Sequence record: KC690136
Origin: Escherichia phage JES2013
Length of the DNA: 64,000 nucleotides
Reading direction: 5' to 3' (one strand)
Below are positions 1 to 64,000 of this stretch, one piece after another. Under the pieces are notes generated by a model that worked only from the letters and a program-made list of their open reading frames with translations, made no database searches and had not been told where the DNA came from. How positions within the stretch are numbered: the stretch's first letter is position 1; the number at the start of each line of letters is the position of its first letter. Both the position numbers and the translations under genes were made by a program.

Positions 1-775
1 AGCTAATGCAGTCCTTAATTATCTCGGTATTCCGGAAGATCGGTGCGTGGGGGTACTTGGAGGCACAGGTAATTTCAGACTAGATCTTCCCATGCCGGAA
101 AGATATAAAGCCAACCGTAACAATACTCTTCGACCACTGCTGCTTGGAGATGCAAGACAGTATCTCCAAAAGCAGTATAATGCTCAAGTGATCAACGGTA
201 TCGAGGCTGATGACTGGTTAGCTATCCAGCAATTTGAAGGTTGGAACCACTACCAAAAAACAGGTAAGTTCAACAAGTTTATTATCTCTATTGATAAGGA
301 CCAAAGAACACTACCGGGGCTTGTGTTCGATCCCATGCGAAACGATAAGGGAGATTTTGTAAGGGAAACCCCTATGCTGATCGATAACGGTATGGGTAAC
401 ATCTTCATGAAGCCTAATGGAGAGGTTGGTGGTTACGGAATGCTGTTCTTCGGATACCAAATGCTGTGTGGTGACTCTGCTGACAACATCAAGCCGTATC
501 AAGGACTTATCGGTAAGGGTAAGTTCGGGGATGCCTCAGCATTCTACCTGCTGTCTCAGTGCAGCACTCCAAAGGAGATGTGGGTGGCTATTATTGATCA
601 GTACAAGAAGTGGTTCCCGAAAGGTGTTGTTAAGTATACTGATTTCAATGGTATTGATCGTAGAATTTCCGTAGGTCAGTGGATGAGTATAATTTTTGAC
701 TGTTTGTATATGAAGCGAACATTCAATGATCAAACAAAACTTGTTAACGTTCTTAGAAATGTTGGAGCAATTTGA
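1..775 (+). CDS. 5'-3' exonuclease / flap endonuclease (FEN, RNase H-like), 5'-partial
   Basis: Frame is open from window start; YKANR motif and H3TH-like GDSADNIKPYQGLIGKGK; stop TGA 773-775. Confidence 0.6.
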   Translation, partial: ANAVLNYLGIPEDRCVGVLGGTGNFRLDLPMPERYKANRNNTLRPLLLGDARQYLQKQYNAQVINGIEADDWLAIQQFEGWNHYQKTGKFNKFIISIDKDQRTLPGLVFDPMRNDKGDFVRETPMLIDNGMGNIFMKPNGEVGGYGMLFFGYQMLCGDSADNIKPYQGLIGKGKFGDASAFYLLSQCSTPKEMWVAIIDQYKKWFPKGVVKYTDFNGIDRRISVGQWMSIIFDCLYMKRTFNDQTKLVNVLRNVGAI

Positions 776-1107
776 TGACTAAAAACTCTGTAGATAGTGC
801 AATTATGGAAGCTGTTTTTGAGGATGATCATACAACAGGGGCCCTTAAAACAAAAAATACATTCGTTGTTGCCACAGGTATGTGGCGGTTGTATGAAGAT
901 GACACCATTTCATACATCCTGTACACAGATGATTACGCAGATGACCGTGTATGGTCTGCTGTTTTAAAAGAGGATTGTGAGTTGATTGAGGGCGAGCGGT
1001 TATGCATGTTCACCAGTGTGGAAACAGATGTTAAGCTTTGCTCTCTCGTCTTGTTCAAAGATAAGGCTTATGCTCCTGATGAAGGAGAGGAGGATGAGGA
1101 AGCATGA
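775..1107 (+). CDS. hypothetical acidic protein
   Basis: ATG overlaps upstream stop (TGATG); GGAG RBS; acidic C-terminus. Confidence 0.45.
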   Translation: MTKNSVDSAIMEAVFEDDHTTGALKTKNTFVVATGMWRLYEDDTISYILYTDDYADDRVWSAVLKEDCELIEGERLCMFTSVETDVKLCSLVLFKDKAYAPDEGEEDEEA

Positions 1108-1733
1108 GAGAGCGTCTATTATCCATAGACCAGTCGTTGACACACACAGCTTGCGTTGTATGGGACGATGGAAAGCCTGTTCACAAGGTTGTGTTACGAA
1201 CTCAAAGCTCATCTGCAAAAGAGAAGAAACCAGGGACGGTTTCTTTTGCAACAGCTGCTGAGCGTATTGACTGGATCTGCAAACAGGTCAGATATTATAT
1301 CCACACGCACGGCGTTGACACCGTGGTTATGGAAGGGCTTTCCTTTGGATCACGCGGGGATGCCACACGTGAACTGGCTGGGTTGTTTTACGGTCTTGAA
1401 GTTATGCTTTGGGATGCTTTGGCTGATTGTGAAAATGACGGCCTGTTTAAGGTCCACACAGTGACACCAACAACTGCCAAAAAGTTTGCTCGTAGTCATC
1501 TTCCTGAGGAACTTGCTTTTGAGGAGAAGAAAAAGCTTGACAAAAAGACAGGTAAAGAGCATACTGTGAAGAAACCTGTTACGATGGATAAAAAGTTGAT
1601 GGTTAAGGCCTGCGAAGTATCTGAACCTGGGTTCCTAGACGGGATCAATTTGGTACAAGGTAAGGCCGATCTCGCAGATGCTTATTGGATAGGCAGGGCG
1701 CATCTGGAGGGATTATCGCAAAGCGTAAAATAA
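1104..1733 (+). CDS. putative RuvC-like (RNase H-fold) nuclease
   Basis: ATGA overlap with upstream stop; purine-rich RBS; weak resemblance to RuvC-type resolvases (SIDQSLTHTACVVWD ... VVMEGLSFG). Confidence 0.35.
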   Translation: MRERLLSIDQSLTHTACVVWDDGKPVHKVVLRTQSSSAKEKKPGTVSFATAAERIDWICKQVRYYIHTHGVDTVVMEGLSFGSRGDATRELAGLFYGLEVMLWDALADCENDGLFKVHTVTPTTAKKFARSHLPEELAFEEKKKLDKKTGKEHTVKKPVTMDKKLMVKACEVSEPGFLDGINLVQGKADLADAYWIGRAHLEGLSQSVK

Positions 1734-2290
1734 GAAAGAAAGCTGTCAAAGCACCCGTTCATAACGGGTGGCTAAAAGATTCTAAGGACATAGCCAACTT
1801 TCGAAAAGAATTGTCAGAGGAGCAGGATGGTCTTGATCCGATCTTGTGCGAGCCACTTCGTAAGCCTTGTTTAGATCATGATCATCTGACTGGTCGTTGC
1901 AGGGGTGTTTTGTCTCAGTGCACTAATACCTTTGAGGGGTATGTGCTTAAATACTGGATGAAATACTGTAACGAGTATACAGATTGCAGTTTATCAGAGG
2001 CGTTGCGCCGGATGGCTGACTATTTGGAGAAAGACTACAGCGACTTCCCGCTCCACAAAAACTACAGAGATGATATGACAAAGTTCTTGAGGAGATGCTC
2101 TAAAGCTACGATCATTGCACGAGCAGAATCAGATCTCAATCTTGTCATTAATCCAGAGTGCACCAAGCATGAGGCTATTGAGCTCTACATGCAGGAGTTT
2201 ATAAAGAAAACTGAGGAGAGAGATTTCTATGGGGATGAAAAAGGTATTCAATCCTTGCGACTCAGTCCTGATCAGGATGAAATACCGTAA
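1685..2290 (+). CDS. Endonuclease VII-like junction-resolving nuclease
   Basis: CLDHDHLTGRCRGVLSQCTN matches the T4 endo VII core (LDHDH...G..RG.LC..CN); exact start uncertain. Confidence 0.6.
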   Translation: MDRQGASGGIIAKRKIRKKAVKAPVHNGWLKDSKDIANFRKELSEEQDGLDPILCEPLRKPCLDHDHLTGRCRGVLSQCTNTFEGYVLKYWMKYCNEYTDCSLSEALRRMADYLEKDYSDFPLHKNYRDDMTKFLRRCSKATIIARAESDLNLVINPECTKHEAIELYMQEFIKKTEERDFYGDEKGIQSLRLSPDQDEIP

Positions 2291-2450
2291 CTGGAAAGGT
2301 GTTGTTGCAGATCGCTGCGTTACTGAGCCCAATTTATGGTTTGGCTCTACAGAGTATCATAAAGAAGAGCAGTGGTTGATGCGTGCCTTCGATGTAGACA
2401 AGGGCGAATATCGTGACTTCGCTTTAAAAGACATTCTTCAGTTTTACTAA
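2277..2450 (+). CDS. hypothetical small protein
   Basis: Internal ATG of track ORF 2229-2450 chosen to limit overlap with upstream gene. Confidence 0.3.
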   Translation: MKYRNWKGVVADRCVTEPNLWFGSTEYHKEEQWLMRAFDVDKGEYRDFALKDILQFY

Positions 2451-2462
2451 GGAATCTTAACG

Positions 2463-3446
2463 ATGATGACAAAGTTAACTCTTGAGCAAATTTTAACACT
2501 AAAGCAACAAGGATACACTAATAGACAAATTGCTCGTGAATTTTTAGGCCGTGAGTCACGTGAGAGCTGGATCCGACTACAGCTTAAACGTGCACAAGAG
2601 AATATGTCAGAGATTGTAGGAGAAGCAACGGAGCGCTTCCTTGAAGAGCACAAAGGTGCTAAAGTTTGGGTGTATGATACAGAGACATCCCCAACAAACG
2701 GCTGGTTCTTTGGGCACTATAAGACCAACATTCAAACCTGTGGTATTGAAGTTATGCCCTATATGCTAACTTTCGCAGGTAAGTGGTTAGACAGCCCTAG
2801 TGTGGTTGACTGCGCTCTTCCAGATTACAAAATGTGGGATGAGGATATTCACAATGATCTCGAATTGATTCAGGATTTGTGGTATTATCTGGATAAATGC
2901 GATGTCGCAGTAGCCCACAATTCAGGTTTTGACTGCGGGTGGGCCAACCAACGATTTGCATTTCACGGGTTGCCTCCAACAAGCCCCTACAAAGATGTTG
3001 ACACCCTTAAAATGATCAAAAAGGCATTCCGTTTGAATGCAAACACTTTGGAGTATGCATGCAAATACTTCCAACTGGCCCGACAGAAACTTATTGATCA
3101 CACATTTGAAATGTGGATCAAGTGTGTCCATGGTGATCTTGAGGCATTTAAACAGATGCGGGAGTATAATGTTGGTGATATCCTGTCTCTGGAAGGACTG
3201 TATTTGCTGGCTCGCCCGTTTGCTAAGCAGCACCCAAACATGTCATTGTACTACCAGGACGAGGAGCCAAAGGTTCGTTGCCCACGCTGTGGTGGAGAAC
3301 ACCTTCACGAGGAAGAAGCTTTGGCATATACTCAGCTGAGTGCATTTAAAACATACCGCTGTGAAGGTTGTGGATCTGTTGTTCGTGATCGTAACAACAT
3401 CCGTACCCGAGAAGAGATGAAAAACACCCTGATTCAGATAATCTAA
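2463..3446 (+). CDS. DEDD-family 3'-5' exonuclease with C-terminal zinc ribbon
   Basis: Exo motif I YDTETS, motif II AHNSGFDCGW; C-terminal CPRCGG...CEGCGS. Confidence 0.6.
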   Translation: MMTKLTLEQILTLKQQGYTNRQIAREFLGRESRESWIRLQLKRAQENMSEIVGEATERFLEEHKGAKVWVYDTETSPTNGWFFGHYKTNIQTCGIEVMPYMLTFAGKWLDSPSVVDCALPDYKMWDEDIHNDLELIQDLWYYLDKCDVAVAHNSGFDCGWANQRFAFHGLPPTSPYKDVDTLKMIKKAFRLNANTLEYACKYFQLARQKLIDHTFEMWIKCVHGDLEAFKQMREYNVGDILSLEGLYLLARPFAKQHPNMSLYYQDEEPKVRCPRCGGEHLHEEEALAYTQLSAFKTYRCEGCGSVVRDRNNIRTREEMKNTLIQII

Positions 3447-3454
3447 CAAGTATA

Positions 3455-3482
3455 GGGAGGCGCAAGCCTCCCTTTTCCTTTT
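3455..3482 (+). terminator. intrinsic terminator (GNRA-loop hairpin + T-run)
   Basis: GGGAGGC-GCAA-GCCTCCC followed by TTTTCCTTTT, directly after exonuclease stop. Confidence 0.7.
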
Positions 3483-3491
3483 GGAGGCACT

Positions 3492-4310
3492 TTGAGTAAG
3501 AAAGAGTCCAACGACAAATATTACACAAACCCTGAGTATGCAGAATATCTTGTTGGTAAAGTAAAAGATAAGTATGGGAATTGTGCATACGTTGAGCCTT
3601 CTGCTGGAAGAGGTTCTTTTTCAAAACTATTTTCAGAGATACTGTCGTACGATTTAGTACCAGATCCTGAATTTGAAGGACCAACACCGTGCATTCAGGC
3701 AAACTTCTTGGAGGTGCACCCCAAGGCAGATGTCTTCATAGGTAACCCACCGTTTGGTAAGAATTCATCTTTAGCTTGCAAATTCTTTAACCATTGTGCA
3801 TCATTGCTAGAGCTTGGCGGGGCTATAGCCTTCATCTTGCCACGGACATTTGAAAAAATATTTTTTTCAAACAAACTGGACATGTCTATGCACCTTGTCT
3901 ACAGCGAAAGGTGCCCTAAGAACTCGTTTTTACTTAATGGCAAACCTTATGACGTGCCATGTGTTTTCCAAATTTGGGAGAAAAAGGCGTGCAATAGGGA
4001 TCCTGTAGATATTGGAGAGAATAAGTTATTTTCTTTTAGCACACCGGATGACTACGACTTCTGTGTAAGACGTGTTGGGTATAACGCTGGAAAAGTATTG
4101 GGTGATGATGATCCAAAATCTGAAGAATCTACATATTTCATAAAATCTTTAGTTGACGGTGTTGACAGAGTGTTTGCTGAATGCTATTCTTCTTTTCAAG
4201 AAGAAGCAGGTAAGACTGCTGGAATGAAGAGTATAGGCAAGAAAGAACTACAATACATTTTGGAGACCCGGTATGATCAAAAGCATAGACTTGACCAAAG
4301 AACTTACTGA
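3492..4310 (+). CDS. DNA N6-adenine methyltransferase (gamma-class-like)
   Basis: TTG start; motif I EPSAGRGSF then motif IV NPPF. Confidence 0.55.
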   Translation: MSKKESNDKYYTNPEYAEYLVGKVKDKYGNCAYVEPSAGRGSFSKLFSEILSYDLVPDPEFEGPTPCIQANFLEVHPKADVFIGNPPFGKNSSLACKFFNHCASLLELGGAIAFILPRTFEKIFFSNKLDMSMHLVYSERCPKNSFLLNGKPYDVPCVFQIWEKKACNRDPVDIGENKLFSFSTPDDYDFCVRRVGYNAGKVLGDDDPKSEESTYFIKSLVDGVDRVFAECYSSFQEEAGKTAGMKSIGKKELQYILETRYDQKHRLDQRTY

Positions 4311-4731
4311 TGCAAAAGCTTTTGGTGAGACAGCGGTACAAAGAGGCCAGGCTATGGGACTGGCACTACCTTTCGTCTTAAAAGAGCACTTTACAGATTT
4401 TCAACTTATCAAGGGTGATAAGGGAATTCTTATCCTGGAGCATAAGTTGAGTAAGAAACGCTATAAAGTTGTTTTTAATTCTAAAGCTCCAACAAAACTG
4501 GGATTCAGAACTTACAATCTTAACCCATCCTACACTAAGGGTGTAGGAAGAGTAGAACAACAGCATTTCAGTGCTAGAGCTTCTTTAGCTCCCTTGATGC
4601 TAAATTTTTCAGGGGTGGCTTTAGGATACCTTGACAAGAAAAGAGTTCTTCATGTCCGTTTCACAGACTTTGTAACGCTTTTAGCTAACAATGAGGTAGA
4701 TGAAAAGGGACGTGTAAAAACAAACTTCTAA
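4273..4731 (+). CDS. hypothetical protein
   Basis: Track ORF on coding strand; start uncertain (overlaps MTase end). Confidence 0.4.
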   Translation: MIKSIDLTKELTDAKAFGETAVQRGQAMGLALPFVLKEHFTDFQLIKGDKGILILEHKLSKKRYKVVFNSKAPTKLGFRTYNLNPSYTKGVGRVEQQHFSARASLAPLMLNFSGVALGYLDKKRVLHVRFTDFVTLLANNEVDEKGRVKTNF

Positions 4732-4746
4732 TAACGCATAGTATGA

Positions 4747-4950
4747 TTGGAGACCGCAATGACACTAAAGTTAACAGTTCCAGACAGCTTTTCAGAAAAC
4801 TTTATCCCAGAAATGATGGATAAGATGCGATCATTGCTTGATCAGATTGAAGAGGCTGTTTGGGAAGACGATGCTGTAGTGGCTAACGAGCTGGTAGATA
4901 AGTGTAAAAGTATTATTGATGCAGTTGAAGAATACCACGGAGGTTTTTGA
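4747..4950 (+). CDS. hypothetical small acidic protein
   Basis: GGAG RBS upstream; ATGA overlap with next gene. Confidence 0.45.
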   Translation: METAMTLKLTVPDSFSENFIPEMMDKMRSLLDQIEEAVWEDDAVVANELVDKCKSIIDAVEEYHGGF

Positions 4951-5564
4951 TGGATATTATTGTTCTTAACGCCCCACCTAGTAGTGGTAAGGATCACATT
5001 GCAGATCTCTTGTTGGAAGCTATTCCTAACTCACACCATCGTGAGGTTAAGGAGATGCTCTTCAGCGTGGCAATTAAGGCAGCTGGTGTAACTCCTCAAC
5101 TCTGGAATGCACTTTATGACCGCCACTACAAAGAAGAGCCTTGCCCTTTCTTAATGATAGACGGTAAGCATGTTTCTCCGCGAGAGTGGATGATCCATTG
5201 TAGTGAAAATCTGATTAAACCTATCTTTGGTGAAGATGCTTTCGGTAAGGCCGCAGTCACATCCTTGAAGAAAGATTTCCCTAAAGGTAAAGGGGTTGTT
5301 GTTTACTCCGATGGTGGATTCAAAGAGGAGCTGGCATGCCTTAGTGAGTACGCATACAGCACAGGTGGAGATCTGTTGTTGTTCCGTATTCACCGTGTTG
5401 GATATGACTGGGGAAATGATTCCAGAACCTATCTAAGTCTGGAAAAGAACGGAATAAAAGGGATTGAGTTCGATGTTGTAAATCCTGAAGGTGCACCTTG
5501 GGAATGTGCATCGGAGATTGTGTGCAAGTATATTGATGCTAAAGAGGCCCAAGAAGAATGTTAA
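4947..5564 (+). CDS. deoxynucleoside monophosphate kinase (T4 gp1-like P-loop kinase)
   Basis: N-terminal P-loop NAPPSSGKDHIAD resembles T4 dNMP kinase SGKDT. Confidence 0.45.
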   Translation: MMDIIVLNAPPSSGKDHIADLLLEAIPNSHHREVKEMLFSVAIKAAGVTPQLWNALYDRHYKEEPCPFLMIDGKHVSPREWMIHCSENLIKPIFGEDAFGKAAVTSLKKDFPKGKGVVVYSDGGFKEELACLSEYAYSTGGDLLLFRIHRVGYDWGNDSRTYLSLEKNGIKGIEFDVVNPEGAPWECASEIVCKYIDAKEAQEEC

Positions 5565-6152
5565 TCGGAATTGATGTAGATTTGACACTGGTAGATTCAG
5601 GAACAGCATGGTGGGAGTGGTTGGAGCGTTTGTATGGTCCAGCCAGTAAGACAGTCGTTAAACCTTCTAATGGGCTGATGTATTACGATCTGTCAAAGTA
5701 TTGGCCTGATCGCCCCAAAGAAAACATCATAGGACCTTTTGATTTCTGGAGTGATCCGTTCCTCTACGACTTTCTTAAGCCTGAAGAGGGGGGCTATTGA
5801 GGTTATGAAAGATTTGGTGGCTCGCGGTCACAAGCTCGCATTTATCTCGGTATGCAAGAAAGGTCACCTTGCATCTAAATCAAGGTTCTTAAAGCGTTGG
5901 ACCAGTGATTTTATGGATCTGGATGATCACACCCAGGGTCACGGCTTCTACGCCACACATTTTAAAGGAAATGTGGCTGTAGATGTTATAATTGACGACA
6001 GGCATGAATACCTGAACCAATTCGCTTCACGACCTGAAGTTATTAAAATCCTAAAAGATACGCCTTATGAGCAATTTGAGGAGTTAAAGGTCAGTGTTGA
6101 CTATACCGCTGATAGCTGGTATAAAATAGGAAAGTTTTTAGAAGGTATTTGA
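5558..6152 (+). CDS. 5'(3')-deoxyribonucleotidase (NT5C/HAD family), reading frame broken at G6 homopolymer 5788-5793
   Basis: Track ORFs 5558-5800 and 5739-6152 in different frames; DVDLT motif I in the first, K...W and DVIIDD in the second; removing one G restores LKPEEGAIEVM. Confidence 0.5.
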
Positions 6153-6153
6153 A

Positions 6154-6354
6154 ATGGGCAGATGTTCTAAAGGTGGCGATCCTGTAGTCAGATACGGTGA
6201 CTGGCTAGAGGTGTATGATCTGGGAGGTAAGCTAGTGTATGCCTCCAGGATCACCCAAGATATGTGCTCTGACATGTTTAACAGATACCTTGCATTTAAG
6301 GCCAACATAAACCCAGACGAAATTTCCAAAATTAAAACAAGGAGAGCTAAATAA
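6154..6354 (+). CDS. hypothetical small protein
   Basis: Track ORF; stop overlaps thyX start (TAATG). Confidence 0.4.
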   Translation: MGRCSKGGDPVVRYGDWLEVYDLGGKLVYASRITQDMCSDMFNRYLAFKANINPDEISKIKTRRAK

Positions 6355-7337
6355 TGCTAAAACTGTGCACTGCAAAGATTATTGCTGACAGCATTTCCGA
6401 GAAAGGTAAGCGTATCACCACTTTTGAACTAGAGTATCCTCGAATTATTCACTCAGAGCTTATGACGCACCGAGTGTTCAGCCGAAACGCCATGTCTTCC
6501 CGTGCAGTGCCTGTCGGCAAGATGCTGCAACAGATTGTGGAGAATCCGGCAATGCCAGTTCGCTTCGGTGTAAATAAGCGAGGGATGGAAGATGGTGGGG
6601 AACACGATCAAAAGATCCGTGTAGAGTACACTGACATGGAGTTAACTCCTGAAGAGTTTTGGAAAGAAGCTGCAAAAAACGCCGCTTGGCATGCAGAGAA
6701 GTTCGCCCTTGCTGGTTACCATAAGCAAGTATGTAACCGTTTAGTGGAGCCGTTTCAGCGCATGAAAACAGTTGTAACAAGCACAGAGTGGAATAATTTC
6801 TTCCATCTCCGTTGCTGGCACGATGCTGACCCTACTATTCAGATGTTAGCGAATTGCATGTGGGAGGCTCTTATGAATAGCACTCCTGAAATCCTTAAAC
6901 CTGGTCAATGGCACACACCATATGTAGAGCACGTTTATTTGGACGGCGAGTTTAACTATGCTGTACGTGACACAGAAGGAAAGCTTTGCATTCTCGATAC
7001 TGGAGAAGCTCTGTCTATTAGTGCTAGTTGCTGTGCACAAGTATCTTATCGAAATATTGACAGCACGTTTGAAAAGGCAGACAGTGTGGCTAAAAAACTA
7101 ATTGGTGGGGATCGTATTCATGCAAGCCCTTACGAGCACCAGGCAACACCTATGGATCATGATAACGCAATGGAACGTTTAAACTACTACCTGTCTTCAT
7201 GTGAAATCACACAAGACATTAGTACTTGGCAGGAAGGTGTAACCCATCAAGACCGTGATGGTAAATTCTGGTCTGCCAACTTTTGTGGGTGGGTTCAGCA
7301 CAGACAGCTGCTTAATAACCACTTCGTGAAAGGTTAA
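6354..7337 (+). CDS. thyX: flavin-dependent thymidylate synthase ThyX
   Basis: ThyX-like signature HRVFSRNAMSSRAVP; AGGAGAG RBS. Confidence 0.6.
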   Translation: MLKLCTAKIIADSISEKGKRITTFELEYPRIIHSELMTHRVFSRNAMSSRAVPVGKMLQQIVENPAMPVRFGVNKRGMEDGGEHDQKIRVEYTDMELTPEEFWKEAAKNAAWHAEKFALAGYHKQVCNRLVEPFQRMKTVVTSTEWNNFFHLRCWHDADPTIQMLANCMWEALMNSTPEILKPGQWHTPYVEHVYLDGEFNYAVRDTEGKLCILDTGEALSISASCCAQVSYRNIDSTFEKADSVAKKLIGGDRIHASPYEHQATPMDHDNAMERLNYYLSSCEITQDISTWQEGVTHQDRDGKFWSANFCGWVQHRQLLNNHFVKG

Positions 7338-7367
7338 TCCTATCACAGCGATAGGTAACTTTTGTGT

Positions 7368-7396
7368 TGACTAATAGTATCAGATAATCTATAATA
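7368..7396 (+). promoter_or_regulatory. sigma70-type promoter
   Basis: TTGACT (7368-7373), 17-nt spacer, TATAAT (7391-7396). Confidence 0.6.
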
Positions 7397-7444
7397 ATGG
7401 CTCACTTTGTTAGTGAGCCAGAAATGGAGACAGATATGAGTAAT

Positions 7445-7897
7445 GTTATGATTCCTAAAAAGACATTTATTTCAGTTACTTTGGATTTCCTATCTACCGT
7501 TCCCGGGTTTAACGTTCGCACACGAAACGGTCTCCGAGCTGCACTCTTTGCCGTAGGGTTTGATTTAAAAAGTATTGATGTTCTTCGTGGAAAAAACGTT
7601 CGATGCAAAAATAAGCCAACACATTATCGAAAGGCAGATGTATTTGCTGGTGTCATGCGTGCAGACTTTAGATACCCGCAAATGTATAACGGTGTAGATA
7701 TTTTAGATGTAGATAAAGCACCCGGTGAGGCAATGCTTGTTCAAGATCTTCCGTATGATATCCCTGTGGAGGATCGTGTTAATGTAAGAAAGTATACAAA
7801 ACAATCTGAAAAGGCTGAAGATATTCATATTGTTGATGAACCTTTCAATTTTGAAGATCTGCATCGCCTGGAAAAATTATTCGGTATTGAAAGCTAA
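7445..7897 (+). CDS. hypothetical protein
   Basis: Start moved to ATG 7445 (GGAG RBS) because the track start 7397 abuts the -10 box. Confidence 0.45.
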   Translation, partial: VMIPKKTFISVTLDFLSTVPGFNVRTRNGLRAALFAVGFDLKSIDVLRGKNVRCKNKPTHYRKADVFAGVMRADFRYPQMYNGVDILDVDKAPGEAMLVQDLPYDIPVEDRVNVRKYTKQSEKAEDIHIVDEPFNFEDLHRLEKLFGIES

Positions 7898-7907
7898 GGT
7901 GGTGAAG

Positions 7908-8138
7908 ATGAGTCATAACTCCAAGTGGAAGGATCTTGGTTTTGCAAGTCGGGCAGAGTATGTTGGTTGGCTTTGGTTCAATGGCCTGACAAACGATATT
8001 AAAATGTATGATGATGTCTATTATGACGAGTATACAGGTAAAATTATAAATATCTCTGTAGAAGAGGATACTTTTATCCAGCAAGATACTGATACCTGCC
8101 TTGATAAATACGTTAGTGAAGTGGAGGAAGCAAATTGA
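7908..8138 (+). CDS. hypothetical small protein
   Basis: AAGGTGG RBS then ATG 7908; internal start of track ORF 7830-8138. Confidence 0.45.
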   Translation: MSHNSKWKDLGFASRAEYVGWLWFNGLTNDIKMYDDVYYDEYTGKIINISVEEDTFIQQDTDTCLDKYVSEVEEAN

Positions 8139-10450
8139 TCACCAAGGTAATTAAAAGCAACGGATGTGAAGTGGCATTCGATCCAGAACGTTTAAATAAG
8201 GCAGCTATTTTCGGTGACGACGGTAACGGCAATTGGTCACACATTGCACTGGATGCATACAAACGACTGTATGATGGATGTACAACCAAAGAAGTTAACC
8301 AAGCTATCATAGACTCCTGTGTTAGCCGTAAAGACGAAGCACATTCCCGTATGGCTGGTCGTGTTCTTATTGGTCAGATTTATAAAGAGGCTTTTGGAGG
8401 GTTTACAAAGATCCCTTCCTTACCATCATTTTACAATACCATGGTTGAGAAAGGGTATTGGGAGGATATGGGATATAGCTTTACCGAGCTAAACACTTTA
8501 GACGCTGTTATTGACCACAGTAAAGATCTCGGTTATGGCTATGCAGTCCTTAAACAGTTTCGCGACAAATACGGGATCAAGGATACTCTTAAAGACACCT
8601 TGTTTGAATCTCCCCAGATGATGTTTATGGGGATAGCAATGGCTGTCATGAAGAATATGCCGAAAGAACGTCGTATCAACGATGTTGTAAAATTATACAC
8701 TTATCTGTCCGACTTAAAGATCAATGCCCCAACACCGTACTTAAACGGGCTGCGCACAGGTAAGACAGGGTATGCATCTTGTTGTGTAATAAAAGCTGAC
8801 GATACAGCAAAATCTATTGGTGTGGCACGTGAAGTTGCGTACACAATGACGGTTAACCAAGCAGGTATCGGCTACTATTTATCATCAAGATCTGCAGGCG
8901 ATGGTGTTCGTGGTAACACTATTAAACACATGGGTAAGATTCCATATTATCGAGGTATTGATGCTGGGGTTAAGGAGAACAGACAACAATCACGTGGCGG
9001 TTCTGCAACAGTATCATTCCTTGCACTAGACCCACAGATTGATGAGCTAATCCGTTTGAGAAACCCTATGACTGTTGCTTCAAAAAGAATCAACACCATG
9101 GACTACTCTATAGGTATTAACAGGTCGTTTATCAACCGTGTGGCTAAGAATTTAGATTGGATGCTTGTTTCTTATAAGCACGCGCCTCAACTGCATGAAG
9201 GTATCTTCACCATGTCTATGGAGGAGTTTGATGCAGAGGTTGATCGTATCGCTAAAGATGACAGTATTCCTAAAACATGGATCCGAGCTAGAGATCTTGC
9301 TGTTGAGCTGATCACGCAGCGTACCGAAGTGGGAAGGCTGTACGTATACTGGACAGATGAGATGAATAGACATACACCTTTTAAAGATGTGATCTATTCA
9401 AGTAACCTGTGTGCAGAAATAGCCCTCCCGACAAAAGGCTATTCAGATATGCGTAATATCTTCAAGTACGATGTTGATGATGGTGAGGTTGCATTGTGCT
9501 TCCTGTCATCTCTTGTAGCTGGAAGGGTTACCCCAGAGGAGTATGAGGATGTTGCATACTATACGGTGCTTATGATTGACAATGTTATGGAAATCATGAC
9601 ATATCCATATGAAAATATGGAGAGCACTGTTAAAAAACGCAGATCCATCGGGGTTGGCCTTACCAATGTTGCACATTTTATTGCCAGCCACAAGGTTACT
9701 TACGGATCTCCTGAAAGTAAACAGCTTGTTCACGATCTTGCAGAACTTCACAGCTACAGCTTGCATAAGGCAAGTTTACGGTTGGCAAAAGAGCGTGGTG
9801 TCTGCGAGTGGATGCATAAAACAAAATATCCAGAAGGTTGGTTACCAATCGACACCTATAACAAAGAGGTAGATAGCGTGGTGAAAGATCCTTCTCTTAA
9901 ACAGGATTGGGAAGGGTTACGTAAAGAAATCATTGAAAATGGTGGGCTACGTAATAGCGTTCTTGAAGCATATATGCCTAATGAAAGCTCTTCGCTGGCA
10001 ACAAACACCACTAATGGGGTTTATCCTGTCCGTGAGCACATCATCTTTAAAAAATCGCCACAAGGGCAGGTGCTGTTTATCGTTCCTGACTATGATGAGT
10101 TGAAAGAGTATTACACCTCGGCTTGGGACGTTGATACTAACGACATGATCGATATGTATGCTGTGATTCAAAAATTCACAGGTCAGGCAATCAGCGCGGA
10201 TTTATACATAGACTACACCAAGTTGAAAGATGGTAAAATTTCAATGAAGGAGCAGCTAGGGTACCTTATCCGTGCCACTAAATTTGGGATGAAGACATGG
10301 TATTATTTAAACTCTAGGGTTGGTGCTGGTGACTCCTTGGCAGAGGAACTTCATGCCAAGAAACAGGCTGAAGATGAAACCAGAAAGAACTACCCTTTGA
10401 TTGCAGATAGTTCAGTTGAAGATCCGTATTGCGAAAGCTGTGCACTATAA
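8135..10450 (+). CDS. nrdA: ribonucleotide reductase class Ia large subunit NrdA
   Basis: TTG start with GGAGG RBS; N-terminal ATP-cone; active-site NLCAEI; 771 aa. Confidence 0.9.
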   Translation: MITKVIKSNGCEVAFDPERLNKAAIFGDDGNGNWSHIALDAYKRLYDGCTTKEVNQAIIDSCVSRKDEAHSRMAGRVLIGQIYKEAFGGFTKIPSLPSFYNTMVEKGYWEDMGYSFTELNTLDAVIDHSKDLGYGYAVLKQFRDKYGIKDTLKDTLFESPQMMFMGIAMAVMKNMPKERRINDVVKLYTYLSDLKINAPTPYLNGLRTGKTGYASCCVIKADDTAKSIGVAREVAYTMTVNQAGIGYYLSSRSAGDGVRGNTIKHMGKIPYYRGIDAGVKENRQQSRGGSATVSFLALDPQIDELIRLRNPMTVASKRINTMDYSIGINRSFINRVAKNLDWMLVSYKHAPQLHEGIFTMSMEEFDAEVDRIAKDDSIPKTWIRARDLAVELITQRTEVGRLYVYWTDEMNRHTPFKDVIYSSNLCAEIALPTKGYSDMRNIFKYDVDDGEVALCFLSSLVAGRVTPEEYEDVAYYTVLMIDNVMEIMTYPYENMESTVKKRRSIGVGLTNVAHFIASHKVTYGSPESKQLVHDLAELHSYSLHKASLRLAKERGVCEWMHKTKYPEGWLPIDTYNKEVDSVVKDPSLKQDWEGLRKEIIENGGLRNSVLEAYMPNESSSLATNTTNGVYPVREHIIFKKSPQGQVLFIVPDYDELKEYYTSAWDVDTNDMIDMYAVIQKFTGQAISADLYIDYTKLKDGKISMKEQLGYLIRATKFGMKTWYYLNSRVGAGDSLAEELHAKKQAEDETRKNYPLIADSSVEDPYCESCAL

Positions 10451-10457
10451 TTTTAAA

Positions 10458-10476
10458 GGGGCTTCGGCCCCATTTT
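10458..10476 (+). terminator. short hairpin (UUCG tetraloop) + T-run between nrdA and nrdB
   Basis: GGGGC-TTCG-GCCCC followed by ATTTT. Confidence 0.4.
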
Positions 10477-10488
10477 AGAGGTAGAATA

Positions 10489-11577
10489 ATGGCTGTATTT
10501 AATGCTGAGAACACCGCTCATAAAACTGGTGACTATCCGCTGTTTCTGGGACAGCAAATGGGTATGTACGACTCTATCAACAAAAAATATCCACAACTGT
10601 TCGAACTGTACAAAAAACAAAAAGAACAAGACTGGGCAGAGGATGAAGTGGATTTGTCGCAATCTATTTCAGATTTTGTAACATGCTCCAAGTCAACTTA
10701 TGATGTGATGGTGCAGACCTTGATGTGGCAATGGGAGGCTGATAGCGTTGCGGCAAGATCGATCATCTGCCTCTTTTCACCATTCATCACTAATAGTGAG
10801 CTTTTCACTCTATTGATGAAACAGTCAGAGATTGAAGTTCTTCACGCACTAACTTACTCAGAGATTGTTAGACAATGCCTCCCCAATGCCCGTGAGATTA
10901 TAGAAGAGATTCAGGAAAACCAAAACGTTCTGAGCAGATCTGGCGTTATTGTCAAATACATGCAAGAGCTTGAGGTTATTGGTGCAAAATACCGACTGGA
11001 TCCTTCTAGTGTTGAAGAAGATATTGTGCGGAAATGCATTCTTAGAGCGCTTTTTGCACTTTTAGCCCTGGAAAGTATTGAGTTTATTGCAAGTTTTGCA
11101 TGCACTTTCGCAGTAGCTGAACAGGGTATTTTTGTTCAGGTGGCGCAGCTTGTTCAAAAAATCATGCTTGACGAAATGCTACATTCGAAAGGTGATTTTG
11201 CCATCATTGATATCCTGCTTAATGATCCGGCATGGGAGAAAAGCTTCCTTGAGATAAAAGGGGAGTTAAAAGAGATTCTTGATGAAGTACGAACCAAAGA
11301 GTACGGTTGGAGTGACTATATTTTCAGCGAAGGAAGAGCGATTATAGGTCTTAACTCACCGTTGCTTAAAGAATGGGTTGACTATAACTGCTCACCGATT
11401 TATGATTACTACGGCATCGACAAAGACTTTGTGCCGCCAACAAAGGACCCTCTACCGTTTATGCAGGTGTGGATGAAACCTTCATTGCAACAGACGGCGA
11501 ACCAAGAAATGTCGAACACTGACTACCGCGTCAACACAACTGTTAATGACGCTGAAGAAGAAATTTGGGAGTTTTAA
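10489..11577 (+). CDS. nrdB: ribonucleotide reductase small subunit NrdB
   Basis: Operon position after nrdA; ATG 10489 after GAGG RBS; ferritin-like E/H-rich protein. Confidence 0.85.
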   Translation: MAVFNAENTAHKTGDYPLFLGQQMGMYDSINKKYPQLFELYKKQKEQDWAEDEVDLSQSISDFVTCSKSTYDVMVQTLMWQWEADSVAARSIICLFSPFITNSELFTLLMKQSEIEVLHALTYSEIVRQCLPNAREIIEEIQENQNVLSRSGVIVKYMQELEVIGAKYRLDPSSVEEDIVRKCILRALFALLALESIEFIASFACTFAVAEQGIFVQVAQLVQKIMLDEMLHSKGDFAIIDILLNDPAWEKSFLEIKGELKEILDEVRTKEYGWSDYIFSEGRAIIGLNSPLLKEWVDYNCSPIYDYYGIDKDFVPPTKDPLPFMQVWMKPSLQQTANQEMSNTDYRVNTTVNDAEEEIWEF

Positions 11578-11580
11578 TAC

Positions 11581-11859
11581 ATGAGCTGTGAAAAATCTTT
11601 TTTCTTTATTATTTACGGTAAAGATAACTGCCCACATTGTGTAAGAGCAAAAGAATTTGCAGTCAGTAAAGGTCTGCCTTTTGTATATAAGACACTTGGC
11701 GAGGGTTACACAAAAGAAGAGCTTATCGAGAAGTGCAGTCCAATCGTACCCAGAACGTTGCCGCAGATCTTCTTAGAAAGCAATCTTGAAAGTGTCCATA
11801 TAGGCGGTGCCGACGATTTCATCTCTTTTGTTAAGAATGGTTTTGGAGAGAAAAAGTGA
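11581..11859 (+). CDS. glutaredoxin-like protein (RNR reductant)
   Basis: CPHC active site; TLPQIF...GGADDF glutaredoxin signature. Confidence 0.7.
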   Translation: MSCEKSFFFIIYGKDNCPHCVRAKEFAVSKGLPFVYKTLGEGYTKEELIEKCSPIVPRTLPQIFLESNLESVHIGGADDFISFVKNGFGEKK

Positions 11860-13979
11860 AAGTTGTAAAACGGGACGGTAGAGAAGAGGTCTATAACGGA
11901 ATTAAGGTGATCAAGGCGGCAGAGTCCGCCTTACTTGAGTCTGGACATACTGAAGAAGAAGCTTACCGGATCGCCTGCGCGGTTAATGAAGTTGTTGCTA
12001 ACAATCTACCAACCGACCAGTGCACGATCTCTGTAAAAAATATCCATATCCTTGTTGAAGACGCTCTTATGGATATGGGTTTAAAATGTGCAGCCAGAGA
12101 ATACATCCAGTATAGGCAGACAAGAGATAATAACAGAGAGGCAGGTGGAAAACTGCTTGCAGATATTAGTGGCTTCTTGGATCGCACTTGTGATGAATTT
12201 ACAAAAGAAAACGCAAATAAGCCTACCAATCATGTACACACTCATCGTGACCTGCTTGCAGGCATCCTTAGCAAACACCTTGCATCAACACAGATCCTGC
12301 CAGACCGTGTCTCAGAAGAGCACAATAAAGGCTTCATCCATGTGCATGATCTTGACTACTTGATCAGTCCGTTAACAAACTGTTGTTTGGTAAATTATCC
12401 AGATATGTTGGAAAACGGATTCAACATTGGCAACGCCCATGTCAGTAAGCCGAAGTCAATAGGGGTTGCAACAACAATCCTTAGCCAAATCTCTAGTGCA
12501 GTAGCTAGTGCTCAATATGGAGGTCAGACTATGAGCCATATTGATCATTATCTGGCACAGTATGCTGAGGCGACCTATGAGAAGAATCTTAAATTTTGCC
12601 AGGAACACTGGTTGCCAGATGCTGAGACTGTTGCAATGCAAATGACAGATAAAGACGTATTTGACAGCATGCAGACTTTGCTCTATCAAATCAATACGTT
12701 AACCTCTGTCAACGGGCAAACTCCATTCATCACATTAAGTTTAGGACTGGATACCTCGGTCTTTGGTAGAATGATTACCAAAAACTACTTGAAAGTCCAC
12801 AAAATGGGTCTTGGTGAAGAACGTATCACACCTGTGTTCCCTAAAGTGCTGTTCTTCCTAGAAGAGGGTGTCAACATGAGCCCTGGAGATCCCAACTATG
12901 ATTTGAAACGATTAGCTCTGGAATGCTCTGCAGAGCGGATTTATCCTGACTTTGTTTCTGTTCCACTAAATCGTAAAGTGACAGGCTCGACAGATGGCAA
13001 AGTAACGAGCATGGGTTGCCGGAGTTTTCTTAGCAAATACAATGACTTGGAAACAGGCGAGGAGAAATACCTTGGTAGATTTAACTTAGGCGTTGTTAGC
13101 CTTAACCTGCCAATGATTGCGGCAAAAGCTAAAACGGAAGGTGTTGATTTCTTTGCAGTTCTTGACGAATACCTGGATCTTGCATACGAGGCTCACCTTG
13201 TAAGGGTTAACCGTCTAAAAGGAACAAAGGCAGGGCAGAACCCTATCATGTGGTGTGAAGGCGCTCTTGCTCGCCTGGATCCTGAAGAGAGTATTGATAA
13301 ACTCTTCTATGACGGGTACGCTTCCATCAGTATTGGGTATATTGGTGTGTATGAAACCTGTCAGATTTTGGGCAGGGAGGGTGACAAGGCTTTAGCTCTT
13401 GGAATACTCCAGCACATGAGAGATGCTTGTGAGCGATACAAGAAGGAAAGTAGACTAGCGTTTAGCTTGTACGGCACCCCTTCTGAGAGTCTATGCTATA
13501 AAGCTGCAACCTGTCTGGATCGTGAATATCCTGAAGTGTTGAAGCATGAGCATGAATACCTCACCAACAGTTTCCATCAGCCAGTATGGATAAATAGCTC
13601 TCCTTTTGATAAGTGGGAATACGAGGAAGGTTTTGCTATGATCTCCTCTGGTGGCAACATCGGATACGTAGAGACACCAAATCTGAAAAACAACTTAGAT
13701 GCTTTAGAGGCTCTTGTTGACTTCGGGTATAAACACATTATGTATTTTGGTATCAACCAGCCTGTGGATAAATGTCTTAAGTGTGGTTTCTCTGGTGAGT
13801 TCAGTGCAACAGCTAAGGGATTCGTATGCCCGGAGTGTGGAAACCATGAAGAGGGAACGATCAGTGTGATCAGACGTGTATCCGGGTACCTGTCTAGTCC
13901 AAACTCCCGTCCTTACAATAAAGGTAAGCAAGCGGAAGTTATAGAACGGGTTAAGCACTACGGAAGTTGTGGTTGCTGA
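11856..13979 (+). CDS. nrdD: anaerobic ribonucleoside-triphosphate reductase NrdD
   Basis: C-terminal glycyl-radical motif RVSGYL and CPECG zinc site; 707 aa. Confidence 0.85.
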   Translation: MKVVKRDGREEVYNGIKVIKAAESALLESGHTEEEAYRIACAVNEVVANNLPTDQCTISVKNIHILVEDALMDMGLKCAAREYIQYRQTRDNNREAGGKLLADISGFLDRTCDEFTKENANKPTNHVHTHRDLLAGILSKHLASTQILPDRVSEEHNKGFIHVHDLDYLISPLTNCCLVNYPDMLENGFNIGNAHVSKPKSIGVATTILSQISSAVASAQYGGQTMSHIDHYLAQYAEATYEKNLKFCQEHWLPDAETVAMQMTDKDVFDSMQTLLYQINTLTSVNGQTPFITLSLGLDTSVFGRMITKNYLKVHKMGLGEERITPVFPKVLFFLEEGVNMSPGDPNYDLKRLALECSAERIYPDFVSVPLNRKVTGSTDGKVTSMGCRSFLSKYNDLETGEEKYLGRFNLGVVSLNLPMIAAKAKTEGVDFFAVLDEYLDLAYEAHLVRVNRLKGTKAGQNPIMWCEGALARLDPEESIDKLFYDGYASISIGYIGVYETCQILGREGDKALALGILQHMRDACERYKKESRLAFSLYGTPSESLCYKAATCLDREYPEVLKHEHEYLTNSFHQPVWINSSPFDKWEYEEGFAMISSGGNIGYVETPNLKNNLDALEALVDFGYKHIMYFGINQPVDKCLKCGFSGEFSATAKGFVCPECGNHEEGTISVIRRVSGYLSSPNSRPYNKGKQAEVIERVKHYGSCGC

Positions 13980-14042
13980 TACTTGACAAAAGCCACAAGG
14001 ATGTGGCATATTATTGACACACAGTGAGCTAGGAGGTACAGT

Positions 14043-14159
14043 ATGTCTACAGGTATTTATAAAATTTGCAAGTGTGGTTGTCGTTGCAATCTTCGTTGGT
14101 GCAAGGCACTGGACGATTTTATTTGGCATTGCCCTAAATGTGATGCGGAGTATCTATGA
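14043..14159 (+). CDS. small Cys-rich zinc-ribbon protein (38 aa)
   Basis: AGGAGG RBS 6 nt before ATG; CKCGCRC...CPKC; stop overlaps nrdG ATG. Confidence 0.4.
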   Translation: MSTGIYKICKCGCRCNLRWCKALDDFIWHCPKCDAEYL

Positions 14160-14629
14160 ATATTGCCGGATACACAGAAATATCTTACACCGAAGGGCCA
14201 GGTATTAGAACTGCCTTATGGGTATCTGGGTGCCCACACGCTTGCCCTGGTTGCTTTAATCAGGCATTTTGGTCAAAAGATAAGGGGAGAGAGTTTACTG
14301 AAGAAGACTTGCAAAAAATCTTGTCAGATTTAGATAACCCGTCTGTGTGCGGTATCTCTCTGCTGGGTGGAGAACCCTTAGCATACTATAATGAGCCAGA
14401 TATTATTAGCCTGATGGAGAAAATTAAGGAAAAATTTGGTGACAAGAAAACTATTCTTGTATATACTGGGTTCACATTTGACCATATCTCTAGTGATGTT
14501 CTTAAACTGGCTGATATCATCATTGACGGTAAGTATGTAAAAGATTTACCAACCAAGAAACCGTTCCGAGGCAGTGATAACCAAAGAATGTTTAAAAAAG
14601 TATCAGGCGGTTGGGTCCAGGTAGACTAG
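14156..14629 (+). CDS. nrdG: anaerobic RNR activating enzyme NrdG (radical SAM)
   Basis: CxxxCxxC motif GCPHACPGC; directly downstream of nrdD. Confidence 0.85.
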   Translation: MNIAGYTEISYTEGPGIRTALWVSGCPHACPGCFNQAFWSKDKGREFTEEDLQKILSDLDNPSVCGISLLGGEPLAYYNEPDIISLMEKIKEKFGDKKTILVYTGFTFDHISSDVLKLADIIIDGKYVKDLPTKKPFRGSDNQRMFKKVSGGWVQVD

Positions 14630-14632
14630 CTG

Positions 14633-14662
14633 TTGACAAAGCTTTGTTTAGATAGGTATAAT
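14633..14662 (+). promoter_or_regulatory. sigma70-type promoter
   Basis: TTGACA (14633-14638), 18-nt spacer, TATAAT (14657-14662). Confidence 0.6.
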
Positions 14663-14694
14663 TATCGTAAAATGAAAGCAGAGGAGGTGCCAAA

Positions 14695-14805
14695 TGGCTA
14701 AAAAAGCCTTGAAGAAGGCGTACAAAAAAGAAATTGCGCTTGAGCTCAAGAAAAAACACAAGCGTGAAAAGAAACATCATGAGGATGAAGAGGGGGTGCA
14801 ACAGT
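14695..14805 (+). CDS. small lysine-rich peptide (36 aa)
   Basis: GAGGAGG RBS then ATG 14695; MAKKALKKAYKKEIALELKKKHKREKKHHEDEEGVQQ. Confidence 0.4.
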
Positions 14806-15154
14806 GACACAAGAACGTATCGATTTGGCTAATAAGTTTGTAGATCTCATTTTGCCACGGTTAGTTACTCAACATGCAGACGCTATTTCTACTAATCTTG
14901 ATGGCTTACGCCTAATGCTGAATCGCACAGATGACCCTCGTATTCGGGCTGATTTAGAAGCCTCTGCCAACAAACTGGAAAAGTTCTTGCAAGTAGACAC
15001 GCAAGAAGCCTTACACAAGATTATGGTGGAAGGTTTCTCTAAAGAATTTACCATTAAAGAGCTTAAGGAGCTGATCCACCAAGAAGAGATGAATATCCGA
15101 GTTCAGGCTGTTGCAAGCAGCATGGAAGCGGCTATTGAAAAACTGTTGCAGTAA
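14804..15154 (+). CDS. hypothetical protein
   Basis: GTG start overlapping upstream stop; GAGGGGG RBS. Confidence 0.45.
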   Translation: MTQERIDLANKFVDLILPRLVTQHADAISTNLDGLRLMLNRTDDPRIRADLEASANKLEKFLQVDTQEALHKIMVEGFSKEFTIKELKELIHQEEMNIRVQAVASSMEAAIEKLLQ

Positions 15155-15192
15155 AAGTACTTGGCACATCTCAATCTGAAAGGAGTCCCAAC

Positions 15193-15981
15193 ATGGGTCG
15201 AGCTAAAGAAACAAAACGCATGCGTGATGAAGCTAGAGAGGCTCGCAAATCTGATCGCCTGCGTAAGGCTGCTGAGAAATTTGCTGACGAAAGAGAGCAC
15301 ACCGCTCCAGCTCTCCGACCAATGAATAAGAAGCAGCAAAAGTATCTTGATTATCTAGGGTCACGTAAGATTATCATTGTAAACGGTGTGTTTGGATCTG
15401 GTAAGACATTCATGGCATCTGCCTATGCAGGTGATCTTCTGCGTAAGAACGAGATTGATAAGATCATTGTTGCACGTCCTTACGTTCAGACAGGAAAGAC
15501 TTCAGGATTTAAACCTGGAAATGCAATGCAGAAACTGTGGCCCTATCTTCGAAGCATGATGGACACGATTTGTCGTCGTGTTGGCAAAGGTGCTTTTGCC
15601 GCAATGCTGGGAGACGGTCAGAACAGCCGTATCGAGATTTGTGAGGTTGAAAGCATTCGTGGTCGTAGTTTCGATGAGCGATGCTTTGTCCTGATTGACG
15701 AGGCACAGCAAACTAACCCTGAAGAAATGTTGTCAATTATCACAAGGATCTCTGATCAGGCCACCCTTGTAATTATGGGCGATAATAGCCAACGTGACAT
15801 CCCTGGTAAATCTGGCCTTGCATGGGTGACGGATTTCTTTACTCGTCATCCAGATCCTGAGGTTGGAATGATCAGCTTTGATAGTCCAGACGATGTTGTT
15901 CGTTCCGGGTTGGGTCGTCAGATTGCACTCAATCTTATTGAGGATCGTGCAAATCATATTTGGACCCCTGTTTCCGAGTAA
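15193..15981 (+). CDS. phoH: PhoH-like ATPase
   Basis: Walker A GVFGSGKT in PhoH context; GGAG RBS. Confidence 0.75.
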   Translation: MGRAKETKRMRDEAREARKSDRLRKAAEKFADEREHTAPALRPMNKKQQKYLDYLGSRKIIIVNGVFGSGKTFMASAYAGDLLRKNEIDKIIVARPYVQTGKTSGFKPGNAMQKLWPYLRSMMDTICRRVGKGAFAAMLGDGQNSRIEICEVESIRGRSFDERCFVLIDEAQQTNPEEMLSIITRISDQATLVIMGDNSQRDIPGKSGLAWVTDFFTRHPDPEVGMISFDSPDDVVRSGLGRQIALNLIEDRANHIWTPVSE

Positions 15982-16025
15982 TACAGAAGGGTGGTTATTC
16001 CACCCTTAGATATCTAAAACAGTTG

Positions 16026-16054
16026 TTGACAAACAGGTAAGATTTAGATATTAT
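16026..16054 (+). promoter_or_regulatory. sigma70-type promoter
   Basis: TTGACA (16026-16031), 17-nt spacer, TATTAT (16049-16054). Confidence 0.6.
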
Positions 16055-16084
16055 TACCGGACAAGACAAGGAGAAGGAGATAGT

Positions 16085-16396
16085 ATGGCTACAATACAAG
16101 AGAGACTGAATAAAATATACTGCCTGTTTGTCTATAACGGCGAGACAATTTTGGCAAATAAAGGATCCAAGAATGTGTGGATCAAGGACAGGGGTGGTAA
16201 TATAATCAACTTAGCGTTGCTACGTGAGCGCCGACACAGATTCTTTATCGAGTCTCGGATTATTGAAAGCAGCACCTGCTACAGAACAGGCGATAAAGTA
16301 ATTGTTGACAATGATACGTGGTATGTGGTAGACTGGCAATCATTGAGCTGTGATGCTTCTGACAATCGTAAGTATTCCCTAGTGATTGCTAAATAA
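16085..16396 (+). CDS. hypothetical protein
   Basis: AAGGAGAAGGAGA RBS then ATG. Confidence 0.5.
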   Translation: MATIQERLNKIYCLFVYNGETILANKGSKNVWIKDRGGNIINLALLRERRHRFFIESRIIESSTCYRTGDKVIVDNDTWYVVDWQSLSCDASDNRKYSLVIAK

Positions 16397-16456
16397 AGGT
16401 AAATGTGAATCAGGTTTAAATAAATAGCTTTCAACTTCCAATATTAAGGATTTCTC

Positions 16457-17506
16457 ATGAATTTAACACCTCGCAGCACCATGGTACACGGCATGAAAGA
16501 AAAACAGAACGGTTTCGAACCTATGAGTAATAAAATGTTTGGTATGCCGGGTGGTATTATGGAAACATACAGCTACCCAACACCTGTTGTTGACCACGTT
16601 CTTTATATCGACGATTTGGAAGACTTACAAGATCATATGTCTCGTCTGCAGACGATCCGTATGGCTCAGCCGGAAGAAAGCATTCGGGTGATCATCAATA
16701 GCCCTGGGGGTTGCGTGCACATTGCAATGGCTTATCTGCAGGCATTCCGCGAGTCTCAGGCAAGCGTTGTTGCACATGCTGAAGGGATGTGCTGCTCTGC
16801 TGGAACAATCTTATGGCTTGGTTGTAAAGAACGTACTGTGGCTCCGGACACAGAGTTTATGTTCCACTACTATCAAGGTGGCACTTATGGTAACGGTGTG
16901 AACATGAATACTCAGGTCAGCTACTGGAAAAAACGTTTTGAACGCCTGATCGAAAAATACTACGGTGGGGTGCTGACAGAAGATGAGATCGCATCCATCA
17001 CAGCTGGTGGCGAAGTGTGGTTGGACGGAGAAGAGCTGGCAGCACGCACTGGAGCTATTATTCTGGATGAAGGCAACATACAACGCATCCAGAACGGACA
17101 AAAACCGAAAAAGCTTCTGGCAAAAGGTGATGAAGAAGGCGTGTTAGGTGAAGCAGGTCTTCCGGAGATTCACCAGTGCACATCTTTAGATGAGTTAGTT
17201 CATGCTGTTGAATCTGCAAAAGCGGGTGGTTCGAAAGGTGATGTTCACACTGTGTTCCTGAATCTGCAGATGGAAAGTGGCGAGACCGTCAGAATTGCCC
17301 TGGGTGAGATTACTTCAGAAGATCTGCAGAGATTCTCTGTCGTTGAACTTCAGGATATTCTGTCTCAATTGAAGACTACTCTGAACGGCGGTGAAGAGGT
17401 TAAGGTGAAAGATAAGACGCGCAAGCGTCTGGTGGACAATATTATTAAAACAGCAAAAGAGCTCAATGAAAAAATCCTGGGTGCAGGAATTGTCGAAGAA
17501 GCTTAA
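16457..17506 (+). CDS. ClpP-like serine protease (S14 family) with C-terminal extension
   Basis: INSPGG motif, Ser in CCSAGT, His in MFHYYQGG, aligning with ClpP catalytic residues. Confidence 0.6.
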   Translation: MNLTPRSTMVHGMKEKQNGFEPMSNKMFGMPGGIMETYSYPTPVVDHVLYIDDLEDLQDHMSRLQTIRMAQPEESIRVIINSPGGCVHIAMAYLQAFRESQASVVAHAEGMCCSAGTILWLGCKERTVAPDTEFMFHYYQGGTYGNGVNMNTQVSYWKKRFERLIEKYYGGVLTEDEIASITAGGEVWLDGEELAARTGAIILDEGNIQRIQNGQKPKKLLAKGDEEGVLGEAGLPEIHQCTSLDELVHAVESAKAGGSKGDVHTVFLNLQMESGETVRIALGEITSEDLQRFSVVELQDILSQLKTTLNGGEEVKVKDKTRKRLVDNIIKTAKELNEKILGAGIVEEA

Positions 17507-17517
17507 ACATTAATTCT

Positions 17518-17541
17518 AAAGCCCTCTTCGGAGGGCTTTTA
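17518..17541 (+). terminator. intrinsic terminator
   Basis: GCCCTC-TTCG-GAGGGC followed by TTTT. Confidence 0.65.
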
Positions 17542-17557
17542 TGATCTGGAGATTTGC

Positions 17558-18091
17558 ATGACTTGTGCTAGAAAACCTGATGAACAACGTAACGCCTACG
17601 ATGAGTATGTGACACCGGAGTGGTGTGCAGAAGGGCTGTATGACCTTATTCCGTTCCCAGAAGACTGGACCTACTTAGAGCCTTGCAGGAATAGTGCCTC
17701 AGGTGTGTTCTACTCCCGTATGCCGTTAGGATCTGCATGGGGAGAAATCCAAGAAGGTGTTGACTATCTGAATACAGAATACAACCATGTTGACTGTATT
17801 ATCACCAACCCGCCGTACAGCCTGGCTCGTGAGTTTGTGGACAAGGCGTTGAAAGATGCCGACGTAGTTATTATGCTTTTGCGTCTTAATTTTCTGGAAA
17901 GCAAGGCCAGATTTGAATGGTGGCTTGATAATGCACCTACCACTGTGATCACAATATCTAAGCGCCCGTCATTCCAATCCAATGGTAGAACGGATGGGCA
18001 GGCATATGCATATTTTGTATGGGACAAGAAAAACCGTCTAGACTTGCCGCCATTTATGTGGTTGGCACCACCAGAGGCAGATTTGAAATGA
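17558..18091 (+). CDS. small DNA N6-adenine methyltransferase-like protein
   Basis: Motif IV NPPY (CIITNPPYSLA); 177 aa. Confidence 0.45.
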   Translation: MTCARKPDEQRNAYDEYVTPEWCAEGLYDLIPFPEDWTYLEPCRNSASGVFYSRMPLGSAWGEIQEGVDYLNTEYNHVDCIITNPPYSLAREFVDKALKDADVVIMLLRLNFLESKARFEWWLDNAPTTVITISKRPSFQSNGRTDGQAYAYFVWDKKNRLDLPPFMWLAPPEADLK

Positions 18092-18372
18092 AAATGAGTG
18101 CTAAGGACAAGTTGCACCAGTTAGCGCTAAAACGTCCTGTAACGCTCCCTGACGAGCTTAACTCCATTTATGATGCGATTGTAGGGGAGATACAAAATAA
18201 AGCGTTAGCAGGCTTTCTGGGATGCGGATTTTCGATAAATCTACCCTCACATCTCTCAGATTACTTCCCGCATATTGTTGGGGATTTGAGGGCAGGAGGT
18301 CTGCAGGTAGATGTTGTTGGCATCTCTCCAGAGAAAAATAACACGGTTGCCTACTTGACAGTAACCTGGTAG
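18088..18372 (+). CDS. hypothetical protein
   Basis: ATGA overlap with MTase stop. Confidence 0.4.
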   Translation: MKMSAKDKLHQLALKRPVTLPDELNSIYDAIVGEIQNKALAGFLGCGFSINLPSHLSDYFPHIVGDLRAGGLQVDVVGISPEKNNTVAYLTVTW

Positions 18373-18407
18373 TTATGTATTGTTGTTCTCAACAAGGGGG
18401 GTCATTT

Positions 18408-18647
18408 ATGTACAAGTCATTTTCAATTTACTCAAGACAGGCGAAACACTACACAGAGATCCTGATTACTCAGAAAAAATCTGTAGAAGGTGAGTGGGAA
18501 TATCACCATAAAATGTTGCGTCCAGATTGGGTTTTTGATAGACTTATTGCTATGATCCCTCTTGGAGAAGTATACCCTCTGACAGGTCATAGGGATGCTT
18601 GGGATTTAATTGATTACATAGATTCATTTAAGGAGCCCAGTGTATGA
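18408..18647 (+). CDS. hypothetical protein
   Basis: AGGGGGG RBS then ATG 18408. Confidence 0.4.
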   Translation: MYKSFSIYSRQAKHYTEILITQKKSVEGEWEYHHKMLRPDWVFDRLIAMIPLGEVYPLTGHRDAWDLIDYIDSFKEPSV

Positions 18648-19042
18648 AGATTGAGATCACTAAAGAAGGTAAGAAAGTGTCTGGAGACTATGCAACAGTA
18701 ATTCGAGATTTAATGTTTGAAACCACCAAGTTCGGCACATCTAAAGTTGGTCAAACGGTGAGTGTGCAAGGTAATATCACCTCAGGAGAGAAGATAATCA
18801 TCGTGATCAAAGGACAAGATCCTGTGGAAGGAACAGTGGGCCGAGGAGGCTACCTGTGCATTTCTGAAGAACCGCGCATGCTGGTTGCTGATGACTCCAC
18901 AGGTAAAAAGCGGGTATGTAACACTGACGAGGTGATGATTATCTATCCAGTCAACCCAGATGATCCTGCAACATGGATTGTGGGGAATGAAATCTTCTCT
19001 TTAGAAGAGTTATCATTCCCAGCTCCGCGCTCTGTTCAGTAA
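18644..19042 (+). CDS. hypothetical protein
   Basis: Track ORF; ATGA overlap with upstream gene. Confidence 0.45.
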   Translation: MKIEITKEGKKVSGDYATVIRDLMFETTKFGTSKVGQTVSVQGNITSGEKIIIVIKGQDPVEGTVGRGGYLCISEEPRMLVADDSTGKKRVCNTDEVMIIYPVNPDDPATWIVGNEIFSLEELSFPAPRSVQ

Positions 19043-19081
19043 TAATTTATCTTACCAGGGACGGTAGAAGTAGGAGGTAGC

Positions 19082-19315
19082 ATGAAAGTTAAATTTCTTA
19101 CAGATTTAGGGTACCCTTCCTTGGTTGACTGCGTTGGTAAAATTGTGGAAGCAAAACGACTATCTGCAAACGATAATGTTGTCATGGTTAAGGGAAAAGA
19201 TTTACTATCTGCAGGTGCAGAGTCTGGCAGGATCTCTCCTGACTATACGTATTACCTGTCTTTAAGTAATCTACCAGAACGAGGCGGCAAAGGCCTTGAA
19301 GTTGTGGAGGAGTGA
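19082..19315 (+). CDS. small acidic protein, MKVK family paralog
   Basis: AGGAGG RBS; MKVKFL start; KGKDLLSAGA and C-terminal EVVEE shared with paralogs. Confidence 0.5.
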   Translation: MKVKFLTDLGYPSLVDCVGKIVEAKRLSANDNVVMVKGKDLLSAGAESGRISPDYTYYLSLSNLPERGGKGLEVVEE

Positions 19316-19839
19316 CAGGTATGCTACTGGTTGATTGGAAAGATTTTTATGGCGATAAAGACCCGAAAGCATTTATATATAAGCCTTGGAGATACTCAGA
19401 GAGTCAAATTGCTGCAATAAACCTTACAGCAAAGCGCCGAAAAATTATTGAAAGTAAATATAGATACGCCCAGCTAGTGGCTGGTGTTTCTCCACAGGTA
19501 GAGGGTTTTGTACTTAAACTGTACGAAAAGTTTATGAATTACGATTTGTCATTCGTGAAGGTGGGCGAGGATTTATCCCCTGGTAACAACGTAACTCGTT
19601 GGAAAGTTTCGTGTGACAAAAAACTCCCGATCAGTATTGAGGTGTGTCGATACTGGGGGTATCATGATTGTGGATTGTATGACTACCATGATGTGGAAAT
19701 AAAGCCACGCAATCATCTAAGCGACACAGAAAAAGATTACTTGAAGCATGTGATTCTTTCCATGTTTGGAGGGTATATCACAGAGAAAAATAGCGAAGAC
19801 AGAGTATCCTTTCTTAACAGTTTGAACCAGGAGATGTAA
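19312..19839 (+). CDS. hypothetical protein
   Basis: Track ORF, translationally coupled. Confidence 0.45.
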   Translation: MTGMLLVDWKDFYGDKDPKAFIYKPWRYSESQIAAINLTAKRRKIIESKYRYAQLVAGVSPQVEGFVLKLYEKFMNYDLSFVKVGEDLSPGNNVTRWKVSCDKKLPISIEVCRYWGYHDCGLYDYHDVEIKPRNHLSDTEKDYLKHVILSMFGGYITEKNSEDRVSFLNSLNQEM

Positions 19840-19840
19840 T

Positions 19841-20077
19841 ATGGCCATAGATACTGTGTTGGTTTGGTATTGCGCATTGACCTTTCTGACAATGGTTGTT
19901 TTAGCAACTCTTTGCATCATATCTTGTAGAAAAATTAAGTTTGACGACTTTATAACTATAATCACTGCCGCACCTTTTTGGCCTGTCGTTCTCTTCATTG
20001 TTGTTATGTGCTTGGTAGATCACTGTAAAACCGTCAGAAAAATGAAGGAGGCAGATAAGAATGGTAACAGTGACTGA
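19841..20077 (+). CDS. small membrane protein
   Basis: Two hydrophobic segments. Confidence 0.45.
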   Translation: MAIDTVLVWYCALTFLTMVVLATLCIISCRKIKFDDFITIITAAPFWPVVLFIVVMCLVDHCKTVRKMKEADKNGNSD

Positions 20078-20192
20078 AACTGTTTATACTGTTCTTAGGG
20101 AGATTGCATTCTATACAGACCTTAGTTCAGTATCTTCATGGGAAAAGAGTGTGTATTTAAAATGGTGCGTGAAATTAGAGGGGACCTTCTAA
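20061..20192 (+). CDS. hypothetical small protein (43 aa)
   Basis: AAGGAGG RBS 9 nt before ATG 20061. Confidence 0.3.
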   Translation: MVTVTETVYTVLREIAFYTDLSSVSSWEKSVYLKWCVKLEGTF

Positions 20193-20308
20193 TGTTTCAA
20201 GCCATGTTTATTGAAATGCTCTCCGGAGTATTACTGCTGGTAGCCATTTTGGGTGGTGCGGCACTAATGTATAATTATCTTGAAAAAGGAGACAGCAATG
20301 GTAAAAAA
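20192..20308 (+). CDS. small hydrophobic peptide (38 aa)
   Basis: GAGGGGA RBS then ATG 20192; one predicted TM helix. Confidence 0.3.
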
Positions 20309-20483
20309 TAAATCTTTAGAGCAGGCTGAAAACCTTCTCCACGAGCTGGTAAAGGAGTGGAAAGTTGAATACTCAGATTTTAATGCACGAGAGGGTGAAG
20401 ATTATTGGCCTACGGAGCGCTCAGAGGGTGAATGGTATCAAGATTTTATAGAGTGGTTATATCAGACGTGCGATGAGGGGTGA
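20298..20483 (+). CDS. hypothetical small acidic protein
   Basis: AAGGAG RBS then ATG 20298. Confidence 0.4.
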   Translation: MVKNKSLEQAENLLHELVKEWKVEYSDFNAREGEDYWPTERSEGEWYQDFIEWLYQTCDEG

Positions 20484-20941
20484 CGATGTTTGTTAAATAT
20501 GTAAAAACGTGCCTCAACAGCCTTGGCAGAGAGCATTGGTACACCTTGCTTGAAAAAGGAGAGATTTTAACAAAATCTGGAAAGATAACTTTGATACCTC
20601 TTGACAGTAAAGACCCGTCACTACTTGTTATAGATGATTACGTTACAGGTGTGACGTTCGAGGTCTCTGTGGAGAGGTTAATACGCAGAGCTGGCGGCCC
20701 TTGTGATCAAAGAGAGTATGTTTTCGATTCCGTTACAGAGAGGGATCATCCGTCTTTAATGTTCAGGATGGTAATCAGAGATATGAGGTCATCTATAGAT
20801 AGGATCGTAAAGGACATTAAGGAACCTTTTAGAGTAAAAGTTAAGAAGTTTTTTGATTCTAAGATTAACATACTTGCCGTTGTGCTAGGCGTAATTCAAC
20901 TTCTGTTAATTTTGCACTATTTTGAACTGTTGTCTAAGTAG
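20480..20941 (+). CDS. hypothetical protein with C-terminal TM helix
   Basis: Track ORF; hydrophobic C-terminus. Confidence 0.45.
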   Translation: MTMFVKYVKTCLNSLGREHWYTLLEKGEILTKSGKITLIPLDSKDPSLLVIDDYVTGVTFEVSVERLIRRAGGPCDQREYVFDSVTERDHPSLMFRMVIRDMRSSIDRIVKDIKEPFRVKVKKFFDSKINILAVVLGVIQLLLILHYFELLSK

Positions 20942-21001
20942 TGTGCAACAAGGCACAAAGGATGTGCCATAATTAAACAAATTAAGAAAGAGGTAGAGAG
21001 A

Positions 21002-21349
21002 ATGTCAAAGATTAAATCGATATTAATGTGGGTAGCTGTTGTGGCTTTTATAGGGTACTGGGTTTGGGAAACTGAATTAAAAGATATCGGATATACCAGT
21101 CTTGAGAGCAAGGCGTGCATTGGCATAACCGATGCGTTCAGGCAAAACGCTATGGATCACGAATGTGTTGATGCAGATATAGATGAGAAACTGTCTAAGG
21201 ACAAAGATTTTTACCATGGGCATGCTTTGCTTGATAGTGGTGACACTGTAGAGTTCTGGTCGTGGTTCCGTGAAGATGGAACAATAAAAACAGCAGTAAA
21301 GATCTCTAACAAAGAGTTAATGCTGTTGCAGCAGAAGGAGGCTCAATGA
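21002..21349 (+). CDS. membrane-anchored hypothetical protein
   Basis: AGAGGTAGAGAGA RBS; N-terminal TM helix. Confidence 0.5.
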   Translation: MSKIKSILMWVAVVAFIGYWVWETELKDIGYTSLESKACIGITDAFRQNAMDHECVDADIDEKLSKDKDFYHGHALLDSGDTVEFWSWFREDGTIKTAVKISNKELMLLQQKEAQ

Positions 21350-21633
21350 TCTGGATATCCTATACTGATGGCACCATGCTGTATACTGCAGGTACCCGAT
21401 ATGAGGTTCAGGAGGACGATAAAAAATTTATCGTAAAAACATTTGACAAGGACGACAACCTTTTGCTAGAATTGACTTACAAGGTTGGAGAGGTATCCGA
21501 TATCCAATTGGATTGTGGTCATAAAGATAATCCACTCAAAAAACCTGGAATAGGCAAGGCTTCAGAAGAACGTTTGTCTCGTATTGCAGAAAGCGTTTCT
21601 CCCCAAAAATCTAAGAAGAGGAGTAGAAAATGA
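21346..21633 (+). CDS. hypothetical protein
   Basis: ATGA overlap with upstream gene. Confidence 0.45.
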   Translation: MIWISYTDGTMLYTAGTRYEVQEDDKKFIVKTFDKDDNLLLELTYKVGEVSDIQLDCGHKDNPLKKPGIGKASEERLSRIAESVSPQKSKKRSRK

Positions 21634-21830
21634 GTGACAAAATTCTTAAATTTAATACCTACTATGAGAATGATTTGAACGATCTGTATTATATAGTGCG
21701 TAGCGAAAACCCGAATGTAGTACTGTTTTGCCGAGAACCTTTCAAAGGAGAGGAGATTGAATCTACCATGAATGTGGATCAGATTTCACACCTGCTGCTC
21801 CTTGGATCATTAAAAGAGGCTGTATTCTAA
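21630..21830 (+). CDS. hypothetical protein
   Basis: Translationally coupled. Confidence 0.45.
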   Translation: MSDKILKFNTYYENDLNDLYYIVRSENPNVVLFCREPFKGEEIESTMNVDQISHLLLLGSLKEAVF

Positions 21831-21849
21831 ACCAGGGTGGAGGGTTTTT

Positions 21850-22035
21850 ATGAAGCACTATTGTCTGTCTGGTAGAATGGGTGCAGATTGTGATTGGGTT
21901 TTCTTAAAACTTGTCAGTATTCGAGAGTTCATTCCAGAGGAAGAGCAAGAAAGTGAGCTGATGTCATGGATCAACCATTACGGTAACACTTTTCGGCATG
22001 TTAAGGTGGAAGAGTTGCCAAGCGAGGCTGATTGA
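21850..22035 (+). CDS. hypothetical protein
   Basis: Track ORF. Confidence 0.4.
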   Translation: MKHYCLSGRMGADCDWVFLKLVSIREFIPEEEQESELMSWINHYGNTFRHVKVEELPSEAD

Positions 22036-22130
22036 CTATGATTGCATCAATATTAACGTTTATGGGTGGCGTGGCATTCGGATTCATTGTTTGCCTGTTT
22101 ATAGTGATTATGTCTATGCGAGGCTGAATT

Positions 22131-22424
22131 ATGAAACTTTTTGAGTGGTTTAAAAAGTTTAAATATAAAGCTGTAGCCATCGTGCCGTGGTCCATTCAGT
22201 GGGTGGACGATGAGGGATTACCAATTCCAGGTGATAAAGACACGGGATACTGGATCATGCTTGAGAACGGGTTCGGTAAACGGAAATATTCCTGCACGGA
22301 TACCTCAGGAGCATCTTTTAGGAGAATTCCTGGGTATAAATGTATGATTGTGTGGAAGATGTCTGGTGTACCTCCGGCCAATGCACAATATCTTACTACC
22401 AATCCAACCACAGAAGAGGACTAA
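22131..22424 (+). CDS. hypothetical protein
   Basis: Track ORF. Confidence 0.45.
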   Translation: MKLFEWFKKFKYKAVAIVPWSIQWVDDEGLPIPGDKDTGYWIMLENGFGKRKYSCTDTSGASFRRIPGYKCMIVWKMSGVPPANAQYLTTNPTTEED

Positions 22425-22427
22425 GTA

Positions 22428-22709
22428 ATGAAAAAGATTTGCGATACAGATGTGGAGTTCAAGGTGTGTAGTAAGGAGACCTATTGGGAAGTGAGACAAA
22501 AGGTATATTTGTTTGGACTTATCCCATATTGGTCTAAATTCTACTGGGGAGCAGATGAATTAGGGAGATATGCCACCAAAGCTATGGCGCTTATAGGTAT
22601 AGCTGAATATATTGCTGCTAGGGACAGGGCTGGAAAAACCTGCTACTACACTGCTGACGAGATTCGTAACAGTGTTTACGTCCCCCAACCACCTGAAGGA
22701 GACCGTTGA
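22428..22709 (+). CDS. hypothetical protein
   Basis: Track ORF. Confidence 0.45.
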   Translation: MKKICDTDVEFKVCSKETYWEVRQKVYLFGLIPYWSKFYWGADELGRYATKAMALIGIAEYIAARDRAGKTCYYTADEIRNSVYVPQPPEGDR

Positions 22710-22933
22710 TGAAAGTTAAAGTTTTAGATTCAAGCTTCTATATTGGTCAGGAGCCTTTAGTGGGTAAAGTGTTTACCGCTGTCCCTAACGAAGATTATCC
22801 TGATCTTTTAAAAATAAAGGGCGCAGATCTTATTGCCGCTGGTGCATCTCAGGACTGCTTTGACAGCCAGTGGACCTACAACTTTGCCCTAGGTGAGGAT
22901 GTAGAGATAGTGGAGGATGATCATGAAGGTTAA
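22706..22933 (+). CDS. small acidic protein, MKVK family paralog
   Basis: MMKVKVLDSSFYIGQ...IKGADLIAAGA...EIVE; closest paralog is the next gene. Confidence 0.55.
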   Translation: MMKVKVLDSSFYIGQEPLVGKVFTAVPNEDYPDLLKIKGADLIAAGASQDCFDSQWTYNFALGEDVEIVEDDHEG

Positions 22934-23177
22934 AATTCTTGACTCTAACGTCTACTTGGGGCAATCCTTCCTGAAAGGAAAGGTCATCCCTGCGGTATAC
23001 TTTGAAGGGTTGCCGTGGGATGATCCTGTGCGGCAACATCACAGTTATGTAGGCCACAACGTGGTGTTTATCTTAGGATCAGACCTGATCACCGCTGGTG
23101 CACCTGAATATTATTTCGGGGAAGAGTCCTATTATGCCTTTGGGGTAGGGTCAGATGCAGATATTGTAGAGCTGTGA
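22917..23177 (+). CDS. small acidic protein, MKVK family paralog
   Basis: MIMKVKILDSNVYLGQ...LGSDLITAGA...DIVE. Confidence 0.55.
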   Translation: MIMKVKILDSNVYLGQSFLKGKVIPAVYFEGLPWDDPVRQHHSYVGHNVVFILGSDLITAGAPEYYFGEESYYAFGVGSDADIVEL

Positions 23178-23189
23178 TGGGTAACCGTT

Positions 23190-23588
23190 GTGAAAAATAA
23201 ACTGTTCAAAGTTACAATGAAAATTCGCGGAGCTTGGAGCGTAAAGCAAGGGCGTATCCCAGAATTTGAGAAAGATTTCTACGTAGTCTCCACCTCGGAG
23301 GAGGCTGCATGCTGGCAGGCTGGCTATGCCTATGCAAGAACCTGGTACGAAGGATACCAGACTGGGGGCTATGACGGAGAAATTATCAGCAAGGGTGTAG
23401 AAGAAATTAATGTGTTGACAAGTGAAAAAGTTTTTGTTATAGTGCATCCAGATTCCAGAGTGAAGCATTACTGGAATGCCAGAACAAAAACTTGGACACC
23501 GTTTGCAGATTCTGCTACGCCACTTTTAAACCAGAAAGCTCTTGACTCTGCCCCAAGTTATGGGGTTGTTGAAGAAAAGCTAAACTGA
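23190..23588 (+). CDS. hypothetical protein (paralog of 25399-25794)
   Basis: VIVHPDSRVKHYWNARTKTWTP vs VMRHPHSNIAYYWDVLNNEWTP. Confidence 0.5.
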   Translation: MKNKLFKVTMKIRGAWSVKQGRIPEFEKDFYVVSTSEEAACWQAGYAYARTWYEGYQTGGYDGEIISKGVEEINVLTSEKVFVIVHPDSRVKHYWNARTKTWTPFADSATPLLNQKALDSAPSYGVVEEKLN

Positions 23589-23605
23589 AACAGTGAGGTG
23601 TCACC

Positions 23606-23896
23606 ATGATGGATTTAATTCTAAATATTGATAACGCAGAAGAATTTAAAGACGATGGTGTAACAAGCATGGGCAAACCATGCTCTGCTAAGGTTGACTC
23701 AAAATGGACCTACAAGTTTGACGGAGAGATCTTCGCAAATGATGAGAAGGTTGTAGATGCTGCAGCCATTTTAAACGCTCTAGGGTACGACCCTGTGAAT
23801 TCTTTGATCAAGGATCCTGTTGAGTTTGCAGAGTATGTTCGAAAAATGGCAGATCTTGCTGTGGATATTTTAAAAACTATCGACAACAAGCTGTAA
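23606..23896 (+). CDS. hypothetical protein
   Basis: Track ORF. Confidence 0.45.
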   Translation: MMDLILNIDNAEEFKDDGVTSMGKPCSAKVDSKWTYKFDGEIFANDEKVVDAAAILNALGYDPVNSLIKDPVEFAEYVRKMADLAVDILKTIDNKL

Positions 23897-23902
23897 AAAC
23901 TG

Positions 23903-23931
23903 TTGACACAACGCTTCAGATTTAGTATCAT
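23903..23931 (+). promoter_or_regulatory. sigma70-type promoter
   Basis: TTGACA (23903-23908), 17-nt spacer, TATCAT (23926-23931). Confidence 0.45.
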
Positions 23932-23978
23932 TGTTTTCAAAGAGGGTTTGGTTCCCTCTTCTTTAAAAGGAACATGTT

Positions 23979-24296
23979 GTGCAAATTGAAATCACTGGCA
24001 ACGTAGAGATCACTGAAGGTATGGTGTCTTTCATTTCCCACAAAATGTCTAAGCTGGAGCGTTTGCACCCCTCTGCCAACTATGCACGTGTGAGTGTAAA
24101 AGTTGAAAATGATCACCAGGAAGTCATGGCGTTCATTTTTGACACTTCCGGAAAAGAAGTTATTGCCAAAGCTAAAGGCAGTAACGCTTACGAGGCAACT
24201 GACCGTATGGTAGATGTTGCAGCACGTCAGTTGGCTAAATGCGGTGGAAAGAAAGGTAAAGGGAAAGGCAAAGTAAAGATTGACTTTGGAGAATGA
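23979..24296 (+). CDS. hpf: ribosome hibernation promoting factor homolog (HPF/RaiA, S30AE family)
   Basis: GTG start; MQIEITGNVEITEG...KLE...VKVEN...ARQLAK aligns along its length with E. coli HPF MQLNITGNNVEITEA...KLE...LKVEK...ARQLTK; Lys/Gly-rich tail. Confidence 0.75.
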   Translation: MQIEITGNVEITEGMVSFISHKMSKLERLHPSANYARVSVKVENDHQEVMAFIFDTSGKEVIAKAKGSNAYEATDRMVDVAARQLAKCGGKKGKGKGKVKIDFGE

Positions 24297-24305
24297 GGTG
24301 CTACA

Positions 24306-24407
24306 ATGGGCGTGATTAAGAAATTAGTCCCAAATGTAGAGATTGCATGCTTTGAAATTATGTTTGCAATCGCAGTTGTAGTTAATGTGTTAGGTTACGG
24401 CTATTAA
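24306..24407 (+). CDS. small hydrophobic peptide (33 aa)
   Basis: GAGGTG RBS then ATG 24306; one TM helix. Confidence 0.3.
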   Translation: MGVIKKLVPNVEIACFEIMFAIAVVVNVLGYGY

Positions 24408-24433
24408 TATCAAATAATTGAGGAGACCTCTAA

Positions 24434-24703
24434 ATGAAAATTAAATTATTCAAAACTGAGCTGGCAGACAAAAACTGTGGACTGGTTGAAGGCATGATCG
24501 TTGAAGCACAACCAGTGGACTACATGAAGGTAGTTCGTGATGCCTTGGGTGAAGGCTTTGATCTGATGGAGCCAGCTCTGCGAGAAGATGTTATCGAGAT
24601 GGCTAAAAAGCACACACCTGAAGGCTTGGTGGTGTTTGTTGCACCGGGTAACGGAGAAGAGTTGATTGTAACTCCTGATGTGTATGAGATTGTAGAAGAG
24701 TAA
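24434..24703 (+). CDS. small acidic protein, MKVK family paralog
   Basis: MKIKLFK start, C-terminal YEIVEE; GAGGAG RBS. Confidence 0.5.
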   Translation: MKIKLFKTELADKNCGLVEGMIVEAQPVDYMKVVRDALGEGFDLMEPALREDVIEMAKKHTPEGLVVFVAPGNGEELIVTPDVYEIVEE

Positions 24704-24798
24704 TCCTGCTCGGATTAGCATACTTCTCTCAATAAAAAGAAAAGTTTGTAATTATTTGTGGGAAAGGAATCCCCATCTCTTGCCAGAGGTGATACTAT

Positions 24799-25062
24799 AT
24801 GATTGTTTATTTTAAAACTTCAGGTGGATACCCTGATTCTCAAAGCTTGATCGGAAAAACGTGCACAGCATACTCACCTCTTGATGAGGAGGTAAGCGAT
24901 ATTCTACGAGATATGTATCGGATTGATCCCCAAAAAGCTTTTGATCAAAACCTTGTATTTGTCAAGGGCTCAGACATGAAGTCTTTGGGAGCATTCCCTG
25001 AAGCAGATGATGATGCCGTTTATTCGTTCATGACTCCTTTTGAAGCTATGGTTGTTGGGTGA
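24799..25062 (+). CDS. small acidic protein, MKVK family paralog
   Basis: VFVKGSDMKSLGA motif shared with family. Confidence 0.5.
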   Translation: MIVYFKTSGGYPDSQSLIGKTCTAYSPLDEEVSDILRDMYRIDPQKAFDQNLVFVKGSDMKSLGAFPEADDDAVYSFMTPFEAMVVG

Positions 25063-25066
25063 GAAT

Positions 25067-25399
25067 ATGAAAGTACGATTTATTGGTGAAACAATTCCTG
25101 TGCATCTCCGGTCGCCTGAAGATTCTGCAGATCTTGCATCTCAGAAGGCGAGAGGTTATGATAAGAAAGTAATCTCAAACGCTGTAGAACTTGAGGCTAC
25201 TAGTTTACCTGACCCTGCCGCATTCTTTAATCATTATGGATACTATTTCAGCAATCTGATGAATATCGGTGAGCTTGTGTTTATTAGTGGTGGAGAAATT
25301 GTTAGCAAGCTTGGCGGCGATCCGGATGTCTTTCATGAAACCTGTCCTTTTGCATTTGTGGTAGGTTCAGATGTGGAAGTTATTGAGGAGGTGCGGTAA
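25067..25399 (+). CDS. small acidic protein, MKVK family paralog
   Basis: MKVRFIG start (internal ATG of track ORF 25040); C-terminal VEVIEEV. Confidence 0.5.
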   Translation: MKVRFIGETIPVHLRSPEDSADLASQKARGYDKKVISNAVELEATSLPDPAAFFNHYGYYFSNLMNIGELVFISGGEIVSKLGGDPDVFHETCPFAFVVGSDVEVIEEVR

Positions 25400-25794
25400 T
25401 GGTAAGACTATACCGTGTTGAGTATAGCTCAGATACTGTATACAACGTAAGAAGCAAAGATCGCAGCGACAGAGTGCAAGAAATGTATGTTCTTGCCGAC
25501 AGTCCGTTATCTGCAGCGTTCAAGGCAGGGTCTCTTGCATCTCGTTGGAAATTTGAAGGTGGATCTTTCTATGAAGAAACCCTTGAAGATTCTGTTGTTA
25601 TTTCTTCTGCAGAGGTTTCAGATGACTACGAAGGGAAAAAGTTCGTAATGCGGCACCCACACAGCAACATTGCGTACTACTGGGATGTTCTGAACAACGA
25701 GTGGACCCCAGATCTTCAGAAGGCCACTGTGCTAACACCGTTTTTGGCAGATAAGTTTCCACCAGAAGGTAATTTATCCGCACTGTTTCAGTAA
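25399..25794 (+). CDS. hypothetical protein (paralog of 23190-23588)
   Basis: Shared HP.S...YW...N.WTP core. Confidence 0.5.
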   Translation: MVRLYRVEYSSDTVYNVRSKDRSDRVQEMYVLADSPLSAAFKAGSLASRWKFEGGSFYEETLEDSVVISSAEVSDDYEGKKFVMRHPHSNIAYYWDVLNNEWTPDLQKATVLTPFLADKFPPEGNLSALFQ

Positions 25795-25812
25795 TTTTCT
25801 TGCACACAGGTG

Positions 25813-25841
25813 TTGACAACGCCAACCCTGTGTGAAATAAT
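25813..25841 (+). promoter_or_regulatory. promoter-like element flanked by an 8-bp inverted repeat
   Basis: TTGACA 25813-25818 with AATAAT about 17 nt downstream; CACACAGG (25803-25810) / CCTGTGTG (25827-25834) bracket the -35 box. Confidence 0.4.
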
Positions 25842-25870
25842 ACCTTCATCTTAACAAGACAGGAGACCGA

Positions 25871-26131
25871 TTGATGAAGATTAAATTGAAAAACCTTGAA
25901 ACGGCAGAGATTCAGGACGGTGTGGATTTCCGTTCTAAAGATGGTGACATCTTAGAGGTAAATATTCCAACCTACGAGCTGATCAAAGGTTTTGGCAACG
26001 TCCCCGAGGAAGGTATCGCAGACGTTCTTATAATGTTAATCGTTAGTGGGACAGTGTTCTTGGGGGAAGGTGAGAACGCTATTGCAATCCCAAGCCATTT
26101 TTATGAAGTAGTTGACGAAGAGGCGCTGTAA
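25871..26131 (+). CDS. small acidic protein, MKVK family paralog
   Basis: MMKIKLKNL start, C-terminal EVVDEEAL. Confidence 0.5.
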   Translation: MMKIKLKNLETAEIQDGVDFRSKDGDILEVNIPTYELIKGFGNVPEEGIADVLIMLIVSGTVFLGEGENAIAIPSHFYEVVDEEAL

Positions 26132-26482
26132 ATGAAAGTAGAAATTACTGGTTTTGATGTGAATGTGGTTCCGGAAGATATTTTAGCTAAACTCCCGGAA
26201 GGTTTTGGTAACGGTGTTGTGGTGGATGCTGTTCCTCCTACCAAAGACATTCTGCTGCAGTATGGTGTAGCAGAGGAAGATGTTGATAAAGTTCTTACAA
26301 TGATGGCAATCGATCGTGTTGTCGTTGTTAAAGGTCTCGATAATTTTGAGAGTGATCCTCTGATTATTCGTGGAGATGACTACAAAATCATCGATAATGA
26401 AGGCCAAGAGTTCTATGAGCCTTGTGCAGAAGATATTCTTAACTTATTACTGGAAGCAGGCACCGAAGAGGAGGACGAATAA
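26132..26482 (+). CDS. small acidic protein
   Basis: MKVEITG start, acidic C-terminus EEEDE. Confidence 0.5.
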   Translation: MKVEITGFDVNVVPEDILAKLPEGFGNGVVVDAVPPTKDILLQYGVAEEDVDKVLTMMAIDRVVVVKGLDNFESDPLIIRGDDYKIIDNEGQEFYEPCAEDILNLLLEAGTEEEDE

Positions 26483-26811
26483 TGAAGATTGACCCGTTAC
26501 TGAAGGCTCGTGCAGAAAAAGCGTACACCATTAAGCTGACCAACCTGGTTCCTACTTGTCATCCAGATGTAGGTTGGCCCGAAGGTTTGGTGGAGGGAAC
26601 TGTAACAGCTGCATACCTTCCTAACATCAAATACCTCATGGAGATCTTAGAGATGGATGAGGAAACTGCAGAACAGTTCCAGTTGGATATGAAACAGAGT
26701 GGGACTCTGGTTATTCACGGGTGGTATAATACTAAAGATGCAGAAGACCCTCTGGTAACTTCTAATCTGGCATATGAAATCTTAGGGCCTTTGAACCTGG
26801 AGGAAGACTAA
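26482..26811 (+). CDS. small acidic protein
   Basis: Track ORF, translationally coupled. Confidence 0.5.
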   Translation: MKIDPLLKARAEKAYTIKLTNLVPTCHPDVGWPEGLVEGTVTAAYLPNIKYLMEILEMDEETAEQFQLDMKQSGTLVIHGWYNTKDAEDPLVTSNLAYEILGPLNLEED

Positions 26812-27098
26812 TGAAAGATCTGGTTAAGATTAAGATTAAAGATACCAATGGGGAGCTCAGCCATTTTGGAATTAATGATGGTGACGAGCTGATCGCACAC
26901 CTGCCTACCAAGGAGGTTGTAAGCAAAGCAGTTGCCGGAGAAGAAGCTGCAATGCAGGCTGCAGGTGTGGATGAAAACTATGTAGCTATGTGCATGTGCC
27001 GAGATCAGGTTGTTCTGTATAAAGCGTATCGACCAAACGGAGCCACGGAGTGGCTTGTATTCCGACCCGAAGGATATGAAATCTTAGAGGCACTATGA
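26811..27098 (+). CDS. small acidic protein
   Basis: Track ORF, translationally coupled. Confidence 0.5.
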   Translation: MKDLVKIKIKDTNGELSHFGINDGDELIAHLPTKEVVSKAVAGEEAAMQAAGVDENYVAMCMCRDQVVLYKAYRPNGATEWLVFRPEGYEILEAL

Positions 27099-27187
27099 TA
27101 AATCTTGCCAAGGTTGCAACGGCACTGTTAATTATTTGCTGGTCAGTAACCTTAACACTGTGTCTTGTATTTCAGTGAGGTGCTTGT

Positions 27188-27451
27188 ATGAACATCCTGA
27201 TGTGGGTTATAGCAGTGGCGTTTGTTGCATGTTTTTGCTGCTGGGTTGCGGTGAGGATTTCTGTAGCTACCCTTCGGAAGTTGGGGTTCTCAGAATGGGA
27301 TATTAATATCCTTTCTTTTCGCAATGAGACAATATCAGCCGCCCTGCTTTGTAAGAAATTCAAGTGGGAACCTTGTGAGGTCATGAACTATCTAAGAACG
27401 GGAGATATCCCTGAAAGATTTAAAAAAGTTCTTGACGGTAAGGATAAATGA
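27188..27451 (+). CDS. small membrane protein
   Basis: GTGAGGTG RBS; N-terminal TM helix. Confidence 0.45.
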   Translation: MNILMWVIAVAFVACFCCWVAVRISVATLRKLGFSEWDINILSFRNETISAALLCKKFKWEPCEVMNYLRTGDIPERFKKVLDGKDK

Positions 27452-27479
27452 TAGTATAGTGACTAACAAGAGGTGAGGA

Positions 27480-27620
27480 ATGACAGATTTTACTGAAGCT
27501 TTAATGATGGCCTTGTCTGTTTTAGCGCTATCGGTGTGTTTTGGGGCGTTATTCACATCTCTGGTTAAAGTTTTACATACAGTATTATTACCCAAGGAGC
27601 GCAGTAATGACGAAGATTGA
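27480..27620 (+). CDS. small hydrophobic protein (46 aa)
   Basis: AGAGGTGAGGA RBS then ATG 27480; one TM helix. Confidence 0.3.
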   Translation: MTDFTEALMMALSVLALSVCFGALFTSLVKVLHTVLLPKERSNDED

Positions 27621-27858
27621 CTTGAATGCTGGCGACCATGTTGTTGTCAAATGCATCGGAGATTATCTTGGATTCACAATCGGCAATACTTACGAGGCGG
27701 TAGTGGCGAAGGTTTATCATGATAAAGTCCTCAGTCTTGTATTTGACTGCGATGATGATGGGGATGACCGATACGTCTGTGAGGTGCTGGCACGAGACGA
27801 TAGTGAAGACCAGAAATTCCTGGTTATTGAACTGAACGGTATTTTTGTAGAACGTTAA
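27607..27858 (+). CDS. small acidic protein
   Basis: ATG 27607 (internal start of track ORF 27541); AAGGAG RBS. Confidence 0.45.
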   Translation: MTKIDLNAGDHVVVKCIGDYLGFTIGNTYEAVVAKVYHDKVLSLVFDCDDDGDDRYVCEVLARDDSEDQKFLVIELNGIFVER

Positions 27859-27886
27859 TTTAAAACAACATAAGGAGACTCTTACT

Positions 27887-28192
27887 ATGGCTAAATCTAA
27901 AGTTGAACTGTTCACCTCTCTTCCTTCTGACACTGCAGAGCGTGATCGCCTTCGCAAAACAATCGAAGAACTGGTGGAACTCCAACTTCAGATTAAAGAT
28001 CTGAAAGATGCCATCAAGGATATCATTCTTGTTGAGAAGCAGGATCATCTGTATTCTCCTAAATTCATCAAATCTCTGGTGGCTACCGAGTTCGATATTC
28101 GATATGAGGCTGAAAAACGTCGAGCTAAAATCGAAGAAGAGGTTGAGCACATGTCCGAGGCAGACATTCTGTTCAAACGCTCTGTAGAATAA
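27887..28192 (+). CDS. hypothetical coiled-coil protein
   Basis: AAGGAG RBS; followed by terminator. Confidence 0.5.
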   Translation: MAKSKVELFTSLPSDTAERDRLRKTIEELVELQLQIKDLKDAIKDIILVEKQDHLYSPKFIKSLVATEFDIRYEAEKRRAKIEEEVEHMSEADILFKRSVE

Positions 28193-28200
28193 TGACAAAG

Positions 28201-28225
28201 AGAGGGGCTTGGGCCCCTCTTTTTA
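28201..28225 (+). terminator. intrinsic terminator
   Basis: AGAGGGGC-TTGG-GCCCCTCT followed by TTTTT. Confidence 0.7.
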
Positions 28226-28247
28226 CTATCTATGAAGGAGATTTGAG

Positions 28248-28574
28248 ATGGGTATACCGATCACTGTAAAAGAATTGAATGAACGTGATGCAGGTGGTCT
28301 ATGGCCTGCACGAAAAATACGCTGCGTCTACATGAAAGAGAACCTTGAACATCTTGATCAACAGATCAAGGTCGGTGATATTTTCGAGGTCTTCTATTCC
28401 AATCGTCGCAACTGGGAAACCATTCAGCCTTCTGGTTTTGTTCTTGCCAAACTTGACACTGGAGAAGTGATTATCCCAGGGTTGGATATTGTCTTCGAAA
28501 TTATCCAGGAGTGGGATCCGGATAAGATTAGATATGAAGAGTTATTCGGTGAAGGTATTATCAAACCTGTGTGA
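28248..28574 (+). CDS. hypothetical protein
   Basis: GAAGGAG RBS. Confidence 0.5.
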   Translation: MGIPITVKELNERDAGGLWPARKIRCVYMKENLEHLDQQIKVGDIFEVFYSNRRNWETIQPSGFVLAKLDTGEVIIPGLDIVFEIIQEWDPDKIRYEELFGEGIIKPV

Positions 28575-28582
28575 GGTGGATT

Positions 28583-28882
28583 ATGTCTACAAAGACGGCT
28601 AAATACTCCTACATGCCATCAACCTCTGCAGAGGTAGATTTTAGTTTCGATGTGTTTCCACTGTTTGAGGTGGTTCTGGCATACCCAACAATACTATCTA
28701 CTCCGGAATCACTTGTGCCTGTTAAGTTGCAGAACGCCATGCATTCTATGCACTACAACAATAAATGCAGGCACAGATGGTGTCAGGACGAGGAAAAAGA
28801 TCTGGATAGTTTGAGAGATTTTGACAGTCACCTTTTGACACCTTTCAGCTACTCCAACCTTGATAAGCCATCATGGGTATAG
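28583..28882 (+). CDS. hypothetical protein
   Basis: GAGGTGG RBS then ATG 28583 (internal start of track ORF 28571). Confidence 0.4.
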   Translation: MSTKTAKYSYMPSTSAEVDFSFDVFPLFEVVLAYPTILSTPESLVPVKLQNAMHSMHYNNKCRHRWCQDEEKDLDSLRDFDSHLLTPFSYSNLDKPSWV

Positions 28883-28906
28883 CAAAATATCAAATTTAAG
28901 ACACCT

Positions 28907-28933
28907 AGGACGCTCTGTGGCGTCCTTTTCTTT
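28907..28933 (+). terminator. intrinsic terminator
   Basis: AGGACGC-TCTGTG-GCGTCCT followed by TTTTCTTT. Confidence 0.65.
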
Positions 28934-29095
28934 ATCTGGTGCACGATTGCATACCTTGGACAGATAATCTCCTTACAGAGCGTTTAAGAGCTTCCTACAA
29001 ACAACTCTCTTTTTCGAGCGTAGCGAGAACGCACGTCCGTTTTGACCAAAATCACCATACGCTCGGATTTTAACCAAACCCTCGCGGCGTTTCTG

Positions 29096-29124
29096 TTGAC
29101 ACATTGCCGCTCCAGTGATAATAT
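29096..29124 (+). promoter_or_regulatory. sigma70-type promoter
   Basis: TTGACA (29096-29101), 16-17-nt spacer, GATAAT/TAATAT. Confidence 0.5.
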
Positions 29125-29144
29125 CCACACATCATTTGGAGAAT

Positions 29145-29246
29145 ATGGAATACACAATGAAAACATTGTCCGAAGTTTTAGTGGTGATCCTGATGATCAT
29201 TACGTCCATAGCGGCTGTTGCCGGAATACTCACGGGTGGAACATGA
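29145..29246 (+). CDS. small hydrophobic peptide (33 aa)
   Basis: GGAG RBS then ATG 29145; MEYTMKTLSEVLVVILMIITSIAAVAGILTGGT. Confidence 0.35.
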   Translation: MEYTMKTLSEVLVVILMIITSIAAVAGILTGGT

Positions 29247-29455
29247 TCAACACACATGCATCTGAAGAGACATCAAAAGGAGTGACTATATGTCCCTTGG
29301 CTGAGCCAGTGAAAGAGGAAAACTTCGATTCTGAAGATTCTCCATCTTCGCTCCAGGTAGACCCTGAGGCTGATGACCTAACGTGGGAAGACATCGTAGA
29401 TATCTGGTTCTCTGTTATGCCTGAGCACGAAGAGTTCAGGGGTGGTAGACTATGA
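29243..29455 (+). CDS. small acidic protein (70 aa)
   Basis: Internal ATG of track ORF 29042-29455; the upstream part overlaps a promoter and the small peptide gene. Confidence 0.3.
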   Translation: MINTHASEETSKGVTICPLAEPVKEENFDSEDSPSSLQVDPEADDLTWEDIVDIWFSVMPEHEEFRGGRL

Positions 29456-29495
29456 AGCACCGAGCCCACACAAGTTCCTCATGCTAAAGCATGGC

Positions 29496-30682
29496 CTGAA
29501 GAGGCAAACGTGCATAATTCCTGTGCATCGGAACGTATGAAACCTTGTTCACACTCTCATTTCCAGAGGAGATTTTATGAAGATAGAAATATTTGGTGGA
29601 GCTGACAACACTCGTGGCCTGATTTACCTTGAATTCGATGAATCATACCTACCAGAGGTGTTAAATATAGACTCTGTTGCGGAGGCTTTGGGAGTAAACC
29701 CTAAAGAACTCCACTCTTGTGCTGAGATCGATGGTTGGGAAGAGACCATGAACATTGATTTCAGTGAAGTAGAGGATGAACCGCTGGACTGACACACAAT
29801 TAGCTGCCCGGCTAAAGTGCTGGAAGCACCTATAACACATCTTTCAACTAAATTTCCCACCACAACAATCACTTACCTCCCATACATGACTGTTTGCTTG
29901 TTTAGTGAGCAGTCATGCCTTGACATTCTTGCCTATCCTGATAAAATTAAGTTCTTCTCTTTTCTTTTACCGAGTAATTCGGGTTTTCTGTTCTCTTCGG
30001 TTTGAAGGGGTATGGAGATACACCTGAGTGAACAGGGTGAACAACCGAACATTTGGCTATGGCATTAGCATGGCGAAGCGGACGGGTGACGAAAGAGGGG
30101 CCGGAGGACACCAGTCACTGCCATATGGTATATGGGTGATAACCTGAAGAGTCTGAATAAGTGTTTAAGTACCAGTCAGAGGAAAAGGTGAATGGTAGCC
30201 GAAGGGGGAGGGGGGTTTCTTGTATCTTTAATTTGTATATTATGTATACACTTGTAAACCAATCTCATTTGAATTTGTTTACCACACAAAGTGGATAGAG
30301 ACAAATATTACCTATTAAACTTGAATTATTTATAGAAAATACCACAACACTACTTAAGTCTTTGATTTTACACACAAATCCTGCAGATATTCACCCTCCA
30401 TATTTAACATACTTGTAACATATTCCATACTCTACCTGCCCGATCAATTCACCCAACTACATCCCCATATTTTCCCTGTCTGTACTACCCCTGCCCCGCC
30501 GGGAGTCCCGTCATATCTGGCTTTCCAGCAAATATCACACCCACAAATATCATTGCCTGAAGAGGGTTTCGTCCCATAATACATGCCTTACCTGAAGAGC
30601 GCTTCATATACCCCGTAAATTTTTTAATTGACCCCCTCCCCGCCGCCGGAGGGGTCGGCTTTTCCCACACAGACCTGAAGAG
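29496..30682. repeat. five dispersed copies of 9-mer CCTGAAGAG
   Basis: Exact copies at 29496, 30143, 30556, 30591, 30674. Confidence 0.5.
29577..29792 (+). CDS. small acidic protein
   Basis: GAGGAG RBS; MKIEIFGG start; last gene of the + block. Confidence 0.5.
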   Translation: MKIEIFGGADNTRGLIYLEFDESYLPEVLNIDSVAEALGVNPKELHSCAEIDGWEETMNIDFSEVEDEPLD

Positions 30683-31210
30683 TCAGCCAGAAATATCTGA
30701 ATGGACCCAATTCTGCCCTGTTATGAGCCGTAGCGACTGGAGTGCTGCCAGGCGGACGAAATGGGAATACTTCTCATTCTTATAACAATTCTCAAATATC
30801 GAGGCAGTGAGGCAAATTAATAGGTAAGGCCGTTCACATAGTGGCACAACATTTGCAGTCTATCTGATGTGGTTGAATGAGAATACCTATCATTGTGAGA
30901 ATAGTTATCATTACGGGCAATTTAACATAATACCCATTATGCGCACCACTGGCGATACATACAGGGATTGATAACATGAGTTACTGTTTACGCATATAAC
31001 AATTATATTTCTTATCATTTGTGTGGGATATAGTTAGCAGCCGATAGATTAGATATTGACCTGCGGACTTCTGACCGTCTAGACGTCTAAACGCCCACAC
31101 AACAAGGCTTATACATACATCGCTGAATGTAAACATGGCCGCAAAAATGCTACCATACAAGATTGTAAATTTTTCATGCAGCACTTGACAAAGAGGAGAA
31201 AAACTTGTCT

Positions 31211-31440
31211 GACACTTTAGACATACTGGTGACACAATATGACACTTTAGACTTAATTGACATGCCTGACTGTTTACGCTGTCACTATTCGCGCTATTAC
31301 TATTCACTCCCTTTACTGTTCACGCTCTTACTGTTTACATGCTTAATGGTTTACATGCTTAATAGACTGCATGTCTAATAGTTTACATAGCTAACTGTTC
31401 ACATACTTATCATTTACATGATTGACTGTTTACACAGAGA
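31211..31440. repeat. iteron-like array: GACACTTTAGAC x2, about 8 copies of TGTT(T/C)ACA, 16-bp tandem GTTTACATGCTTAAT
   Basis: Direct repeats read in sequence (31211-31222, 31241-31252; 31273-31435). Confidence 0.55.
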
Positions 31441-31447
31441 TGATAAG

Positions 31448-31731
31448 CCATGACATTCGTTTGCATGACAATAATTAACAAGATAACAATTGACAAGCTA
31501 ACAGCCAACAAGCTGACAATTAACTTGTTTACAATAGATGACATAATATAAAAGCAGGGCAACTATTAGAAGATCTATAGTTGCCTTGCTTGTTATGTCA
31601 TGATTAACTAAATACAAGGCAACTATGATCTGATTAATAGTTTGCAAACAAACTATCACGGGGGTGATGGTTACTGCTTTTATATTATGTCGCGACTCCG
31701 TCGCGCCATGCCATTCGTTTGCATAGTTGCC
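31448..31731. repeat. GGCAACTAT inverted/direct repeats and duplicated GCCATG(A/C)CATTCGTTTGCAT
   Basis: Palindrome GGCAACTAT-N10-ATAGTTGCC (31558-31586); further copies at 31618, 31723; 19-bp repeat at 31448-31466 and 31706-31724. Confidence 0.5.
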
Positions 31732-32340
31732 TTATTGTTACAGATAAAATAATTGTATTGTTAATTATTTCTTATCTTTCTATTAGTCATCTAATGATTC
31801 CAGTCAATATAGTAATGTACAGTAAACATTAGACGACTAAAGATTTATCTGCTTATAATAACTTACCGTGACAATTTCGGACTGTTTACGAAAAATGTTG
31901 GCACCTAAGCTGATTTATGTTATGCAGTTTACACGAATAATTATTTTATGCAGGTATTGACTATTCCATTATTCTATGGTTGGAATAAATACTTAGCAGA
32001 CTATAGAATGGTGAGCGTACGTAAATTCTGAGATCTGGCGGCTATAGTTATACTCGATTTTTCACGTAGAGCACGCTTTTGTGGTTATGTAAGTGTATGA
32101 CTTATAAAGATTTTTAGTTGTTGACAAGACACTGAAGATATGCATCAGGTTAAATTTTGTGCAATAGCTGCATTACGTGCAATTTTGGAAGGAAAAACGG
32201 GTAAAAATAGCCCTGCTACCACACAATGAAAAGTTATGCAATAGTTATTTTACATGTATATTTGTACAGTGTGTGGGGTTGATGGCTCGTCAATTATTCC
32301 ACTTGCCAGGTAGGGCCGTTTATGGTAGGGGGAAGATCAG

Positions 32341-32367
32341 ACAAAAAGAAAGGGGCCTAAGCCCCTT
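32341..32367 (-). terminator. intrinsic terminator ending the - strand block
   Basis: Minus strand: AAGGGGC-TTAG-GCCCCTT followed by TCTTTTTGT, just after stop of 32386-32805. Confidence 0.65.
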
Positions 32368-32385
32368 GATAATTCAGTTAAAAAA

Positions 32386-32805
32386 TTATAATGATTCGTA
32401 TATTTCAAAAATCCGATTTGCCAGGTCGTTACGGTACCGGAATTTTTCATCACGTTTGATCATAAGATCTTTATAGCCGTACTCTTTAAGCACTTCATTA
32501 ACTTTATGGCGGCACACCTTCATATTATCCTGAGCGTCACCAATAAACCTGTTGCTATGGTGCATGGCTTTAATTTCTTCTTCCAGGACCAGGGCAACTA
32601 TGCGGACCGGATCAAGCTGATAGGCGGTAACATCAATGCGGCATTGTAAACGGCTTTTTACGTCTGCCACCGGATATACTGCAACCTCTTCCCCGTCAAC
32701 ATTGACAATAATTAGTTTACCATCGATTTCGAATCCTTTCGCCGCCGGACCGTGACAAAAAGCGTTATCAAAGCTATATGCCGGATTATTAGATTTAATG
32801 TTCAT
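32386..32805 (-). CDS. hypothetical protein
   Basis: Track ORF; AGAGGTAAAAACACC RBS; last gene of - block. Confidence 0.5.
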   Translation of the reverse strand: MNIKSNNPAYSFDNAFCHGPAAKGFEIDGKLIIVNVDGEEVAVYPVADVKSRLQCRIDVTAYQLDPVRIVALVLEEEIKAMHHSNRFIGDAQDNMKVCRHKVNEVLKEYGYKDLMIKRDEKFRYRNDLANRIFEIYESL

Positions 32806-32854
32806 GGTGTTTTTACCTCTTAGTTAATTTTCTTACAACTTCCCTTTAAAAAAG

Positions 32855-32883
32855 AATATAGCAAAACTGCCGATCCTTGTCAA
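32855..32883 (-). promoter_or_regulatory. sigma70-type promoter (minus strand)
   Basis: Minus strand TTGACA (32883-32878), 17-nt spacer, TATATT (32860-32855). Confidence 0.5.
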
Positions 32884-32950
32884 TAAGGATAGCATAATTT
32901 TTATGTGATCAAGGGGCTTTATTGCCCCCCTGACCATGTAACTTGTTGTA

Positions 32951-33214
32951 TTATTTGTTATTCATCCAGTTTTCCCAAGCTGCCTGATAATCTGCTTCAC
33001 TGCGGCGGATCTCTTCTTGCTCTTCAAGTCGGATCTCTTCTTCCAGGTACCCCAGGATATCGGCTTTTTTGGTCTGGCGTAACATCCAATCATCTTTTTT
33101 ACGGGTAAAGATCTTATATGCTTTCTCGCAAACCTCTTTTTTGCTACCTTTTTGGACTTCAAGAACTTTGTAGGCCATGTACTGAACTAGTTTGAGCTGA
33201 TCAAGACGTTTCAT
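32951..33214 (-). CDS. hypothetical Lys/Glu-rich protein
   Basis: Track ORF. Confidence 0.45.
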   Translation of the reverse strand: MKRLDQLKLVQYMAYKVLEVQKGSKKEVCEKAYKIFTRKKDDWMLRQTKKADILGYLEEEIRLEEQEEIRRSEADYQAAWENWMNNK

Positions 33215-33274
33215 GATGTTTACCTCTTTATGCGGTTCTGATTAGTGGGCCTTTTGGCCCGTGTCATTATCTTA

Positions 33275-33547
33275 TTACTTATGGCGGCAGAATTCAAGCG
33301 TTTTTAATTGATAATCTTCCTCAGCCTGGAGTACGACCGCCTCGATCATTTCGTTGGCATTGTTAAAGCCATAACCTTTAGCGAAATCATCCGCGCCACC
33401 TTCGTGATCATGTTCTGCGTTCATCGCTTCCACAAAATGGAATTCCAAATTGTTGAGGTAGGGGCTTGATGTTCCGTCCTCTTTTTCGATGAGATCCCAA
33501 ATAGCATTAAAACGTGATTCTACTTCTTGATTAATCCAGCTTGACAC
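33275..33547 (-). CDS. hypothetical acidic protein
   Basis: Track ORF. Confidence 0.45.
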   Translation of the reverse strand: MSSWINQEVESRFNAIWDLIEKEDGTSSPYLNNLEFHFVEAMNAEHDHEGGADDFAKGYGFNNANEMIEAVVLQAEEDYQLKTLEFCRHK

Positions 33548-33758
33548 AGTGTTTTCCTCTCTTCTGGTTGTTGTGTGGGCACTTTTGCCCCTTCAAGATA
33601 AATGTTACCCCACCCCATGGCAGATGTCAACGGTTTTTATAGTTCTTATATGACAGGCAGGCCCGGTGATTGTCTCCCCCCGTCGCCAGGTGCCTGCCGT
33701 GAAACAAGTATAACAAAAAACAGGACCATTGCAAGCCCTGTTTTGTAGTTTATAAATA

Positions 33759-33950
33759 TTATATTTTTTCGCCTATGTAGTCCGGTCGGTTTTTCTCTGT
33801 CATGCGCTTTAGCAATTCTTGCATGTTGCTTATGGCTTGTAGTGTATCCCCTTCCAGGCTTGAATCGACATAATCAGGATCGTCTATGACCTTTCTATGA
33901 TTATGATAACGCAGTACCGCCAATACCTTTCTGACTTGTTCGATATTCAT
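33759..33950 (-). CDS. hypothetical small protein
   Basis: Track ORF. Confidence 0.4.
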   Translation of the reverse strand: MNIEQVRKVLAVLRYHNHRKVIDDPDYVDSSLEGDTLQAISNMQELLKRMTEKNRPDYIGEKI

Positions 33951-34099
33951 TTTTACCGCTCTTTAAAACAAGGTGCCAACCGTTTCCAATAGATCACTGA
34001 CTGCCAGGACAATACCGATCAGCACATATCTAACCATAAGGGGAAAGAGCGCCAATATTGCCACCACAATCCCCAAGGTGATAATTATCTTTCTCATGG

Positions 34100-34393
34100 T
34101 TAACGGTTCACGTAAGTTTTCCCGTTCACGGTTATGGGCAGATCCTCCAGGTCTGGATCTTCCTTAAGGTCGCGAGCAAGCTCACCGCACCGGATACCCT
34201 CGAATCCGTAGTACTCTGTTGTGCCGTCCTTAAAAGTTTTAGCGGCAAGGCATAAGCGATAAGTAACCCCGATTTGATTGACGGCATGAATATCCGTTAG
34301 ATTAACCTCTTTTGCCAGCTCTTTAGCCATTACAGGCGCATTAAGTCCAACAACCAGGGCAACCACTGCGATCATCTTTTTCATTGTGTCCAT
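34100..34393 (-). CDS. secreted/periplasmic small protein
   Basis: N-terminal signal peptide MKKMIAVVALVVGLNAPVMA. Confidence 0.5.
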   Translation of the reverse strand: MDTMKKMIAVVALVVGLNAPVMAKELAKEVNLTDIHAVNQIGVTYRLCLAAKTFKDGTTEYYGFEGIRCGELARDLKEDPDLEDLPITVNGKTYVNR

Positions 34394-34475
34394 CCTCTTT
34401 CTGCTACGTTTAAGGCGGCGGTAACCGCCTGTTTATGCTTTGTTGGTTAATTTTCGGGTATAGGTATAAATTAAA

Positions 34476-34691
34476 CTATGCTGTACGCTCAACTATAACA
34501 ACGGCTTGAGGGATCTCACCTTCAACCACTATCAAGGCTTTTTTCTGCGTGATAGATATCTTTACCCGCTTCAGCGTGGCGGTAAAATCTTTCATTTCGT
34601 CACGTGGTGTTTTAGTGCAATACCAGATCTCAGGCTTGCCGATCTGTAAGTTGCGTAAAAATTCTGTTTTGCCTGTTTTGTTAGTGATCAT
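34476..34691 (-). CDS. hypothetical small protein
   Basis: Track ORF. Confidence 0.4.
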   Translation of the reverse strand: MITNKTGKTEFLRNLQIGKPEIWYCTKTPRDEMKDFTATLKRVKISITQKKALIVVEGEIPQAVVIVERTA

Positions 34692-34700
34692 TTGGCAACC

Positions 34701-34805
34701 TCACCCGATACCGTTGGAAGACAAGATCGCATTAGCCATGGTTGCAATCAGGCCAATACCCAGGGCAATAACCAAGATCACTGCATCGATTAATTTCTGT
34801 TTCAT
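34701..34805 (-). CDS. small hydrophobic peptide (34 aa)
   Basis: ATG at 34805; single TM helix; weak RBS. Confidence 0.25.
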   Translation of the reverse strand: MKQKLIDAVILVIALGIGLIATMANAILSSNGIG

Positions 34806-34882
34806 GGTGTTTATTCTCTTCTGTTAGTAACCTTATTCATGGGGCCGCTACCACAGCCCCAAGGTAAGGCAGCTATGTGCTT

Positions 34883-35128
34883 TTAGTGTTTCATTCCAAC
34901 CATCGCGGCACGGATCGCCGTAGTGCTGTACTTGAAGCCGTCCGGGGTCTTATCTTGTCCGGTTAGCTCCAGAAAAAGCATCATATCCCGCGCCGCATCA
35001 TTACGATTAGCATTGGCGTTAATAAAGCCTTGGGCCAACCGGTACAATGACTCATCGTTATTAATCCAAAGGCTTACATTCCAATGAGTTTTGTTTTTGT
35101 AACCGTTATAACCTTTATTGCTTTTCAT
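34883..35128 (-). CDS. hypothetical protein
   Basis: Track ORF; AGAGGTAAACACC RBS. Confidence 0.45.
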   Translation of the reverse strand: MKSNKGYNGYKNKTHWNVSLWINNDESLYRLAQGFINANANRNDAARDMMLFLELTGQDKTPDGFKYSTTAIRAAMVGMKH

Positions 35129-35219
35129 GGTGTTTACCTCTTCTTTGTTCCAGGTGGCGGATCATTCTACCACCTTATGTATTATGCTTTGTTAGATGGT
35201 TGTTTGTTGTCAAACTATT

Positions 35220-35399
35220 TTACCGATAATCATCATATGCTTTATTTACCTGGCGAATATAACATTCAAAAGCCAAATCAATAGATTTATATTCACGGAT
35301 ATACTCACCATAGGAAACCACATACATTTCTATAGCTTCCTCATATGCGAGGAGAATAGAATCTAAGCCTACGATCTCAGTCTTTGCAATAATAGCCAT
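35220..35399 (-). CDS. hypothetical small protein (59 aa)
   Basis: AGAGGA RBS then ATG 35399; just under the track's 60-aa cutoff. Confidence 0.4.
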   Translation of the reverse strand: MAIIAKTEIVGLDSILLAYEEAIEMYVVSYGEYIREYKSIDLAFECYIRQVNKAYDDYR

Positions 35400-35475
35400 G
35401 ATTTTTTATCCTCTTTGTGGTTGGTGGGGTTCGTTGCCCCCTTTGATTTATATATTACAGTCTTATATGGTCATG

Positions 35476-35709
35476 TCAACTATTTTCAAAAAATTTTTCT
35501 GCTGTGATATTCTTCCCGGTAGGGTTCGCTACTTTCAAAATTTTATCATGCACTGGACGCCCAAAAGAATAAGCGCCGTACACAGTAAACCAATAATCGC
35601 CGTCAGGTTGTACTATTACTGCCGCATATGGTACGCCTTTTTCGTTTTTGCTGACAAAATAGATCACGTTGCCATTAATAGCCTCGGCGCGTTTAATTTG
35701 TTCCATCAT
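35476..35709 (-). CDS. hypothetical protein
   Basis: Track ORF. Confidence 0.45.
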   Translation of the reverse strand: MMEQIKRAEAINGNVIYFVSKNEKGVPYAAVIVQPDGDYWFTVYGAYSFGRPVHDKILKVANPTGKNITAEKFFENS

Positions 35710-35765
35710 GATGATTTGCCTCTCTTTATTTTCATAATTGGGGGGCCTTTTCGGCCCCGCCAGGT

Positions 35766-36116
35766 TTATTTATTGATAGCGTGCAGCGGGAAAGGTACGC
35801 CAGGTTGATAGATAACCTTTACAACCTCATCAGGACAAAAGAAGTTGCAGAACTCACCGCAATAGGCCTCATCCTCTTTCAACTCTTCATCAACATACTC
35901 AAAAAAGTAGTCGATGCTTGGATAATCTTGACCAGGGTTATAATCAACCATAGTGAGGACCAGTTCAAGATCATTGCGGATGATATGCATACCAGCTTTT
36001 AAATACTTCGCTTCCATTTTTACTACATCGCCAGCGGTAACAATAGCCATGGTTTTAACTCCTGTTTCTGTTAATGATTGGAGGCATAACCCCCCTCGAC
36101 AACTCTTATTATCCAT
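35766..36116 (-). CDS. hypothetical protein
   Basis: Track ORF. Confidence 0.45.
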   Translation of the reverse strand: MDNKSCRGGLCLQSLTETGVKTMAIVTAGDVVKMEAKYLKAGMHIIRNDLELVLTMVDYNPGQDYPSIDYFFEYVDEELKEDEAYCGEFCNFFCPDEVVKVIYQPGVPFPLHAINK

Positions 36117-36275
36117 ATTGTAGGGCTTGATGCAAGTACTTCTTTAAAAAATTTTTAAGTGCCTTGGAGGCCGCTGTAACGCCAAAATAATAAAGGCCAT
36201 GCAACCGCATAGCCTTTATGTGATTATATCGCTGCAGGCCCTGCTAGGGGCCTTATTTTGCATCATTTGCCGGAA

Positions 36276-36584
36276 CTATACAGAGAAAACATCGTTCACA
36301 ATAGCGATCACAATGCCGCCCACCTTGTCACGGTCAACAATGCACAAATCACCATAGATCATGTGGTAGTCTGGATGATCTTTCACGGAATAGTCAATGA
36401 GCGTTTTCTTGTCGTCCAGCTTTGTAACTTCCATTCTCATAACGATATGAGAATCATCAAAGGCATTATTCCGAAAAGTCATAGCCTGACCACCAGGGCA
36501 CCCAGTGATCTCCACTTCCACACCGTCTACGATCTGACCATCAAAGAAATAAAGATTATTAGCCAGGATAAACATGTTTATCAC
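36276..36584 (-). CDS. hypothetical protein
   Basis: AAGGAG RBS before ATG 36584. Confidence 0.5.
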   Translation of the reverse strand: MINMFILANNLYFFDGQIVDGVEVEITGCPGGQAMTFRNNAFDDSHIVMRMEVTKLDDKKTLIDYSVKDHPDYHMIYGDLCIVDRDKVGGIVIAIVNDVFSV

Positions 36585-36623
36585 TCCTTGTTAACTGCGT
36601 GTTATTTTACCACGATTAAAATT

Positions 36624-36668
36624 TACTTTACTGATGGCCCTGGCGTCAAGGCCATCTAAAAATAAATT
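36624..36668 (-). repeat. 45-47-bp repeat with hairpin GATGGCC...GGCCATC, copy A
   Basis: TTTACTTTACTGATGGCCCTGGCGTCAAGGCCATCTAAAAATAAA; directly after stop of 36668-36868. Confidence 0.6.
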
Positions 36669-36868
36669 TACAGGCCTACAATCTCTTTGATTCGTTTAAC
36701 TGCTGCCTCAGCGCCTTGGGGGTAGAAATTATGGTAACCGATCACGCGAGTGATACTAATCGCAGTTTGATGATCTTCATAATAGCCCTTGAAGATTTCT
36801 TGACCGTCAATCAGCACGGCAATTTTTTCTTCTTTTTTGAAGTTAATAACGCGGATATTGTTGCTCAT
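36668..36868 (-). CDS. hypothetical small protein
   Basis: Track ORF. Confidence 0.45.
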   Translation of the reverse strand: MSNNIRVINFKKEEKIAVLIDGQEIFKGYYEDHQTAISITRVIGYHNFYPQGAEAAVKRIKEIVGL

Positions 36869-37009
36869 TTTGTTTCTCCTTTCTGGTTTTTGTGTTGGTG
36901 GGGATTAGCTCCCCGTTGATTATTATTATCCATATTTCGGACCGGATTGCAACACCCCGGAAGAAAAATTTTTTGAAAAAGTTAGGCCCCCAGGGATCGG
37001 GGGCCGTTA

Positions 37010-37129
37010 TCAGTTACTTACAGCGATAAAATACATCCCTACGCCTAACAATATTTCAAGGGCGATGATCTCAAGCCATACCATAACCCGGCGCACCTTA
37101 TCGGTGCGGGGCTTATCCTTGGTTGTCAT
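37010..37129 (-). CDS. small membrane peptide (39 aa)
   Basis: GGGGGAG RBS then ATG 37129; C-terminal TM helix. Confidence 0.3.
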   Translation of the reverse strand: MTTKDKPRTDKVRRVMVWLEIIALEILLGVGMYFIAVSN

Positions 37130-37371
37130 CGTCTCCCCCTTTCATCCTGGTAGTAGTGACGTGGTTTACAATGGCCCCCAGGAGTACCATCACCACGCAC
37201 ATCACAAGAAAAATTATCTCTGTCGTTGTTCGATCCATTGTTATAAAATTCCTTAAGATCAGGCCTGAAAATAAAGCGTTCGTTATTGAATCCATCACGC
37301 CAGGCGGCTGGCTTCAAATCTTCATCAAAGGGATTAATTAACGTGGTATTATTTAAACGGCTGGCCCACAT
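37126..37371 (-). CDS. hypothetical Asn/Asp-rich protein
   Basis: ATG 37371 (internal to track ORF 37126-37389). Confidence 0.35.
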   Translation of the reverse strand: MWASRLNNTTLINPFDEDLKPAAWRDGFNNERFIFRPDLKEFYNNGSNNDRDNFSCDVRGDGTPGGHCKPRHYYQDERGRR

Positions 37372-37720
37372 ATTTTCTATTCCTCTCAAATAGGCGATCC
37401 GCCTCAGTTAAACAAATCTCATGGGCGTGATCTCTGGTTTTAGCTTCATCGAAAACCTGTTGTGCAAGGCTGCAGCGTAGGGAGACTGGAAGATCACTAT
37501 AATAGGCGTTGACAAATGTTTGCGCGTCATACAGGTCGGAAAATACTTTACCCTTTCTATTATCGCCTTTGTCAACAATTGCAAGGATAACAAGTACAAT
37601 AGTTGCAACCACCCCCAGGAAAATAGATATAATAAACCATAAAAAGGCGGATCTACCCATCTTGCCAGCGATCCAGGCGTTAAACAAGGCAACTAATACG
37701 GCCAAAATAATAAATTCCAT
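37349..37720 (-). CDS. membrane protein (two TM helices)
   Basis: AAGAGGT RBS then ATG 37720 (MEFIILAVLVALF). Confidence 0.5.
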   Translation of the reverse strand: MEFIILAVLVALFNAWIAGKMGRSAFLWFIISIFLGVVATIVLVILAIVDKGDNRKGKVFSDLYDAQTFVNAYYSDLPVSLRCSLAQQVFDEAKTRDHAHEICLTEADRLFERNRKYVGQPFK

Positions 37721-37784
37721 TCTATGTACCTCTTTTGCAGTTCTGTTTAACAATAAGGCGGCAAATATGCCGCCTGTTACCTGA

Positions 37785-38165
37785 TTAAAAATTATCGCCG
37801 TAAATCTTTCCGCTTTCTGCCCACACCACCACGCGGGGCATACTATCCCACACGTCTTGTTTTAGATTGAGCGCGTGCAATTCTTCGGTGGTGCCCATAC
37901 CAGGCACGGGCTGATTGTATACTGCAAAACGACCACCTGCATAATCATAGGCCAGGGTTAAATCACACTGAATCATCTTTTTGATCATGGCGTTGAGCAT
38001 AGCGTTAGCCGCATACTGGTCACGTTTTAAAGGCAACTCTTTGATTAGTTTGCGATAGTTTTCAATGTGATCGCACACTGTTTCACGTGGAAGATCTTTC
38101 ATATCCTCGCGAAAGGTAACCAGGTTAAACATAACGGTGTCAATAGCTTTAGTAGTGTTTTTCAT
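37785..38165 (-). CDS. hypothetical protein
   Basis: AAGAGGAAAA RBS; 5' hairpin upstream. Confidence 0.5.
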   Translation of the reverse strand: MKNTTKAIDTVMFNLVTFREDMKDLPRETVCDHIENYRKLIKELPLKRDQYAANAMLNAMIKKMIQCDLTLAYDYAGGRFAVYNQPVPGMGTTEELHALNLKQDVWDSMPRVVVWAESGKIYGDNF

Positions 38166-38256
38166 AATGTTTTCCTCTTTGTTTTGTGTGGGGCAAACGT
38201 CTTGCCCCCCCTTGAGTTTTAATATAGCAAGTTTTTAGATTATTGCAACACTTTAT

Positions 38257-38880
38257 TTATGAAAAACTCATCTCTCCATATTCATCCACATCAAACCGCC
38301 AATCATTGGCCTCAATAAGGCCGATCAGGTTTTCGGTAGTGAACTGTTCTAGATAGGCCTCCTCCAGGTCTACGTAAACCTTGCGGGATAGCTCCCGTAC
38401 CGTCTCGGTGATCAGCTCTTCCAGGTCTTCCACTTTGTTTTCTTGTTTGGCGGTCAGATCTAGCCAGGTGGTATCAATGTATCCGCTTACAGTGTTTTCA
38501 TGGCTGTAATGGCTGTACTTGTCGCGTTCAATACTGGCTGATAACTCGCCATCGTGCATTGTGCCAAACAAGTGACGAATTGATCGGAACTTGGTCAGGG
38601 CCTTTACTTTACGCAAGAATTTTTCTAAATCCACGTTTTCAGCACTGATTGACGCGCCGTCACCCTGGCACCAAAAGCCGGACCAATGTACATCGGTATC
38701 TTCAAGGCCGTACTCTGGAAAAACTTGCTCTTTATAATATTCAATTACACTTTCTGCGAAAAAATCCTCTCCGCTGTGTTCTTCTCTTTCGCGGACCATT
38801 TCAATAGCTTTTTCTTTTTGTTCGTCGGTCAGCACGTCGAAAGATAAATTGCAACCTGTGGTAATGTTAACGGTGGTCAT
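38257..38880 (-). CDS. hypothetical acidic protein
   Basis: Track ORF; promoter and 5' hairpin upstream. Confidence 0.5.
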   Translation of the reverse strand: MTTVNITTGCNLSFDVLTDEQKEKAIEMVREREEHSGEDFFAESVIEYYKEQVFPEYGLEDTDVHWSGFWCQGDGASISAENVDLEKFLRKVKALTKFRSIRHLFGTMHDGELSASIERDKYSHYSHENTVSGYIDTTWLDLTAKQENKVEDLEELITETVRELSRKVYVDLEEAYLEQFTTENLIGLIEANDWRFDVDEYGEMSFS

Positions 38881-38937
38881 GATATTTTCTCCTGTTTTCT
38901 TTGTTAGTGGCGGGAAGTTTTCCCGCCTGTGTTTTTA

Positions 38938-38965
38938 ATTATACTTATTGAGATTTACTTGTCAA
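38938..38965 (-). promoter_or_regulatory. sigma70-type promoter (minus strand)
   Basis: Minus strand TTGACA (38965-38960), 16-nt spacer, TATAAT (38943-38938); 5' hairpin 38909-38927 follows. Confidence 0.55.
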
Positions 38966-39215
38966 CACTATTTTTTAAATTATTGTGGCGCAAAATGTTT
39001 AAAATCTCTTCAACGTCATCAACACGGCGGCAATTTTTAAACGCTACCAATTGCCCCATGATTTTAATCACTGGGCGGCCTTGCCAGTGCCCCTGGAGAA
39101 AGCGCGCCTTGACTTTATCAGTGGAACTATCACGCCACCAAACGGCCTTGTTATTGCAGTAGTAAAAATTATTCAGGACAATATCAACTTTATCAAAATT
39201 TTTTAATTTACGCAT
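38955..39215 (-). CDS. hypothetical protein
   Basis: Track ORF. Confidence 0.45.
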   Translation of the reverse strand: MRKLKNFDKVDIVLNNFYYCNNKAVWWRDSSTDKVKARFLQGHWQGRPVIKIMGQLVAFKNCRRVDDVEEILNILRHNNLKNSVDK

Positions 39216-39250
39216 AGTGTTTACTCCTTCCTTCTTGCTTTGATGTGGTT

Positions 39251-39279
39251 AGTATATCCGGACTATTCCAAGGTGTCAA
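39251..39279 (-). promoter_or_regulatory. sigma70-type promoter (minus strand)
   Basis: Minus strand TTGACA (39279-39274), 17-nt spacer, TATACT (39256-39251). Confidence 0.45.
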
Positions 39280-39460
39280 GCTTTAAATAAAATCACTGTC
39301 AATGATATTTTTAACACCATAAAACGGCCCTGGGTGATGTTTTCAGGCTAAGAAAGGGGATTGCATAGGTAGGGGCTTTTGTGGCGTTTGTGGGGCCAAC
39401 CAGGGGCGCTATTCGTAGGATAGAAATAAAAAGCCCCGCACAATGGCGGGGCGTTGGTTG

Positions 39461-39658
39461 TTATTTGTCTTTATGGCGGTATCGTTCCGCTTGTCGTTCA
39501 CGTTCCAAAAGTAGGCCCGGCAATTTACGATCATAATGATTCCGCCAGATCTTCCCAAATCTTTTTGGCTTATTCAGTTTATTGTTGCGCTGGCGGCGTT
39601 CCGGCAACTCTTCGGAATCATGAGATCGCTTTACAATTTTCTCAAAATTAATCTTCAT
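39461..39658 (-). CDS. small basic protein
   Basis: Track ORF; Arg/Lys-rich. Confidence 0.4.
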   Translation of the reverse strand: MKINFEKIVKRSHDSEELPERRQRNNKLNKPKRFGKIWRNHYDRKLPGLLLERERQAERYRHKDK

Positions 39659-40020
39659 ATATTCCCACCCTTGCTAACTTCAATATTGGCCTGAATCGCC
39701 CGGATACGGCGTTTTATAACCTCCTGATCCGTGCAATCGTATCCCCAAAAGTCTACAATTTTCGCGCCGCCAGCTTTTAAGCGGTATAATGTTTCTTGCA
39801 TTTTGTAAGCTGGGATCGGTCGCGGTGTTACCTGGTCGCCTTTTTCATCCTTGTACTTGATTATGTAGTCCTCGTTGTCGTTGAATACCCAAAAAGGGTA
39901 CTCTGTAAGGGCGTTGCTTTCTTTTTCGTTTTTAGATTGGATCTTGTTTACAATTAAAGCCGTAGCAATAGCGCCAATAATAAAACTAGCCCCGCTGATC
40001 ATGTTACTTTCTCCTTTCAT
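39655..40020 (-). CDS. membrane-anchored protein
   Basis: N-terminal TM helix. Confidence 0.45.
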   Translation of the reverse strand: MKGESNMISGASFIIGAIATALIVNKIQSKNEKESNALTEYPFWVFNDNEDYIIKYKDEKGDQVTPRPIPAYKMQETLYRLKAGGAKIVDFWGYDCTDQEVIKRRIRAIQANIEVSKGGNI

Positions 40021-40077
40021 TGTGTTGATAAACTATCTTTATAGATGGCCCTGTTACCAGGACCACCGAAAAAATAA

Positions 40078-40323
40078 CTATTTCACAATGCCTACAAAAC
40101 AGATCCCGCCTTCACCTATATAGGCAATATCGGTAATTTTATAATTTGTCAAGATCCGCGTGTTCAGATCATTAATAAAATCGGTCATCGCGTTGGTGTA
40201 GTTGTCTTCCGTGTCTAAGGCATAATCCCAGGTGTAAACCTTTTTACGTCCGAAGCCTTTTACCATGATACGGGCGCTTTTGGTGTTGGTAGGGGCATAA
40301 TATTTGGTGATTAGTGCTGCCAT
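40078..40323 (-). CDS. hypothetical protein
   Basis: Track ORF; GAGGAG RBS. Confidence 0.45.
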   Translation of the reverse strand: MAALITKYYAPTNTKSARIMVKGFGRKKVYTWDYALDTEDNYTNAMTDFINDLNTRILTNYKITDIAYIGEGGICFVGIVK

Positions 40324-40366
40324 GGTTTTAACTCCTCTGAATTAGTTCAGTGTTAACAGTATAAAG

Positions 40367-40413
40367 TTTACTTTATTGATGGCCCTGAAGTCAAGGCCAT
40401 CTAAAAATAAACT
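40367..40413 (-). repeat. 47-bp repeat with hairpin GATGGCC...GGCCATC, copy B
   Basis: TTTACTTTATTGATGGCCCTGAAGTCAAGGCCATCTAAAAATAAACT; directly after stop of 40413-40754. Confidence 0.6.
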
Positions 40414-40754
40414 TACTCGTTTTCTTCCAGCTCCGCAAGCTCTTCTTTTGCTTCTTCTAACTCTGTCTGTAGTTCCTGGTATTCTTCATCGTCCTCAATA
40501 TCCAGGCTGTCGATGTAGTCGCTAAATCCGCAGCGGTAAGCGATAGGATCTAGCTCCTTGAGGATACGCGACGGAAGAAAAGAAATGTTTCCGATCATAA
40601 TTTCGCCGTAGATCTCGTCTAACCATTCATCATAGTTTTCGTCGTACTTGTCCTCGTCGATTTCAAAGTTATCGATCTTGTTCTCAAGGTCTGCGATCTG
40701 TTTTTTCAGCGCGGCGATCTGCATAGCTTTTTCTGCGGCGGTCATAGTAGTCAT
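40413..40754 (-). CDS. highly acidic coiled-coil protein
   Basis: Track ORF; Asp/Glu-rich. Confidence 0.5.
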   Translation of the reverse strand: MTTMTAAEKAMQIAALKKQIADLENKIDNFEIDEDKYDENYDEWLDEIYGEIMIGNISFLPSRILKELDPIAYRCGFSDYIDSLDIEDDEEYQELQTELEEAKEELAELEENE

Positions 40755-40805
40755 GGTGTTTTCTCCTTTTGTGTGCTCTGGGAAGTTTTCCCGTTTACGT
40801 GTTTA

Positions 40806-40833
40806 AGTATAGCGATCTAAGTTAGTTTGTCAA
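40806..40833 (-). promoter_or_regulatory. sigma70-type promoter (minus strand)
   Basis: Minus strand TTGACA (40833-40828), 16-nt spacer, TATACT (40811-40806); hairpin 40780-40792 in 5' UTR. Confidence 0.45.
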
Positions 40834-40953
40834 TTAAAAATTTAAGAAAAATTTTGCAAAACTGTTAGCGCTACTCATTAACATTTGCGCCAGGATGTAA
40901 CCAATGATGCAAACGATAATAGTTACCTTTGTGTGCTGGCGTGTAGTACTCAT
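40834..40953 (-). CDS. small membrane peptide (39 aa)
   Basis: ATG 40953; MSTTRQHTKVTIIVCIIGYILAQMLMSSANSFAKFFLNF. Confidence 0.3.
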   Translation of the reverse strand: MSTTRQHTKVTIIVCIIGYILAQMLMSSANSFAKFFLNF

Positions 40954-40987
40954 CTTTAAGCCCCCCTTTCCGCTCAACTGTGGTTAG

Positions 40988-41034
40988 TTTACTTTATTGA
41001 TGGCCCTGGAGTCAAGGCCATCTAAAAATAAACT
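40988..41034 (-). repeat. 47-bp repeat with hairpin GATGGCC...GGCCATC, copy C
   Basis: Near-identical to copy B (one mismatch in loop); directly after stop of 41034-41429. Confidence 0.6.
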
Positions 41035-41429
41035 CAGTACGTTTTCAGTACTTTCCCGTCCAACCTGTCTAACTGAATCTCAATAGCTGCAGAAAACCTA
41101 TTGTAAACCACATCGCCCAAGGAGTCCAGCCAATCTATAACGTTATACACCTGCTCTTTATTCTTGCAAGTCCGGATCCGTTTCATTACGTAAGACGGAT
41201 CAATATTAGTACTCCCGTTGTTGTGGTCATGCGCCTGGCCTGCTGCACTGGTTATAGATTTTACAACCACCTGAAAGGGCTTTAAGGTGCCTTTTGCGTT
41301 CATCTCACGCGCTTTTGCGGCGCGGTTGTTATATGTTACACAACGGCGGCAAATGTTGAATAAATGCATGTCAATAATTTTTTCATCGTTTGCCAGTTCG
41401 TTCATGATGCGGCGTACGTTCTTATTCAT
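41034..41429 (-). CDS. hypothetical protein
   Basis: Track ORF; 5' hairpin 41447-41464 upstream. Confidence 0.5.
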   Translation of the reverse strand: MNKNVRRIMNELANDEKIIDMHLFNICRRCVTYNNRAAKAREMNAKGTLKPFQVVVKSITSAAGQAHDHNNGSTNIDPSYVMKRIRTCKNKEQVYNVIDWLDSLGDVVYNRFSAAIEIQLDRLDGKVLKTY

Positions 41430-41512
41430 AGCTTTTCCTCTGTGTTGGCGGGATGTTTCCCGCCTTTTGTGTCTAGTTTACTTGAATTTTGCAGCGTGTC
41501 AATAATTTTTTT

Positions 41513-41911
41513 TTATTCGTGGGCACATGTTACAATGTGCTTTTTATAGCCCAGGTGGGCAGCAAGTGCCGCCAAAAACTCATCTTCATAGATCCAGCCG
41601 TTGGCAGTGATCCCCATAGCATTTAATGCGCTCTCAAGTGCTGCGTTAGCTTTATCATAACCGTGACCGCTCGCCTTGCCGCCAGTATAACCGTACTTAT
41701 TGTTCTTGTTGTCGTGTATCCAAAAAACGCAGTAGTTAGTGTTACCGCTGGCGGCGGCATAGTACCGGATCTCCGCTACTTCGTGCAAATTATTATCATC
41801 GTCCAGGCCAACCAGATTATAAGCCTTGTAAAATCCACGATCACGGCGGCAGTTCTTGACATCAGAAAAAGAGAAGTCGGCATTGTCAAAATTAAAGGTT
41901 GTGGTTTTCAT
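41513..41911 (-). CDS. hypothetical protein
   Basis: Track ORF. Confidence 0.5.
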   Translation of the reverse strand: MKTTTFNFDNADFSFSDVKNCRRDRGFYKAYNLVGLDDDNNLHEVAEIRYYAAASGNTNYCVFWIHDNKNNKYGYTGGKASGHGYDKANAALESALNAMGITANGWIYEDEFLAALAAHLGYKKHIVTCAHE

Positions 41912-41975
41912 GATTTTATCCTCTTAGTGTCTTTTGTGATTTCAGTATATTTTGTGTCGGGGCGTATGTCAATAC

Positions 41976-42173
41976 TTATTTTTTATTAAACCAGTGATTG
42001 ATCTGACCTTTTGTCAGGGCGCAACGATTAAGCTGTTGCAGGGTATAGCTATGACCGCGACGAAATTTATAAAGGCCTTGCCCGTTGTTGATGGTTACAT
42101 CCACCAGGCAAACCACTTGATCGGTGACCACCTGGCGAGTGTTGCGACGTACTTTGATTCCGTATGCGTTCAT
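41976..42173 (-). CDS. hypothetical small protein
   Basis: Track ORF. Confidence 0.4.
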   Translation of the reverse strand: MNAYGIKVRRNTRQVVTDQVVCLVDVTINNGQGLYKFRRGHSYTLQQLNRCALTKGQINHWFNKK

Positions 42174-42251
42174 GATTTTTTATCCTCTCTGTTAATTAGT
42201 GTGGTGTTGTTCACCTTGCGAGGATAAGAATAACAAGAACTGTCCGAGCTG

Positions 42252-42413
42252 TCAACCATTAGTTAAAATTATTTTTGCCCCTGCCAGGTTAACCATCATT
42301 TTTTCGTACTCTTCTTTATGTTCCAACGCTCCCGCCATAGCCTTTTCAACCAGGGCGATAGCCTCAGCGTCATTAATAGCTACATTTTCCAGGGGGATCA
42401 TATTACCTTTCAT
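42252..42413 (-). CDS. hypothetical small protein (53 aa)
   Basis: GGAGGTAC RBS then ATG 42413. Confidence 0.4.
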   Translation of the reverse strand: MKGNMIPLENVAINDAEAIALVEKAMAGALEHKEEYEKMMVNLAGAKIILTNG

Positions 42414-42945
42414 TTTTGTACCTCCCCTTCAATTGTTACCTATCCTATAGCATAGGCCCACCAGGTTTACAAGCCTTCATTCTCTCCTGCCTGGTCAGTT
42501 AGGTCCTGCCAGGCTGGCCCCGCCAGGTTGCAGCGGTTAGCGCATCAGGTTAGAAAAATTTTTTGAAAAGTGTTGACAGCGGCCCCGCCAGGTGGCACAA
42601 TATACCTATCGAAAGGACGGCAGGCACCGGTGACGGGGGAGGCAACCACCGGGGATGGACGCTGCATAAAATGAGAACGGTTATCATTATCATTTAAAAA
42701 TTTATGCAAAAAATCCTTGCTTTCTTTGTCCTGTGTGATACTATAATAACAAGCCGGGGCAACAGGGGCCGGGAGACAATCACCGGGCCTGCCCGTTATT
42801 CTGCAAACGAGAATGATTATCATTCAAAATTCTAAATGAGAACTCCTCGCATTTAATAAATTTAATTAGCATGCTAATTACCCTCCGTAACAATTTCCTA
42901 TAAAACAGTATCCCATAAAATATTTCCATATAGAAATTTTAAAAA

Positions 42946-43387
42946 TCCATTTCTGAAAACGAAAAATCGATTTCGTCCCCAAAAATTTCAGGTCGAGATC
43001 CGGAACGATTTCCAGAAAATCCGATTTAGAAAACGAAAAACAGATCGAGTACTGAGAAATTTATCGAGAAAAATTTTCAGAAAATTCAATCTTTGAAACG
43101 AAAAACAGATCGAGTACCTGGAAAGCTGCACTGCAACTTCAAGATAGTGGTTAGATTATTACCATAAAAGGTCAAGGGTAAGTGGAGGAAGTTCTAGTAG
43201 AAGGATGTGAGCATGTGTGGGAAATCTATAATGGTGGCCTGGAATATGGTGCAAACGATAGGATGAGTTATTCAGCTTGTCGCGCCTACTCTGAAAAATC
43301 CATTTTAGTTTTCGATCCATTTTCTGATTTTCTAAGAATTTTAAAATATCCAGCCCGGTGAAATATCAAAAGGAGGAAATCCATTTT
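42946..43387. repeat. iteron-like repeats: ATCCATTT(T/C) x4 and 23-bp direct repeat GAAA(A)CGAAAAACAGATCGAGTAC x2 plus a partial copy
   Basis: Copies at 42946, 43298, 43316, 43379; 43029-43052 and 43095-43117; partial 42955-42971. Confidence 0.55.
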
Positions 43388-43429
43388 AGAAATCCCCCTT
43401 ATACTTGATATGCCAGGAATTTTCAAGTA

Positions 43430-43759
43430 TCAGTTGTCTTTGTTTTTAGGTTTGTACATGCGCAGAGGTATGGTCTTTGTAACATTCCATTTCCTCAACC
43501 CTTCCCAGCTCCAGTTGTGGGCGTGGTATCCGGTTATGCATGCACTACTGGAGTGATCGTAAGCATAAGAGAACGCTAAGCGCACCAGGTGGGGCCAGTC
43601 CTTCCATGGTTGTGGACCGTAAGCTTTTCTCCAACACCGACACAAACTAAATGTCTCAAGGATAGGAAGGATAACAAACCCATACACTGTCACCAAAATA
43701 GTCAGTGCAATGATTGTCAGGAACACATACCCTGCAGTTGAAATGATGATCTCTGTCAT
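43430..43759 (-). CDS. membrane protein
   Basis: N-terminal TM helix. Confidence 0.45.
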   Translation of the reverse strand: MTEIIISTAGYVFLTIIALTILVTVYGFVILPILETFSLCRCWRKAYGPQPWKDWPHLVRLAFSYAYDHSSSACITGYHAHNWSWEGLRKWNVTKTIPLRMYKPKNKDN

Positions 43760-43959
43760 TTGTCGTCCCCTTTCTTACGGATATAGATGTGAGAACCTGC
43801 CTGTATATAAATTTCTCGACCATCTTCTGCGAAGATGTGGAATACACGGTCACCTTCGTACTCAATACGAGATATCTTCATAATGGTCTTTCCACCTGGG
43901 ATACGGATCTCGTCCCCCACAGCGATGTTCCATGCAGATTTAAGCTTAAACATCTGCAC
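43756..43959 (-). CDS. hypothetical small protein
   Basis: Track ORF. Confidence 0.45.
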   Translation of the reverse strand: MQMFKLKSAWNIAVGDEIRIPGGKTIMKISRIEYEGDRVFHIFAEDGREIYIQAGSHIYIRKKGDDK

Positions 43960-44191
43960 CCTCCTTTGGGAACTTGAACTCTGGCATAGCCATATACGCT
44001 ACAACAGGGTTGTGATCAAAGTAGAACTGACCGTTAATTATCCCGGTTTTACTCACATAGTTACCAGATCCTGCAAGAACAACCTCGCAAGCTCCGAAAT
44101 CTACATTGCCATCCTCATCAGCCATGGCTACGATATACTTTCCTAGAGGCATGTTTTTAACGCCGTCTACAAATGTCCACCCTTTGTTCAT
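43946..44191 (-). CDS. hypothetical protein
   Basis: Track ORF. Confidence 0.45.
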   Translation of the reverse strand: MNKGWTFVDGVKNMPLGKYIVAMADEDGNVDFGACEVVLAGSGNYVSKTGIINGQFYFDHNPVVAYMAMPEFKFPKEGADV

Positions 44192-44211
44192 ACTTTATCT
44201 CCTGCACTTTC

Positions 44212-44544
44212 TTAAGGTAACCAGTAAACAATCTCGCCTTTCAGCTTCATGTCGTTTCCAACATAAATTTCCCAGCCATCCATCTTAGCAACTGTAGGCC
44301 CAAAGTCATCCGCACCCCTTACCTCTTTCCAGGCTCCGTAGTCAGGTTGCCAGATATAGAATCCACCTTCTTTGTCCCATGCTCCGTACACTACGTTTAA
44401 CAGGTTTCCCATTGCAACAATGGTGGGCCGTGGGAATAATACATCTACAGATGCGCCACAATTTCGGGTATCTTTTAAGTTGCAATCCCAAAAGATGTCT
44501 GCCAGTGTGGCGGCGATAGCTTTACGTCTTTCCAATGTTACCAT
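44212..44544 (-). CDS. hypothetical protein
   Basis: Track ORF. Confidence 0.45.
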   Translation of the reverse strand: MVTLERRKAIAATLADIFWDCNLKDTRNCGASVDVLFPRPTIVAMGNLLNVVYGAWDKEGGFYIWQPDYGAWKEVRGADDFGPTVAKMDGWEIYVGNDMKLKGEIVYWLP

Positions 44545-44554
44545 GGCACGATAC

Positions 44555-44746
44555 TCACTTGTTGTTAATAAGTTCTAAAACTTTCTGTCTTACTTTGTCA
44601 AGGTCTGTTGATTCAAAAACTGTGCGATATCCCCAACTTTGCCCATAGGAGTGACTGCAATCTCCGTAGCACCATTGCTCAATTTGATAGTATTCAAGGA
44701 AGGGGTGCTGTCTAACTATGATGCCATCCCGGTTAAAAATTACCAT
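44555..44746 (-). CDS. hypothetical small protein
   Basis: Track ORF. Confidence 0.4.
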   Translation of the reverse strand: MVIFNRDGIIVRQHPFLEYYQIEQWCYGDCSHSYGQSWGYRTVFESTDLDKVRQKVLELINNK

Positions 44747-44809
44747 AATACGTCGCTCTCTGTTAGTCTGTGCGTATATTATACACTGTAGTTTTCAGAT
44801 GTCAATCTT

Positions 44810-45061
44810 TTACAGGTTACTCCAGTATACTCGGCATTTACATTTCGGGCAATGAGGCTCTTTTATGTAATAACCATCAGTCTTTGGAACACTTTTTGGT
44901 GCAGTTTTAAGATTGTACCGAGTAAAACACCGGAAGCAGGTTACCTCTCCAACCTGTTGATCGTTTATCCACTCGCCAGAGTAAAGCTCTCTCTTGTTTC
45001 TCATAATTCTCTCCCAAATCCTCTGCAATCTTATACCAAAATCTCCAGCCAGAAAGCACAC
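44810..45061 (-). CDS. small zinc-ribbon protein
   Basis: CFRC...CPKCKC; start may be internal. Confidence 0.4.
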   Translation of the reverse strand: MCFLAGDFGIRLQRIWERIMRNKRELYSGEWINDQQVGEVTCFRCFTRYNLKTAPKSVPKTDGYYIKEPHCPKCKCRVYWSNL

Positions 45062-45254
45062 GGGAACACTTTGATGATTGAATCTTTACCTGGTTCAGCA
45101 GTTCTTTTTCCGTAGGGTAGGTAGAAATACCCTCCTGCAGATTCGAACACAGCCCCTTCGGTTGTATCTATCACAGCCAGAATTAAGATTTTAGTCTCCA
45201 TAGTGCTCCCTCTCTCAATCGTTGTGGTGACTATACCATCTCAAAAACCCGCTG

Positions 45255-45752
45255 TCAACACTTTTTGTACTCCACCACGATAATATTCATATCAAAAGTG
45301 GCAAGGTTAATAACGTCCTCTACGTGCTCCCACTTCAAACCGCCTATGCCGCACCCGATCTTAGGGATGTAGAATGGTAAAGTCGATCCACTGAATACCT
45401 CATTGACTAGCTCAAAGCCTTTCAGGATTGAGAAATATTCAGCATTAGGTCCTGGGTAGAACTGAGTATACAGATTGATTCCGTAGACAATACCTCTCGG
45501 AGATAAGTGCTCCCATCGGGAGAACGCACCCAGTTTACTTAGGCAACCGTGTCTGGTCTCTTTGTCAGCTGCCAATGCTTGAGGGAACTCACGGGCAATC
45601 TGTTTTGCTATCCCCTTGCCCATTGTGTGGAAGCAGTTACAACCGTGGATCAGGTGACCAGCACCGCTCTTAAAAAGGGAGATTAAATCTCCCTCTACAG
45701 TATCAATAATCACGGTATGCCAGCTCCTCTTCCGCAATTTCAAAAAACTCAT
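45255..45752 (-). CDS. macrodomain-like protein (TARG1/DarG-type ADP-ribose hydrolase candidate)
   Basis: HGCNCFHTMGKGIAKQIAREFP resembles the NC..MG.GIA...F motif of TARG1/DarG macrodomains; start chosen at internal ATG 45752. Confidence 0.4.
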   Translation of the reverse strand: MSFLKLRKRSWHTVIIDTVEGDLISLFKSGAGHLIHGCNCFHTMGKGIAKQIAREFPQALAADKETRHGCLSKLGAFSRWEHLSPRGIVYGINLYTQFYPGPNAEYFSILKGFELVNEVFSGSTLPFYIPKIGCGIGGLKWEHVEDVINLATFDMNIIVVEYKKC

Positions 45753-46128
45753 CCCAACCTTGTGGCATATTTGAGTTGCCGAAGTGGCTTTCATAGTAAA
45801 GGTTCTCACCACTTGGGAGATAGAAATCTGTTACCTCGTAGAATCCACAATCGTCGCACTCGCCTTCTTCAAACTTGGCCTCAACCTTAATACCGAGGAA
45901 GGTGAAAAGTTTATGAATATCTTCAGTTTCGAACTCCCAGTGAATGTTGTTTTCCGCATCGGTGTAGAACTGGATCAGCAGACCATTGTCCAGTTTACCA
46001 AAATACTCTGTGAAGTAACTTCCTTCCCAGAAATCTCTATGACAAATAATATCCATGCGTTTGCCCATAATAATGGTGTGAGCGTTTTGGGCATCGTCGC
46101 GAATCAGTTTTGGCATTTCATAGATCAT
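45703..46128 (-). CDS. hypothetical protein
   Basis: Track ORF. Confidence 0.45.
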   Translation of the reverse strand: MIYEMPKLIRDDAQNAHTIIMGKRMDIICHRDFWEGSYFTEYFGKLDNGLLIQFYTDAENNIHWEFETEDIHKLFTFLGIKVEAKFEEGECDDCGFYEVTDFYLPSGENLYYESHFGNSNMPQGWDEFFEIAEEELAYRDY

Positions 46129-46196
46129 CTTAGTTCTCCGGGTTCAACAGGTGGTGGTGCTACAGGAAGATCATAAAACATAGCTATCACAGTCTC

Positions 46197-46394
46197 TTAC
46201 ACAGGAATTGCTTCAAACAGGCCGTTATCTATACCGTCCTTCAGATAGAGATTATATTCTATATCGGTATCTGTATAAAGGGCAGCATCCAGCATTCTAT
46301 CTGTGAGTCCATCCATTGGGTGGAGAAACCACCACCCACGCCAGTCAAAGTAACAGCCTGGTGCATCTTCTCTTACACGGATTCGATAAATCAT
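46197..46394 (-). CDS. hypothetical small protein
   Basis: Track ORF. Confidence 0.4.
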   Translation of the reverse strand: MIYRIRVREDAPGCYFDWRGWWFLHPMDGLTDRMLDAALYTDTDIEYNLYLKDGIDNGLFEAIPV

Positions 46395-46490
46395 GGGCAG
46401 TGGCCTCCTGTTAGTTATACATCCCAGTTTTCTTCGTTCATCGCGTCCTCCCGTTATATGAAGTTATAATTGCACACCTTTCAACCTGTG

Positions 46491-46907
46491 TCAACAGAAA
46501 ACTTCAACAAATTCTTCCACAGTTTTAATGTCGTGGGAAAAAGGTTTACGGCTATAACGGGCAATAGCACTATCAACCACCGCCCGGTACTCCAAATCTT
46601 CAGAATATTTCATGAAGCATTGCAGCGTCTCTGGGCAGATAGCTAAATAGCTCCACCACCCCTCTTCAGATTGGTAGTCGAATCCCATACTCTCCAACCA
46701 TGAAGCATATACTCCTGCACCCTCTAGCCAGTGGGTATTTTCATCAAGAAATTTATTCACCGACATGTGTGCTTCCAGGCACTCGTCAAGCTCTTTTCCG
46801 TTAACCAGCCATGCACTGACTGTGGCGCATCCGAGGTCTACAGATTGAGTTGACAGGTTGTATTGGTCATAGTTCTCAGGTTTAACAATGATATCTTCTA
46901 ATGTCAT
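46491..46907 (-). CDS. hypothetical protein
   Basis: Track ORF. Confidence 0.45.
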   Translation of the reverse strand: MTLEDIIVKPENYDQYNLSTQSVDLGCATVSAWLVNGKELDECLEAHMSVNKFLDENTHWLEGAGVYASWLESMGFDYQSEEGWWSYLAICPETLQCFMKYSEDLEYRAVVDSAIARYSRKPFSHDIKTVEEFVEVFC

Positions 46908-46969
46908 TTTTCAGATCTCCTTATACAAAAATGCCCCACCCTTTCGGGCAGGGCTATGTCAGTTAGGTG

Positions 46970-47593
46970 CTAAAAGTATTCATAGAGGTATCCATCGGGA
47001 GCTGGAATTTTTTCATGAATGTAGTAATCAACACATATTCCGGTTTCTCTTCTACAAGAATTGTGGGATACCCATTCTTTAAGAACGTTGCCATTCATGT
47101 CCAGCCTCCTTACATTTTTACACCGTCTACCGCTGGTGCTTCTATGCAACAGAATATCCTCCGTCTGCTTGTCTTTATTTTCTCCCCAGGTCGTTAAACG
47201 GATATTATCAAAAGAGTACCCTTTGAAATCATCTATCCTGTCACAAGAAGGCTTTTTCCTTTTGTCGTATCCGCTGGCTACCCACTGGTCATACAACTCT
47301 TTGTAACCGTTCAGGTATAGCCACTCCTTAAACTCTTTTTTGGTGTAAGTCGGAGGAGGGTGACCTCTTTGCTTGCTGTTGCACTTTTGAGCCTTGTACA
47401 ACACGCGTATTACACCTTTTTCTGAAGAGTCGTGGGAAAACTGGTCAGCCTCCCTACTGGCCTTCTTACAACACTCTTTGCACTTATTAAGATGACCGTC
47501 AGACATCTTTGGGTGTTTGTAGAACTCGGAGAGGTTTTTCACCTCTCCGCACTTGATGCATCTCTTACAATGCGTAGATTCTACTTTTGCCAT
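46970..47593 (-). CDS. HNH-like endonuclease with N-terminal zinc finger (degenerate DRID motif)
   Basis: CKRCIKCG...KCKEC; [23 protein letters not shown] resembles HNH_3 DHID...N.RL.T..EN. Confidence 0.4.
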
Positions 47594-48836
47594 ATTGCAG
47601 ACCTACCGGAGCGAAAGGAATGTCATCACAGAAGTCATACTGTGCTGGATTCTGATCCATCGGGTCATCTTCCTCATCATTTACAGGAGGAGCGTCTACA
47701 GTGTTTTGCTGTGGAGCTGTTTCCTGTTTGGCAGCCTGAGGTTCTTGATGGTCAGTTGACCCAGCACCGTTCTTGATCCAATCGTACAACGGCTCAGCCA
47801 GATTAGTCAAGACATCTTTTGCTTCTGCAGTAATTGCCGCTGCAAAATCATCAACTTTCGTTTTCTTGTCAATACGGCGACAAGCGTTCAACACCGCATT
47901 ACCGACACTGGCACCTACTTCATCTTCAGTTCGGTTGGTGGCTTGAGCATACTCTTTCTTAAGCTCAATGGTGACTACGTGCAGTGTTTTAGCCACGCCC
48001 AGTGGGTCGTCTACCTTAAACCCGCGATCCAGGATGATCTGCAACGCATTGATGCTATGCCCCGTTTCCACACCGATAGGGTCGTAAGAGGATTTACGCT
48101 TGCCACCAGAGCCTTGAGTGCCGTTCTCTGCCTTAGGAGGATAGGCCTTGAAACCACTGATAATGTTTCCGGTGTCTTTGTCAACAATGGCTGCAACACG
48201 ACCACCTACCACCAGGTCTTTAAGCTGCTCATCAGTTACAACCATAGCACCTTCGCCAATCTTGTGGTCATTAACAGTAACCACGTTGCCAACAATCTGA
48301 GTCACATCACCATAGATGCGTAAAACGTCCTGATTGGCATTCTGCTGAGGTTTCTGCTTCTGGCCTTGTGATTGTGCACCTTGTTGCTGTTTTTGCTGCT
48401 GAGTCGCTGCTGGAGCCTCTCCTGCACCCAGCTTAACCATCTTAGCCAGTGAGCCCTTGTAATAGGTCTTACCGTTATGCTCGTTTGCCTTCAAAGGGAT
48501 ATTTACGATCCATCCTGGCGTTACGGTTTCCCACTTGTCATCAATCTTAACAGAGACAGAGTCTTGATGACCTGGTTTAAGCAGCTTATCACCCATGCTG
48601 ATCCAGACTTCTTCACCACCTTGAAGCAGGTTATCAGAGGAATCCAGTTCAGAAATCAGTAAAGAGATGGTGTGGCTGGATTCAATTTTCTTACCTTGCC
48701 ACACAGTGGTTTTAATACCTGTTGTAGGATCAGCACCTTTGATAGGCTTGATGCTAACACGTTTAATCATGCCGTGAGCCAGTAAAACAGTTTCACGCGG
48801 ATTCATTGGGTTAGCGAATTGTTGAATAACGCTCAT
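47565..48836 (-). CDS. putative ssDNA-binding protein (SSB-like DDIPF motif, Gln-rich linker)
   Basis: YDFCDDIPF near C-terminus resembles SSB acidic tail; long Q-rich segment. Confidence 0.3.
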
Positions 48837-49201
48837 TATTTGTCTCCTTGTTCTTCGTTAGTGCTTGCCGTGTGTGCGAACCCTGCTTGAATTAATTTGT
48901 CCTGAACTTGAGCCAACAGGCCCATTGCAAAACTTGTGGTCCCAGAGAGGGCCATCAGCATATCCCGTTGTTGAGCTACCCAACCTAAGGCATAGTCCAA
49001 ACGACGATATTTTTCTTCTTCACGCAAAGCTTGGAATAATTGTTCAGCCTCTGGCTGTTGTGTGAGCTCCTGAAGTCTTCCCATGAAAGAAGAAAGCACT
49101 AGCAAAAGAGACACTTGATCTTTACTTAACCCTAAGAAAAATTCTTGAGGTTGTTCTTGCTCGTTCATCGCAACCGACTCTTGATCGTTCATTTGTTCCA
49201 T
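48836..49201 (-). CDS. hypothetical protein
   Basis: Track ORF, coupled to upstream gene. Confidence 0.45.
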   Translation of the reverse strand: MEQMNDQESVAMNEQEQPQEFFLGLSKDQVSLLLVLSSFMGRLQELTQQPEAEQLFQALREEEKYRRLDYALGWVAQQRDMLMALSGTTSFAMGLLAQVQDKLIQAGFAHTASTNEEQGDK

Positions 49202-49284
49202 TATGGAATCTCCGATTTTATTTGAACAACATAGAAGGAGACACTATTTTAGCATCCCCTTCTGTAAATTACAATAGGTATTTG

Positions 49285-49530
49285 TTAGCCAATCACTTCG
49301 AAAGTTCCCCAATTCCCGTCCAGCAGGCAGGTGATCGGATCCCCATCGTCGTCAAAGATTTCAAAGTTTTCAGCATCCAGGATGTGGCCCTCGAACACAA
49401 TACTTTCGTCGCCACCACCAGAGATAACAGCGTATTCCTTACCTTGAGTCAAGTTTTGACACCCTTTGCCACCAAAACCTACTTCAACACAACGTACTTT
49501 CTGTCCTGCGCGAGCAACTACTTCAGTCAT
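49285..49530 (-). CDS. hypothetical small protein
   Basis: Track ORF. Confidence 0.45.
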   Translation of the reverse strand: MTEVVARAGQKVRCVEVGFGGKGCQNLTQGKEYAVISGGGDESIVFEGHILDAENFEIFDDDGDPITCLLDGNWGTFEVIG

Positions 49531-49547
49531 CTTAAGGTCTCCTGATA

Positions 49548-49868
49548 TTAATCGTCAAGTTCAAAATAGATTTTAACAGCTTCATCGAAGATTGGAATCC
49601 CGATGTTGTTGATAAGCTGCCAAACTACCATATCTTTACCTGGATCTGGGAGAATGTCAACCTTTCTCCATGCGCTGTATACCCAGTTCGGACCGCCTTC
49701 TGCACTAACTGGCAGATTTTCACCAGCCTCCTGTAGATACTTATACAGCAAAAGATATTCTGGATACTCCAGAACACTGTCCTCTGTAGTATATAGCAGT
49801 TCACGGTATACTTTTAAGAACCCTGCTGGGGTGATGTTTTCAGTCTTCATTTGCTGCTTCTCCTGCAT
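49548..49868 (-). CDS. hypothetical protein
   Basis: Track ORF. Confidence 0.45.
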   Translation of the reverse strand: MQEKQQMKTENITPAGFLKVYRELLYTTEDSVLEYPEYLLLYKYLQEAGENLPVSAEGGPNWVYSAWRKVDILPDPGKDMVVWQLINNIGIPIFDEAVKIYFELDD

Positions 49869-50229
49869 TCATCAGATCTGCCATAGCGTCACCCACGAAG
49901 AGAACAACCACATCGTTTACCGCGTCAGCATCATCTTTGTTGACGTTGCTGAATTTAGGACACACAGCAATAATCATATAGACACCGTTACCCACCTGAA
50001 CTGTCCGTGTGGTGCACATCATGGCGGTATTTGTGCCTTCTTTGAAGGCGAAGCCTTGAAGACGCTCCTCTAGAGTGTTACCGGTAGACTTCAGAAGCGC
50101 CAGCTCGTCCAAGGCATAGATGATATCTCCGGAAGTTAGTGTTGCCTTGCCATCAGACACCATAATCACTTCATCAGCACCGTCAAGCTTAGAGGCTTCA
50201 AAGATATCAATATCCCAAATATTTTTCAT
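49840..50229 (-). CDS. hypothetical protein
   Basis: Track ORF. Confidence 0.45.
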   Translation of the reverse strand: MKNIWDIDIFEASKLDGADEVIMVSDGKATLTSGDIIYALDELALLKSTGNTLEERLQGFAFKEGTNTAMMCTTRTVQVGNGVYMIIAVCPKFSNVNKDDADAVNDVVVLFVGDAMADLMNAGEAANED

Positions 50230-50561
50230 TACGCTTCCTCGTCGTCTAAGTAATCATCAAGAGAGGTGAAGATTTCACCGAAGTATTCTAAGATTTCTAG
50301 CTCACGTGTGGTGCAGCAAACATAATCGCCTTGGTCGTCCTTAATAGTGGCCTCTTTACCCAGAATATCTACTTCAAGTTCATCGTTCAACAGGACGGCC
50401 CCTGTGTAAACTTTGTCAGCTGTGCAGTCCCGAAAAGCAGAGTCCTTCTCCAGATAGTCTGGCTTAACCTTGGCTTTAATTCGTTGGTATTGTTTGGTCA
50501 TTGTTGTGGTCCCCTTTCGTTTTGATAGGACCATTGTATTAGGTCCTATCGCTGTTGTCAA
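50229..50561 (-). CDS. hypothetical protein (paralog of 50565-50819)
   Basis: KPDYLEKDSAFRDCTADKVY / IKDDQGDYVCCT vs KPECVANDRAFKDCTVGAIY / FKDDEGDSVWCT. Confidence 0.5.
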   Translation of the reverse strand: MTTAIGPNTMVLSKRKGTTTMTKQYQRIKAKVKPDYLEKDSAFRDCTADKVYTGAVLLNDELEVDILGKEATIKDDQGDYVCCTTRELEILEYFGEIFTSLDDYLDDEEA

Positions 50562-50564
50562 GTA

Positions 50565-50819
50565 TTAATGTTCAGGTTTTACAAAAACGACTTCATTAAC
50601 AGTGCACCAGACAGAGTCTCCTTCATCATCTTTAAAGGTAAGGCACTGTGCTGAGTTTTCCAGCTCATCGATCTCTTCTTGTGATAAAGGGGCCCCTTCT
50701 TCCAGAAGGGCTTTTACCAGAGGGTTCTCACAAAACTCTGCTTCATAAATTGCACCGACTGTGCAATCTTTAAAAGCTCGGTCATTTGCAACGCATTCTG
50801 GCTTCAAAGTAATTTTCAT
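50565..50819 (-). CDS. hypothetical protein (paralog of 50229-50561)
   Basis: See paralog. Confidence 0.5.
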   Translation of the reverse strand: MKITLKPECVANDRAFKDCTVGAIYEAEFCENPLVKALLEEGAPLSQEEIDELENSAQCLTFKDDEGDSVWCTVNEVVFVKPEH

Positions 50820-50895
50820 CTTGGCAGTCTCCTTAGTTATTTAAAAATCACCGATCTGTTTGTGTGAAGCATCTTATATCTAATCTTACTTCTTG

Positions 50896-51294
50896 TCAAT
50901 GGCTATTTTCAATCAGCCACACAGGGTCGAGGTAAATTTGTTGGCGTGTTGCCCAATGACAAACTTCATTGTACATCTGAATCTCTTTGTCCGTCAGTTC
51001 ACGAATAGGCTCATCTATACCCTCATTTTTGTGGTAATCCCAGTCGGCATCGATTTCCCACAGCCATGACTTGTTGTCACCACGCTTACGCACACAGAAG
51101 TCACCGGGACGGCCTGCCAATGCATTTAAGAACTCGTTCTCCGCTCGCTCTTGGAGAATACTAAGGAGCAAAACGTTAGAACATGACCGTAGAATATGCT
51201 TCAGCTCACAATCATCAATCTCAACTTCAATACGTTGTTTGACTGTGTGGGTACCTTTTACTAACATCCTACCTCCTCTAAACGAACTCTGCAA
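50896..51294 (-). CDS. hypothetical protein
   Basis: Track ORF. Confidence 0.45.
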   Translation of the reverse strand: MQSSFRGGRMLVKGTHTVKQRIEVEIDDCELKHILRSCSNVLLLSILQERAENEFLNALAGRPGDFCVRKRGDNKSWLWEIDADWDYHKNEGIDEPIRELTDKEIQMYNEVCHWATRQQIYLDPVWLIENSH

Positions 51295-51472
51295 GGGTTG
51301 TGTTGTTCACTGCACCGCAGTAAATGGAGTATCCCAGCCCATTAGAGTGCAGAAACCACGGCGTGCCGAAATTATCTTTCACGTAGACATCACCGTTGCT
51401 TGTAAAGGGCCAATATTCTTCACCAAGGGTGAAATACCTACTCATACCCTCAGCCAGATACTTTACTTTCAT
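51278..51472 (-). CDS. small protein, KDxxG..WF family
   Basis: KDNFGTPWFLHSNGLGYSIYCG...LAEFV; paralogous to next two genes. Confidence 0.45.
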   Translation of the reverse strand: MKVKYLAEGMSRYFTLGEEYWPFTSNGDVYVKDNFGTPWFLHSNGLGYSIYCGAVNNTTLAEFV

Positions 51473-51696
51473 AGGCCCTCTTCAACAGCTACAAACTTGG
51501 CAAGCAGGGTGGTTCCGTAGATATGATACTCACCGTTTGCCAGATGGGAGATAAACCAGGCAATCCCTTCCTCGTCTTTAATCATCTTGTTTGCACGATT
51601 TTTATCGTAATAAACCTCGTAGGTCTTTCCTTCTTTAAAGAATGACAGGTCTGTCATCTTTTCTTCTACAAAAGTAGCTTTAACCAAAGTTGTCAT
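51469..51696 (-). CDS. small protein, KDxxG..WF family
   Basis: KDEEGIAWFISHLANGEYHIYG...LAKFV. Confidence 0.45.
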   Translation of the reverse strand: MTTLVKATFVEEKMTDLSFFKEGKTYEVYYDKNRANKMIKDEEGIAWFISHLANGEYHIYGTTLLAKFVAVEEGL

Positions 51697-52067
51697 TGAT
51701 CGGTCTCCTTCTTGTTAAGTCTGAATACTGCAATAATAGCATTCCCAAGGTGCAGTGTCAAATCATTTCCAAGATACCACAACATTCCACGGTCATCTTT
51801 AATGAAAGGGTAACAATCTGGTGCCTTCCAGACATTGTACACTTTCCCAACCTGAAAGAAATCAGGCCCTGTTGGGATTTTGGTGCCAGGCCACACTTGG
51901 GATACCTGAACACACTCCACCTGCATAATAACAGGAATAGTCATGGATGTAAATGTTTTTGTTGGTTCTACTACCATAAAAGTCTCCTCTTTGCTTAACA
52001 GCACCTCCCTGTGCTGATAGTTTACATTAGTGACAATCACCCCAGTTACGACCACACAAGTATTCAC
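51693..52067 (-). CDS. small protein, KDxxG..WF family
   Basis: KDDRGMLWYLGNDLTLHLG. Confidence 0.4.
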   Translation of the reverse strand: MNTCVVVTGVIVTNVNYQHREVLLSKEETFMVVEPTKTFTSMTIPVIMQVECVQVSQVWPGTKIPTGPDFFQVGKVYNVWKAPDCYPFIKDDRGMLWYLGNDLTLHLGNAIIAVFRLNKKETDQ

Positions 52068-54804
52068 CTGTGATCTGGAACGGGACTCCCATCATTTTAG
52101 AAGCTTGCCAGAAGCAATGTACCACCATCTCGCCCACAGGGCTCCAGATAAGTTCAAGCTTTCCGTCATCGTTCAGGATAGGATCGTACACCGTGTTTCC
52201 GTCTCTGTCAACCACTTCGTTTCCGTTTTCATCCTTGCGTGCCTTTTTGTACTTATGACCGTCGAACACATGAAGTTTGGCCTCCTGCTCTGCCTTAAAT
52301 GCTTCCAATTCTTCAATTGTGTCGAAGGTGTACACAGTCTTATACTTCGGTGTGTCAGGTACTTGAAGCTGATATTCGTCATGGTAATAGATAATACGAC
52401 GAACACCTTCATCGTACCACCCACGCTTCACCATTTGGTGGTGCATAAGTATCCCAACTAAGTCACACAGCGATGCACCACCATTCTGTTGGTATGCATT
52501 AAGTAAAGAGTGTTTAGATCGGGTCCAGATGGCATGACCATCAAAAGAGTAGATAAACTTCTTACCCGTTGCTTCCCAGAATTTCTCCAGATCCTCTTTA
52601 CGCCCCTTAAGACCAGGGTTGGCATCCCAAAGTGCATCGATCACCCTTTGTCCCAACTCTGGAGAGATGTCCAGCATATCTGCAACTTTATCTTTTTGTG
52701 CCCCGTACATAACCCCATACGTGATAGGTTTACCGTCGTTACGAGACACCTCTCTGCCTGCTACTTTTGTATATGCCTCAGCATTGTTTTGGTGTGCGTC
52801 CCCGTTACTTACAACATCATAATACAAGCCGTTGTCGAACTCAAAGGCACCCCAAGCCCCGATAAGCTGCTCTAAGTTGGACCCGTCAATACCGATCTCA
52901 AAGTATCCTGGAGGAACACCCCACAAGCTACGCATCTCTTTACCCATAACCACTTTAGGAGAGGGTTTAGGCATGTTTGCACAAATACTGTGTTTCTGTC
53001 TGGAAGTGTTTGTTAATCCAGAGCTTTTAGCAGGAAGCTTATGGTCAATCTTCAAACGTGGGTGATTAAGAAGACCAGTGTCAACCTTATCCTCCTTGAT
53101 TGGATCAAGTACCGATCTGCGGTTTCGCAATGATAACCATAAGACGATATCTTTAGCCATCTCTCCGTTCAATTTTTCAAGATTCGGACACAGGTGTCCA
53201 AACGTATCTTTCAGTTGCGGAGAAGTAATAAGTGCCCTAGCTTTTCTACGTATTTTCCCGAATACTTCCTTTTTAATCCTTTCGGAGTTAGGAAAGCTTC
53301 GGAACTTGTGCACGGTTGTCTGGAACTTAGCATCAGTTTTGTTCCAGAAGTTGATAATTAGGTCACAATACTCTGACTCTAAAAGCTCGTCCATATATGC
53401 ATATACTCGTGCATCAACATCTGCATCAGGTAGAGCTTTCTTCTTGCTGTCTTTAGTTACATCCTTAGTTCTCCACATTGTCGGAAGCCAACCAGCACTG
53501 ATCAGGTATCGCTTAATGTCGTCCTGATTGCTGATTTTCATAGGTATCTTGCAGTCCGGCATTCGCTTCTGCTGTAGATCACTTATTGCCTGATCCATTA
53601 GCTCTTTAGGTAAAGGTTGTGGTGTGGAGGTGCCCTTAATATAACCTCTCAAGAAATCAGCCATCTTGTCGGGGTCTTTGCAGCCCATCTCTTCGCACCA
53701 TTTTATCCCCATCTTGCTGACATCTCCTGTGGAGGTAAATGCTCGCTTAGGCGGGGCTTTGAACTCTAAAGCGCTCATGTCTACAGGATAGCCAAGCTTA
53801 TCTTTTAACCATTTCCAACCATTATTGGAGATTGTCCCATCTTGGTTAAACGGCTTTTCAGGGAACTTGGGCCGCTGAGACATTGACAGCTCTTTTAAAG
53901 GTAGTTGTGGTTCAACACGATCAGCTATTTCTTTCATCCACGCATCACAACGGTCACGTAAAGCAATAGCTCCATCTATGTCAAAATACACACCCTGACG
54001 GGCCTGCAGCTCCATCAGGAAGTGCTGCAGCATGCCTCGGCGTAGTGCGTTCTTCCAGGTGATCTTCTTGAACCCTTTCGGCTTCTCTTTGGCAGGATCG
54101 TACATAAAGTTCTGCATGTCAGATTTGCCGTAGAATACACCTTTTGATTCCGCTACCAGCTCTTTCCAGAGCAGCTCCTGGATGATAACGTCCTCGAATA
54201 CACGATCCACATACTTCCACAATGGAAGATCGCGCCAGTCATCAATTTGAACTTTCTGGTTACCAAGGGCGTAGCCCCATGCCATAAGGCCGTGAGGACC
54301 AACAGGCTGCATTTTCTTAGTAACCGGGTTGAATACAGAGTCCGGACAACCTTTTGGTAAAGGGCGATCAGGCCACAAGATTCGGCTCATCGCCAACGTA
54401 TCAAACAGATTAACCTGGTGGTCGTTGATAGTCCCCATGCATTTAGGATCACGGAACATATCAAAATGAATACCGGATAATCTTTCCATCAGCATAAAGT
54501 CATAACTGTAGCAGTTATGGCAGTTCAAAGCTGTTGGTGACCAGTCGGAATTTCCTGTAAGCCAACCTTCCAACTCCGAAAAATCTGCTATGCGAACTTC
54601 AAAATCTTTATAAAGAGTTTTCTTTGCCAGAATAAAGTTCTTAGCCTTCTCTATATCCTCCTCGGAGTAGTGTGTGCGGTCATTTAGAGGAAGGAACAGC
54701 ATAAAACGGTTCTTATTCAGCTCTTTAAACAGGCCGCAATGATAATAAAGATCTGGGTCTTCCAAGAGCCCGGAGGCCTCCAGATCGAAGCACCAATTAC
54801 TCAT
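52027..54804 (-). CDS. DNA polymerase, family A, with 3'-5' exonuclease domain
   Basis: N-terminal FDLEASG (Exo I); motif B R..GK...YG..YG (RNDGKPITYGVMYG); motif C YYHDE; 925 aa. Confidence 0.85.
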   Translation of the reverse strand: MSNWCFDLEASGLLEDPDLYYHCGLFKELNKNRFMLFLPLNDRTHYSEEDIEKAKNFILAKKTLYKDFEVRIADFSELEGWLTGNSDWSPTALNCHNCYSYDFMLMERLSGIHFDMFRDPKCMGTINDHQVNLFDTLAMSRILWPDRPLPKGCPDSVFNPVTKKMQPVGPHGLMAWGYALGNQKVQIDDWRDLPLWKYVDRVFEDVIIQELLWKELVAESKGVFYGKSDMQNFMYDPAKEKPKGFKKITWKNALRRGMLQHFLMELQARQGVYFDIDGAIALRDRCDAWMKEIADRVEPQLPLKELSMSQRPKFPEKPFNQDGTISNNGWKWLKDKLGYPVDMSALEFKAPPKRAFTSTGDVSKMGIKWCEEMGCKDPDKMADFLRGYIKGTSTPQPLPKELMDQAISDLQQKRMPDCKIPMKISNQDDIKRYLISAGWLPTMWRTKDVTKDSKKKALPDADVDARVYAYMDELLESEYCDLIINFWNKTDAKFQTTVHKFRSFPNSERIKKEVFGKIRRKARALITSPQLKDTFGHLCPNLEKLNGEMAKDIVLWLSLRNRRSVLDPIKEDKVDTGLLNHPRLKIDHKLPAKSSGLTNTSRQKHSICANMPKPSPKVVMGKEMRSLWGVPPGYFEIGIDGSNLEQLIGAWGAFEFDNGLYYDVVSNGDAHQNNAEAYTKVAGREVSRNDGKPITYGVMYGAQKDKVADMLDISPELGQRVIDALWDANPGLKGRKEDLEKFWEATGKKFIYSFDGHAIWTRSKHSLLNAYQQNGGASLCDLVGILMHHQMVKRGWYDEGVRRIIYYHDEYQLQVPDTPKYKTVYTFDTIEELEAFKAEQEAKLHVFDGHKYKKARKDENGNEVVDRDGNTVYDPILNDDGKLELIWSPVGEMVVHCFWQASKMMGVPFQITGEYLCGRNWGDCH

Positions 54805-55535
54805 ACTGTCTCCTCCTGTGTCTTCTCAGCATTCTTTCTTGCAGCTATTGCATCGTCCCTGTTCTTGAAATACCCAAGGCATTTCCTTTTACCATCTACA
54901 TAAATTCTGGCTACCCATCTTTCATGGGTTTTATCCCAATTCACCCCTGAGCAACCGCTGGTGTTATTATACTGCACGGCTCTTCCACTCTTGTGCGAAA
55001 AACCATTATCTTCGAAGAACTTTCTTGCCCACTCTGCCTCTTCAAAAGTTCTGTACTGGCCTAGCCAGACCCTTTCACCTACAGAGTCTGTGCCTTGAGC
55101 TACCCACGCCTCTCTTTCTTCAGAATAGTGCACCCCGACCCTGCCAGATTTGTTGTTGCTACGAGGTATCTTGCAACTTTTCTTTTTGTTATCTGTAGGT
55201 TCGAGTAGTTGCAAATTTTGAATACTGTTGTCAGCCACACCACCTGTTTCCCTTATCTCCTTGATGTGGTCAACCTCATACCCTTCTGGTACAGGACCGT
55301 TAAACATTTCCCAGATTATAACGTGGGCACCTTTAGTGCAATGCTTTCCTAGACTAACCACAGGCCTGCCATCAGCATCTTGCCCCTTGTCAGCTCTGGA
55401 GCCTGCTGAAGTTTTAACATATCCTACACCGCTGCCTGCCAGAATGTCTATCTTCCAAAAAAGATTTTGACCGTCATACTCCAATATTTCTGACCACAAG
55501 TGATTGGCTACACAGTGATCTCTGAACTCGTTCAT
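54801..55535 (-). CDS. HNH homing endonuclease with AP2-type DNA-binding repeats
   Basis: HNH core EVDHIKEIRETGG...NLQLL; two AP2-like repeats (GVHYSEEREAWVAQ..., GVNWDKTHERWVARI...); sits between polymerase and primase-helicase. Confidence 0.6.
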   Translation of the reverse strand: MNEFRDHCVANHLWSEILEYDGQNLFWKIDILAGSGVGYVKTSAGSRADKGQDADGRPVVSLGKHCTKGAHVIIWEMFNGPVPEGYEVDHIKEIRETGGVADNSIQNLQLLEPTDNKKKSCKIPRSNNKSGRVGVHYSEEREAWVAQGTDSVGERVWLGQYRTFEEAEWARKFFEDNGFSHKSGRAVQYNNTSGCSGVNWDKTHERWVARIYVDGKRKCLGYFKNRDDAIAARKNAEKTQEETV

Positions 55536-55593
55536 AAAGTGTTCTCCTTAAAGGGGAGGCGGTTGTACTACCCCTCCCACTCTTTGTTAAACA

Positions 55594-57672
55594 TTAAAAA
55601 GGTGTTTCATCATCCTCAAAACCAGGAACATGGTCAGAGGACGGATCATCGTACTGGAGGTCTTCCTGCGTGTCAACAGGCTTAACAGTAGGAGTTACAA
55701 CCTTATCAGCCACAACCTTACCCATAGGTGTTTCTACAACTGCATGCTCCTGATCCTCAAACATAGCCTGAGGTCTCCAAACAACCTCCCCACCTTCTCC
55801 ATCTGTAAACATTTGCATTTCTTTGTCCCAGTACCAATTACTGGCATCATGGAACTTACCTGTATGTGGGTCCATAACCAAAGTGTCTGCAATACCTAAA
55901 GTTTTTGCTGGACGGTTTTTAAGACCTACCAGTCGGACACGCCCACGAGAACGATCCACCATTTCTTCGGCCTCGACACCTATGACTACCCAACTCAACT
56001 GTTCAAGCCCAGCCGATCCTCGCAAATTCTCTTTTCGCACAGGATACCAGAAAGGTAACGGGTTACCATCCTTGTCCTTAGGAGGCACAATCTCTGTACG
56101 TTTGAGGTGAGCGATCACCAAGATAAACACATTGAACTGCTTACAAAACGCAGCCAGCTGGGTCATAGCCATGTCCAGTTCTTTTCGCTCATCCTTAACA
56201 TTAAGCCCCGAAATTACCATGGACAGGTGATCCAGCACAATATAACGGCAATGGTACAGGCAAACCATTTGCTTAAGCTTGGTAATCAACTCGTCCACCG
56301 GAATAGACCCGAAATGTTTGAACACTTTGATTTTTCCAGCTTTTGCCCATGATTGGTGAATCTCTGCGTGTTCTTGATCAGTTAAAAACTGGCTAGGATC
56401 TTCAACAAACTCTTTAACATCAAACCCTAGCTGGTTTGCATACAAGGAGTTAATTGCTTCCTCTGGGTCCTCCTCAAGATGGATCATGCATAGACGATCA
56501 TCCTCTTCATAGTCATCGGCCTTCGGGCATGTCGGGTCCATCAAGTATCTTGCAATACAATGTTCCAGTTTTTTAGCTACAGTTGTTTTACCGCCCCCTG
56601 ATGGCCCTGTAAGCATTACGAGTGTCCCTTTGTGCAAGCCTTTTAGCATTTTTTGCAGTTTTGGAAACTCTGCGCTGATATCTACCCCGTTGGAAGTCTT
56701 TTTCCGCAAAGATTCGATAGAGAAGTCTTCTAAATCCGACACAGCATCAGGCACATACTTAACAGGATGCCGGAACATGTTTACAATATCTTCCAGCTTT
56801 TTAGCCTTTAGCATGTCACGGATATCTTTTACACCGTCAGGATCGTTTACCTCACCGGGGTATTCTACGTGGTAAACGTTATCAGCCATCAAAAATGCTG
56901 CGATATTGTGCGTGGCCTCAACACCTTTAATGACGTGTTTTTGCTTCTCTACCTCGTTAGCTGCATCGTTATCCATTGCCAGCACAACTGTTCCATAGCT
57001 ACGGATAAACTTCTCATTGTTTGCAAAAGTATCTACTGCGTTTGCACATCCACAGTTAATTCCAACAAAAGGCAGGCATGGTTTTCCTGCCAGATCGCCA
57101 CCGTTGATAACTGCATCGATCCCGTCCTGGACCTCTTTAGCCCACTGTTTCACCTTTGCCGGGGCTTTAGCGTTGGTGAGAATCCCTTTTACTTGTATCT
57201 GATATGCAGCCTGCCATGCTGCAATAACATCACCTTCTCCCTCACAAACGTTAATCTGCTTACGGTTGTTGGAAGATGCACACAGCTTTTGACCAAACAT
57301 CTGAGAGTTAGCCTTTACTATGCCAACAACGGAGAAATGGCCTCTTTGCTCTTTAGGAATCGTCCAGTCACGCTTTTTGAAACCGGACAGATTTCCGTAG
57401 CGGTCGTAATATGGGAAATATGTTGCAGTGACTGTCACACCATCTTCTTGGGATAATGCTGATCGCACACCAAAATATTGTGCAGCCATCAGACCGATAT
57501 TTTGTTGTGGGACAGGGACAATTTTAGTATTTTCTAAAACAGTCTCTACAGTTTCAACTTCTTTTTCATCACGATAGTCTCGTTTCACACTTCCCCCACT
57601 TTTATACTTAGTTGCTTTCGGGTTTGGCTCACCGAAACGGTTGTATGCAGATGCCATAAATTTACTTCCCAT
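55594..57672 (-). CDS. bifunctional primase-helicase (Toprim + DnaB-like helicase)
   Basis: Toprim-like EGEGD; Walker A GPSGGGKTT in C-terminal half; 692 aa. Confidence 0.7.
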   Translation of the reverse strand: MGSKFMASAYNRFGEPNPKATKYKSGGSVKRDYRDEKEVETVETVLENTKIVPVPQQNIGLMAAQYFGVRSALSQEDGVTVTATYFPYYDRYGNLSGFKKRDWTIPKEQRGHFSVVGIVKANSQMFGQKLCASSNNRKQINVCEGEGDVIAAWQAAYQIQVKGILTNAKAPAKVKQWAKEVQDGIDAVINGGDLAGKPCLPFVGINCGCANAVDTFANNEKFIRSYGTVVLAMDNDAANEVEKQKHVIKGVEATHNIAAFLMADNVYHVEYPGEVNDPDGVKDIRDMLKAKKLEDIVNMFRHPVKYVPDAVSDLEDFSIESLRKKTSNGVDISAEFPKLQKMLKGLHKGTLVMLTGPSGGGKTTVAKKLEHCIARYLMDPTCPKADDYEEDDRLCMIHLEEDPEEAINSLYANQLGFDVKEFVEDPSQFLTDQEHAEIHQSWAKAGKIKVFKHFGSIPVDELITKLKQMVCLYHCRYIVLDHLSMVISGLNVKDERKELDMAMTQLAAFCKQFNVFILVIAHLKRTEIVPPKDKDGNPLPFWYPVRKENLRGSAGLEQLSWVVIGVEAEEMVDRSRGRVRLVGLKNRPAKTLGIADTLVMDPHTGKFHDASNWYWDKEMQMFTDGEGGEVVWRPQAMFEDQEHAVVETPMGKVVADKVVTPTVKPVDTQEDLQYDDPSSDHVPGFEDDETPF

Positions 57673-58456
57673 TAATTCTGCTCCTTACTACAGGCTCGTT
57701 TGCTAAGAATACGGCTTTTGCCCAGCCACGTGGTGTGAGGCTTCGAATCATCTTCGTTCTTGCACTCTTTCCACCCAGCTTGGCGTGTTGCATGGAATAC
57801 CCGCTAACCACGTCAACTATTTGCGGGACAGGTTTTGTGGCCGGGATTATAAATCCATTACCTATCCAGCCGCAAGTTATTTTTGGATAGGCATCACGTG
57901 GAGCTATAAATTCAGGAAACCATGGGTTTACATCATCTTCCGGTAAATACCCGCCATAGTCAGAAGGATGAAAACGGTAATCAGGTTTGCGCCACAGTGT
58001 GGACATAACACCTACAGGATTCTCTACATGCCACGGGCAATCGTAAATCTCTCCCAGCTCTTCCGCAACCCGAGCATCCCTTACAGCATTAATTTGGATC
58101 ATGGGGTCCTTAGCCAGCTTTTTCTTAAAATGTGCAGCACCTGATACCGCTAAATGCGTGCACGGAGGAAATGCAAGAATAAAGTCTGGAGCTGGGTACA
58201 TGCAAAAAGTTTCCTGAGGGAACCATGGGTCAATCCAATAATCCACATAGTGAATGTTGGGATGATCGGTTATCACCTCTGCATAACTGCCGTGATCAGC
58301 ACCTTCTGCATTAAAGCACAGGCACAGATACCCAGCTTTTGCCCAGTCAATGACTGCACCACCAGATCCGTCAAATAGGCTCCACACAACACCTTTGTGG
58401 TAGTGTTCTTTGTAGATAAATTTCAATTTGCTGTCTCCTAATGCAAAAAGCCCCAC
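57662..58456 (-). CDS. DNA cytosine-C5 methyltransferase-like protein
   Basis: Motif I FDGSGG, motif IV PPCTHLAVSG (catalytic Cys), motif VI HVENPVG, in canonical order. Confidence 0.45.
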   Translation of the reverse strand: MGLFALGDSKLKFIYKEHYHKGVVWSLFDGSGGAVIDWAKAGYLCLCFNAEGADHGSYAEVITDHPNIHYVDYWIDPWFPQETFCMYPAPDFILAFPPCTHLAVSGAAHFKKKLAKDPMIQINAVRDARVAEELGEIYDCPWHVENPVGVMSTLWRKPDYRFHPSDYGGYLPEDDVNPWFPEFIAPRDAYPKITCGWIGNGFIIPATKPVPQIVDVVSGYSMQHAKLGGKSARTKMIRSLTPRGWAKAVFLANEPVVRSRINGK

Positions 58457-58477
58457 CCTTTCGGGCAGGGCCTAGTG

Positions 58478-58960
58478 TTAAACCCGGATACCTATTGTAT
58501 ACTCGGTGGATACCAATGTCAAATCTAAATTTAAAATTTCTTGCATCTCATAATATGCGTCCAGGGTGAGATACATTTCCCCATCCTTTTCTACATACTT
58601 GTCCAAGTGCTTGAGGCATTTCGGATAACTATCGAGTGCAGCTTTCAGACACTCAAACTCTGTGCTGTTGATGAGTCCTTCCATCTTGGCTACCCGTTCT
58701 GGGGTAACGATAGCACTGTAGTGAGATTTAGCTTCCTGAATGCAATGGGTCCAAGCATCAACTTTCTCTTCGAAAAGCCCGAAGAATTTCTTTTTGGTGA
58801 GCTTCAGATTCTTTAAGTGCTTAAGCACTCGGTTGCCGATCACAGCCACATCACGAAACTTAAGGATCACTTTGTCGATATCCTCGCGGCCTATTTTCAC
58901 AAAGCAAGCCTCACACATTTCAGGAGCTGCGTAACCTACTTTCCACATAAAATCTGACAT
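58478..58960 (-). CDS. hypothetical protein
   Basis: Track ORF. Confidence 0.45.
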   Translation of the reverse strand: MSDFMWKVGYAAPEMCEACFVKIGREDIDKVILKFRDVAVIGNRVLKHLKNLKLTKKKFFGLFEEKVDAWTHCIQEAKSHYSAIVTPERVAKMEGLINSTEFECLKAALDSYPKCLKHLDKYVEKDGEMYLTLDAYYEMQEILNLDLTLVSTEYTIGIRV

Positions 58961-58972
58961 AACACTATCTCC

Positions 58973-59371
58973 TTATTCTTCCTGAAAAGCAACGATATCA
59001 TATGAACTTGCAGACGATCCTGGTGAAGAATGACTCCAGTCTAGGTCATCAGAGTAGTCAGCGTACTGTGCACCACTACGTAGTTTATATTTTACCCACT
59101 TACCTGGTGCAGGGTTTTCACCACCTTCCCATACTTCCCAGCCTTCTGGCAGGCCGTCCTGGGAATAGTCATCCACCTCACTAATAATCTTAGGGTTTGG
59201 CACCAAGATCCCTGCAGGCTCTTCCTTCCGGATAAGTGTCCACACAACGTAGGTGTCTGAGCAGGCGCATGATAGCAAAGTATATCCACTATTCAGAACT
59301 TCTGCAAGCTCTTTTTCAGCATCTTCCAATTTGGTTAAGTGGTATTGGAGAATCTTCACACCTGTAATCAT
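58973..59371 (-). CDS. hypothetical protein
   Basis: Track ORF. Confidence 0.45.
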   Translation of the reverse strand: MITGVKILQYHLTKLEDAEKELAEVLNSGYTLLSCACSDTYVVWTLIRKEEPAGILVPNPKIISEVDDYSQDGLPEGWEVWEGGENPAPGKWVKYKLRSGAQYADYSDDLDWSHSSPGSSASSYDIVAFQEE

Positions 59372-59715
59372 CAGAAACCTCCCACTTCTTCGGCAAATGC
59401 AGCTGCTGTCGTCGCTGCATCCAGATAGGACTCTAGTTCACGGGCTGCACGTTTGTAAATTGAGTGGCGAATATCGTTTGGCAGTTGGTGGAAGTCCACC
59501 TCTTCACCGTTGTGGTAAACATGCACATCAGTGATCTGTCTAAATCCGTAATAGTCAACATCAGAATCACGGCACTCCGGGTCTGGCAACTGGACAACTG
59601 CCTGAGCTTCTACAGTGAACATATCGTCAAGTTCGAAATCGATTTCAAAAGTGTATGGTTTATAACGTTTCATCATTTGATTGTACTCTTTATTGATCAG
59701 ACTTATCTTTCGCAA
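59371..59715 (-). CDS. hypothetical protein
   Basis: Track ORF. Confidence 0.45.
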   Translation of the reverse strand: MRKISLINKEYNQMMKRYKPYTFEIDFELDDMFTVEAQAVVQLPDPECRDSDVDYYGFRQITDVHVYHNGEEVDFHQLPNDIRHSIYKRAARELESYLDAATTAAAFAEEVGGF

Positions 59716-61015
59716 TTAAGGTCGGGGCAAGTTTGTAATAACGGAAGCCACCACCACCTTGCCAGTTTACAGACTTAGAAATACCACCTTGATCTTCCCC
59801 ATCGATCACTTTTTCCAAGCGCGGAATAATATGGGTATGGCAATGATCACCAATCTCGATGGAGATCCAACGTCTTTTCATCTTGTGAGCTACAGCGGCA
59901 GTAGTTCCCGAACCACCGAATGAATCCAATACCAAATCACCTTCTCGCGTACACATTTCGAAAATCCGCTTCAAAAGCGCTTCTGGTTTTTTCCCATTTT
60001 TGAAACTAACGCCGCCTTCATTTGCTATTCCATTCCAACTAATGTCTGTCCAAACATCAGTTATTAGTTCCGCAGGTTGCATATCACCGTCAATTTCCAA
60101 AAGCCTGTTGGAGTAAAAGACCATTTGCCTACCATTTGCGATATAAAATCCTTCAACATCCTCATTTGGATGTACATAAACCTTATCCCTATCTTTCTTT
60201 GACTTCTCTATAGTTTCTTTTCTCTTTATTTTAGCACCACCACCAATTGCAACAGATTGAAATACACGTTCTGCATTATCAATTGCAAATTGTGCTAATT
60301 CATCATCGAATGTGTCAGGCAGTTTTTTCTTGGCTTCTTTTGCATCTTTATAGCCATTGGCCTTTGCAAACGCATCGGCAATACCGCACCACGTCCAATT
60401 TTTATAATGATCATCCGGGTTTAATAGGTATTTGTTATATCCGGTATCATACCCTTTAGGTATATAGATTTTGTTAAGCGGTTTCTGGGTGCGATCTTTT
60501 GCATATACAAGCAAAAAGTTTGCTGTGGAGAAAACTGTGGCTCCTGTTGCCTTAAATCCCGAAGGGGAATTTGTGGTCATCGATATGGTATTTAACTGAT
60601 TTGCACGACCAAAAATCTCGTCCATCAAAACTTTTAAATACGCCATTTCGCAATCATCTAAGTGAACGAATATTACCCCGTCATCACTTAGAAGATTACG
60701 AATTATTTCTAACCTATCCCTCATTAAGCCCAACCAAATGGAATGCTCCAGACTATCATCGTAGTGCTCAAAAGCCCTCCCGGTGTTGAATGGTGGGTCT
60801 ATGTAAACACACTTCACTTTGCCTGCGTACTCTTGCTCTAGCGCCTTCAATGCTAATAAGTTATCTCCAAAAATCAGCTTATTATCAAAAATATCGTTTT
60901 CGGTAACTCTCTGGCTGTGGTAAGACTTACTCGAATCTTCTAACAAAATGTGCGGCTCTAATTTTTTGCGCTCGTTTTTACCTATCCAGGTAAGTTCTAA
61001 TTTGGTTTTGCTCAT
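59690..61015 (-). CDS. DNA methyltransferase, beta-class (N6-adenine or N4-cytosine)
   Basis: Motif IV DPPF (VYIDPPFNTG) precedes motif I FGGSGTT. Confidence 0.7.
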   Translation of the reverse strand: MSKTKLELTWIGKNERKKLEPHILLEDSSKSYHSQRVTENDIFDNKLIFGDNLLALKALEQEYAGKVKCVYIDPPFNTGRAFEHYDDSLEHSIWLGLMRDRLEIIRNLLSDDGVIFVHLDDCEMAYLKVLMDEIFGRANQLNTISMTTNSPSGFKATGATVFSTANFLLVYAKDRTQKPLNKIYIPKGYDTGYNKYLLNPDDHYKNWTWCGIADAFAKANGYKDAKEAKKKLPDTFDDELAQFAIDNAERVFQSVAIGGGAKIKRKETIEKSKKDRDKVYVHPNEDVEGFYIANGRQMVFYSNRLLEIDGDMQPAELITDVWTDISWNGIANEGGVSFKNGKKPEALLKRIFEMCTREGDLVLDSFGGSGTTAAVAHKMKRRWISIEIGDHCHTHIIPRLEKVIDGEDQGGISKSVNWQGGGGFRYYKLAPTLIAKDKSDQ

Positions 61016-61076
61016 CGTTTGGTGCTCTCCTTAGTTTTTTGTGGGGAGGAGGCCTCCCCTTTATACTCACATCTTA

Positions 61077-61418
61077 CTACTCAAGGTCTTCAGAGTCAAG
61101 CTCAAAAAGAATCAAACTGTGCATGCCTGCAGAGAGATCAACACACCCTGCAACAATAAGGGTCTGATAGTAAGGTTCAGCACCCTCGATGTCTTCGTTA
61201 AAATCCACAACAAGGTAGTCACCTTTGTTAAAGGTGTATTTGTCCGATGTGAATGCAAAACCTGCCCAGTCCCCTACTGCAGGATCTTTATCAGTCACCT
61301 TTGTTAGCAGTAGATCTTTTTCACGAGATCTTTTAGTAAAATCGTGAATCACAACATCCTTCTCTTCAGGAGTTGGATTGCCACACACGTAGTTAACGAT
61401 ATTTCTCCACAAACTCAT
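61077..61418 (-). CDS. hypothetical protein
   Basis: Track ORF. Confidence 0.45.
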   Translation of the reverse strand: MSLWRNIVNYVCGNPTPEEKDVVIHDFTKRSREKDLLLTKVTDKDPAVGDWAGFAFTSDKYTFNKGDYLVVDFNEDIEGAEPYYQTLIVAGCVDLSAGMHSLILFELDSEDLE

Positions 61419-62785
61419 ACGTCCCCCTCTTCGGCTCTGGTTTCAAAATCTTTCCTGACAATTTTGTCTAAGTCAGGGAATGTTGTATTGTAAAACTCTA
61501 CGACTCGCGGGTCAACAATAATGTCAACTTCTCTTAGTGGACGCAACAAGTTTATTCCTTGTATTGTCTTAACTCTGCTCAAAGCGACATACGTCATCCC
61601 AGGAGAGAAAGCTCCGTTCTTTCCAAGGTCTAGGTTGTAACAATCTAGCGTAAGTCCTTGACTTTTATGAGATGTTACGGCGTACCCAGATTTCAGAGGA
61701 AGTTGCTTGTATGACCCAATCACTACCCTCTCTATAAACTTCTCCATCTTCCTTTCTGCAATGTTGTATCTCTGAGATGGCTTATACTCGTTATTCTCCC
61801 ACAACCTCTGCTCTATGTCAACCTGTGTTCCATCTTCAAGCTCTACCACCACCGCCTTGTTCTTAAATTTAACAATTGTGGCACGTGTTCCGTTAACATA
61901 ATAAGGTACTTTGTGCGTCGGGTCAACATCGTTGGCGGTTATCATAACTTTCATGCCAATTTTCAACTTCATCTCCTGCTCAACTGGCAGGGTGGAGGGA
62001 AACTTACCCTTCATTTCCCCAGTGTATACCTTCTCCGGGGCGTTGATGGCATCATAGAACCTTCTGTTCACTTCCTCTGCTTGTTTGTTGGTGGCGCAAA
62101 TTGTGAGAGCGTCTGTTGGTACACCGCCTTTGTAACAGCGAGCATTAAGTTCTGCTACAACCTCTTTTATGCGACGACCCTCACGAACACAGTTGAGCAT
62201 TGTGGCAAATCGAATAGACTCCTGTCGGAACTGATCTATTAGGGCTATGTTGTGGAGGTCAAGCTCTTTCCAAGATTCGGTATAGCAACACAGGTCTGTA
62301 TGGTAGAAGTTGAAGTAGGCTTCCTTCTCCATAGAAGAGACAACAGGAGGTGCCTGGTAAAAATCGCCAAACAATATGACCTGTATGCCTCCGAAAGGTT
62401 TGTCATTTTTTCGAAGGAAGCGAAGTTTCCTATCCATCTCTATAAACTTATCAGCACGGATCATAGAGATTTCATCGATAATCAGGATGGTAAATGCCTT
62501 GCTTTTCAAAGGCTTTGCTGTTTTTGCCCTTATTGCGGTCCAGTCTGACTCCATGCTCACACCTGCTGCAAGATCGAAGGTTCGGTGTGCTGTTGCTCCA
62601 TTAACGTTTAAAGCGGCTACCCCTGTCGGGGCAACCGTTATGCAAGAGTCTCCATACATTGACTGGATCATGTTGATGAGGTACGTCTTCCCACAACCTG
62701 CGGGTCCTGAAACGAAGACATTCTCACCGCTCATGATTGCAACGAGGGCAGCATCTGTGCCTACATCATACTGCCCTTTTTCCAT
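61415..62785 (-). CDS. SF1 DNA helicase (Pif1/RecD/Dda-like)
   Basis: Walker A GPAGCGKTY; Walker B IIDEISM; C-terminal SQGLTLD. Confidence 0.7.
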   Translation of the reverse strand: MEKGQYDVGTDAALVAIMSGENVFVSGPAGCGKTYLINMIQSMYGDSCITVAPTGVAALNVNGATAHRTFDLAAGVSMESDWTAIRAKTAKPLKSKAFTILIIDEISMIRADKFIEMDRKLRFLRKNDKPFGGIQVILFGDFYQAPPVVSSMEKEAYFNFYHTDLCCYTESWKELDLHNIALIDQFRQESIRFATMLNCVREGRRIKEVVAELNARCYKGGVPTDALTICATNKQAEEVNRRFYDAINAPEKVYTGEMKGKFPSTLPVEQEMKLKIGMKVMITANDVDPTHKVPYYVNGTRATIVKFKNKAVVVELEDGTQVDIEQRLWENNEYKPSQRYNIAERKMEKFIERVVIGSYKQLPLKSGYAVTSHKSQGLTLDCYNLDLGKNGAFSPGMTYVALSRVKTIQGINLLRPLREVDIIVDPRVVEFYNTTFPDLDKIVRKDFETRAEEGDV

Positions 62786-63990
62786 TACGCCTCCTCGTAA
62801 AGAATGTCGATAGTGTTACCGTCTCGGTCAACCACGTATTCAATCGGGTCTCCGTCCTTGCGTGCTTCCGGAGCTACCACAATCTCATAGCGGCATGCAC
62901 GGCACTTAGCGCTATTGTGTTGGTATGGCACACTAACCACATCTGCAGGGTCAACCATGACAGTCATTACAGTGCCGTAGCTCTTCGCATACTCTTTGCT
63001 GGCGCAGTGTAAGCCATAGGAGCACGCAGCTTCAGGATCATCCTCTACAAAGTTACGAGGCATGGATACAAAAGCACCTTGGTATTGTGGGACTTTACCA
63101 CTGTGCCAATCCACCCACTTGCTACCGTTAAACTGAACCCCTTTGTAGCAAATGATTCGACCATCTTCTGCAATCTGAATATCATTGGCCTGCATAAAAT
63201 CGTAGAGCATGTTTACAGATTTTGCAGAAGGATTGCGTAGCAGGCGAACGAGGAATTTCACATAGCGGTCATCCAGCGTTCCGTCTGCATAATCTTTCTC
63301 AATTTTCTTTGCAATGGTGGATCGCATCTCTACACCGTAGTAGTAGAGCTTACCATCTTTCATGATCAGGTTGTCTGCAAGTGTGGTGAACTCATTCTTG
63401 CGTTCCAGCCAGACAAGGATTTCACCAATTGCCTCGTCATATTCCTGAACAGAGATATGGTCGAAGACTTTCTGGTAAACTTCCTCACTTTCGCTGCGGC
63501 GAATTTCAAAAATGCCTTCGTTGCAGGTGATCTGGAGGAGTTCACCACAAATAACTACCAAAGGCTCGATGCTTCGAGTCTGTTGCTGAGACACACTGCT
63601 CACCACCTCCAGCACCGGATCTTTGACTTCTACTAAAGGTTCTTCTGACTTGATTGCTACCCCAGTGAACCCCACACCGTGAACAACACACAGTGGGTAT
63701 ACCACGCCCCAACGTTTAACGGAACCTTCGCCTAAATCTAAGATCATAGCGTACTTACCGTTATCTTCCAGACCGTATCGAAATAAACGGGCCTCTTCGC
63801 GGGTTTCAAAATCCTCACGGGTGTAGCAGACGCTGTCACGGTCAGGATCGAACAACTCTGGGGCACCAACTGCCAGTGTCCAGGTTGTGTCGCCTTTCTC
63901 AATGGCACATGTGAAACCCTTCTTCTCAAGTTCTGCACGGCGGTCTCGTGCTTCTTTACGGGTTTTGAAATGTTCGTAGATGAAAATCAT
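62785..63990 (-). CDS. hypothetical protein (401 aa), first gene of replication block in window
   Basis: GGAG RBS 6 nt before ATG 63990; no motif recognised with confidence. Confidence 0.5.
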   Translation of the reverse strand: MIFIYEHFKTRKEARDRRAELEKKGFTCAIEKGDTTWTLAVGAPELFDPDRDSVCYTREDFETREEARLFRYGLEDNGKYAMILDLGEGSVKRWGVVYPLCVVHGVGFTGVAIKSEEPLVEVKDPVLEVVSSVSQQQTRSIEPLVVICGELLQITCNEGIFEIRRSESEEVYQKVFDHISVQEYDEAIGEILVWLERKNEFTTLADNLIMKDGKLYYYGVEMRSTIAKKIEKDYADGTLDDRYVKFLVRLLRNPSAKSVNMLYDFMQANDIQIAEDGRIICYKGVQFNGSKWVDWHSGKVPQYQGAFVSMPRNFVEDDPEAACSYGLHCASKEYAKSYGTVMTVMVDPADVVSVPYQHNSAKCRACRYEIVVAPEARKDGDPIEYVVDRDGNTIDILYEEA

Positions 63991-64000
63991 CTTGGTCTCC

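What the first reader, a model, noticed from the sequence alone, without database searches (positions are those of the whole stretch)
23979..24296. Phage-encoded ribosome hibernation factor (HPF/RaiA) homolog
The 105-aa product aligns along its length with E. coli HPF (MQ.xITGN.VEITE, KLE, VKVE, ARQL). It has its own promoter-like element (23903-23931) and carries a Lys/Gly-rich tail absent from host HPF. A phage copy could shut down or protect host ribosomes during infection.
Basis: partly seen in the sequence, partly recalled or inferred. Interest (0 to 1): 0.7.

Follow-up and report, generated by a model that had tools for sequence, protein, structure and literature searches.

The report
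Known phage ribosome-hibernation-factor homolog (rV5 hpf)
The gene is a real, conserved phage copy of the bacterial ribosome hibernation factor HPF, but it was annotated in 2006-2008 and published and tested in 2019, so only its still-unknown role in infection remains of interest.

Summary
Window 23979-24296 (+) encodes a 105-aa protein that passes the Pfam S30AE threshold (46.4 bits against 23.7, E=7e-12) and TIGR00741. It is 40% identical to E. coli HPF and 23% to RaiA. [quoted passage not shown] A near-consensus sigma-70 promoter lies at 23903-23931.

The finding is not new. The window is E. coli O157 typing phage 4, an rV5-like Vequintavirus, where this gene is already annotated 'hpf'. In rV5 it is ORF144, 'sigma 54 modulation factor', with promoter P144. 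Mizuno et al. 2019 (Nat Commun) reported it and expressed it in E. coli. They found it in crude extract but not in 500 mM NH4Cl-washed 70S/100S ribosomes, and 100S levels did not change.

- The core is under strong purifying selection (dN/dS 0.03-0.11).
- A syntenic ortholog at 63% identity exists in a second phage lineage.
- Both lineages have lost ribosome-contact residues that are near-invariant in host HPFs (K80, K89, R17) and are far more basic (pI 9.0 against 6.5).
- The disordered basic tail varies by indels and frameshifts.
- No phage record encodes RMF.

Best reading: an early-expressed, weak and reversible occupant of the 30S decoding channel that modulates host ribosome hibernation. 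The direction of the effect is unproven.

The parts
23903..23931 (+). Sigma-70-type early promoter (TTGACA-17 nt-TATCAT); the transcription start is inferred near 23938
   Evidence: 11/12 match. Annotated as P144 in rV5. The -35 box and flanks are invariant in all orthologous loci, including the 63%-identity lineage. Sites with at least 11/12 matches are about 10-fold enriched and co-oriented with the genes.
23940..23964 (+). Short 5'-UTR hairpin (AAGAGGG-N7-CCCTCTT, then CTTT); status doubtful
   Evidence: -9 to -10.6 kcal/mol, but z-score 0.56 against shuffles. It is absent from the P0004 lineage, and its 5' arm carries an uncompensated G-to-A change in V18 and YN3. It was not called as a terminator.
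23967..23971 (+). Shine-Dalgarno sequence AAGGA, 7 nt before the start codon
   Evidence: Read directly from the sequence; conserved in the rV5-group loci.
23979..24296 (+). hpf-like CDS, 105 aa, GTG start (ECTP4_00611 in KP869102; ortholog of rV5 ORF144)
   Evidence: Core dN/dS is 0.03-0.11. Present in all 117 phage records that match the surrounding region.
23979..24245 (+). [quoted passage not shown]
   Evidence: The AF2 model has blockwise mean pLDDT of 86-95 over residues 1-80; elements are E2-7, H13-29, E33-42, E47-55, E60-67, H70-89. The top 35 Foldseek PDB hits are all HPF/YfiA/pY; the best are V. cholerae and E. coli HPF at rmsd 1.0-1.4 A.
24246..24293 (+). Disordered Lys/Gly-rich C-terminal tail (aa 90-105, GGKKGKGKGKVKIDFGE), encoded by a GGN-AAR repeat
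   Evidence: pLDDT is below 50. The tail varies between phages by 3- and 6-nt indels and by +1/-1 frameshifts, and has a different basic sequence in the P0004 lineage. The C-terminal peptide VKIDFGE was seen by mass spectrometry for the rV5 protein (PMC6375957).
24306..24407 (+). Downstream 33-aa hydrophobic ORF (phrog_15151, unknown function), probably co-transcribed with hpf
   Evidence: No terminator-like site was called between hpf and this ORF. rV5 annotates the next terminator about 3.9 kb downstream.

Best explanation
This is the hpf gene of an rV5-like Vequintavirus. It is an old capture, now fully adapted to the phage, of a gammaproteobacterial short hibernation-promoting factor (S30AE/HPF-YfiA family).

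Shown:
- It is a real gene with its own near-consensus sigma-70 promoter, so host RNA polymerase should transcribe it early in infection.
- It keeps the HPF fold and a subset of the rRNA-contact residues: K23, K26, R83, K87, K91 (lost in the P0004 lineage), E44, Y71, D75, D79.
- It is under strong purifying selection.

Inferred: the protein binds vacant host 30S/70S ribosomes in the tRNA/mRNA channel between head and body, as HPF and RaiA do. Binding would be weaker and faster-exchanging, because three near-invariant basic contacts (K80, K89, R17) are lost. In their place is diffuse positive charge: extra lysines on strand beta-4, plus a flexible Lys/Gly tail about twice as long as that of host HPF.

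The protein has no dimerisation domain, and no phage record encodes RMF, so it cannot build 100S particles by itself.

My committed reading is that it acts as a reversible place-holder. It would occupy idle ribosomes early in infection. That would keep them intact and compete with host HPF/RaiA, and through its tail perhaps with RMF. Ribosomes would then not be locked into deep hibernation and would stay available for phage messages.
For: Family identity:
- Pfam 46.4 bits against 23.7; TIGR00741 45.1 against 40.9.
- PDB sequence hits to E. coli HPF at about 4e-11.
- 40% identity to E. coli HPF, 23% to RaiA.
- Fold model and Foldseek search.

Real and selected:
- Core dN/dS 0.03-0.11 among rV5-group copies with dS up to 0.79.
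- Present in 117 of 117 related phage records.
- A syntenic ortholog at 63% identity lies in a second lineage of 125-137 kb contigs.

Early expression: promoter evidence, and the rV5 annotation.

Contact residues: the contact list comes from cryo-EM structures of HPF- and YfiA-bound ribosomes (bioRxiv 10.1101/2025.10.07.680626). In my alignment of 120 Enterobacterales HPFs plus 10 diverse homologs, the host residues and their phage counterparts are:
- K80: 120/120 in hosts; V or T in phage.
- K89: 119/120; G or S.
- R17: 119/120; V.
- R33: 111/120; S or T.
- K23, K26, R83 and K87 are kept in both phage lineages; K91 is kept in the rV5 group but is S in the P0004 lineage.

Charge: pI 9.04 against 6.50 for host HPF.

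Weak or absent stable binding, and no 100S promotion: PMC6375957.

Tail logic: the longer RaiA tail runs toward the RMF site, whereas the short HPF tail does not clearly do so.

No phage RMF: tblastn at E<=1 found nothing in 50,697 phage records.
Against: Ribosome binding by the phage protein has never been shown. The one test was negative: no peptides in salt-washed 70S/100S although the protein was present in the extract.

Loss of K80, K89 and R17 could mean loss of ribosome binding altogether rather than weakened binding.

The direction of the effect (protect, inhibit or antagonise) is inference only. The tail is poorly conserved in sequence and is truncated by frameshifts in some isolates, which argues against a precise steric role for it. 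No expression-timing data for this gene were found in the searched literature.
Confidence: 0.5

Rival explanations
1. Classical hibernation promoter. The phage protein works as host HPF does, cooperating with host RMF to convert 70S into inactive 100S dimers. This would shut down host translation or store ribosomes.
For: The protein is closest to short HPF rather than RaiA: 40% against 23% identity, and NF007780 scores 53 bits against 16 bits for NF007654. The best structural matches are short HPFs. The beta-1 motif MQIxITG-NVEITE is kept; in HPF this strand adds ribosome contacts.
Against: Expression in E. coli had no discernible effect on 100S formation, and the protein was not found in the 100S fraction (PMC6375957). 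K80 and K89, two of the five basic residues of helix alpha-2 that describes as strictly conserved and superimposable in Gram-negative HPFs, are lost. The tail is lengthened in the direction that, in RaiA, approaches the RMF site. No phage record encodes RMF. Global ribosome shut-off from an early promoter would also hit phage translation.
Confidence: 0.15
2. Neofunctionalised RNA-binding protein. The HPF fold (related to dsRBD folds) plus a Lys/Gly tail now binds some other RNA or nucleic acid, such as phage or host mRNA or tRNA, and no longer acts on the ribosome.
For: It was absent from washed ribosomes. Near-invariant contact residues are lost and pI shifts from 6.5 to 9.0. It falls far below the HPF and RaiA equivalog cut-offs (53 against 125 bits; 16 against 158 bits). 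It is only about 40% identical to any cellular HPF, while Enterobacterales HPFs are at least 76% identical to E. coli HPF. Weak Foldseek hits to dsRBDs rank after the HPF family.
Against: R83 (contacts m4C1402), K87, K23 and K26 persist in both phage lineages, along with the acidic and aromatic core positions E44, Y71, D75 and D79; K91 persists in the rV5 group only, and E60 is V in the P0004 lineage and absent from P0002. This pattern is what conservation of the ribosome interface would predict. Washing at 500 mM NH4Cl is not a fair test of binding.
Confidence: 0.15
3. Dispensable passenger gene (a 'moron' or decaying capture) with no role in infection.
For: No phenotype has ever been reported. 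The tail shows frameshift variants. This phage uses a GTG start where relatives use ATG.
Against: Core dN/dS is 0.03-0.11. The gene is kept in 117 of 117 related phage records and in a lineage whose synonymous sites are saturated relative to rV5. The promoter is conserved. GC content matches neighbouring phage genes (about 0.42), which indicates long residence in the phage.
Confidence: 0.04

Closest known systems
rV5 ORF144 / Vequintavirus hpf (ABI79209; PHROG 12469), described by Mizuno et al. 2019, Nat Commun 10:752
   Same: It is the same gene: 98% protein identity, the same position between the same neighbours, and the same promoter P144. The window is 100% identical to KP869102, where the gene is already named hpf.
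   Different: Two amino-acid differences (T56 and N69 here; N and D in rV5) and a GTG start instead of ATG.
E. coli short HPF (YhbH, 95 aa; PDB 2rql, 6h4n)
   Same: Same fold, rmsd 1.1-1.4 A over 89-90 alignment columns of the model. 40% identity and an almost identical N-terminus. K23, K26, R83, K87 and K91 are retained. Neither has a C-terminal dimerisation domain.
   Different: K80, K89, R17 and R33 are lost. There is a one-residue deletion in the beta1-alpha1 loop and a one-residue insertion in the beta3-beta4 loop. pI is 9.0 against 6.5. The tail is 17 residues and Lys/Gly-rich, against 7 residues by the same split after residue 88 in E. coli HPF. The gene has its own sigma-70 promoter rather than sitting in the rpoN operon. 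No 100S effect was seen on expression.
E. coli RaiA / YfiA / protein Y (113 aa)
   Same: Same fold and binding-site family. Both have a C-terminal extension beyond helix alpha-2 that is longer than HPF's; in RaiA the extension heads toward the RMF site, and RaiA blocks 100S formation. The absence of 100S induction by the phage protein is RaiA-like.
   Different: Only 23% identity. It scores 16 bits against a cut-off of 158 for the RaiA equivalog model. The RaiA tail is acidic at its end (net -3), whereas the phage tail is basic (net +4).
Other phage-encoded S30AE proteins (Xanthomonas jumbo phage XaC1 gp256; Cronobacter phage GAP32; PHROG 8990)
   Same: These are independent phage captures of the same family. 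Mizuno et al. list GAP32, and XaC1 was found here.
   Different: They are unrelated lineages from jumbo phages. XaC1 keeps K80, lacks R83 and has a long acidic tail. The protein here matches PHROG 8990 only weakly (E=1.9e-5).

Membership tests
Ribosomal_S30AE / HPF-YfiA superfamily (Pfam PF02482; TIGR00741) | Sequence score above the curated family threshold | tested here: met
   PF02482: 46.4 bits against GA 23.7, covering profile positions 1-83 of 88. TIGR00741: 45.1 bits against 40.9.
Ribosomal_S30AE / HPF-YfiA superfamily (Pfam PF02482; TIGR00741) | [quoted passage not shown] | tested here: met
   The AF2 model has blockwise mean pLDDT of 86-95 over residues 1-80, with the elements in the expected order. 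The top 35 Foldseek PDB hits are all HPF/YfiA/pY, with TM-scores of 0.60-0.82 normalised by query length (TMq) and 0.32-0.93 by target length (TMt).
Ribosomal_S30AE / HPF-YfiA superfamily (Pfam PF02482; TIGR00741) | Two conserved basic patches on helices alpha-1 and alpha-2 that contact 16S rRNA | tested here: inconclusive
   K23, K26, R83 and K87 are kept in both phage lineages; K91 is kept in the rV5 group but is S in the P0004 lineage. R17, K80 and K89 are replaced in both lineages, although they are 119-120/120 conserved in Enterobacterales HPFs (contact lists).
Ribosomal_S30AE / HPF-YfiA superfamily (Pfam PF02482; TIGR00741) | Binds the 30S subunit at the A/P-site channel | not testable with these tools
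   The only experiment found is negative under a 500 mM NH4Cl wash (PMC6375957).
Enterobacterial short HPF, functional equivalog (NCBIfam NF007780) | Score above the equivalog cut-off | tested here: not met
   53.2 bits against a cut-off of 125. About 40% identity, whereas the listed Enterobacterales HPFs are 76-100% identical to the E. coli protein.
Enterobacterial short HPF, functional equivalog (NCBIfam NF007780) | Promotes 90S-to-100S conversion together with RMF | not testable with these tools
   Literature: no discernible effect on 100S formation when expressed in E. coli. No RMF homolog in any phage record.
RaiA / YfiA, functional equivalog (NCBIfam NF007654) | Score above the equivalog cut-off | tested here: not met
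   16.3 bits against a cut-off of 158; 23% identity.
Long HPF (self-sufficient 100S dimeriser of Firmicutes, Thermus and others) | C-terminal dimerisation domain after a linker (total about 180-190 aa) | tested here: not met
   The protein has 105 aa. Residues 90-105 are a disordered Lys/Gly tail with no second domain.

The most novel reading that the evidence does not exclude
The phage protein is an anti-hibernation, or counter-dormancy, factor. It would be a fast-exchanging HPF mimic whose core competes with host HPF/RaiA for the decoding channel. Its flexible Lys/Gly tail would occupy the anti-Shine-Dalgarno/RMF region. This would prevent RMF-driven 100S formation when the host raises ppGpp and RMF in stationary phase or during defence-induced dormancy. 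RMF is enriched in DRT2-protected, phage-infected cells (PMC11100668). Ribosomes would then stay usable for phage translation. Mizuno et al. 2019 already proposed competition with host HPF as a possibility. The mechanistic details offered here (weakened contacts, tail against RMF, a link to defence) are new and untested.
Probability: 0.2. Interest if true: 0.7.

Novelty: already known. Interest (0 to 1): 0.25.

Why it matters
As a discovery it adds little. The gene has been annotated since the rV5 genome was deposited and was the subject of a published expression and ribosome-association experiment.

It still marks an open question. A whole genus of widespread virulent coliphages keeps a diverged hibernation-factor homolog under strong selection and behind an early promoter, and nobody knows what it does. 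If it protects ribosomes or blocks hibernation, it would be a clear case of a phage manipulating the dormancy state of the translation machinery. That bears on phage infection of stationary-phase or gut-resident E. coli and on dormancy-based defences. The residue-level differences listed here (K80V, K89G, R17V, and the basic tail) give concrete mutants to test.

Tried and rejected
- The word-indexed homolog search returned only five near-identical phage proteins. The exhaustive HMMER search gave only 12 hits at E<=1e-3. One of them, P0006 (1160 aa), is a spurious hit to a repeat protein. A robust phylogeny of origin could therefore not be built. The closest cellular relatives are gamma- and beta-proteobacterial-type short HPFs at about 40% identity.
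- The IMG/VR scan with degenerate patterns added only two loci.
- The 5'-UTR hairpin at 23940-23964 was considered as a regulatory element or terminator and rejected as unsupported. Its z-score is 0.56, it is not conserved in the second lineage, and it has uncompensated stem changes.
- I looked for a partner gene such as RMF or another translation factor. The ten neighbours have no significant Pfam hit (one hit at E=0.078, below its gathering score) and match only unknown-function PHROGs. There is no RMF in any phage record, and no tRNA or Rfam hit in the window.
- The historical name 'sigma-54 modulation protein' was rejected as a functional lead. It derives from the position of hpf in the rpoN operon.
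- Searches for transcriptomic or functional follow-up on Vequintavirus hpf found nothing beyond Mizuno 2019 and Mathieu 2020.

Full report
**What is there**

Window 23979-24296 (+) is an open reading frame of 105 codons with a GTG start. An AAGGA Shine-Dalgarno sequence precedes it by 7 nt. The start position is secure for two reasons. The N-terminus MQIEITG-NVEITE matches the MQLNITGNNVEITE of E. coli HPF residue for residue. Orthologs in other phages carry ATG at exactly this position.

The product passes the curated thresholds of Pfam Ribosomal_S30AE (46.4 bits against 23.7, E=7e-12) and of TIGR00741, the HPF/YfiA family (45.1 against 40.9). Its best matches among solved structures are E. 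coli HPF entries 2rql, 4v8h and 6h4n at about 4e-11. Against E. coli K-12 proteins taken from the genome, it is 40% identical to HPF (E=1e-16) and 23% identical to RaiA.

An AlphaFold2 model has blockwise mean pLDDT of 86-95 over residues 1-80. [quoted passage not shown] A Foldseek search of the PDB returned only HPF/YfiA/pY proteins in the first 35 places.

**Where it comes from, and what was already known**

The window is 100% identical to Escherichia coli O157 typing phage 4 (KP869102), a Vequintavirus (rV5-like myovirus). In that record the gene is already named 'hpf, ribosome hibernation promoting factor' (ECTP4_00611).

In the rV5 reference record it is ORF144, 'sigma 54 modulation factor'.

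Mizuno et al. 2019 (PMC6375957) listed this protein family in rV5, FV3, JES-2013, typing phage 14 and FFH2, and more distantly in Cronobacter phage GAP32. They reported that the coliphage sequences cluster among gammaproteobacterial HPFs. They also expressed the rV5 protein from pBAD24 in E. coli:
- Peptides, including the C-terminal VKIDFGE, were found in crude extract.
- No peptides were found in 70S or 100S ribosomes purified through a 500 mM NH4Cl sucrose cushion.
- 100S levels did not change.

The authors themselves named three possible causes: inadequate growth phase, dissociation during the salt wash, or genuine loss of binding. They suggested that viral HPF might compete with the host factor and prevent ribosome dimerisation.

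Mathieu et al. 2020 (PMC6969025) again listed hpf as an auxiliary gene of five rV5-like gut phages. I found no later functional work in the searched library. The finding is thus already known, both as an annotation and in the literature.

**Is it a working gene?**

Yes, by every computational test available.
- tblastn finds it in 117 phage records. Megablast of the surrounding 2.5 kb also finds 117 records. All are rV5-like apart from one bacterial contig.
- Within this group the core (codons 2-89) has dN/dS of 0.03-0.11, with dS up to 0.79.
- A second lineage, found only in metagenome and Logan assemblies of 125-137 kb, carries a syntenic ortholog of 103 aa at 63% identity (P0004). Synonymous sites are saturated between the two lineages, while dN is only about 0.27.
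- The GC content of the gene (about 0.42) equals that of its neighbours, so the capture is old rather than recent.
- The closest cellular sequences are only about 40% identical. The Enterobacterales HPFs listed are 76-100% identical to the E. coli protein.

**Promoter and transcript**

TTGACA-17-TATCAT at 23903-23931 is an 11/12 match to the sigma-70 consensus. Counting all weaker matches, the region is not enriched (19 found, 17 expected). Near-consensus sites are a different matter. The window has 8 sites with at least 11/12 matches on the + strand, all below 30 kb, and 10 on the - strand, all above 32.8 kb. Simulated sequence gives 0.77 +/- 0.85 per strand. All of these sites follow gene orientation.

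The -35 box and its flanks (AAACTGTTGACACA) are invariant in all seven orthologous loci aligned, including the divergent lineage. This supports early transcription by host RNA polymerase.

A short hairpin in the predicted 5' UTR (23940-23964) is not supported. It folds no better than shuffled sequence, it is absent from the second lineage, and it has uncompensated stem changes in V18 and YN3.

No terminator follows the gene. A 33-aa hydrophobic ORF (24306-24407) and a string of small genes of unknown function follow it.

**How it differs from host HPF**

I took the list of ribosome-contacting residues from recent cryo-EM structures of HPF- and YfiA-bound Gram-negative ribosomes (bioRxiv 10.1101/2025.10.07.680626) and from mutagenesis of S. 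aureus HPF (PMC4889938). I then scored those positions in 120 Enterobacterales HPFs, 10 diverse homologs and 5 phage sequences.

Retained in the phage proteins:
- K23, K26, R83 (the contact to m4C1402) and K87, in both phage lineages
- K91, in the rV5 group only (S in the P0004 lineage)
- Q29, replaced by R
- E44, Y71, D75 and D79
- E60, kept in the rV5-group proteins except P0002; V in the P0004 lineage

Lost in both phage lineages:

| Host residue | Conservation in 120 host HPFs | Phage residue |
|---|---|---|
| K80 | 120/120 (also K in RaiA and in 8 of 10 diverse homologs) | V or T |
| K89 | 119/120 | G or S |
| R17 | 119/120 | V |
| R33 | 111/120 | S or T |

The H55/T53 region is also altered, although the alignment there is ambiguous because of a one-residue insertion.

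New basic residues appear on strand beta-4 (K64, K66) and at K59 and R76. The pI rises from 6.50 in the host protein to 9.04.

Splitting each protein after residue 88, as, leaves a 7-residue tail in E. coli HPF and a 17-residue tail, GGKKGKGKGKVKIDFGE, in the phage protein. The phage tail is encoded by a GGN-AAR repeat and varies between isolates:

| Phage / locus | Tail change |
|---|---|
| YN3 | -6 nt |
| IMG/VR contig (L010) | -3 nt |
| APECc02 (also seen independently as P0003) | +1 frameshift |
| Murica | -1 frameshift |
| P0004 lineage | a different basic sequence, SKSKGIDKRTAKWDY |

What is conserved in the tail is positive charge and flexibility, not sequence.

By contrast, the independently acquired HPF of Xanthomonas jumbo phage XaC1 keeps K80 and has an acidic tail.

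**Mechanism**

Shown: family membership, fold, selection, and an early-type promoter.

Inferred: binding to the 30S decoding channel. Retention of R83, K87, K23, K26 and the beta-1 motif fits preservation of that interface. Loss of K80, K89 and R17 predicts lower affinity and faster exchange, which would also explain the absence from salt-washed ribosomes.

The protein has no dimerisation domain. tblastn with E. coli RMF finds nothing in 50,697 phage records even at E<=1. It therefore cannot create 100S particles by itself.

Its tail is lengthened in the direction that, in RaiA, runs toward the RMF site; RaiA does not allow 100S formation.

I therefore favour a reversible place-holder or modulator that competes with host HPF/RaiA and perhaps RMF, and that keeps ribosomes intact and re-usable. 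My confidence that it acts at the ribosome in this general way is about 0.5.

The rivals are:
- a classical RMF-dependent 100S promoter (0.15; contradicted by the expression experiment and by the lost contacts);
- a neofunctionalised RNA binder that no longer uses the ribosome (0.15);
- a dispensable passenger gene (0.04; contradicted by selection).

Hibernation is linked to antiphage dormancy in at least one system, since RMF is enriched in DRT2-protected infected cells (PMC11100668). That makes a counter-dormancy role conceivable, but it is entirely untested.

**Verdict**

What remains open is its function. This analysis contributes a residue-level description of how the phage protein departs from host HPF, the existence of a second divergent lineage, quantified selection, and concrete experiments.

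Noticed in passing
window 23000-25500, and GenBank MG065644-MG065684: Eighteen unannotated GenBank records named 'Campylobacter phage' (host given as C. jejuni or Campylobacter) are about 97% identical to this E. coli Vequintavirus region. They carry the same hpf gene. They are probably mislabelled or contaminant assemblies.
   Followed up: no
L011 (KR698074, APCEc02) 601-906 and 1057-1326; L014 (MN850578, nomo) 1059-1328; window 24434-24703: In APCEc02 the label 'sigma 54 modulation factor' sits on the 89-aa ORF downstream of hpf, which has no Pfam hit. The true hpf is labelled 'hypothetical'. The error was copied into phage nomo. Other records call hpf 'ATP-dependent protease La Type I'.
   Followed up: partly
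window 22923-23588 and 25067-25794: A two-gene module is duplicated on either side of the hpf block. The small proteins at 22923-23177 and 25067-25399 match at blastp 6e-5. The 132- and 131-aa proteins at 23190-23588 and 25399-25794 match at 2.5e-10, and both belong to phrog_7379 of unknown function. The ORF at 22709-22933 is a third copy of the small protein.
   Followed up: partly
window 7367-29947 (+ strand) and 32855-58522 (- strand): Near-consensus sigma-70 promoters (at least 11/12 matches) number 8 on the + strand, all below 30 kb, and 10 on the - strand, all above 32.8 kb. About 0.8 per strand is expected. This indicates two divergent arrays of early genes driven by host RNA polymerase, with a switch point near 30-32.8 kb.
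   Followed up: partly
window 24246-24293; L011, L012, L015, L010: The GGN-AAR repeat that encodes the Lys/Gly tail is a hotspot for change. APECc02 has a +1 G and Murica a -1 A, both frameshifts. YN3 has -6 nt and an IMG/VR contig -3 nt. The frameshifts may be real variants or homopolymer sequencing errors. The APECc02 form recurs in an independent Logan assembly, P0003.
   Followed up: partly
window 24280-24307 and 24306-24407: A TG-extended promoter-like site (TTGACT-16-TACAAT) lies inside the 3' end of hpf. Its -10 box overlaps the ATG of the 33-aa hydrophobic ORF (phrog_15151). It could be an internal promoter giving a leaderless transcript, or it could be chance.
   Followed up: no
window 23979-23981: This phage uses GTG as the hpf start codon, where rV5, V18, YN3, the IMG/VR contig and the divergent P0004 lineage all have ATG. 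The upstream base also differs (ACGTTATG against ATGTTGTG), creating an out-of-frame ATG at 23974.
   Followed up: no
L003-L006 (Logan ERR6997038, ERR4623478, SRR25571739; ENA ERZ16268152): A Vequintavirus-like lineage with contigs of 125-137 kb carries the 63%-identity hpf ortholog. It did not appear in the tblastn search of the 50,697-record phage collection, so it may be an uncultivated or undeposited sister group.
   Followed up: partly
P0006 (1160 aa): A large repeat protein with nine near-identical units of about 100 aa scored E=1e-14 against the phage HPF through nine short matched stretches (the best-scoring one spans query residues 35-81). I judged it a spurious hit to a repeat protein, unrelated to S30AE.
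   Followed up: no

What the first reader, a model, noticed from the sequence alone, without database searches (positions are those of the whole stretch)
29800..32340. 2.5-kb ORF-free region where the two transcription blocks converge
No convincing ORF on either strand, although the rest of the window is densely coding. The - block ends with a terminator at 32341-32367. The interval is packed with repeats, consistent with a replication origin, packaging site, genome-end junction or non-coding RNA locus.
Basis: partly seen in the sequence, partly recalled or inferred. Interest (0 to 1): 0.7.

Follow-up and report, generated by a model that had tools for sequence, protein, structure and literature searches.

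The report
Genome-end junction of an rV5-like phage
The 2.5-kb gene-free stretch is where the two physical ends of this rV5-like coliphage genome meet: it holds the 459-bp terminal repeat plus flanking repeats, which is ordinary for this packaging type, and one unexplained, almost invariant promoter-driven 264-nt element.

Summary
Window 29793-32340 is truly non-coding: every ORF inside it is broken in relatives or lacks third-codon-position bias, while both flanking genes show that bias. It sits where a + and a - gene block converge, and the terminator at 32341-32367 is real.

The window is a Vequintavirus, 99.8% identical to E. coli O157 typing phage 4. The region is the "non-coding" box drawn in the 2013 rV5 paper.

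Its core, 30751-31209, is the 459-bp direct terminal repeat (DTR). Deposited relatives start at 30751 or end at 31209. HdK5 and Gotham carry the same 459 bp at both ends. The DTR mapped from reads in Klebsiella phage KPP-1 has homologous boundaries.

Features around the DTR:
- A conserved C-rich left flank with CCTGAAGAG repeats.
- Hypervariable 15-16-bp tandem arrays that begin exactly at the right DTR boundary.
- A 152-nt palindrome (fold z = -9.6), with architectural counterparts in two other genera.

The same layout recurs in Mydovirus and Seunavirus.

One part is unexplained. A strong sigma-70 promoter (29920-29947) drives a 264-nt element (29954-30217) that is 95% invariant, more conserved than any neighbouring gene, and has no ORF, Rfam or outside homolog.

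Verdict: a known kind of feature, a T7-type concatemer junction. Roles as a replication origin or ncRNA locus remain untested.

The parts
29577..29792 (+). Last gene (71 aa) of the + strand block; marks the left limit of the non-coding zone
   Evidence: Annotated in all annotated relatives. Intact in 17/18, with variable columns by codon position [8,6,31].
29887..29916 (.). 30-nt invariant block just upstream of the promoter. It contains TGACTGTTTGCTTGTTTA, a motif resembling the repeat units right of the DTR.
   Evidence: Invariant in 18 genomes. Resembles the unit at 31328-31345 (family D5).
29920..29947 (+). Strong sigma-70-type promoter: TTGACA, 16-nt spacer, TG-extended TAAAAT
   Evidence: 11/12 consensus match with TG. 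The -35, TG and -10 are kept in the most divergent relative, while the spacer sequence changes and lengthens by 2 nt.
29954..30217 (+). Element B: an ultra-conserved 264-nt non-coding unit downstream of the promoter. It has a pyrimidine-rich 5' part and a purine-rich body, and ends in GGGGGAGGGGGG. Function unknown; it may be an ncRNA or a primer transcript.
   Evidence: 94.7% invariant columns, against 72-76% in the flanking genes. It is 97-98.5% identical in relatives whose flanking gene is 83-86% identical. The ten most conserved 260-nt windows over 12.3 kb all lie here. No codon bias, no Rfam hit, no homolog elsewhere. RNA fold z is only -1.5.
30218..30320 (.). AT-rich, poorly conserved spacer with GTTTAC cores in both orientations; conservation collapses right after the G-run
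   Evidence: 29% invariant columns. Replaced or deleted in LL12, MiataMamis and L032.
30321..30750 (+). Conserved C-rich left flank of the DTR, which is the unique right end of the virion DNA. It holds CCTGAAGAG at 30556, 30591 and 30674, a GC hairpin at 30487-30510, a terminator-like hairpin at 30631-30665, and an indel hotspot at 30700-30749.
   Evidence: Colinear islands are shared with PVP-SE1 (30487-30505, 30691-30707) and KPP-1 (30672-30688).
30751..31209 (.). 459-bp direct terminal repeat (DTR). In this assembly the two physical end copies are collapsed into one.
   Evidence: HdK5, bov11CS3, bov25_3 and ECP2309 records start at 30751. EdH4, ECP2303, Gotham and Pr121LW records end at 31209. 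In HdK5 the first 459 bp equal the last 459 bp at 100%. Gotham annotates repeat_region 1-459 and 136567-137025. Korf 2019 reports 458-bp terminal redundancies. The boundaries are homologous to the PhageTerm DTR of KPP-1.
30878..30912 (.). Two tandem 18-bp units, TGAGAATAnnTATCATTG, inside the DTR. They are Fur-box-like palindromic sites with related copies in KPP-1 and PVP-SE1.
   Evidence: TRF score 56. The 7-1-7 motif is enriched, 10 strand-hits against 1.4 expected. Cross-genus matches. Any role is speculative.
31210..31539 (+). Hypervariable tandem arrays that start exactly at the right DTR boundary: TGACACTTTAGAC units, then about 11 units of 15-16 bp (consensus near CTTAACTGTTTACATG), then 3.5 units of AATTRACAAGMTRAC
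   Evidence: Only 4% invariant columns, with large copy-number indels among relatives. A related single site, TGACAGTTTACAC, lies right of the KPP-1 DTR.
31447..31466 (+). Left copy of a 20-nt direct repeat, GCCATGNCATTCGTTTGCAT. The partner is at 31705-31724. Together they bracket the second array and the palindrome, and they are the endpoints of the FV3 deletion.
   Evidence: Family D13. FV3 lacks the interval between the two copies.
31540..31691 (.). 152-nt interrupted palindrome: 18-nt perfect outer arms, inner AAGGCAACTAT arms, and a side hairpin
   Evidence: DNA fold -46.8 kcal/mol, z = -9.6; RNA z = -7.8 and -9.5. A 33-nt insertion is tolerated in the apical loop in rV5, LL12 and phita32. 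Analogous large inverted repeats lie about 310-400 bp right of the DTR in KPP-1 and PVP-SE1, kept perfect by 2 compensatory double changes.
31761..32340 (.). Conserved AT-rich non-coding spacer between the palindrome and the end of the - block; function unknown
   Evidence: GC 0.35-0.39. 68% invariant columns, similar to coding DNA. No intact ORF.
32341..32367 (-). Rho-independent terminator that closes the - strand gene block
   Evidence: 7-bp GC-rich stem plus T-run. Annotated as a terminator in Murica, HdK5 and Gotham. A terminator at the analogous edge of the gap is annotated in PVP-SE1.
32386..32805 (-). Last gene (139 aa) of the - block; an accessory gene, absent from 7 of 18 relatives
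   Evidence: Intact in 11/11 where present, with variable columns by codon position [9,10,59]; absences.

Best explanation
The interval is the terminal, or concatemer-junction, region of a Vequintavirus (rV5-like myovirus) genome.

Layout. Virion DNA is linear and carries the same 459 bp (window 30751-31209) at both ends. The deposited sequence is the collapsed circular form. In it, the unique right-end DNA (29793-30750) and the unique left-end DNA (31210-32340) flank a single copy of the repeat. Genes on both sides are transcribed outward towards the ends and stop short of them, which leaves about 2.5 kb without genes.

How it works, by analogy with T7-type phages. Replication yields head-to-tail concatemers joined through one repeat copy. 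Terminase then cuts at two fixed sites: gtgctgcca|GGCGGACG on the left and ...AAAACTTGTC|tgacac on the right. The repeat is duplicated so that each packaged genome has a copy at each end.

Likely roles of the flanks. The non-coding flanks probably carry the cis-acting signals for this. These are the conserved C-rich segment with CCTGAAGAG repeats to the left, and the tandem TGTTTACA-type arrays plus the 152-nt palindrome to the right. The palindrome could form a hairpin or cruciform, as proposed for repeat duplication in T7.

Extra unit. A Vequintavirus-specific unit, a sigma-70 promoter plus the 264-nt element B, lies about 530 bp left of the repeat. It is probably transcribed towards the right genome end.

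Shown: the position and boundaries of the repeat (by identity with the ends of deposited relatives), absence of genes, the conservation pattern, the repeats and the palindrome.
Inferred: the packaging mechanism, the roles of the flanking repeats and palindrome, and any function of element B.
For: Identity of the phage and region: 99.8% to E. coli O157 typing phage 4, and 120 Vequintavirus records share the region. It is the 'non-coding' box of the rV5 paper; rV5 has no ORFs at 104013-106618.

Termini:
- At least 8 records from several laboratories start at 30751 or end at 31209.
- The two ends of HdK5 are identical over 459 bp and map to exactly 30751-31209.
- Gotham annotates both 459-bp repeats.
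- Korf et al. report 458-bp terminal redundancies for EdH4 and HdK5 (PMC6563267).
- The 514-bp DTR of KPP-1 (Mydovirus), found from doubled coverage and PhageTerm (PMC9862379), lies in the same kind of convergent gap. Its boundaries align with those of the window to within 2 nt at the right boundary, and at the conserved GNCGGAC motif (G(G/A)CGGAC) at the left.
- PVP-SE1 (Seunavirus) has a 2.24-kb gap with colinear conserved islands.

Conservation: it changes abruptly at the right DTR boundary, from 0.97 to 0.69 or lower. The gap as a whole is at least as conserved as the neighbouring small genes.

Non-coding status.

Precedent: T7-like genomes also have long gene-free DNA around their DTRs; in AP5 the repeat is 1-235 and the first gene starts at 1017. 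A hairpin intermediate has been reported for T7 repeat duplication (PMC4281155 citing Chung and Hinkle 1990).
Against: - No sequencing reads or virion-end data exist for this phage itself. The termini are transferred from relatives that are 92-95% identical.
- Most GenBank records of the genus are arbitrarily permuted, and the rV5 paper did not determine ends.
- One paper infers headful packaging with partial permutation for a Vequintavirus assembled from a phage cocktail (PMC13211470).
- FV3 lacks the palindrome and the second array. Either these are dispensable or that record has a palindrome-related sequencing deletion.
- Nothing here shows that terminase binds the flanking repeats.
- Element B lies about 530 bp from the nearest cut site and is absent from the KPP-1 and PVP-SE1 gaps. 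It is therefore not a general part of the terminus machinery.
Confidence: 0.85

Rival explanations
1. A replication origin sits in the gap, possibly alongside the termini. There are two versions. (a) An iteron origin, in which the 15-16-bp TGTTTACA arrays bind an initiator. (b) A transcription-primed (R-loop) origin, in which host RNA polymerase starts at the 29920 promoter, transcribes element B, and the G5AG6 run anchors an RNA-DNA hybrid at the adjacent AT-rich DNA. Version (b) resembles ColE1 RNA II, T4 oriF/oriG and mitochondrial CSB II; that comparison comes from my own knowledge.
For: - Tandem arrays and AT-rich DNA are present.
- The promoter is conserved and is followed by an ultra-conserved transcribed segment whose conservation ends exactly at a G5AG6 run and then AT-rich DNA.
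- GTTTAC cores are scattered from 29889 to 31933.
- Cumulative GC skew peaks here.
- The rV5 authors noted skew changes at the matching rV5 coordinates, 104425-105475.
Against: - The skew change coincides with the switch in transcription direction, as the rV5 authors say.
- No DnaA box with one mismatch or fewer in the region.
- No initiator or replication gene is adjacent.
- The array period is 15-16 bp, and copy number varies about threefold among viable relatives.
- Element B and the G-run are absent from the KPP-1 and PVP-SE1 gaps.
- The AT-rich segment after B is poorly conserved.
- There are no replication data.
Confidence: 0.25
2. The functional core is a non-coding RNA locus. Element B would be a stable RNA of about 264 nt, acting as a regulator, decoy or RNP component, made from its own promoter. 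The rest of the gap would be incidental.
For: - Strong extended -10 promoter whose hexamers are kept while the spacer diverges.
- 94.7% invariant columns with no codon-position pattern.
- It is the most conserved segment within 12 kb.
- The predicted fold pairs the 5' end with the 3' G-rich end.
Against: - The MFE z-score is only -1.5 (15 of 200 shuffles fold as well), and the minus strand gives -0.4.
- There are too few substitutions to test covariation; variable sites are only mildly enriched in unpaired positions.
- No canonical intrinsic terminator at the 3' end.
- No Rfam match.
- No transcript data were found in the literature.
- It does not explain the DTR, the arrays or the palindrome.
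Confidence: 0.4
3. The region encodes unannotated small proteins, as some automated annotations imply (7-14 'hypothetical proteins' in JLBYU08, MiataMamis and PMBT16).
For: Mechanical ORFs of 30-108 aa exist on both strands. Several GenBank records annotate them.
Against: The ORFs are interrupted in many or most relatives, or show flat substitution across codon positions. The annotated sets differ between records. Seven tested ORFs have no Pfam or PHROG hit. Curated records (rV5, FV3, LL12, HdK5) annotate none.
Confidence: 0.03
4. The phage packages by a headful (pac) mechanism with permuted ends, so the region is only a pac site or an assembly breakpoint and not a fixed-end junction.
For: PhageTerm-based claim for the Vequintavirus BpE1AUH (PMC13211470). 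Many records are arbitrarily permuted.
Against: Independent records share identical start and end coordinates, and two carry the explicit 459-bp repeat at both ends. Korf 2019 reports terminal redundancies. The KPP-1 boundaries are homologous. The BpE1AUH genome came from a mixed cocktail assembly.
Confidence: 0.07

Closest known systems
Direct terminal repeats of other Vequintavirinae: HdK5 and EdH4 (458-459 bp), Gotham (459 bp), Klebsiella phage KPP-1 (514 bp)
   Same: The same sequence at 93-95% identity within the genus, with identical boundaries. The KPP-1 boundaries are homologous (GNCGGAC, that is G(G/A)CGGAC, at the left end and CTTGACA...TTGT at the right). The setting is also the same: a 1.8-2.5-kb gene-free gap where the + and - small-gene blocks converge.
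   Different: Nothing essential for the DTR. The KPP-1 and PVP-SE1 gaps lack element B and have single sites rather than long TGTTTACA arrays.
T7-type concatemer junction (T7, T3, phiYeO3-12 and AP5 short exact DTRs)
   Same: Short exact DTRs of a few hundred bp. Long non-coding DNA around the repeat; in AP5 the repeat is 1-235 and the first gene starts at 1017. The repeat must be duplicated during concatemer processing, and a hairpin intermediate has been reported. The window likewise has a strong palindrome near the repeat.
   Different: This is a myovirus with a genome of about 140 kb and no phage RNA polymerase. Flanking genes are transcribed towards the ends rather than inward from the left end. 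There is no sequence similarity. Cleavage chemistry and packaging direction are unknown. The palindrome is on the left-end side, about 330 bp from the repeat.
T5 terminal-repeat non-coding 'injection stop signal' region (from my own knowledge, not checked here)
   Same: A kilobase-scale gene-free segment near a genome end, dense in direct repeats, inverted repeats and palindromes, and conserved among relatives without a proven mechanism.
   Different: The T5 repeats are about 10 kb and contain genes. The T5 region carries DnaA boxes, which are absent here. Two-step DNA injection is not known for rV5-like phages.
Transcription-primed origins: ColE1 RNA II, T4 oriF/oriG, T7 primary origin, mitochondrial LSP/CSB II (from my own knowledge)
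   Same: A promoter followed by a transcribed segment and then AT-rich DNA. A G-rich run (G5AG6-TTT) at the 3' limit of conservation resembles the G-runs that stabilise RNA-DNA hybrids.
   Different: No evidence of priming or an R-loop. There is no sequence homology. The AT-rich segment is poorly conserved, and the element is confined to one genus.
Iteron-type origins and pac sites (lambda ori, P1 oriR and pac, SPP1 pacL/pacR) (from my own knowledge)
   Same: Tandem short repeats that could bind a sequence-specific protein oligomer.
   Different: The 15-16-bp period is not in helical phase. Copy number varies widely among relatives. There is no adjacent initiator or terminase gene.

Membership tests
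Exact direct-terminal-repeat (T7-type) genome ends | The same sequence is present at both physical ends of the virion DNA | tested here: met
   Indirect, through close relatives. In HdK5 the first 459 bp equal the last 459 bp at 100% and map to window 30751-31209. Gotham annotates both copies. Korf 2019 reports terminal redundancies.
Exact direct-terminal-repeat (T7-type) genome ends | Fixed, non-permuted boundaries shared by independent isolates | tested here: met
   Four records start at 30751 and four end at 31209. The KPP-1 PhageTerm boundaries are homologous, within 2 nt at the right boundary.
Exact direct-terminal-repeat (T7-type) genome ends | Twofold read coverage over the repeat and sharp read starts at both boundaries in this phage | not testable with these tools
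   No reads are available. This was reported for KPP-1 only (PMC9862379). A conflicting headful call exists for BpE1AUH.
Exact direct-terminal-repeat (T7-type) genome ends | The large terminase groups with those of DTR-type phages | not tested
   The terminase gene lies outside this window.
Iteron-type replication origin | Array of direct repeats next to an AT-rich unwinding element | tested here: inconclusive
   Arrays at 31262-31524 and AT-rich DNA are present. However, the period is 15-16 bp and copy number is highly variable.
Iteron-type replication origin | Adjacent or overlapping initiator gene, and host DnaA boxes | tested here: not met
   The flanking genes are small hypothetical proteins. 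There are 0 DnaA boxes with one mismatch or fewer, against 1.4 expected.
Transcription-primed (R-loop) origin | Promoter directing transcription into an unwinding element | tested here: inconclusive
   The promoter at 29920-29947 is conserved. A G-run followed by AT-rich DNA lies at 30205-30320, but that segment is poorly conserved.
Transcription-primed (R-loop) origin | Persistent RNA-DNA hybrid used as a primer; initiation mapped to the site | not testable with these tools
   This needs experiments.
Described RNA family (Rfam 15) or tRNA/tmRNA | Covariance-model match at or near the gathering score | tested here: not met
   No hit at gathering score in the whole window. The only hit at E<=1 in the region is a chance mir-4 match, 21.9 bits against a gathering score of 70. 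No tRNA or tmRNA.
Rho-independent terminator (32341-32367, - strand) | GC-rich hairpin followed by a T-run, downstream of the last gene | tested here: met
   7-bp stem with 5 GC pairs, 4-nt loop, tail TCTTTTTGTC. Annotated in relatives.
Protein-coding genes | ORF kept intact in relatives, with third-codon-position excess of substitutions | tested here: not met
   No Pfam or PHROG match.

The most novel reading that the evidence does not exclude
Element B (29954-30217) with its conserved sigma-70 promoter is a previously undescribed functional RNA of Vequintavirus phages. It would be either a stable regulatory or decoy RNA, or the primer transcript of an R-loop replication origin placed next to the genome end. 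It is held almost invariant across the genus: 95% invariant columns, more conserved than any gene within 12 kb.
Probability: 0.4. Interest if true: 0.55.

Novelty: already known. Interest (0 to 1): 0.3.

Why it matters
For annotation, the window and most of the 120 related GenBank records are arbitrary permutations of a genome with fixed ends. Placing the 459-bp repeat at 30751-31209 gives the true start, end and length, which is one repeat longer than the collapsed assembly. It also explains the long-noted 'non-coding' box of rV5.

For biology, the same layout occurs in three genera of Vequintavirinae: a convergent gene-free gap, the DTR, variable repeats and a large palindrome. This marks out a compact set of candidate cis elements for packaging and end duplication in a group of therapeutic and typing coliphages.

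The only surprising item is element B. A promoter-driven 264-nt sequence under stronger constraint than any nearby gene, with no known family, is a cheap and well-defined target for a Northern blot and a deletion experiment.

Tried and rejected
- Rfam at gathering score on the whole window and at E<=1 on the region: nothing real. ARAGORN found no tRNA or tmRNA.
- Small ORFs: rejected by the comparative test and by Pfam and PHROGs. Two micro-ORFs inside B were read by eye. The ATG at 30010 is lost in bov11CS3 and L030, and neither has a plausible ribosome-binding site.
- CCTGAAGAG as a hammerhead-like CUGANGA core: no GAAA partner after stem II and no Rfam hammerhead hit. The five copies outside the finding interval appear to be coding Pro-Glu-Glu (inferred from sequence context, frames not checked), so only the four-copy cluster in the gap is meaningful.
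- DnaA boxes: none. The Fur-box-like motif is enriched, but in AT-rich palindromic DNA, so I kept it only as a side note.
- Homologs of B:
  - blastn 'distant' against phages found only Vequintavirus.
  - E. coli genomes gave no match.
  - 20-mer scans of viral and metagenome contigs found only Vequintavirus contigs plus two chance hits in GC-rich bacterial DNA, L028 and L029.
  - nhmmer profiles against the KPP-1 locus found nothing for B.
- RNA structure of B: z = -1.5. There are too few substitutions for covariation, and the pairing probability of variable sites is not decisive.
- The search for related loci with the 71-aa flanking protein gave only 3 loci.
- The predicted - strand promoter at 31191-31162: by eye on the alignment its -10 region appears to vary among relatives, so I did not use it.
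- The raw ORF-length statistic is not discriminating, because neighbouring genes are small.
- Literature searches for a Vequintavirus transcriptome or ncRNA found nothing relevant.
Full report
**1. What the window is.** The interval 29800-32340 is 99.8% identical to E. coli O157 typing phage 4 (KP869102.1). It matches 120 phage records, all of genus Vequintavirus (rV5-like myoviruses), at 88-96% identity. In rV5 it corresponds to 104021-106560. [quoted passage not shown] Its authors expected, but did not find, bidirectional terminators there (PMC3606486). The bare observation has therefore been in the literature since 2013, without a stated function.

**2. Check of the observation.** Mechanical ORFs up to 108 aa exist. 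Because the neighbouring genes are themselves only 60-140 aa, ORF length alone is not convincing. I therefore aligned the window with 17 relatives.

- The two flanking genes are intact wherever they are present, apart from one frameshifted copy of the + gene (17/18 and 11/11), and show the coding signature. Variable columns by codon position are [8,6,31] for 29577-29792(+) and [9,10,59] for 32386-32805(-).
- Most ORFs of 39 aa or more inside the gap are interrupted in many or most relatives. The few that stay intact lie in the near-invariant element B or show flat variation across codon positions.
- Seven of these ORFs have no Pfam or PHROG match.
- The - strand terminator at 32341-32367 is real.
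- The gene blocks converge here, and GC skew flips sign.
- The four best tandem arrays of the whole window lie at 30878-31524.
- A 152-nt palindrome at 31540-31691 folds with z = -9.6.

The true left edge is 29793.

**3. The core is the direct terminal repeat (DTR).** Listing where deposited genomes begin and end gave the key result.

- HdK5, bov11CS3, bov25_3 and ECP2309 begin at the base that aligns with window 30751.
- EdH4, ECP2303, Gotham and Pr121LW end at the base that aligns with 31209.
- In HdK5 the first and last 459 bp of the record are 100% identical and map to exactly 30751-31209.
- Gotham annotates repeat_region 1-459 and 136567-137025.

The window is thus the collapsed, concatemer-junction form. 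The unique right-end DNA (29793-30750) and the unique left-end DNA (31210-32340) flank one copy of the repeat.

**4. The layout is conserved across the subfamily.**

- In Klebsiella phage KPP-1 (Mydovirus), a 514-bp DTR was found from doubled coverage and PhageTerm (PMC9862379). It lies in a gap of about 1.8 kb where + and - blocks of small genes converge.
- Salmonella phage PVP-SE1 (Seunavirus) has a 2.24-kb gene-free gap at the same kind of convergence, with an annotated - strand terminator at its right edge.
- The KPP-1 and PVP-SE1 gaps are 73-80% identical to each other.
- The window shares short colinear islands with them: 30487-30505, 30691-30707, 30920-30949 (90%) and 31163-31202.
- The boundaries are homologous.
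  - Left: window gtgctgcca|GGCGGACG, KPP-1 gtgcta|GACGGACA.
  - Right: window CTTGACAAAGAGGAGAAAAACTTGTC|, KPP-1 CTTGACAAGGAGAGAGAATTGTGTT|.

Termini mapped from reads in another genus therefore fall on the positions I inferred from record ends in this one.

**5. Anatomy of the flanks.** Conservation comes from the 18-genome alignment.

(a) 29793-29919 is a variable spacer.

(b) 29887-29916 is an invariant 30-mer, followed by a strong promoter at 29920-29947 (TTGACA, 16-nt spacer, TG-extended TAAAAT; 11/12 match).

(c) Element B, 29954-30217.
- 94.7% of its columns are invariant, against 72-76% for the flanking genes.
- In the two most divergent relatives the flanking gene is 83-86% identical and the spacer 60-75%, yet B is 97-98.5% identical.
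- The promoter hexamers survive a spacer that has changed in sequence and length.
- Over 12.3 kb compared with the most divergent relative, the ten most conserved 260-nt windows all lie in B: 0.985, against a median of 0.862.
- Conservation stops right after GGGGGAGGGGGG.

(d) 30218-30320 is AT-rich and poorly conserved.

(e) 30321-30750 is a conserved C-rich segment. It carries three CCTGAAGAG copies (a fourth lies in B), two GC-rich hairpins, and an indel hotspot just before the repeat.

(f) 30751-31209 is the DTR. Both of its ends are strongly conserved, as is an internal block at 30878-30975.

(g) 31210-31539 holds tandem arrays that begin exactly at the right boundary. Conservation falls from 0.97 to 0.69 or lower, only 4% of columns are invariant, and copy number differs about threefold among relatives.

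(h) 31540-31691 is the palindrome. It has 18-nt perfect outer arms, and in three relatives its apical loop tolerates a 33-nt insertion. FV3 lacks the whole segment between two 20-nt direct repeats at 31447 and 31705.

(i) 31761-32340 is conserved AT-rich DNA that runs up to the terminator.

KPP-1 and PVP-SE1 have an analogous large inverted repeat about 310-400 bp right of their DTRs. The two differences between their 18-nt arms are both compensated in the partner arm. The inverted-repeat character itself is therefore under selection.

**6. Most likely mechanism.** The best-supported reading is a T7-type terminal region.

- Concatemers are joined through one repeat copy.
- Terminase cuts at two fixed sites.
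- The repeat is duplicated so that each virion DNA carries it twice.

T7-like genomes likewise keep about 1 kb of gene-free DNA around their repeats (AP5), and a hairpin intermediate has been linked to repeat duplication in T7. By position and conservation, I assign the C-rich CCTGAAGAG segment, the arrays and the palindrome to cis-acting roles in recognition, cutting and duplication. This step is inference: no binding or packaging data exist, and the FV3 deletion argues that the palindrome may be dispensable. Confidence that the DTR and physical ends lie here is about 0.85. Confidence in any specific role for a flank element is much lower.

**7. Rival readings.**

- Iteron origin. It fails two features: there are no DnaA boxes and no adjacent initiator gene. 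The arrays are also too variable.
- Transcription-primed origin. The idea is promoter, then B, then the G-run, then AT-rich DNA, and it rests on resemblance only. B is absent from the other genera.
- Stand-alone ncRNA. This fits the promoter and the extreme conservation. However, the fold is not exceptional (z = -1.5), covariation cannot be measured, and there is no Rfam family and no published transcript.
- Small proteins. Rejected.
- Headful packaging. Claimed for one cocktail-derived genome. It conflicts with the shared fixed ends.

**8. Novelty and verdict.** The gene-free box and the 458-459-bp repeat are both already on record, so the finding as stated is already known. It is ordinary for phages with short exact terminal repeats. 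This analysis adds four things:

- the explicit link between the gene-free box and the repeat;
- the exact coordinates in this window;
- conservation of the layout and boundary motifs across genera;
- element B, which I could not find described in the literature I searched and which remains unexplained.

Overall interest is 0.3. The open case, that B is a new functional RNA or primer transcript, has a probability of about 0.4 and would merit about 0.55.

Noticed in passing
window 42824-43429: A second gene-free gap of 606 bp inside the - strand block. It has no ORF of 60 aa or more and no sigma-70-like promoter. There is one long AT-rich hairpin with a T-run at 42986-42949(-).
   Followed up: partly
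window 32386-32805 (-): The 139-aa gene next to the left genome end is missing from 7 of 18 relatives (FV3, slur12, A141, HMD-6, HdK5, Gotham and one IMG/VR contig). It is therefore an accessory gene at the terminus.
   Followed up: partly
GenBank MG0656xx records (e.g. L018, L020): Nineteen 'Campylobacter phage' records, marked UNVERIFIED, are Vequintavirus genomes more than 90% identical to this coliphage over the region. The host label is probably wrong, or the isolates were contaminated.
   Followed up: no
L017 (phage I29, ON286975.1), aligned to window 30690-30760: A 596-bp rearranged duplication lies just left of the DTR: a copy of 30690-30967, then inverted 30484-30426, then 30426-30760. 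It could be a snap-back assembly artefact or a real rearrangement at the terminus.
   Followed up: partly
window 30878-30912; L024 4740-4964; L034 18311-18334: Fur-box-like 7-1-7 palindromes. In the window DTR they read TGAGAATAnnTATCA, twice. In the right flanks of KPP-1 and PVP-SE1 they are near-perfect AAATGATAAnnnTTATCATTT sites. They may be operators for a host or phage dimeric regulator.
   Followed up: partly
L015 (phage FV3, JQ031132.1), aligned to window 31447-31724: FV3 lacks about 258 bp between two 20-nt direct repeats, which removes the second array and the whole palindrome. This is either a natural deletion showing the palindrome is dispensable, or loss of a palindrome during cloning or sequencing.
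   Followed up: no
whole window compared with 29800-32340: GATC is frequent in the window (359 sites against about 250 expected) but sparse in the gap (5 sites against about 14 expected from the window average).
   Followed up: no
L024 4639-4844 and L034 18137-18355: The large inverted repeat right of the DTR in KPP-1 and PVP-SE1 differs at two positions per arm. Both differences are compensated in the partner arm, so the complementarity stays perfect.
   Followed up: partly

What the first reader, a model, noticed from the sequence alone, without database searches (positions are those of the whole stretch)
29496..30682. Recurrent 9-mer CCTGAAGAG (five exact copies in 1.2 kb)
Exact copies at 29496, 30143, 30556, 30591 and 30674, all in the same orientation. 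Five copies of a 9-mer in about 1.2 kb is far above chance; this looks like a binding-site array for a sequence-specific protein or a phage-specific promoter core.
Basis: seen in the sequence. Interest (0 to 1): 0.55.

Follow-up and report, generated by a model that had tools for sequence, protein, structure and literature searches.

The report
Oriented 9-mer array beside phage terminal repeat
Five same-strand copies of CCTGAAGAG sit in the gene-free DNA just inside the right-hand terminal repeat of an rV5-like coliphage and are conserved across three related phage genera, so they are most likely docking sites for an unidentified protein that acts at the genome end, much like the CCTAAAG arrays beside the T7 terminal repeat.

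Summary
CCTGAAGAG occurs at 29495 (not 29496), 30143, 30556, 30591 and 30674, all on the + strand. About 0.003 copies are expected in that span.

The window is a Vequintavirus (rV5-like) genome. In the whole rV5 genome the 9-mer occurs nine times: these five copies plus four in-frame Pro-Glu-Glu codons. It is therefore not a genome-wide promoter.

The array lies in the known "non-coding box" of rV5. Phage EdH4, whose record includes both terminal repeat copies, places the 459-bp direct terminal repeat (DTR) at window 30751-31209. The last copy ends 68 nt before the repeat.

The copies stay intact in divergent relatives whose flanks align at only about 40%. CCTGAAG[A/T]G recurs, always pointing toward the DTR, in Mydovirus (KPP-1) and Seunavirus (PVP-SE1, 4MG).

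Contexts differ between copies: terminator loops, -35 overlaps, the inside of a candidate non-coding RNA. This argues for direct sequence recognition rather than one shared structure.

Best reading, inferred and not shown: a protein-binding array belonging to the genome-end (concatemer-junction) control region. The closest analogue is the T7 CCTAAAG arrays. The reader protein and the exact role are unknown.

The parts
29495..29503 (+). Copy A of CCTGAAGAG, in the 120-nt gap between two small ORFs, 1256 nt before the DTR
   Evidence: Invariant in 14/14 Vequintavirus loci. Homologous copy in L007/L019/L034. CATAAT lies 9 nt downstream.
30143..30151 (+). Copy B, inside the ultra-conserved candidate non-coding RNA, 608 nt before the DTR
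   Evidence: Conserved in the L007 lineage despite a 21-nt insertion just downstream.
30556..30564 (+). Copy C, overlapping the -35 (TTGCCT) of a sigma-70-like promoter (30553-30580) and preceded by two AAATATCA repeats; 195 nt before the DTR
   Evidence: Homologous copy in L007rc at 2935.
30591..30599 (+). Copy D, apparently a local duplicate of C (18 nt at 83%); 160 nt before the DTR. Mutated in 2 of 14 isolates.
   Evidence: D15. L004 has CCTGAAGAT and FV3 has CCCGAAGAG.
30674..30682 (+). Copy E, 17 nt after a GC-rich hairpin; ends 68 nt before the DTR left boundary (start is 77 nt upstream). Mutated in 1 of 14 isolates.
   Evidence: Mangalyan has CCTGGAGAG. Homologues: L007rc 3046 and KPP-1 3500 (GACCTGAAGTGTCAGCC).
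29261..29269 (+). One-mismatch copy TCTGAAGAG, preceded by CACACA, at the start of a 70-aa ORF
   Evidence: D14.
30751..31209 (.). Direct terminal repeat (DTR): virion left end at 30751, right end at 31209, one copy per junction in a concatemer
   Evidence: The first and last 459 bp of the EdH4 record are identical and map here. Korf 2019 reports 458-bp terminal redundancies for EdH4 and HdK5 (PMC6563267). The HdK5 record also ends at window 31209. By coordinate arithmetic that assumes no indels, ECP2309 ends and OX460980 starts at the same position. Conservation collapses right after 31209.
30530..30800 (+). Second oriented repeat, AAATATC, at 30530, 30545, 30691 and 30794, straddling the DTR left boundary. 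The last copy is 43 nt inside the DTR, as in KPP-1, PVP-SE1 and 4MG.
29920..29947 (+). Near-consensus sigma-70 promoter (TTGACA, 16-nt spacer, TG-n-TAAAAT) pointing toward the DTR
   Evidence: Also present in the L007 lineage, with TGcTATAAT as the -10.
29953..30218 (+). Candidate structured non-coding RNA that contains copy B and ends in a G5AG6 run followed by AT-rich variable DNA
   Evidence: About 100% conserved in 14 isolates, above the neighbouring genes. 9 of 50 predicted pairs show compensatory change between the two lineages, against 1-2 in slid controls. No Rfam hit.
30630..30663 (+). GC-rich hairpin (GACCCCCTCC / GGAGGGGTC) with a short T-run, just upstream of copy E
   Evidence: Read directly. 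An equivalent hairpin precedes the last copy in L007 and L019.
31210..31440 (+). Repeats on the other flank of the DTR: TGACAY units at 10-11-nt period (31210, 31240), then 16-nt iteron-like ACTGTTTACAYGCTTA units. ACTGTTTAC is at 30983, 31269, 31330, 31425 and 31881.
   Evidence: (D1, D17).

Best explanation
The five R-CCTGAAGAG copies are recognition sites for one sequence-specific protein, probably phage-encoded, probably DNA-binding, and not yet identified. They form part of the cis-acting control region built around the genome's direct terminal repeat.

In replicating concatemers the array lies on the right-genome-end side of the junction. All sites point toward the repeat, and three lie within 200 bp of the left cut site. 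I infer that the bound protein marks or orients this side of the junction for end processing and packaging, either by helping terminase find the junction or by organising the DNA next to the cut.

Shown here: the array exists, it is oriented, it is conserved, it is exclusive to this locus, and it abuts the DTR.

Inferred: protein binding, DNA-level rather than RNA-level recognition, and the packaging or end-processing role.
For: 1. Locus exclusivity. rV5 has 9 copies in 137,947 bp: five here and four in-frame P-E-E codons.

2. Position. The DTR maps to 30751-31209, and the last copy ends 68 nt upstream.

3. Selection on the 9-mer itself. The divergent lineage L007/L019/L033/L034 keeps 4-6 exact copies in the same order and orientation, while the surrounding non-coding DNA aligns at only about 40-45%.

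4. Breadth. CCTGAAG[A/T]G occurs 3-5 times, all forward, upstream of the DTR in KPP-1, PVP-SE1 and 4MG. The nearest copies lie at -317, -173 and -63. The KPP-1 DTR is published (PMC9862379) and its left boundary is confirmed by the start of the KP12 record.

5. Heterogeneous contexts. Copies sit in a hairpin loop, over a -35, inside an RNA and after a hairpin, with no common predicted fold. This fits direct sequence read-out.

6. Redundancy. D or E is mutated in single isolates, and spacing varies (83, 102 or 150 nt between the last copies).

7. Precedent. The T7 160-bp terminal repeat is flanked by same-strand CCTAAAG arrays, including one CCTAAAGAG.

8. Missing reader. No small terminase is recognisable next to the rV5 large-terminase gene, so the DNA-recognition component of packaging in this group is still unassigned.
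Against: No binding or packaging data exist for this group.

Two copies (A, B) lie 0.6-1.3 kb from the cut site, farther than known pac or cosB sites reach.

The distance of the nearest copy to the DTR is not fixed between genera (63-317 nt). The sequences right at the DTR boundaries (AGRCGGAC on the left; TTGACAA-purine-rich-TTGT on the right) are themselves conserved and could be the true terminase sites.

All copies also lie on the sense strand of rightward transcription, so RNA-level recognition is not excluded.

Several copies overlap -35 hexamers, which fits a transcriptional operator as well.

The function of the T7 arrays used as precedent is, to my recollection, not established.
Confidence: 0.4

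Rival explanations
1. Operator sites for a transcriptional regulator. A repressor, activator or roadblock binds the 9-mers to control the rightward sigma-70 promoters and terminators that send RNA polymerase toward the terminal repeat. It would shut off or time transcription across the concatemer junction.
For: - The motif overlaps the -35 hexamer, with a -10 exactly 10 nt after it, at window copy C (TTGCCT...CATAAT), KPP-1 2542 and 3500, and 4MG 1268.
- Copy A has CATAAT 9 nt downstream.
- Three genera carry the motif in the loop and stem of a terminator hairpin (GGGAGCC-TGAAGA-GGCTCC plus a T-run).
- All copies are co-directional with transcription.
- The region lies where two convergent transcription units meet.
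Against: - Copies B, D and E, and all L007-lineage copies, lack a usable -10.
- In PVP-SE1 the homologous promoter has lost the motif overlap.
- A regulator with targets at only one locus in 138 kb is unusual.
- This reading is not exclusive of the main explanation.
Confidence: 0.2
2. RNA-level motif. CCUGAAGAG is read in rightward transcripts by an RNA-binding protein or endoribonuclease, for processing, stabilising or sequestering. The conserved ~265-nt RNA carries one copy.
For: - All copies, in all four genera, are on the strand transcribed rightward.
- Copy B sits in a candidate structured RNA with a strong promoter, with GAAGAG predicted mostly unpaired.
- The KPP-1, 4MG and PVP-SE1 copies are displayed in a hairpin loop.
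Against: - There is no consistent structural context among copies.
- Copy E lies after a terminator-like hairpin.
- The copies that overlap a -35 hexamer, such as KPP-1 2542, are not transcribed from those promoters.
- KPP-1 has one exact copy on the opposite strand inside its DTR.
- No Rfam family matches, including hammerhead (core CUGANGA), even at E<=5.
Confidence: 0.15
3. Replication-origin element. The 9-mers are initiator or primase-loading boxes of an origin made of the strong promoter, the G-rich RNA end and the AT-rich stretch at 30220-30300.
For: - The architecture of promoter, structured RNA, G5AG6 run and AT-rich variable DNA resembles transcription-primed origins. This resemblance is from my own knowledge of ColE1, T7 and T4 origins.
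- The rV5 authors saw a GC-skew change at rV5 104425-105475, which corresponds roughly to window 30200-31250 (PMC3606486).
Against: - Spacing is irregular (35 to 648 nt), unlike iterons.
- The iteron-like array is a different motif on the other side of the DTR.
- KPP-1 and PVP-SE1 keep the 9-mer but lack the promoter-RNA-G-run module.
Confidence: 0.08
4. Core of a phage-specific promoter class.
For: - Orientation is uniform.
- Some copies precede a -10-like hexamer at a fixed 10 nt.
Against: - The motif is absent from every other intergenic region of rV5.
- There are no genes downstream of B to E.
- -10 elements are lacking in half the copies and in the whole L007 lineage.
- The family has no phage RNA polymerase or late sigma (PMC3606486).
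Confidence: 0.03
5. No function of its own. The copies are relics of duplicated promoter or terminator modules, or of a small mobile element that targets the sequence.
For: - C and D share 18 nt at 83%, and A and C share 15 nt at 93% (D15 and D19).
- L005/L035 carry a 46-nt insertion exactly after copy A with AAGAG duplicated.
Against: - Flanks beyond about 5 nt are unrelated.
- Nine of nine bases are kept at homologous positions where the flanks have diverged to about 40% identity.
- The motif persists across three genera.
Confidence: 0.04

Closest known systems
T7 short-repeat arrays flanking the 160-bp terminal repeat (CCTAAAG arrays; I recall them being called SRL and SRR)
   Same: Both are phages with a short exact DTR and a T7-type DNA polymerase and primase-helicase (rV5 annotation). 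Both have a 7-9-bp motif repeated on one strand in gene-free DNA directly beside the repeat. The motifs are nearly the same: T7 has CCTAAAG, once as CCTAAAGAG, against CCTGAAGAG here. Both have a promoter upstream that fires toward the junction (T7 phiOR at 39229; here 29920-29947). T7 was checked directly.
   Different: T7 uses the same motif on both flanks and inside the repeat, with a regular 13-nt period on the left-end side. Here the motif is on one flank only, irregularly spaced over 1.2 kb, and the other flank carries different repeats (TGACAY, ACTGTTTAC). Terminase and virion are unrelated in type (myovirus with Felix O1-like structural genes). The function of the T7 arrays is, as far as I recall, also unproven.
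pac / cosB-type terminase recognition arrays (lambda cosB R sites, P1 pac hexamers; T7 PacB/PacC as summarised in PMC9860248)
   Same: Several copies of a short asymmetric site cluster on one side of the cut that creates the genome end.
   Different: Known arrays span about 100-200 bp, sit in or next to the terminase genes, and have a known small-terminase reader. Here two copies lie 0.6-1.3 kb away, the terminase gene is about 45 kb distant (rV5 58-61 kb against 104 kb), and no small terminase is recognisable.
T4 MotA-box middle promoters (a box replacing the -35, with the sigma-70 -10 retained)
   Same: At some copies the 9-mer occupies roughly the -35 to -24 zone, with a -10 at a fixed 10 nt (window C; KPP-1 2542 and 3500; 4MG 1268).
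   Different: MotA boxes occur at dozens of promoters genome-wide, upstream of genes. This motif is confined to one locus, and half the copies have no -10.
T5 injection-stop / large non-coding repeat region near the terminal repeat (from memory)
   Same: A kilobase-scale gene-free region near a genome end, packed with direct and inverted repeats. The L007 relative even carries three perfect DnaA boxes.
   Different: There is no sequence similarity. No evidence exists for two-step DNA transfer in rV5-like phages. The window itself has no DnaA box in the region.

Membership tests
T7-type terminal-repeat-flanking short-repeat arrays | Genome with a short exact direct terminal repeat | tested here: met
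   The 459-bp repeat of EdH4 maps to window 30751-31209. The 458-bp redundancy is published.
T7-type terminal-repeat-flanking short-repeat arrays | Short motif repeated on one strand in non-coding DNA directly adjacent to the repeat | tested here: met
   Five + strand copies, starting 77 to 1256 nt before the DTR. T7 reference pattern verified.
T7-type terminal-repeat-flanking short-repeat arrays | Same motif on both flanks and within the repeat, at a regular period of about 13 nt | tested here: not met
   No copy lies in the DTR or to its right. Spacings are 648, 413, 35 and 83 nt. The right flank carries other repeats.
pac/cosB terminase-binding array | Clustered repeats within about 200 bp of the cleavage site | tested here: inconclusive
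   C, D and E lie at -195, -160 and -77; A and B lie at -1256 and -608. The nearest-copy distance varies from 63 to 317 nt between genera.
pac/cosB terminase-binding array | Bound by the small terminase subunit | not testable with these tools
   No small terminase is identifiable beside the rV5 large-terminase gene; the neighbouring genes are spanins.
Phage-specific promoter class | Recurs upstream of many genes across the genome | tested here: not met
   All non-coding copies in the 137,947-bp rV5 genome lie in this one 1.2-kb patch.
Phage-specific promoter class | Fixed distance to a -10 or start site at every copy | tested here: not met
   Only C has a -10-like hexamer at scan-passing spacing. 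A has CATAAT 9 nt after the motif, a hexamer spacing of 15. None of the L007-lineage copies has one.
Replication-origin iterons | Three or more direct repeats of about 17-22 bp at regular spacing beside an AT-rich unwinding region | tested here: not met
   The conserved core is 9-10 bp and spacing is irregular. The iteron-like 16-nt array is a different motif at 31260-31440.
Hammerhead ribozyme (core CUGANGA) | Match to the Rfam covariance models | tested here: not met
   No hit at gathering score in the window, nor at E<=5 in 29400-32500.
Chi/KOPS-like polar sequences | Strand-biased distribution over the whole replicon relative to an end or dif | tested here: not met
   Orientation is uniform, but the motif is local only. 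There is no clustering of host Chi or KOPS at the ends.

The most novel reading that the evidence does not exclude
The 9-mers might not be static docking sites. They could be polar signals read by a moving machine, such as the packaging motor, a helicase-nuclease entering from the right genome end, or RNA polymerase. In that reading the ultra-conserved ~265-nt RNA, which carries one copy, would act as a decoy or timer for the same reader. That would be an RNA/DNA dual-use motif controlling when the concatemer junction is cut. The uniform orientation toward the end, the irregular spacing, and the presence of one copy inside a strongly expressed candidate RNA do not exclude this.
Probability: 0.07. 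Interest if true: 0.75.

Novelty: new member of a known kind. Interest (0 to 1): 0.45.

Why it matters
rV5-like phages are widely used in typing sets, biocontrol and therapy cocktails. Their 2.6-kb "non-coding box" has had no assigned function since 2013, and their packaging recognition system is unknown.

Placing a subfamily-wide, oriented motif array directly beside the terminal repeat gives a concrete, mutable target. It can be used to define the packaging or end-processing signal, which is needed for synthetic rebooting, transducing particles and correct genome-end annotation. It also offers bait for finding the missing DNA-recognition protein.

The near-identity to the T7 CCTAAAG arrays hints that such arrays are a general, still unexplained feature of short-DTR phages.

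Tried and rejected
- **Rfam.** Scans at gathering score (whole window) and at E<=5 (29400-32500) gave only two chance-level hits. This rejects hammerhead and other known RNAs.
- **tRNA scan.** None found.
- **Common RNA fold around the copies.** None seen.
- **DnaA boxes.** None in the window's non-coding region, although the L007 relative has three.
- **Chi and KOPS near the ends.** No clustering.
- **Neighbouring small proteins.** Pfam and PHROGs scans gave no DNA-binding candidate. The only lead is a DsbA-like 'transcriptional regulator' (phrog_639) with a sub-threshold GapR-like match.
- **Locating the homologous region in other genera via the DsbA-like gene.** This failed because the gene sits elsewhere in 4MG and TH18. 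The region was recovered instead through DTR homology.
- **Metagenome scan.** It added only close or L007-type relatives plus one chance hit, L036, on a contig that looks unrelated to phage (no phage-like ORFs).
- **Literature searches.** Searches for the motif, for Vequintavirinae transcriptomes and for the T7 arrays found nothing that describes this array.
- **Small ORFs inside 29953-30218.** They are not conserved in L007, so they were rejected as coding.

Full report
**Observation**

A search for CCTGAAGAG finds nine exact copies in the 64-kb window, against 0.57 expected. No shuffle out of 100 reaches nine. Five copies lie at 29495, 30143, 30556, 30591 and 30674, all on the + strand.

From base composition, 0.0034 copies are expected in that 1188-nt span, giving P(>=5) of about 4e-15. 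In the whole window only one other 9-mer, ACTGTTTAC, has four or more copies within 1.5 kb, and shuffled sequence gives none.

The four other window copies read as in-frame Pro-Glu-Glu in open frames. A one-mismatch copy, TCTGAAGAG, is at 29261.

**What the window is**

The region matches 120 Vequintavirus (rV5-like) records at 88-99.5% identity. The best match is O157 typing phage 4.

The array lies at the left edge of a gene-free stretch of about 2.6 kb (window ~29793-32385) between convergent gene clusters. The rV5 genome paper drew this stretch as a grey "non-coding" box. It found no bidirectional terminators between genes 163 and 164 and assigned the box no function (PMC3606486).

**Genome-wide count**

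I assembled the full rV5 genome from three fetches. It has nine copies in 137,947 bp. Five are the homologues of this array. Four are in-frame P-E-E codons in gp100, gp102, gp108 and gp231. There are none in the 74 kb outside the window. It also rules out a genome-wide promoter motif.

**Position relative to the genome ends**

- The EdH4 and HdK5 records end exactly at window 31209 and hold a second matching place.
- The first and last 459 bp of the EdH4 record are identical. They map to window 30751-31209.
- Korf et al. report 458-bp terminal redundancies for both phages (PMC6563267).
- By coordinate arithmetic that assumes no indels, ECP2309 ends and OX460980 starts at the same position.
- Sequence conservation among 14 isolates drops abruptly just after 31209.

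The direct terminal repeat (DTR) therefore spans 30751-31209. The array occupies the last 1.26 kb of unique DNA before the right-hand repeat copy. Copy starts lie 1256, 608, 195, 160 and 77 nt upstream of the DTR left boundary, and the last copy ends 68 nt before it.

**Conservation**

- In 14 Vequintavirus loci, copies A, B and C are invariant. D is mutated in two loci and E in one.
- These genomes are 88-99% identical overall. The informative comparison is therefore the divergent lineage found in IMG/VR and metagenomes (L007/L021, L019, L033, L034).
- There the non-coding DNA aligns at only about 40-45%. Even so, 4-6 exact copies remain, in the same order and orientation.
- The base before the motif is a purine in 15 of 16 copies. 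The base after it is free.

**Other genera**

- KPP-1 (Mydovirus) has a published 514-bp DTR (PMC9862379). It also lies between convergent clusters.
- The KPP-1 DTR left boundary is confirmed by the start of the KP12 record.
- The sequences at both DTR boundaries resemble those of the window.
- CCTGAAG[A/T]G occurs, always forward, at these distances from the DTR left boundary:
  - KPP-1: -1327, -1275 and -317.
  - PVP-SE1: -553, -525, -501 and -173.
  - 4MG: -1538, -1486 and -63, with CCTGAAGAA at -914 and CCTGAAGCG at -309 (7-mer core conserved).
- For PVP-SE1 and 4MG the DTR position is inferred from boundary homology.

**Local contexts**

- Three genera carry a copy in a terminator hairpin (GGGAGCC-TGAAGA-GGCTCC plus a T-run).
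- Several copies overlap a -35 hexamer with a -10 exactly 10 nt after the motif. These are window copy C, KPP-1 2542 and 3500, and 4MG 1268.
- Copy B lies inside a candidate RNA, and copy E follows a hairpin.
- The L007-lineage copies have no -10 element.
- Folding each copy in its context shows no shared structure.

I read this as selection on the linear sequence, that is, recognition by a sequence-specific factor.

**Neighbouring features**

The array is one of several oriented repeats around the DTR.

- AAATATC straddles the left boundary. One copy lies 43 nt inside the DTR in all four genomes.
- CACACAA occurs four times in the same orientation.
- TGACAY units at 10-11-nt period start at the first base after the DTR. 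They are followed by 16-nt iteron-like units and palindromes.

**Comparison with T7**

I fetched both T7 ends. The 160-bp terminal repeat is followed by eight exact, same-strand CCTAAAG copies, mostly 13 nt apart, plus variants. It is preceded by five related copies, one of which reads CCTAAAGAG. It also contains three more copies itself.

This is the closest known arrangement, and the motif differs at one base. The differences are:
- T7 uses one motif on both flanks and inside the repeat.
- T7 spaces the copies regularly on the left-end side.
- The array here is one-sided and dispersed.

T7 packaging is described as small-terminase recognition of PacB and cleavage at PacC (PMC9860248). Whether the CCTAAAG arrays take part is, to my recollection, not settled.

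**Explanation and rivals**

I favour, at about 0.4, a protein-binding array that belongs to the genome-end control region and helps mark or orient the junction for end processing or packaging. Binding, DNA-level action and the packaging role are all inferences.

- A transcriptional operator or roadblock for the promoters and terminators that point at the DTR (about 0.2). It explains the -35 overlaps and hairpin copies and is not exclusive of the main reading.
- RNA-level recognition (about 0.15). It is allowed by the strand bias but weakened by the heterogeneous structures and by copies that would not be transcribed from their own promoters.
- An origin role (about 0.08). The spacing fits it poorly.
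- A promoter core (about 0.03) and functionless duplication (about 0.04). Both are largely excluded.

No small terminase is recognisable beside the large-terminase gene. No neighbouring small protein has a clear DNA-binding domain. The reader protein therefore remains unknown.

**Novelty**

The papers I could search note the non-coding box and the 458-bp redundancy but not this motif. I class it as a new member of a known kind: short oriented repeat arrays beside short terminal repeats. It is subfamily-wide and testable, but no function has been demonstrated.

Noticed in passing
window 29920-30218: A near-consensus sigma-70 promoter (29920-29947) is followed by about 265 nt that are ~100% identical in 14 isolates, more conserved than the flanking genes. 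Nine of 50 predicted base pairs show compensatory changes between the two lineages (slid controls: 1-2). One relative has a 31-nt hairpin insertion, the small ORFs inside are not conserved, and there is no Rfam match. This is a candidate new phage non-coding RNA.
   Followed up: partly
window 30203-30300: The candidate RNA ends in GAAGGGGGAGGGGGG, followed by AT-rich DNA that varies between isolates. From memory, this layout resembles the G-run plus unwinding region of transcription-primed origins (ColE1 RNA II, mitochondrial CSB II).
   Followed up: no
window 30751-31209: The 459-bp direct terminal repeat of the genome lies inside this window. Many public Vequintavirus records are opened elsewhere and do not annotate it.
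   Followed up: yes
window 31210-31440: Directly after the DTR come TGACAY units at 10-11-nt period. Their number and sequence differ in almost every isolate. They are followed by five 16-nt iteron-like units (ACTGTTTACAYGCTTA). ACTGTTTAC is the only other clustered 9-mer in the window.
   Followed up: partly
window 31540-31770: A nest of inverted repeats built on CAGGGCAACTAT, including a perfect 18-nt pair at 31540-31557 / 31674-31691.
   Followed up: no
window 5780-5800: The HAD-like hydrolase gene (homologue of rV5 gp100) is split. The window has one more G than rV5 in the G-run right after the coding CCTGAAGAG copy (six G against five). The frame stops at 5800 and a second ORF (5739-6152) continues. 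This is either a sequencing error or a real frameshift.
   Followed up: no
L007 7716-8486 (+ strand as stored; reverse-complement coordinates ~1930-2700): The divergent relative carries a 256-aa HNH endonuclease gene (phrog_99, E=2e-46). It is inserted on the opposite strand between motif copy B and the next copy.
   Followed up: partly
L007 reverse complement, ~3524-3570: Three perfect host DnaA boxes (TTATCCACA) lie in a row inside what should be that phage's terminal repeat. The window has none in its non-coding region.
   Followed up: partly
L005 ~4884-4930 and L035 ~5254-5300 (homologous to window 29503): A 46-nt insertion containing a hairpin (GGTGAC-cta-GTCACC) sits exactly after copy A, with AAGAG duplicated at its ends. 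It is either a tiny mobile element that targets the motif or a slippage product.
   Followed up: no
window 29467, 29793, 30283, 30371 (also 30666): CACACAA occurs four times on the + strand and never on the - strand in the 1.3 kb before the DTR, often a few bases upstream of a CCTGAAGAG copy. The same bias is seen in KPP-1 and the L007 lineage.
   Followed up: partly
L003 (KP869102.1 13910-16400): In the closest database record, the DNA to the left of the array joins straight to the helicase/rIIB region instead of the small-ORF cluster seen in the window. The 'partial genome' record looks like a scaffold joined near the genome end.
   Followed up: no
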